Notes: generated by a model not told the origin, from the letters alone. A stretch of DNA of 15,968 bases from Promethearchaeota archaeon (GCA_048939015.1 JBHLPW010000088.1:1-15968); one strand, 5' to 3'. Shown: positions 1 to 15,968, counted from the stretch's first letter. Numbers and translations are program-made.

Positions 1-35
1 GGCATTAAATATGGAAAATTTCTTACTTTTTTCAT
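1..35 (-). CDS. Possible 5' end of a gene running off the left edge (MKKVRNFPYLMP...)
   Basis: ATG at 35 on the minus strand is open to the window edge and diverges from the 172 ORF across an AT-rich spacer. Only 11 full codons are visible. Confidence 0.3.
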   Translation of the reverse strand, partial: MKKVRNFPYLM

Positions 36-171
36 GATGATTCTAGATAGTTATTTACGCTATAACAAATTTTTATTTTTTGAATTAACTTTTTAAGCAA
101 ATCAAATGCTAATATTTACTAGAGTAATACTTGTTTTTATACTCAATTTTAGAAATTAGGGTTATCAAATA

Positions 172-699
172 TTGGAGCAATATAAAAAAGAATTAAATGA
201 GAGAATATTTAATCCAACCGAAAATATCAACTCTGTAAAGGGATTTGAAATAATATCTGAGTCTTTAGTCTATCAAGTTTTTGATGTATTCGGACGTAAT
301 AGCTTATTGTCTATTCTATATCAAACTGGAGTTCATCCTGGGAATATTATAGCAGAAAGAATTAAAAAAGAATATGGAAAAGAAAAATTTGAAATAGTGG
401 AAGCTTTAGTAATTCTAATGGATGAGTTAAAAGAATTTTATTCGATACAAGTTCGAGACGTTGAACAATACGAAGATAAATACAGAATTGTTATTGAAAA
501 TCACTGTTTTTTACGTAAACCAATAAGTCACCGTGAGAAATTAGATTTTGGAAAAGCATTTTGTAGAATTAATAAGGGATATTTTGAAACGGCGTTCCAA
601 AAATTATTGGGGGATAATATAAAGAAGATTGAGATAAATTTTCTCGAAAATGATGATGAAAAGGATGTTTGTGTTGAAGAACTAAATTTTTACCTTTAA
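172..699 (+). CDS. V4R / TRAPP-Bet3 / MetOD1-like fold protein (putative small-ligand or metal-binding domain)
   Basis: 175 aa, TTG start. Helical N-half (LYQTG..G..IA). C-half pattern IENHCF...AFCRINKGYFE...EINF...DVCVEELNF with three spaced Cys resembles V4R-type domains. Family call is by motif recognition only. Confidence 0.55.
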   Translation: MEQYKKELNERIFNPTENINSVKGFEIISESLVYQVFDVFGRNSLLSILYQTGVHPGNIIAERIKKEYGKEKFEIVEALVILMDELKEFYSIQVRDVEQYEDKYRIVIENHCFLRKPISHREKLDFGKAFCRINKGYFETAFQKLLGDNIKKIEINFLENDDEKDVCVEELNFYL

Positions 700-712
700 A
701 AATTTAACCTAA

Positions 713-730
713 AATAAAAAGAAAAAAAAA
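713..730 (-). terminator. Oligo-T tract, likely archaeal intrinsic terminator of the decayed minus-strand gene
   Basis: A-rich run on the plus strand, about 25 nt downstream of the TAA at 753-755. Confidence 0.35.
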
Positions 731-752
731 TCATTAAGTTATAACAATAACT

Positions 753-950
753 TTACTTATAATCTTGTTCATGTAAAGCCCAATAACTCAATATAGAGAT
801 TATTTCTTCCTTTCCATTGAATCCTAGTATTTTATTAGTATACTCGTCATTAATTATTACAATTTATGGTTGTGCTCTTAATAGATTTAATTTTTTCATT
901 GCATCTTTTTCTGTTTGATCTGGTTCTACGTACAGAAATTCAGATTTAAA
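753..950 (-). pseudogene. CBS-domain-like gene remnant (C-terminal fragment with internal stop)
   Basis: Manual translation: FKSEFLYVEPDQTEKDAMKKLNLLRAQP*IVIINDEYTNKILGFNGKEEIISILSYWALHEQDYK*. Matches the CBS pattern (hxVxPdxT..dAh..h / hVhh.....khhGh....dhh). In-frame TAA at 864-866; no upstream start, with TAA at 951-953. Confidence 0.55.
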
Positions 951-1033
951 TTATAAAAAATCAAGAATAAAAAAAAATTAAAACGAATGTTAAATTTAAG
1001 TTAACAAAAATACAATTTCCGATTTAATTTTAA

Positions 1034-1040
1034 GAGGTTG
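1034..1040 (+). promoter_or_regulatory. Shine-Dalgarno-like site GAGGTTG
   Basis: Lies 9 nt upstream of ATG 1050, supporting 1050 over TTG 1038 as the start. The same core occurs at 3599-3604 and 9078-9084 (minus). Confidence 0.6.
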
Positions 1041-1049
1041 AAAAAACAA

Positions 1050-2222
1050 ATGACAGATATTAAAAATGTAGTTGTAGTAGGTGCAGGGCAAATGGGTCAT
1101 GGAATTGGCCAAATGGCTTTGATGGCAGGATATAACGTAACACTGGTAGATATAAAAGATGAATATGTTGACAAAGGATGGTCTAAAATAGATGAAGGTA
1201 TGAAAAAACTCGAAGCAAAAGGTACTTTACCAGAAGGTAAAACCGCTGCTGATTTAATGGCAAATTGTAAAAAATCAACTGATTTAGCATCAGCAGTAAA
1301 AGATGCTGATATTATGATTGAAGCTGTTATTGAAAAAATGGATATAAAACAGCAAGTTTTTAAAACTTGCGGAGATAATGCACCATCTCATTGTATTCTT
1401 GCATCAAATACGTCTACAATGAGCATTACAGATATAGGTAAAGAATCTGGTAGACCAGATAAGTGTATAGGAATGCATTTTTTTAATCCAGTTCCCTTAA
1501 TGAAGTTGATTGAGGTGATTTATAGTGAACATTCTTCTGATGAAAGTATAAACAGTGGAATGGATTTTGCAAAGTCAATACCTTGTTTACGAGGAGAACG
1601 ATATATCGCAAAAGTGCTAAAGGATAGACCGGGATTTATCTGTAATCGAGTTACTGCACCCCCCCAAATTTATCAAAATTATGTGTTTGATAAATGTGCT
1701 GAAGAAGGATTCTCGTGGGACCAACTGGATAATGATGCTCGATCTGGACCGATGTCAGTTACAGTTTTAGCGGATTATGTAGGTATCGATGTTTTATACC
1801 ATGGTCAAATGTATTATTCCAAAACACTTTCACCTGATTTTGCTCCAGGTAAAGTAATTACTAAGTTGTACAATGAAGGAAAGCTAGGTATGAAAACAGG
1901 ACAAGGCTTTCGTGACTGGTCAAAAGGTAGACCACAGCCAGATAAGAGTGCTGGAAAAGCACGAATTTATAAGTTAAAATATCCAATAGCGATTATGCTT
2001 AATGAAGCATGTAGACTTTTAGAGGAAGGAGTTACCACTAGTTGGGAAGTAATTGACAAATCAGTAATGGCAGGTATGAACATGCCAGGACCAATGGCTC
2101 CAAATATAAATACTTGGCAGAAGCAAGTGGAAGTATTAAATGAACTTGTTGAGCTCACAGGTATAGAATATTTTAAACCTTGTGAATTATTAAAATCTGG
2201 TAAGTGGGTAGATATGAAATAA
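1050..2222 (+). CDS. 3-hydroxyacyl-CoA dehydrogenase, NAD-dependent, long form with duplicated C-terminal domain (paralog 1)
   Basis: GAGQMGHG Rossmann motif, acidic LVD, IEAVIE, ASNTST, catalytic GMHFFNPVPLMKLIE, DRPGFICNR, GKLGMKTGQGF, and a second C-domain (LNEACRLLEEG...GMNMPGP). Start set at ATG 1050 because both paralogs begin MTDIKN and an SD precedes it. Confidence 0.95.
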   Translation: MTDIKNVVVVGAGQMGHGIGQMALMAGYNVTLVDIKDEYVDKGWSKIDEGMKKLEAKGTLPEGKTAADLMANCKKSTDLASAVKDADIMIEAVIEKMDIKQQVFKTCGDNAPSHCILASNTSTMSITDIGKESGRPDKCIGMHFFNPVPLMKLIEVIYSEHSSDESINSGMDFAKSIPCLRGERYIAKVLKDRPGFICNRVTAPPQIYQNYVFDKCAEEGFSWDQLDNDARSGPMSVTVLADYVGIDVLYHGQMYYSKTLSPDFAPGKVITKLYNEGKLGMKTGQGFRDWSKGRPQPDKSAGKARIYKLKYPIAIMLNEACRLLEEGVTTSWEVIDKSVMAGMNMPGPMAPNINTWQKQVEVLNELVELTGIEYFKPCELLKSGKWVDMK

Positions 2223-2265
2223 ACTTTTGGAATTGTATAATTTTACTCAAAATTGGTGAATTAGT

Positions 2266-3453
2266 ATGACTGATATTAAAAATATTGTAACATTAGGTGT
2301 TGGCCTTATGGGCCAAGGAATTGCCCAAGTTGCCTTAATGGCAGGCTATAATGTCACATTAGTAGATGTTAATGAAGAATTGGTGAATAAAGCATATACG
2401 AGTATTGAGAAAGGTGTTAAAAAATCTGAAGAAAAAGGTGTATTAGGAGAGGGTGTGACGTCGGCTGATATAATGGCAAGATGTAAAAAATCTACTGATT
2501 TAGCTTCAGCTGTGAAAGCCGTCGATATGGTTATTGAAGCTGTTATAGAAAAAATGGACATTAAAAAGCAAGTTTGCAAAACAACAATGGATAATGGTCC
2601 TTCACATATTATTTTTGCTTCAAATACTTCGACAATGAGCATAACAGAAATCGGTAAAGATTGTGGTGCTCCAGACAGAGTTTCAGGGATGCATTTCTTC
2701 AATCCTGTCCCCTTAATGAGATGTATTGAAGTAATTCGAGGAGAAGATACTTCTGATAAAACATTTCAACAGACTATGGATGTAGCAAACAACCTACCTT
2801 GTTTAAGAGGTGCAAGATATATTGCTCCTGTTTTAAAAGATCGTCCTGGATTTATAGTAAACAGGATGAATGCTCCTATGCAAATATATTTAGGGTGGGT
2901 TTTTGATACTGCTAAAGAAAAAGGAATACCTGCGGAAGGTATTGATGCAGATGCAGGAGGAAAAATGCCGATGGGACCATGTGAGTTATCTGATTACGTT
3001 GGTTTAGATACTATGATACATGTGATGAATTATTACAAAGAAACACTTTCACTCGACTTTGAACCACCAAAAGTTGTTAAAGAAATGGTAGACACAGGTA
3101 ATTTGGGAGCAAAAACAGGTAAAGGATTTTATGATTGGAGTTCTGGAAGGGAGGGAATTAAAGCAAAAGTGAAAGCTGCAGAACCGGCAGGATTATTTAA
3201 TTTAGAAACTTCAATGGCGATTTTATTGAATGAAGGATGCCGAATATTAGAAGAGGGTATTGCATCTGGTTTTAAAATTATTGATGATGCAAATATGGCT
3301 GGAATGAATAGCCCAGGACCTTTTGCAGCAGGTAAAAAGAATTTTGAAAAATGGAGTGGTATACTAGAAGAATTAGCAAACAAAACTGGAAAAGATTATT
3401 TAAGACCTTGCGCCTTAATGAAATCTGGAGAATTTGCTAAAATGAGAAAGTAA
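2266..3453 (+). CDS. 3-hydroxyacyl-CoA dehydrogenase, NAD-dependent, long form (paralog 2)
   Basis: GVGLMGQG, IEAVIE, ASNTST, GMHFFNPVPLMRCIE, DRPGFIVNR, PMGPCELSDYVGLD, GNLGAKTGKGFY. SD-like GGTGA at 2255-2259; 43-nt gap from paralog 1. Confidence 0.95.
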   Translation: MTDIKNIVTLGVGLMGQGIAQVALMAGYNVTLVDVNEELVNKAYTSIEKGVKKSEEKGVLGEGVTSADIMARCKKSTDLASAVKAVDMVIEAVIEKMDIKKQVCKTTMDNGPSHIIFASNTSTMSITEIGKDCGAPDRVSGMHFFNPVPLMRCIEVIRGEDTSDKTFQQTMDVANNLPCLRGARYIAPVLKDRPGFIVNRMNAPMQIYLGWVFDTAKEKGIPAEGIDADAGGKMPMGPCELSDYVGLDTMIHVMNYYKETLSLDFEPPKVVKEMVDTGNLGAKTGKGFYDWSSGREGIKAKVKAAEPAGLFNLETSMAILLNEGCRILEEGIASGFKIIDDANMAGMNSPGPFAAGKKNFEKWSGILEELANKTGKDYLRPCALMKSGEFAKMRK

Positions 3454-3466
3454 ATATCAAATATTT

Positions 3467-3501
3467 AATTTTTATTCATTCTTTTTTTTTTATTTATTTT
3501 T
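3467..3501 (+). terminator. Oligo-T terminator after the dehydrogenase pair
   Basis: T10 run at 3482-3491 with flanking T runs, just after the stop at 3453. Confidence 0.55.
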
Positions 3502-3611
3502 ATGATAACGAAATTCATTTTGAAAATTTTTAATTTTAATAAAAATAATACTAAATATCTTAAAATCAAATTTTAATAATGGTAAAAACAATTTAAAAGA
3601 GGTTAGATTAA

Positions 3612-4442
3612 ATGTCAGAAAAGAAATTTGAACATGTAGAGGTTGAGAAAAACGAAGAAGGAAATTATGCAGTTATTTCCATCAATAGACCCGATAAATT
3701 AAATGCACTTACAACACAAACCTTAAGAGAGATTTATGAAGCAATGGAACAATTCGAACTTGAACCTACTGTTAGATGTATTGTCCTGAGAGGTACAAAA
3801 AATGTTACAAAAAAACCTGCATTTTCTGCTGGTGCTGATTTATCTTCTCCCATGGGAAAGGGATTAAAACCAAATATTCCAGTTCATTGGACAATATCAA
3901 TGCAACAAAAACATAAATATTATACATTAATTGAACAATTTCCAAAACCAGTAATTGGGGCTGTGGATGGTTATGCTTTTGGAGGAGGATGTGAATTATC
4001 TCTTGTTTGTGATATTCTAATTGCTACCAAACGATCTTTTTTTGGATTTCCTGAAATAGCAAGAGGTATTTTTCCTGGTAATGGAGGAACTCAAAGAATG
4101 GCAAGACGTATCGGGGTAAATCGAGCATTAAACATGATTTATTTTGGAGAACGTGTGTCAGCAGAGAAAATGTATGAATGGGGGCATGTAAGTTATTTAT
4201 GTGATGATGGCGAAGAATTTGAAAAGCTTGTTCATGAAAAAGCTTCAAAGTTAGGATGTGGACCTACTACTAGTCTATTATGCATAAAGAAAGCAGTTAA
4301 ATTTGGAACTCAAGTACCCTTAGATATTGGAATCCAGTTCGAAATGCTTGGATTCGGAGTAAACGCAGGCTCTAAGGATGTTAATGAAGGCATTACAGCA
4401 TTTCTACAAAAACGGGACCCAAAATTCACTGGTGGAATATAA
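3612..4442 (+). CDS. Enoyl-CoA hydratase (crotonase family)
   Basis: INRPDKLNAL, FSAGADL oxyanion motif, PKPVIGAVDGYAFGGGCEL, FGFPEIARGIFPGNGGTQR (both catalytic Glu present), C-terminal EGITAFLQKRDPKF. SD GAGGTT at 3599-3604. Confidence 0.95.
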   Translation: MSEKKFEHVEVEKNEEGNYAVISINRPDKLNALTTQTLREIYEAMEQFELEPTVRCIVLRGTKNVTKKPAFSAGADLSSPMGKGLKPNIPVHWTISMQQKHKYYTLIEQFPKPVIGAVDGYAFGGGCELSLVCDILIATKRSFFGFPEIARGIFPGNGGTQRMARRIGVNRALNMIYFGERVSAEKMYEWGHVSYLCDDGEEFEKLVHEKASKLGCGPTTSLLCIKKAVKFGTQVPLDIGIQFEMLGFGVNAGSKDVNEGITAFLQKRDPKFTGGI

Positions 4443-4458
4443 AATCTCCCTTAACCTA

Positions 4459-4500
4459 TTTTTTCCATTACATTTTTTAACCCTTTTTTTTGATATTTTT
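4459..4500 (+). terminator. Pyrimidine/oligo-T tracts after the hydratase
   Basis: Several T5-T8 runs within 60 nt of the stop codon. Confidence 0.45.
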
Positions 4501-4551
4501 GTGTAGCTAATTGTTATTATTATTTGAAATAATATCATCAAACTTTGAAAA

Positions 4552-5109
4552 ATGATTAGGAACTCTGAAGTAGTTGAAGAACTTATAGATGGAAATCTTT
4601 TGTTAAGAAAAATATCTAAAGATGATGCAGAATTTATATTTAAAAGTTTAAATGATAATGATTTAACCACTTATTTATCCTTAGGTCCATTAAAAACATT
4701 TGAATACGCGAAAAGATTAGTGAAAAATTATTTAAAATATTGGGATAATAATATTCAATTTAATTATATTATCGAACTAATGGGAGAGAAAAAAGTAAAA
4801 GTTGGCTCCATTAGTCTTTGGAATATTAATTGGAAACATTATAGAGCTCAGATTGGTATCTGGATAATTCCCACTTTCTGGAATAAAGGATTAGGAGAAA
4901 AATCTATAAACCTAATGAAAATTATTGGATTTAAACATCTCAAAATTAATCGATTTGAAGCTTACATAGCAGCAGAAAATAAGAGATCAATATTTCTTTT
5001 TAAAAAATGTGGATTTAAAGAAGAAGGAACTTTAAAGCAATATTTGAATTTTCAAGGGAAGTTCTATGATGCCTTGGTGCTAGCTTATTTAAAAGAGAAT
5101 GGAATTTAA
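4552..5109 (+). CDS. GNAT family N-acetyltransferase, RimJ/RimL (Acetyltransf_3) type
   Basis: LLLRKISKDDAE start, AQIGIWIIPTFWNKGLG acetyl-CoA motif, ENKRSIFLFKKCGFKEEGTLK, GKFYD. Substrate unknown. Confidence 0.9.
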   Translation: MIRNSEVVEELIDGNLLLRKISKDDAEFIFKSLNDNDLTTYLSLGPLKTFEYAKRLVKNYLKYWDNNIQFNYIIELMGEKKVKVGSISLWNINWKHYRAQIGIWIIPTFWNKGLGEKSINLMKIIGFKHLKINRFEAYIAAENKRSIFLFKKCGFKEEGTLKQYLNFQGKFYDALVLAYLKENGI

Positions 5110-5125
5110 GAAACTCCAATTATAC

Positions 5126-5158
5126 AACTATTTATAGTTAAAAGAAGGGTCTTCTTTT
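5126..5158. terminator. Two adjacent short hairpins between convergent genes, possible bidirectional terminator
   Basis: AACTA-ttta-TAGTT (5126-5139) and AAAAGAAG-ggt-CTTCTTTT (5140-5158). Both stems are weak and AT-rich. Confidence 0.4.
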
Positions 5159-5199
5159 GTTCACATTACACTTCTTTTATGGCATTAGCTAATTCTTTT

Positions 5200-8100
5200 T
5201 TATTCCGATGGCACAGTTTTTTCCTTAATTGGGACTGGTATTTTAGCTTCGGTTTCTTGAGTAGGTTTCTTCTTCCGGATTGGTGGTTTTAACTTTAATA
5301 CACTGGATGTTTTACTCAATTCCGTTGTATAAATGGAGTTAAATGCTTTTTCACGACTACTAATTTTTATATTGGGGGCAGTTTTACGTTTTAAACTTTT
5401 TCTGAATTTCCGAACTCTCCTAACAGGTTTTGGAAATCTCAATACACGCATATAAACTATAAGATATGACACTAAAATTCCCGCAGCTATTGAGATACCT
5501 ATTAATAATCCTTGAAATAATAGTAAATCTTGTTTAGGCCTAATTACACTTAAAACAATTTCATAAGGTTCAAAAGCATAATGATCCCCAGCATATGCAT
5601 ATACGGTTATAATAAATGAACCTTCTGGGACATCTGATATGACCACTTCATATATACCATCATTCTCAGGATCAGTCAATTCACCTGGCTCATATTGCCA
5701 TCTATAAGTTACTGTTGCTCCTTTAATCATACCACCAAAATCTAAATCATATAATACTATACTTAACGTAATAGATTTACCTGGAGAAGTAGAAATGGTG
5801 TTTTTACCAGATACCGTTGTTATATTCGTGCTAATTCTTTGAATATTAATATAAATATTTTGGATGAAGAAAGGTTGAAAATTCGGTCTTTCAGCCAGAA
5901 TACTAAAAACATTAATACCAATACTTAATTGAGTTGTATTAACGATAAGATAATATTGTTCTAAACTGGCATTTTCATCTAAAACCGCTGTAAGATCTCC
6001 ATCTAACCGAATCGTTGCTCCTGGAATGAAATTTCCTGTTTTACCATCAAAAAATCTTAGAGTGAAATTTACTAGACTCCTTACAGGCACTTCCAGATAT
6101 GGATCATCTGTTTTGTTTACCGTATTTAGCAATAGTACACCATCCGATTCTCTTTCAACAACTTGTACAAAAAATTCTATTAATGCATATTGATAATTTT
6201 CTATTTGTGCTCCTATAGATAGTCTATTTAGACTTTTTTCTAAATCAAACACATTTACAGTTATATTATAGAATTCTAATATTGGATTCTCATCTAAGCT
6301 GCCTTTACCGAATAATTCGATTGTTGCATTATTAAGGAATGTTTTTGTCACATTATCAAGGTACTTTACAGTAACATTGAGTATATCATTAATTTCAGCC
6401 TCTATTGTCTCACCATCAAAATATTGAGTACCATTTATATATAATTCTATACTCGATTCCTTTTCATCAATTAACACTGTTACCAATTCTGTAGAAAAAG
6501 TATAATTATCCTTGTTTGCAGTTATCGTTAAAAATTTAACACCTGCTCCTAACAATTCCGTCTCAACTATTATACTGTAGTAATGCAAAATTGGATGTTC
6601 ATCTAAATCTTCTGGAGTTCCTGTTTCAATCATTTGGACAGAGGCAGAACTGATTAACAAATCACTAATAAAATCTCTATAGAAAACAGTAATATTTAGG
6701 AAATCTCCAACAGAAGTGTTATAATATTGAGATGGGATATATAGTGAGTTATTAATATAGATTTCTAGATTAGTTTCTCTTTCTAATACAGATATTGTTA
6801 TGATTTTGGTTGCTATACTATAATTATCCTTTCGAGCTGAAATGGTTAAAAAGTTAACTCCAAGTTTTAATTTACTTGTGCTAATATCTGTAGAATAATT
6901 TAATGGAGAATTTTCGGTGAAATTTATTGAAATTCCTGTTCCTATTAGTTGTACTAAAGCATTATCAATGAAATTATCTGTTAAAGTATCATTATATGTA
7001 ATAGCAATGTTTAAATTCTCATTCCATGGAATTTCTATTAGGATAGATTCAGTTTTGTTCAAATATATTTTATCAATATAAGAACTTCTTTCAAGGACTT
7101 CAATTTTAAAACGAATTGATTGAGAAGTGTAATTTTCTTTTATGGCATTAACACTTAAATACGTCGTCCCTAACCCTAAATCTTTAGTATCAATTATAAT
7201 AGTATATTGATCCAATCCATAATCTAATAAATCTTGAGGGTCACCTAATCCAATTAAACTTACATTAGCATTATTAATATGAACATAAGGATACGATTCT
7301 TTATCCTTATACGTAATTGTTATGTTTCCACTGTTTCCATATATCATTGTGATCGATTTATCTAATGTTTCATTGTTTCTATCTAAATATAATTGTAAAT
7401 CCGTCTCTCTTTCTAGAACTTTAATGTTAATCAGAATAGATTTTGATTCATAGTATTTTTTACTTGCAGACAGAGTTAAGTAATTATTTGAAAGATTTAA
7501 TTTAGATGTATGAACAGTAATGTTATATTGACCTATAATATCATCTTCTGATAAATTTTTAGGAGATCCTAACCCAATTAATTGCACTGTAGCATTTTGA
7601 ATAAAGTCTGATGAGGTTTGGTTTTTGTATACAAATGTAATATTAACTGCGTCCCCCATAGTGACCTCGATTGATTTTTCCAAAGTTTTATCTATAGAGT
7701 TTAGTAGTAGATCATAAGAAGTTGTTTCTTCTACAATGTTTTCTGTATACGATATTAATAGACTAGCATTATCTATTGATACTGTGATTGTTTGATTTAA
7801 AGTAAAAGTATCTGCTAAATATACTTGTATAGAGACTGATATATTTACCTCTTTTAAAATCAGACTTGTAACATCAAATCCTCCACTTTTTATATCTTGA
7901 AAGGTATCTTTCGCTTTAGATAATTTAACAGTTTCAGTATGGACTCTATTATTTATATATACTCTAATCTCTGAATTAGGAGACGACGTTGTCCAATTCT
8001 GTTGATCAATTTTATACTTGAAATTCAATGTAGCATTTTCAATATCGATATTTGATCCCATTAATGTATTTCCTATTTGATTCCATGAAAGAGATGTAAA

Positions 8101-9069
8101 TTGATCAATTCTTTTCTCATAACTTATTGTAAGGTTAAAAGTTTTAATTATCAATAAATCCCAAATATCAACATCACCACCAAATTCATTGTCTTCACAA
8201 TAAAGGTCAATTCCCATTGTTATAGTAAAATTGCGATTATCAGTTTGCAAAACCGCAGTTAATAAGTTAATTAAAACATTTTCTGGTACGTTACTCATTT
8301 CATCTGAAATAGTTGGAGTAGGTGGGTTATCTCGTCCTAAATTAACAGTTTGATTATATGCAACTTGATATTCTTGAGTTTTTGGCAAATCTGAGATTCG
8401 GACATAAAAAGTAGCAAAATCTCCCACAGAATAATATATGACGCCTGTGTCACCGTTTCGGTCGATTCCATTAATACGAGGTGATACAGTCACTGTTGCA
8501 TTAAATGTTACATTTAATTTTGCAGCTGTAATAACATAATCTGACATATTAACCGGCATATTAATGTCTCTTTCCCAATGAATACTTGGAGTATTTCTTG
8601 TTTGATTAACATTTTCATCCCAGGTATGTGTAATCCAGCATCCACGAGAATCAACTCCATAAGAATCTGGTCTAACAGGAAATTCTGGATTTGATTTATT
8701 AATCCAATATGTTTTACTTAGGGGATCATCAATTCGATATACCCCAGAATCACCAATTACTTCAAAATTTGCTTGATCTTGTTCTGTGGTGGCATTAACA
8801 TCAGTACTATCTCCTTCAGTTATATTATACCATGGGTCTATAGGAGTTTCAAAAGTGGGATTCTTAAGCCATTCTGTTGTATGTGGTTCTTGTATAATTC
8901 CTTGATTCTTAAGCGCTAAATCATCCTCATCATCTTTCTCGATATTATTTTCAACATAAAAAGCACTTTGGTTTAATAAGGAATTGTTTATAAAAATATT
9001 GGATAATATTAAAGCAATTAAGACTGTAAAGATTAAAATTTTTTTATTCCTATGGCAAGATTTTCTCAT
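5200..9069 (-). CDS. Large membrane-anchored cell-surface glycoprotein (head domain, 7 Ig-like repeats, TM, basic tail)
   Basis: 1289 aa. N-terminal basic plus hydrophobic signal or anchor; beta-rich head (about 7741-8892); seven ~100-aa repeats, several ending V[LV]ER; many N-x-S/T sequons; TM LLLFQGLLIGISIAAGILVSYLIVY; Lys/Arg-rich tail. SD GAGGTTG at 9078-9084. Confidence 0.85.
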   Translation of the reverse strand: MRKSCHRNKKILIFTVLIALILSNIFINNSLLNQSAFYVENNIEKDDEDDLALKNQGIIQEPHTTEWLKNPTFETPIDPWYNITEGDSTDVNATTEQDQANFEVIGDSGVYRIDDPLSKTYWINKSNPEFPVRPDSYGVDSRGCWITHTWDENVNQTRNTPSIHWERDINMPVNMSDYVITAAKLNVTFNATVTVSPRINGIDRNGDTGVIYYSVGDFATFYVRISDLPKTQEYQVAYNQTVNLGRDNPPTPTISDEMSNVPENVLINLLTAVLQTDNRNFTITMGIDLYCEDNEFGGDVDIWDLLIIKTFNLTISYEKRIDQFTSLSWNQIGNTLMGSNIDIENATLNFKYKIDQQNWTTSSPNSEIRVYINNRVHTETVKLSKAKDTFQDIKSGGFDVTSLILKEVNISVSIQVYLADTFTLNQTITVSIDNASLLISYTENIVEETTSYDLLLNSIDKTLEKSIEVTMGDAVNITFVYKNQTSSDFIQNATVQLIGLGSPKNLSEDDIIGQYNITVHTSKLNLSNNYLTLSASKKYYESKSILINIKVLERETDLQLYLDRNNETLDKSITMIYGNSGNITITYKDKESYPYVHINNANVSLIGLGDPQDLLDYGLDQYTIIIDTKDLGLGTTYLSVNAIKENYTSQSIRFKIEVLERSSYIDKIYLNKTESILIEIPWNENLNIAITYNDTLTDNFIDNALVQLIGTGISINFTENSPLNYSTDISTSKLKLGVNFLTISARKDNYSIATKIITISVLERETNLEIYINNSLYIPSQYYNTSVGDFLNITVFYRDFISDLLISSASVQMIETGTPEDLDEHPILHYYSIIVETELLGAGVKFLTITANKDNYTFSTELVTVLIDEKESSIELYINGTQYFDGETIEAEINDILNVTVKYLDNVTKTFLNNATIELFGKGSLDENPILEFYNITVNVFDLEKSLNRLSIGAQIENYQYALIEFFVQVVERESDGVLLLNTVNKTDDPYLEVPVRSLVNFTLRFFDGKTGNFIPGATIRLDGDLTAVLDENASLEQYYLIVNTTQLSIGINVFSILAERPNFQPFFIQNIYINIQRISTNITTVSGKNTISTSPGKSITLSIVLYDLDFGGMIKGATVTYRWQYEPGELTDPENDGIYEVVISDVPEGSFIITVYAYAGDHYAFEPYEIVLSVIRPKQDLLLFQGLLIGISIAAGILVSYLIVYMRVLRFPKPVRRVRKFRKSLKRKTAPNIKISSREKAFNSIYTTELSKTSSVLKLKPPIRKKKPTQETEAKIPVPIKEKTVPSE
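5540..7725 (-). repeat. Seven degenerate ~100-105-aa Ig-like stalk repeats (protein level)
   Basis: Recurrent hxhhhN....hNhThxY.D.....I..A.V.L.G....L.E.....Y.I.h.T..L..G...h.h.A.K.NY. Diverged at the DNA level; boundaries approximate. Confidence 0.8.
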
Positions 9070-9077
9070 ATTTAATA

Positions 9078-9130
9078 CAACCTCGATAAATATTTAATAT
9101 TTAAAAATTACAAATTAGGATATAAATTTT
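9078..9130 (-). promoter_or_regulatory. SD (GAGGTTG, 9078-9084) and candidate TATA box (AAAATTTATA, 9130-9121) for the 1289-aa gene
   Basis: SD is 8 nt from ATG 9069. The TATA-like element is about 50 nt upstream, but TATA calls are weak in DNA this AT-rich. Confidence 0.4.
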
Positions 9131-9349
9131 GTATATATTCTTATTAAGATATATTTCTATATTTCTTATAATAATTTTCCTTTATTTTTTTAAATTTCAT
9201 CTATAATGATTAAGCTATTTATTCCTTTGTAAATTTTTTAAGATTAAATTCAAAAACAGTTTATTATAAGAAAATGTTATTCTTCAATAAAAGATATTGA
9301 GATACGAATGATTTAACGTTAATTAATAATTGAATTCTTGACTTAAATT

Positions 9350-9359
9350 AAAAAAAAAA
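9350..9359 (-). terminator. T10 tract after the 1819-aa gene
   Basis: A10 on the plus strand, about 18 nt downstream of the stop at 9378. Confidence 0.5.
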
Positions 9360-9377
9360 TAATTGCATTTTATAATT

Positions 9378-12300
9378 TTATATATTTGGAGTATTACTAT
9401 TTGAGTCTTTAACCAATTTGTCTAATTCTTCTTTTTTCTCAAGTATTTTCTCAGTTAACTGATTTGGTTCCATTGGTTCTTCTAATGGCTTTTCAGGGCC
9501 TTTATCTGAAGGTATTTTTTGAACCTTAGGTTTAATCACTCCAGGATGACGTTTTAATTTTAAATCACTTGTAGATTTTCCTAAATTTTCATTATAGGCT
9601 ATTTTAAAGGCAGTTTCTTTTCCAATAATTGGAGTTTTTGGAGCAGTTTTGTATTTTAGAGATTTCCTAAATTTCCTGACTTTTCTTACTTGTTTAGGAA
9701 ATTTTAAATAAGTTTGGTATGCATAAAGATAAATCGCTAAAGCACCGATTACAATCATTGAGACTACAAATAAGATAGGAAAGAGAGGATTTTCTGGTAC
9801 CACCTCACTAGTTGCAGCAATAACTATTACGTAATCTTCAACAAAATAATTATCACCGATAAAAGCGGAAATTTCTATAGGAGAAGTACCTTCAGGTACA
9901 TTTGGCATAGTAGCCTCATATATGCCATCATCATTAAGATCCTCTAGAATACCCACACGACCCTCCCAACTATAAGTAACAATTGCTCCTGTAATAAATC
10001 CACCAAAATCAGTATTATTTAATCTGATTCTCACAAAAACATCAGTTCCAGTTTTGGTCTCTATTGTATTAGTTCCAGTAGCCGGTTCGATTTGTACATT
10101 GATCCTCTTAACAGAAACTGTGATATCTACAATTTTAGCTTCGAGGGATTCTGTTTGCGCTGTAACCCTCAATAAATTTGTTCCTGTTTTTAAACTTTGA
10201 TTAGTATCAATAAGTATTGAATATTGTTCAAATGTGATACTCTCATTAATATATGAGGTAAATGTTTCAGAGGATAATAGAATAGTTGCTCCAGAGATAT
10301 GGCTACCATTAAGTAATTTATATTTTAGGGTCACATTAAGTATTTCGCTAACAGTAAGTTCTATAAATGGATCTTGAGTGACATTTTGGCGATTTAATAT
10401 AACCTGTAAATCTTCTGTCGGAAATTTATTAATCCTTACAATAAGATCTATTACTTTTGAATAGTGGTCTTCTGCTTGGGCAGTTATAGTTAAAAAGTTT
10501 ATACCTGCATCCGCTACAGTCGTGTTCAAAATTATTGTATACTGTTCAAGAATTTCATCTTCCTTTAAAAAACCAGTAAAGTTTCCAGTTACTTGCACAG
10601 TAGCATTGGGTATATGAACTTTTGACATATTTAAATATTTAATTGTTATATTTAGAGAATCACCAATAAAAATATCAATATCGGGATCATCAGTTTTATT
10701 AACACTATTTAAGAATAGATGGATTTCTGTTTCTTTATCGGGAAATATTATTGTATACGTAAGATCGAGATATACTTCATCAATTGAAATTACAATAGTT
10801 CTATTATTTCCAAATTCATCTGCGATGTAAATTTGAATAGAAAGATTGACATCATCTATAATTAATGAAGTTATATCAAATCCTCCCACTTTAGCTTCTT
10901 GAAATGTTGTGTTTGCATCGACTAATTTTATTGTTTCAGTATGTAAATTATCATTAATTAAAATTCTAATCTCGGAATTTGGGGATGTATTAGGCCATGT
11001 AGCGTTAGTCTTATATTTAAAATTAAGAATTGCCTTATTAACTACAACTGTATCATTACTTATATCACTAATCTTATCTGCATTTTGATTCCAAGATACA
11101 GAAGTAAATTGATTAATCCTTTTTACATATGTAAATGTCAAATTACAGGATTCAATATATAAAGAATTCCAAATATCACGATCACTTATCCAATTATCTT
11201 CACACCAAATTCTAATTCCCAATGTAATTGTAAAGTTATGATTATCACTTCCAAGGACGGAGGATAAGTAAAATATTAGAGCTTCTTTTGGGACTGTTGT
11301 CATGAATGTTGAAGGCATTGAATCAGTAGCACCCGCAGAATCTTTTCCAAGATCAACCGTTTGATTATAGGCAATTTCATATACTTTATCTTTATTCAAG
11401 TCTGATAAAAGAATATAAAATCGAGCATAATCCCATGTGTAATTTTGAATACCTGAATAAGTAGCATCTCCTGGACATTCTACTCCCCCTCCACTCCAAT
11501 CTCCAGGGGAAGCTGTAACTGTGCCACTAACAGTAGCAGCAATGTTTGCATCTGTGATAATATAATCTGACATATCATCTACTATAGATACGTTTCTCTC
11601 CCAATGTACACTTGGGAACTGAGTAGCCAATTCTGCAAATGAATGAGAAACGTAACAGCCTTGAGCATTTATAGTTGCTGTGTCTGGATATAAAGGAAAT
11701 TCAGGATTATGAACTTGCTGCCAATCTGTGATAAGAGGTGTTCCTGATATTTCATTGAAAGTTTTTTCTTCTCCCAAAATTTCATAATTTGCTTGTCCTG
11801 GACTTGTTGTTGCATTTACATCTGAATTATCTCCTAATGCACCATATGAAGAAAACCATGTAGGTTCTATAGGTGCTGTAAAATTAGGATTATCAAGCCA
11901 CTGTTGAGTAAAAGATTCTTGAGCCGAAATCCCAAGTCCATTAAGATTTTCATTAACAACATTATAAAACGAGTTTTCAGGAAATTTAAATAAATTTTGA
12001 GCAAATAAAGGATTAAGTATTGACGAAGACAATAAGAGTGTTGCTAAAATCATAATCAAATAGAATATTTTTCCATTTTTATTCATTTTTAACGAATTTT
12101 TCCAAAAATTTCTTATTCTTAATGTAAAAGGTCTTTTGAAAGTTCTTTGCGTATTTTTGTTATTCCTTGTACGGTCATCTGGTTTATAGGAGTTTGTATT
12201 TGGATTTTTCGAATCACTCACTAAATCAACTTTAGGAGGTAATGGTTCTTTTTCCATAATTTTCTCTATACTCTCTTCTTCCTCTTCCTTTTTTGGCTTT

Positions 12301-14837
12301 TTCTTTAAAAATCTAATTGTTTTAGGTAATTCTTGTTTATAAGCAGAATTGAATGCTTTTTCACGACTTAAAATACTGACATTAGGAGCTCTTGTTCTCT
12401 TTAGACTTTTTCGAAATTTTCGAACTTTTCGAACAGTTTTAGGATATTTTAACACTTTCTGATAAGCATAAAGATAACCCCCTAATCCTATGGAAATTAC
12501 TATACCTATTATTAATAGGATTAGAAAAAGAGGTGATCCTGGCCTTGGTTTGCTCGCAACTATTATAAATTCAAGACTTACAAAATTATATTTATCACTT
12601 CCAAAAGCGTTAATAACTATATAATGAGTTCCTGCAGGTATATCCAATATATCTGCTTCATAAATACCATCATTGTCTATATCTTGAAGTAATCCGCTTT
12701 CTTCATTCCATGTATATGTTACTATTGCTCCTTTGATAAGTTCATTAAAATCTGTATTGTTAATATATACTTGTATATTAATATCTTCACTGGGACGAAT
12801 ACTGATTGCATTAGAATTATTAACTGCTGTTATAACTGAATTAATTTTTCTCACTGTAATTCTGGGGTTTTTAAATTGATCTTCAAAGTTTAACTTATTA
12901 GCCTCAACCGTTAAAAGATTGATACCAGGATTTAATTTTATTGAACTATTAACAATGATTGAATATTGATTTAAACTAATGCTTTCATTTAGAGTTTCTA
13001 TTATTCCTTCCCCAAATAAAGTTACTGTTGCTCCGGTTATTGGTGTTCCTAAAAGGGTGTTATATTTCACTGTTATATTTAATAGACTATCCAAAGGAAC
13101 GTCAATTACAGGATCAGATGACATATTATCACCGTTTAAGAATAATTCCAACTCATTTGTCTCAGTCGGTAATACAGTTATAATTGGACTTAAAGTACTC
13201 AATTCAAAATTTACTTTATGAGCAACAATTTTAAAATAAATTATTCCTACGTCCAAATCATTAGCATCAATTATTATTGTATATTGTTCATGTGCTGGAT
13301 CTTCTAATAAACTCCCTGTGAGATTTCCAGATAACAGTACTAGCGCCCCTGGAATATGATTTCCAGTATCATCAGGGTATTTTACAGTTATATTTAAGTC
13401 ATTCCCCACAGGATGATCGTATATAGGGTTAGAGGTTTTGTTAATTCCATTGAAAAATACTTGAATATTTGTTTGAAAATCAGGGAATATAACTGTATAA
13501 GTGATATTTAGATAAACATCATCGAGAGAAATAGTAATATTTCGATCTAAACTGAATTCATCTGCAAGATAAACTTGGATTGAAAAATTAATGTCCGTGT
13601 TATATGGAATTAACGATTTAACGTCAAATCCACCTGTTTTCGCAATTTGGAAACTTTCATTCGCCTTACTTAGTTTTATCGTTTCTGATAATTTATTAGT
13701 GTTAATATAAGCCCTTATTTCCGAATTTGGAGAAGCATTTGGCCATTTATCATTTATTTTATATTTAAAATTAAGTTTAGCTTCATTTAATATAACTGTA
13801 TCACTGATATTGCTAATTTGATTTCCATGTTGATTCCATGATATCGAAGTAAATTGATCAACCTTTTTTTCATATGTAAAAGTTAGGTCACACGTCTTTA
13901 TTCTTAAAGAATCCCATCTATCACGATCATAATTAAAATTGTCAACACATTTTATTCTAATTCCAAGCGTGATCTGGAAGTGATAACTATCACGTTCAAA
14001 AAGTGAAGTCAAATAAAAAATTAAGGCTTCTTGTACAACGGTATTCATAAAGCTGTCTGTTATATTGCTAATTTCAGGATCGTCTTGACCTAAATCTATA
14101 GTTTGGTACCAGGCAATTTCATATATTTCATTACGTTCCAAATCAGATATCTGTACATAAAATCTTGCTGTATCATAATCACCTGGTTGATCCACAGAAT
14201 CATTTGGTGTATCTACGCCATAGTAGGGATTTGGTGATCCTGCACCACCAGGCTGAGTAGTAACTGACGCATTAAATACAGCTGAGATATTTGCAGACGT
14301 AATTATATAGTCTGACATATCAACATCCATTGTAATATTTCTAACCCAATGGATACTAGGAGATTGTATTGGATCATCTGGATCGATCCATGTATGCGAT
14401 ACTTCACAACCATATTCATCAATGTTATTGAAATCTGGAGGAGCTGGAAACGCAGGGTTTGTTACATTTATCCACCCAGGAGAACTTGATGAATTTGGAG
14501 TCCCTAACACTTGCGTAAAAGTACGTTTGTCTCCTAGAACGCTTAAATTTACATGCCCTAATCCTGCTGTGGCTTCTACATCTGAAAAATCTCCTCCTTT
14601 CTGGGAATACCATATAGGTTCGATTGGATCTTCAAAAGTAGGATTTTCTAGCCATACAGCTGTAAGCGTTTCTTGAGCTGCCATACGAGGGTCGATAGAA
14701 TCTGAATCTCCAAATTTATTATCGGAGTATATTTTTTGACTTTGAAATATGGAAATAGTAAGAAGTGATGATGAAATTATAATGATAAGTGCATAAATTG
14801 CTAAAATTCTCTTTTTTTTATAGTTATTCAGTCTCAT
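9378..14837 (-). CDS. Large cell-surface glycoprotein made of two complete fused modules (each: anchor, head, 3 Ig-like repeats, TM, basic tail)
   Basis: 1819 aa, uninterrupted. Four hydrophobic segments; heads at about 13494-14675 and 10752-11921; the same tail motif at 12339-12464 and 9594-9719. Paralog of the 1289-aa gene. Confidence 0.85.
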   Translation of the reverse strand: MRLNNYKKKRILAIYALIIIISSSLLTISIFQSQKIYSDNKFGDSDSIDPRMAAQETLTAVWLENPTFEDPIEPIWYSQKGGDFSDVEATAGLGHVNLSVLGDKRTFTQVLGTPNSSSSPGWINVTNPAFPAPPDFNNIDEYGCEVSHTWIDPDDPIQSPSIHWVRNITMDVDMSDYIITSANISAVFNASVTTQPGGAGSPNPYYGVDTPNDSVDQPGDYDTARFYVQISDLERNEIYEIAWYQTIDLGQDDPEISNITDSFMNTVVQEALIFYLTSLFERDSYHFQITLGIRIKCVDNFNYDRDRWDSLRIKTCDLTFTYEKKVDQFTSISWNQHGNQISNISDTVILNEAKLNFKYKINDKWPNASPNSEIRAYINTNKLSETIKLSKANESFQIAKTGGFDVKSLIPYNTDINFSIQVYLADEFSLDRNITISLDDVYLNITYTVIFPDFQTNIQVFFNGINKTSNPIYDHPVGNDLNITVKYPDDTGNHIPGALVLLSGNLTGSLLEDPAHEQYTIIIDANDLDVGIIYFKIVAHKVNFELSTLSPIITVLPTETNELELFLNGDNMSSDPVIDVPLDSLLNITVKYNTLLGTPITGATVTLFGEGIIETLNESISLNQYSIIVNSSIKLNPGINLLTVEANKLNFEDQFKNPRITVRKINSVITAVNNSNAISIRPSEDINIQVYINNTDFNELIKGAIVTYTWNEESGLLQDIDNDGIYEADILDIPAGTHYIVINAFGSDKYNFVSLEFIIVASKPRPGSPLFLILLIIGIVISIGLGGYLYAYQKVLKYPKTVRKVRKFRKSLKRTRAPNVSILSREKAFNSAYKQELPKTIRFLKKKPKKEEEEESIEKIMEKEPLPPKVDLVSDSKNPNTNSYKPDDRTRNNKNTQRTFKRPFTLRIRNFWKNSLKMNKNGKIFYLIMILATLLLSSSILNPLFAQNLFKFPENSFYNVVNENLNGLGISAQESFTQQWLDNPNFTAPIEPTWFSSYGALGDNSDVNATTSPGQANYEILGEEKTFNEISGTPLITDWQQVHNPEFPLYPDTATINAQGCYVSHSFAELATQFPSVHWERNVSIVDDMSDYIITDANIAATVSGTVTASPGDWSGGGVECPGDATYSGIQNYTWDYARFYILLSDLNKDKVYEIAYNQTVDLGKDSAGATDSMPSTFMTTVPKEALIFYLSSVLGSDNHNFTITLGIRIWCEDNWISDRDIWNSLYIESCNLTFTYVKRINQFTSVSWNQNADKISDISNDTVVVNKAILNFKYKTNATWPNTSPNSEIRILINDNLHTETIKLVDANTTFQEAKVGGFDITSLIIDDVNLSIQIYIADEFGNNRTIVISIDEVYLDLTYTIIFPDKETEIHLFLNSVNKTDDPDIDIFIGDSLNITIKYLNMSKVHIPNATVQVTGNFTGFLKEDEILEQYTIILNTTVADAGINFLTITAQAEDHYSKVIDLIVRINKFPTEDLQVILNRQNVTQDPFIELTVSEILNVTLKYKLLNGSHISGATILLSSETFTSYINESITFEQYSILIDTNQSLKTGTNLLRVTAQTESLEAKIVDITVSVKRINVQIEPATGTNTIETKTGTDVFVRIRLNNTDFGGFITGAIVTYSWEGRVGILEDLNDDGIYEATMPNVPEGTSPIEISAFIGDNYFVEDYVIVIAATSEVVPENPLFPILFVVSMIVIGALAIYLYAYQTYLKFPKQVRKVRKFRKSLKYKTAPKTPIIGKETAFKIAYNENLGKSTSDLKLKRHPGVIKPKVQKIPSDKGPEKPLEEPMEPNQLTEKILEKKEELDKLVKDSNSNTPNI

Positions 14838-15131
14838 ATTGGGTTTTCATTGGTTATTTAATTTAAAACTTTTGATTAAGTTAGTATACCAAATTATGTA
14901 ATAAATAATTTGCCACTTGATCCCAAATACATTTGAAATATATTCTTATCTGAAAATCATTAGGATAACTTTAAATATAAATTAAATTAAAGAATTCTAA
15001 TAGCTCCAAATGTGTATTTTATATAAATATGAAAAAAGTTTAATTAAATAATAATAATACATAATACTTAAGAAATAATATTAAAATTTTAATTTAAAAA
15101 ACATATTTATCAAGTTTTTGAAGTGATATAA

Positions 15132-15968
15132 TTGATCCAAGGAATTTTGACATTTCAGTTCAAGATTAATCAAAAAGAGACGGGAGAAATAGAACCAGAG
15201 TTCGATCCTATCCAATTAGTCTTTCGAGATGATACCTATGATGAAGAGGATTTTTCAGAATTGCTCTCTCAAAACGATATTTTTGCAATTTTTTATCAGC
15301 ATACGACTGGTTTATTTGGTGTTAAGTACAGCTATAGCAACTATTATGAAGGAAGATTGAAGGACACACCCTATCAAGTAATATCTTATTTTAAACAAGT
15401 CGCTGATGGAACTCAATATTTAGCTATTTCAATATTCGAGTTAGATGATGAAATTGATATTTTTGATGATTTAATTAAAGAGATGGGAAAAAGACTAGAT
15501 GTAATATTTGATAAGTTAACACGAGCAAGAAATTCAAAGCAACTGTCTTTAATCGAAAATATTAATATACGATTAAAGAATGAAGTAAAATTTACTATTT
15601 TTCAAGTAGATAGATTATCTAATTTGGATAAACTTCAAAAAGTAGCTTTAATCTATAATAGTGTAGAGCGTATGAAGATCTTGGAAACTTTACGAGACTA
15701 TCCAATTTCAAAAAAGGAAATGAAGAATATATTAGAGAAAATGAGTTCTAATATTAATATTGATATTCTTTTACAACCTTTTCTAGAACTAAATATTATA
15801 CGTCGTGATTGGATAAAAGGAGAAAAAGATAAAAAAACAGGAGAGATAACTCATCAAGGAGAATATTTATTTCTTGTTAAAGACTTGATGCTTGCTCGCG
15901 TACCTAATGAAAATCTATTAAATCATTTTAAAGATACAAAAAATGAATTACTACCTTTATACAAACAA
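15132..15968 (+). CDS. Partial conserved-looking hypothetical protein: putative longin-like N-domain followed by a winged-helix-like region
   Basis: Not in the ORF track because there is no stop in the window. TTG at 15132 follows SD-like GAAGTGAT; 279 open codons reach the edge: MIQGILTFQFKINQKETGEIEPEFDP...YQVISYFKQVADGTQYLAISIFELDDEIDIFDDLIKEMGKRL...ERMKILETLRDYPISKKEMKNILEK...IDILLQPFLELNIIRRDW...GEYLFLVKDLMLARVP. The CDS is secure; the fold call is tentative. Confidence 0.8.
   Translation, partial: MIQGILTFQFKINQKETGEIEPEFDPIQLVFRDDTYDEEDFSELLSQNDIFAIFYQHTTGLFGVKYSYSNYYEGRLKDTPYQVISYFKQVADGTQYLAISIFELDDEIDIFDDLIKEMGKRLDVIFDKLTRARNSKQLSLIENINIRLKNEVKFTIFQVDRLSNLDKLQKVALIYNSVERMKILETLRDYPISKKEMKNILEKMSSNINIDILLQPFLELNIIRRDWIKGEKDKKTGEITHQGEYLFLVKDLMLARVPNENLLNHFKDTKNELLPLYKQ

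Follow-up and report, generated by a model that had tools for sequence, protein, structure and literature searches.

The window, a 15,968-nt stretch of DNA, is contig C106 of a 4.86-Mb assembly (29.8% G+C, 125 contigs) from a Promethearchaeota archaeon. Its minus strand is occupied from 5200 to 14837 by two large open reading frames (ORFs), P0001 and P0002, and a third ORF runs divergently from them to the edge of the contig. The features on which the analysis draws are as follows.

5200–9069, minus strand: P0001, gene for a 1289-aa single-module surface protein (ORF, translation; head and stalk HMM matches)
5281–5466, minus strand: 62-aa tail of P0001, which holds the motif at 5329–5454 (alignments A1 and A2; HMM E = 2.6e-28)
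5467–5535, minus strand: predicted transmembrane (TM) helix before the P0001 tail (AlphaFold2 model of window positions 5215–5568)
9378–14837, minus strand: P0002, gene for an 1819-aa two-module fusion (ORF, translation, module alignment)
9546–9731, minus strand: 62-aa tail of P0002 module B (alignments; HMM E = 1.8e-25)
About 9732–9800, minus strand: TM helix of module B (by equivalence to the P0001 helix)
12291–12476, minus strand: 62-aa tail of P0002 module A (alignments; HMM E = 1.3e-27)
About 12477–12545, minus strand: TM helix of module A (by equivalence to the P0001 helix)
14838–15131, no strand: AT-rich intergenic region of 294 nt, from the array to the divergent partner gene (sequence)
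15132–15968, plus strand: candidate partner ORF, divergent, its 3′ end open at the contig edge (orthologues, linkage, co-distribution)

P0002 comprises module A (residues 1 to about 917) followed by module B, both complete and in one frame, and this fused layout recurs in other genomes (P0006, P0009, L007 and L017). All three modules share one order of parts: an N-terminal signal anchor, a head of about 400 residues, Ig-like stalk repeats, a membrane-proximal domain, a TM helix and a tail. The tail of module A is internal, lying within a cytoplasmic loop that reaches a second signal anchor at about 12086. The head is modelled as an all-β tandem jelly-roll (pLDDT 87, pTM 0.83), for which Foldseek returned matches of carbohydrate-binding type at low TM-score (BcsB, PNGase F, SGBP-B, reelin and the meprin MAM domain), and the membrane-proximal domain gave only sub-threshold Pfam matches to PKD and Big_1. 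N-x-S/T sequons occur at 3.55 per 100 residues in P0001 and 2.69 in P0002, compared with 1.3–1.4 in shuffled sequence, which places the two proteins at the 99.7th and 97.5th percentiles of the long ORFs of this genome. The tails hold zero or one sequon and carry a net charge of +12 over their first 32 residues. Sequon density and tail charge fit a topology that would be glycosylated outside and basic inside. Relatives of these proteins come exclusively from Asgard (Promethearchaeota) assemblies, variously labelled Loki-, Thor-, Hod- and Hermod-.

A preliminary description of this DNA had singled out a gap-free 42-aa motif at the cytoplasmic end of each module. The three copies lie exactly at 5329–5454, 12339–12464 and 9594–9719 in the minus-strand translation, each beginning four residues past the first invariant Tyr, where the predicted TM helix reaches the cytoplasm. 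Recounting confirmed 22 of 42 positions as invariant across the three copies, with pairwise identities of 30, 25 and 26 of 42. The tail is also better conserved than the stalk, as had been claimed: in the three-module alignment the invariant fraction is 48% in the tail, 36% in the head, 31% in the membrane-proximal domain, 21% in the stalk and 14% in the TM helix, against 30% overall. It is the second-best 42-residue window of the alignment, after a head segment starting SPNSEIR (24 of 42), and the binomial probability of at least 22 of 42 at the 30% background is 0.002. The true conserved unit is about 60 residues long rather than 42, starting at YLxxY within the membrane helix and ending at LKxKP.

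The constraint on this unit acts on individual residues. In an alignment of 39 tails (A2, the source of the tail profile), Y5, P12, R16, R19, K20, L25 and F42 are invariant. Residue frequencies were then taken from 164 unique tails, drawn from the representatives of clusters formed at 50% identity. Y1, Y5 and P12 are fixed in all 164, and the basic positions keep their identity as well: R16 is Arg in 99% and Lys in 0%, K17 is Lys in 92% and Arg in 4%, R19 is Arg in 86% and Lys in 3%, K20 is Lys in 92% and Arg in 1%, and R38 is Arg in 90%; L25 is conserved in 91%. The excess of Lys and Arg that a generic stop-transfer flank shows within about 15–30 cytoplasmic residues is present (the net +12 given above), but charge alone is not what is conserved, as seen from R16, K17, R19 and K20, from the invariant Y1, Y5 and P12 and from the gap-free alignment across families. 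Because Arg and Lys are fixed position by position, conservation exceeds what a plain positive-inside signal would need; the preliminary description had argued as much, and the possibility it had raised against itself, that a broad alignment would conserve just net positive charge, is not borne out, since residue identity is kept.

An AlphaFold2 monomer model of the TM helix and tail (39-row alignment, mean pLDDT 74) predicts the TM helix over model residues 12–43 (pLDDT 89–98), so that it runs about nine residues into the P0001 tail, to position 5440. The following K-Y-P-K-P-V-R-K-V-R-K-F stretch is modelled as coil (model residues 44–55) at a moderate pLDDT of 59–77; after it come a one-turn helix and then a helix from R38 to S54 (pLDDT 74–87). 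This last element, with the pattern RExAF..Y..EL, corresponds to the second helix, E.AF...Y, that had been proposed from residue spacing. The basic amphipathic helix proposed to precede it has a divided outcome. The hydrophobic moment of positions 13–28 is maximal at 100–110 degrees (0.61, where shuffled sequences average 0.28; p ~0.01), the periodicity near 100 degrees that marks an amphipathic membrane-surface helix, but the model draws the same region as coil.

This periodicity and the strong positive charge would suit a tail that faces lipid: a juxtamembrane element whose basic amphipathic helix rests against the anionic leaflet on the cytoplasmic side, with no protein partner and with neighbouring genes that are unrelated to it. 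Such an element could fix topology, tilt or clustering, or could sense or shape curvature. The tails of one distant family (f9) lend themselves to this account, as their basic stretch, delimited by Pro and Gly-x-x-Pro, has the pattern of a textbook amphipathic helix. We nevertheless consider it unlikely. Binding to lipid head groups should tolerate the exchange of Arg and Lys, and four positions discriminate between them almost absolutely; the predicted coil also speaks against it, and the second helix, which is not amphipathic (moment 0.12), and the invariant Tyr and Pro are left unexplained. Lipid binding by the basic stretch may accompany docking to a protein or take its place.

To define which proteins carry the tail, its profile was compared with 1.84 billion representative proteins (E ≤ 1e-3), of which just 198 clusters matched. 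Among the long proteins in the best 150 of these 198 matches, 28 have the head only, 19 have head and stalk, 42 have an alternative N-terminus of about 640 residues with the stalk, and none has neither head nor stalk; genomic loci show the same pattern. Because every long carrier has the head, the stalk or both, the tail belongs to one domain-shuffling superfamily. The proteins with a head only and those with the alternative head plus stalk have nothing in common other than the TM helix and tail, and the tail is thus the constant part. The expectation that unrelated ectodomains might share the tail therefore holds in that the heads differ, and fails in that a family head or Ig-like stalk is always there; occurrence on unrelated proteins is ruled out for the long proteins in the best 150 of 198 matches.

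Neither Pfam nor NCBIfam contains a family that matches the tail or the whole of P0001 or P0002. A sequence profile search of the PDB gave matches at E > 1 only, Foldseek with the model of TM helix and tail gave none, no match was found in the ESM Atlas, and the literature searched describes neither the tail nor the protein family.

The phyletic range was examined in 301 Asgard genomes belonging to 30 families. Strong matches to the full 62-aa profile are limited to the family of the window, f1 (63 of 68 genomes), and its order-mate f2 (6 of 7); the full tail of about 60 residues is confined to this Asgard order. Weaker full-profile matches outside the order proved to be real and reduce to a gap-free 38-aa core, aromatic-x3-Φ-x-Φ-P-x-x-V-R-K-Φ-R-K-Φ-x3-Φ…P. 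In every case inspected this core comes after a TM helix, at the C-terminal end of an ORF of 800–6200 residues with the same stalk repeats. A profile that includes the core sequences of the distant families (A4, cut-off E ≤ 1e-4) matches 155 of the 301 genomes and 9 of the 30 families: 63/68 genomes in f1, 6/7 in f2, 4/4 in f5, 57/76 in f9, 18/19 in f14 and 3/3 in f23, with small counts in f4 (1/1), f28 (1/1) and f29 (1/11). The same profile found no match in f7 (0/28), f16 (0/11) or f24 (0/21).

The divergent ORF at 15132–15968 encodes the N-terminal 279 residues of a predicted cytoplasmic protein of about 420 residues, and the remaining part of the gene lies on another contig (C21, 152231–152740). 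Identity among nine orthologues is 66–90%, far above the conservation of the surface proteins. The protein has no Pfam match at E ≤ 0.01, and hence none to a longin-, NPR2- or folliculin-type model at that cut-off, and no sequence match in the PDB. In this genome all four paralogues of the partner adjoin a giant protein gene that bears a tail.

C106, 15132–15968, plus strand: partner paralogue, divergent across 294 nt
C91, 4851–5975: partner paralogue, starting 3 nt past a giant
C76, 10511–11629 and 2107–3225: two partner paralogues, each overlapping the end of a giant whose tail is more divergent

Other giants of this genome have the stalk without the short tail; in these a cytoplasmic domain of about 250 residues is fused in its place, and no neighbour of the partner type is present. 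This fused domain and the partner are not homologous (hhalign probability <1%).

The association extends beyond this genome in several arrangements. Coordinates place the two genes divergently in more than 25 genomes of f1. In f5 and f23 the tail gene and partner gene are co-directional with gaps of 8–23 nt, and one f29 genome has a pair within about 200 nt. A closed f2 genome has an operon in the order partner, TrmB-like protein, surface protein; in another f2 genome three surface genes are followed by the partner and then the TrmB-like protein. Adjacency was found in 7 of the 11 genomes examined outside f1, and overall in f1, f2, f5, f23 and f29. Nine families have both tail and partner, none the tail alone, six the partner alone and 15 neither, and tail distances correlate with partner distances over 11 adjacent pairs (Mantel r = 0.89, reached by 0 of 5,000 permutations), linkage and co-distribution statistics that overstate the association because related genomes are not independent. 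The two genes also match by type. The 420-aa partner and the 62-aa tail have the same order-level range, and the C91-type tail, similar to the tails of distant families, goes with a partner of about 370 residues that is similar to the partners of those families. In f9, f14 and f4, the tails and partners examined lie on different contigs, an observation that weighs against docking.

In having a partner gene that is linked, co-distributed and co-diversifying, the tail shows the pattern that characterizes docking tails. Our leading reading, which we hold tentatively and at a little short of an even chance, is that the tail is a docking motif for the neighbouring cytoplasmic protein of about 370–420 residues, because its constraint calls for a specific ligand and this neighbour is the sole conserved candidate that is linked, co-distributed and co-diversifying. 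The preliminary description had envisaged docking to a cytoplasmic adaptor or to the cytoskeleton, and the former gains circumstantial support from the linked cytoplasmic partner gene. The motif forms the cytoplasmic end of a conserved anchor unit of Ig-like stalk, TM helix and tail, belonging to an Asgard-specific superfamily of glycosylated surface proteins. In this unit the TM helix closes with an aromatic belt of two invariant Tyr, and the Pro that comes next would break the helix. A basic stretch of about 16 residues with hydrophobics at a period of three to four (V-R-K-V-R-K-F/Y-R-K-x-L-K) follows, and then a second Pro, a short extended piece and the predicted second helix, R-E-x-A-F-x3-Y-x2-E-L. 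The tail would recruit a cytoplasmic protein, for which the product of the adjoining gene, here 15132–15968, is the prime candidate, and the surface protein could thereby be linked to a module inside the cell that either signals to transcription or serves as a scaffold. Physical binding between tail and partner, with these consequences, is what we infer from the observed conservation, topology, linkage of the genes, co-distribution and parallel diversification.

Natural fusions of tail and partner were sought among the 150 best tail-bearing representatives and none was found, which counts against docking; larger ORFs that contain the partner have neither TM helix nor tail.

Regulators that are divergent from, or co-transcribed with, adjoining targets are commonplace, and adjacency, co-distribution and parallel divergence would also be expected if the neighbours of the tail genes were local transcription factors of the array. 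The tail might then dock on some other conserved system of the cytoplasm, for example actin-associated proteins, small GTPases, the ESCRT/ubiquitin machinery or a kinase, leaving the ~420-aa protein and the TrmB-like protein to act as local transcription factors. In this order the partner gene is followed by a gene for a protein of 636–784 residues with a TrmB helix–turn–helix (HTH) and a long helical region. The HTH is bona fide (31.2 bits, against a Pfam cut-off of 25.6), and one f23 partner gave sub-threshold matches to MarR and TrmB; both observations favour regulation over docking to the partner, and the Lys-rich character of the tail would fit another docking system. Against this, no other conserved neighbour occurs across the loci, and the downstream genes of the distant families have none in common. 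That four tail variants pair one to one with four partner paralogues also goes beyond what regulation needs, and we regard the account as improbable. Duplication of whole loci can likewise yield such one-to-one pairing within a single genome.

The position of the tail after a C-terminal TM helix and its strongly basic composition recall the signal tails of sortase and archaeosortase type, and a targeting, insertion or sorting role could take the form of a reinforced stop-transfer signal or a tag for a sortase-like processing enzyme. Such a role is very unlikely here. The tail occurs mid-protein in the conserved two-module fusions, and after its 60 residues come a median of 28 more, which vary. 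No motif is conserved outside the membrane, beside the TM helix (invariance 14%), which is where an archaeosortase signal has its signature; such a signal closes the protein with a basic tail that is very short. An NCBIfam scan of P0001, P0002 and the three tails found no sorting-domain match, returning chance matches at E > 0.1 only. The suggestion of a new C-terminal sorting signal is thus contradicted, because the tail also lies in the middle of proteins.

The remaining alternative, that the similarity is a mere by-product of recent duplication or gene conversion, has in its favour that the three modules are adjacent paralogues, but its probability is negligible, as synonymous sites are saturated, residues specific to each module's tail recur in that module's own orthologues in other genomes, and the motif is conserved across families. 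Nucleotide identity among the three tails is just 58–67%, and identical residues use the same codon at a rate of 0.50–0.56 in the tail and 0.52–0.56 in the ectodomain, where codon usage predicts about 0.5. Recent gene conversion, which the preliminary description had named as a possible undoing of the motif, is ruled out by this saturation together with the module-specific orthologues.

The tail and its proposed docking invite comparison with known systems. Several single-pass adhesion receptors of eukaryotes have tails that bind adaptors, including integrin β, cadherin, syndecan with its C1 region, and CD44 and ICAM with ERM proteins. Like these receptors, the Asgard proteins combine a variable glycosylated ectodomain, an Ig-like stalk and one TM helix with a short, best-conserved cytoplasmic tail that has a juxtamembrane basic cluster. 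We found no relationship of sequence or fold, and the candidate partner, for which Pfam has no match, is not of FERM, talin or catenin type, so that the likeness would be one of how the parts work and not of membership. In terms of function, the tail resembles known arrangements of receptor tail and adaptor. The juxtamembrane segment JM-A of EGFR and the effector domain of MARCKS share with the Asgard tail a basic segment, about 15 residues long, in which hydrophobics recur periodically, at or directly after the membrane, the moment of the Asgard tail peaking near 100 degrees. Those two elements are largely electrostatic with loose demands on Arg and Lys, whereas the Asgard tail fixes them by position and has a second conserved helix. 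PGF-CTERM, PEF-CTERM and PEP-CTERM proteins are likewise surface glycoproteins in which a C-terminal TM helix is followed by basic residues. Their signature, however, is outside the membrane and their basic tail amounts to a few residues at the very C-terminus; that of the Asgard proteins is cytoplasmic, 60 residues long, sometimes internal and unmatched in NCBIfam.

Membrane sensors with a cognate regulator bound on the cytoplasmic side, such as the bacterial anti-sigma factor RsgI with SigI, offer a further parallel. They too have variable outer domains of glycan-binding type, a single TM helix and a conserved inner segment, with a cognate cytoplasmic HTH-related protein encoded adjacently, in paralogous pairs. 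The two systems are not homologous, the Asgard proteins have a short basic tail on the inside where the bacterial ones have an anti-sigma domain, and sequestration in the Asgard system would be pure conjecture. To our knowledge, sigma factors are absent from archaea.

A wider proposal, which we advance as doubtful, is an Asgard-specific device for coupling across the membrane, of which the tail would be the membrane half. Receptor paralogues would each hold a cognate winged-helix-type protein through a matched tail, joined in this order by the TrmB-like DNA-binding coiled-coil protein, and contacts made by the glycan-binding-type head would be passed on to gene expression or to a scaffold inside the cell. 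If this is true, the device would be an archaeal receptor–adaptor system invented independently of the bacterial anti-sigma pairs and of the eukaryotic adhesion receptors.

The complex surface proteins of Lokiarchaeia are thought to mediate cell–cell contacts relevant to eukaryogenesis. Cultured Lokiarchaeia have no S-layer, and cryo-tomography has revealed ‘complex surface proteins’ on them that were not named (PMC9834061). The tail-bearing family is a concrete candidate for some of these proteins. Its conserved tail and the cognate neighbouring protein provide a short, directly testable handle on how the surface and interior of Asgard cells are wired together. Should binding be confirmed, tail and partner would be the first receptor–adaptor pair described in archaea, and the binding would account for an inner tail that has outlasted the shuffling of outer domains.

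A search of the intergenic region at 14838–15131 for operators returned weak inverted repeats only, in AT-rich DNA. Genes for a GNAT protein, an enoyl-CoA hydratase and a 3-hydroxyacyl-CoA dehydrogenase, considered as further linked neighbours, are best read as plain synteny, because they occur at these loci in f1 only and on the opposite strand.

Two complete membrane-anchored modules, A and B, are fused head-to-tail in P0002, and the head of module A was modelled:

9378-14837, minus strand: P0002, two-module surface protein
13464-14675, minus strand: head (outer domain) of module A, roughly 400 aa, predicted structure

The polypeptide runs from an anchor through the ectodomain, transmembrane (TM) helix and basic cytoplasmic tail to a linker of some 70 aa in the cytoplasm, followed by a second anchor, at about residue 918, and a second full module. 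This fused form is kept in other genomes (P0006, P0009 and loci L007 and L017); in loci L015, L012 and L019 each of these units has a gene to itself, arranged in tandem. The head of module A was predicted with confidence to adopt an all-β tandem jelly-roll fold (pLDDT 87, pTM 0.83). Foldseek searches with this model returned carbohydrate-binding-type domains (BcsB, PNGase F, SGBP-B, reelin, meprin MAM and 4h3w), with low TM-scores throughout.

Between P0002 and the divergently transcribed gene for the candidate cytoplasmic partner protein lies an AT-rich promoter region containing one further element:

14890-14912: near-perfect palindrome CAAATTATGTA-A-TAAATAATTTG

This palindrome could be an operator; it may equally be a chance product of DNA that is 80% A+T.

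In families f1 (that of the window) and f2 (from the same order), the gene directly 3′ of the partner gene encodes a TrmB-type protein of 636-784 aa:

C21:149994-152207 (G000, the genome of the window), L008:972-3179 and L067:2921-4828, minus strand: TrmB-type helix-turn-helix (HTH) protein, Pfam match

Its N-terminal TrmB-type HTH, which matches Pfam above the cut-off, is followed by a helical region of about 300 aa and a conserved C-terminal domain.

Elsewhere in G000, two surface proteins of about 1900 aa also bear the tail:

C76:3222-8951 and C76:11623-17496, minus strand: tail-bearing giants

Both have an N-terminus of another kind, marked by the motif W-W-x-x-S-W-R-Y-R, and their tails have diverged further (R-I-P-x-x-V-K-K-x-R…); immediately after each comes a 373-aa partner paralogue of its own.

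G000 also encodes a second class of giants with the stalk, in which a cytoplasmic domain is fused after the TM helix:

C95:48799-54285, C2:29232-33968, C120:22111-27357, C51:26809-29109, C55:1-4692 and C87:33874-40593: second-class giants

This domain, about 250 aa long in four of the six, starts with R-S-Y-V-I-x-P-R-K-R-R, contains N-I-Q-A-I-V…S-G-F-I-Q-A-I and ends in a winged-helix-like segment; hhalign showed no homology between it and the partner protein.

The window also holds:

172-699, plus strand: 175-aa ORF
1038-5109, plus strand: dehydrogenase, hydratase and GNAT gene block

The ORF, in a stretch with a G+C content of just 25%, has no Pfam match. The block comprises two tandem 3-hydroxyacyl-CoA dehydrogenase genes, one enoyl-CoA hydratase gene and one GNAT (Acetyltransf_3) gene, the last convergent with the single-module gene P0001. 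In 12-14 related loci all these genes likewise stand in synteny with the surface-protein array, an association we read as plain synteny.
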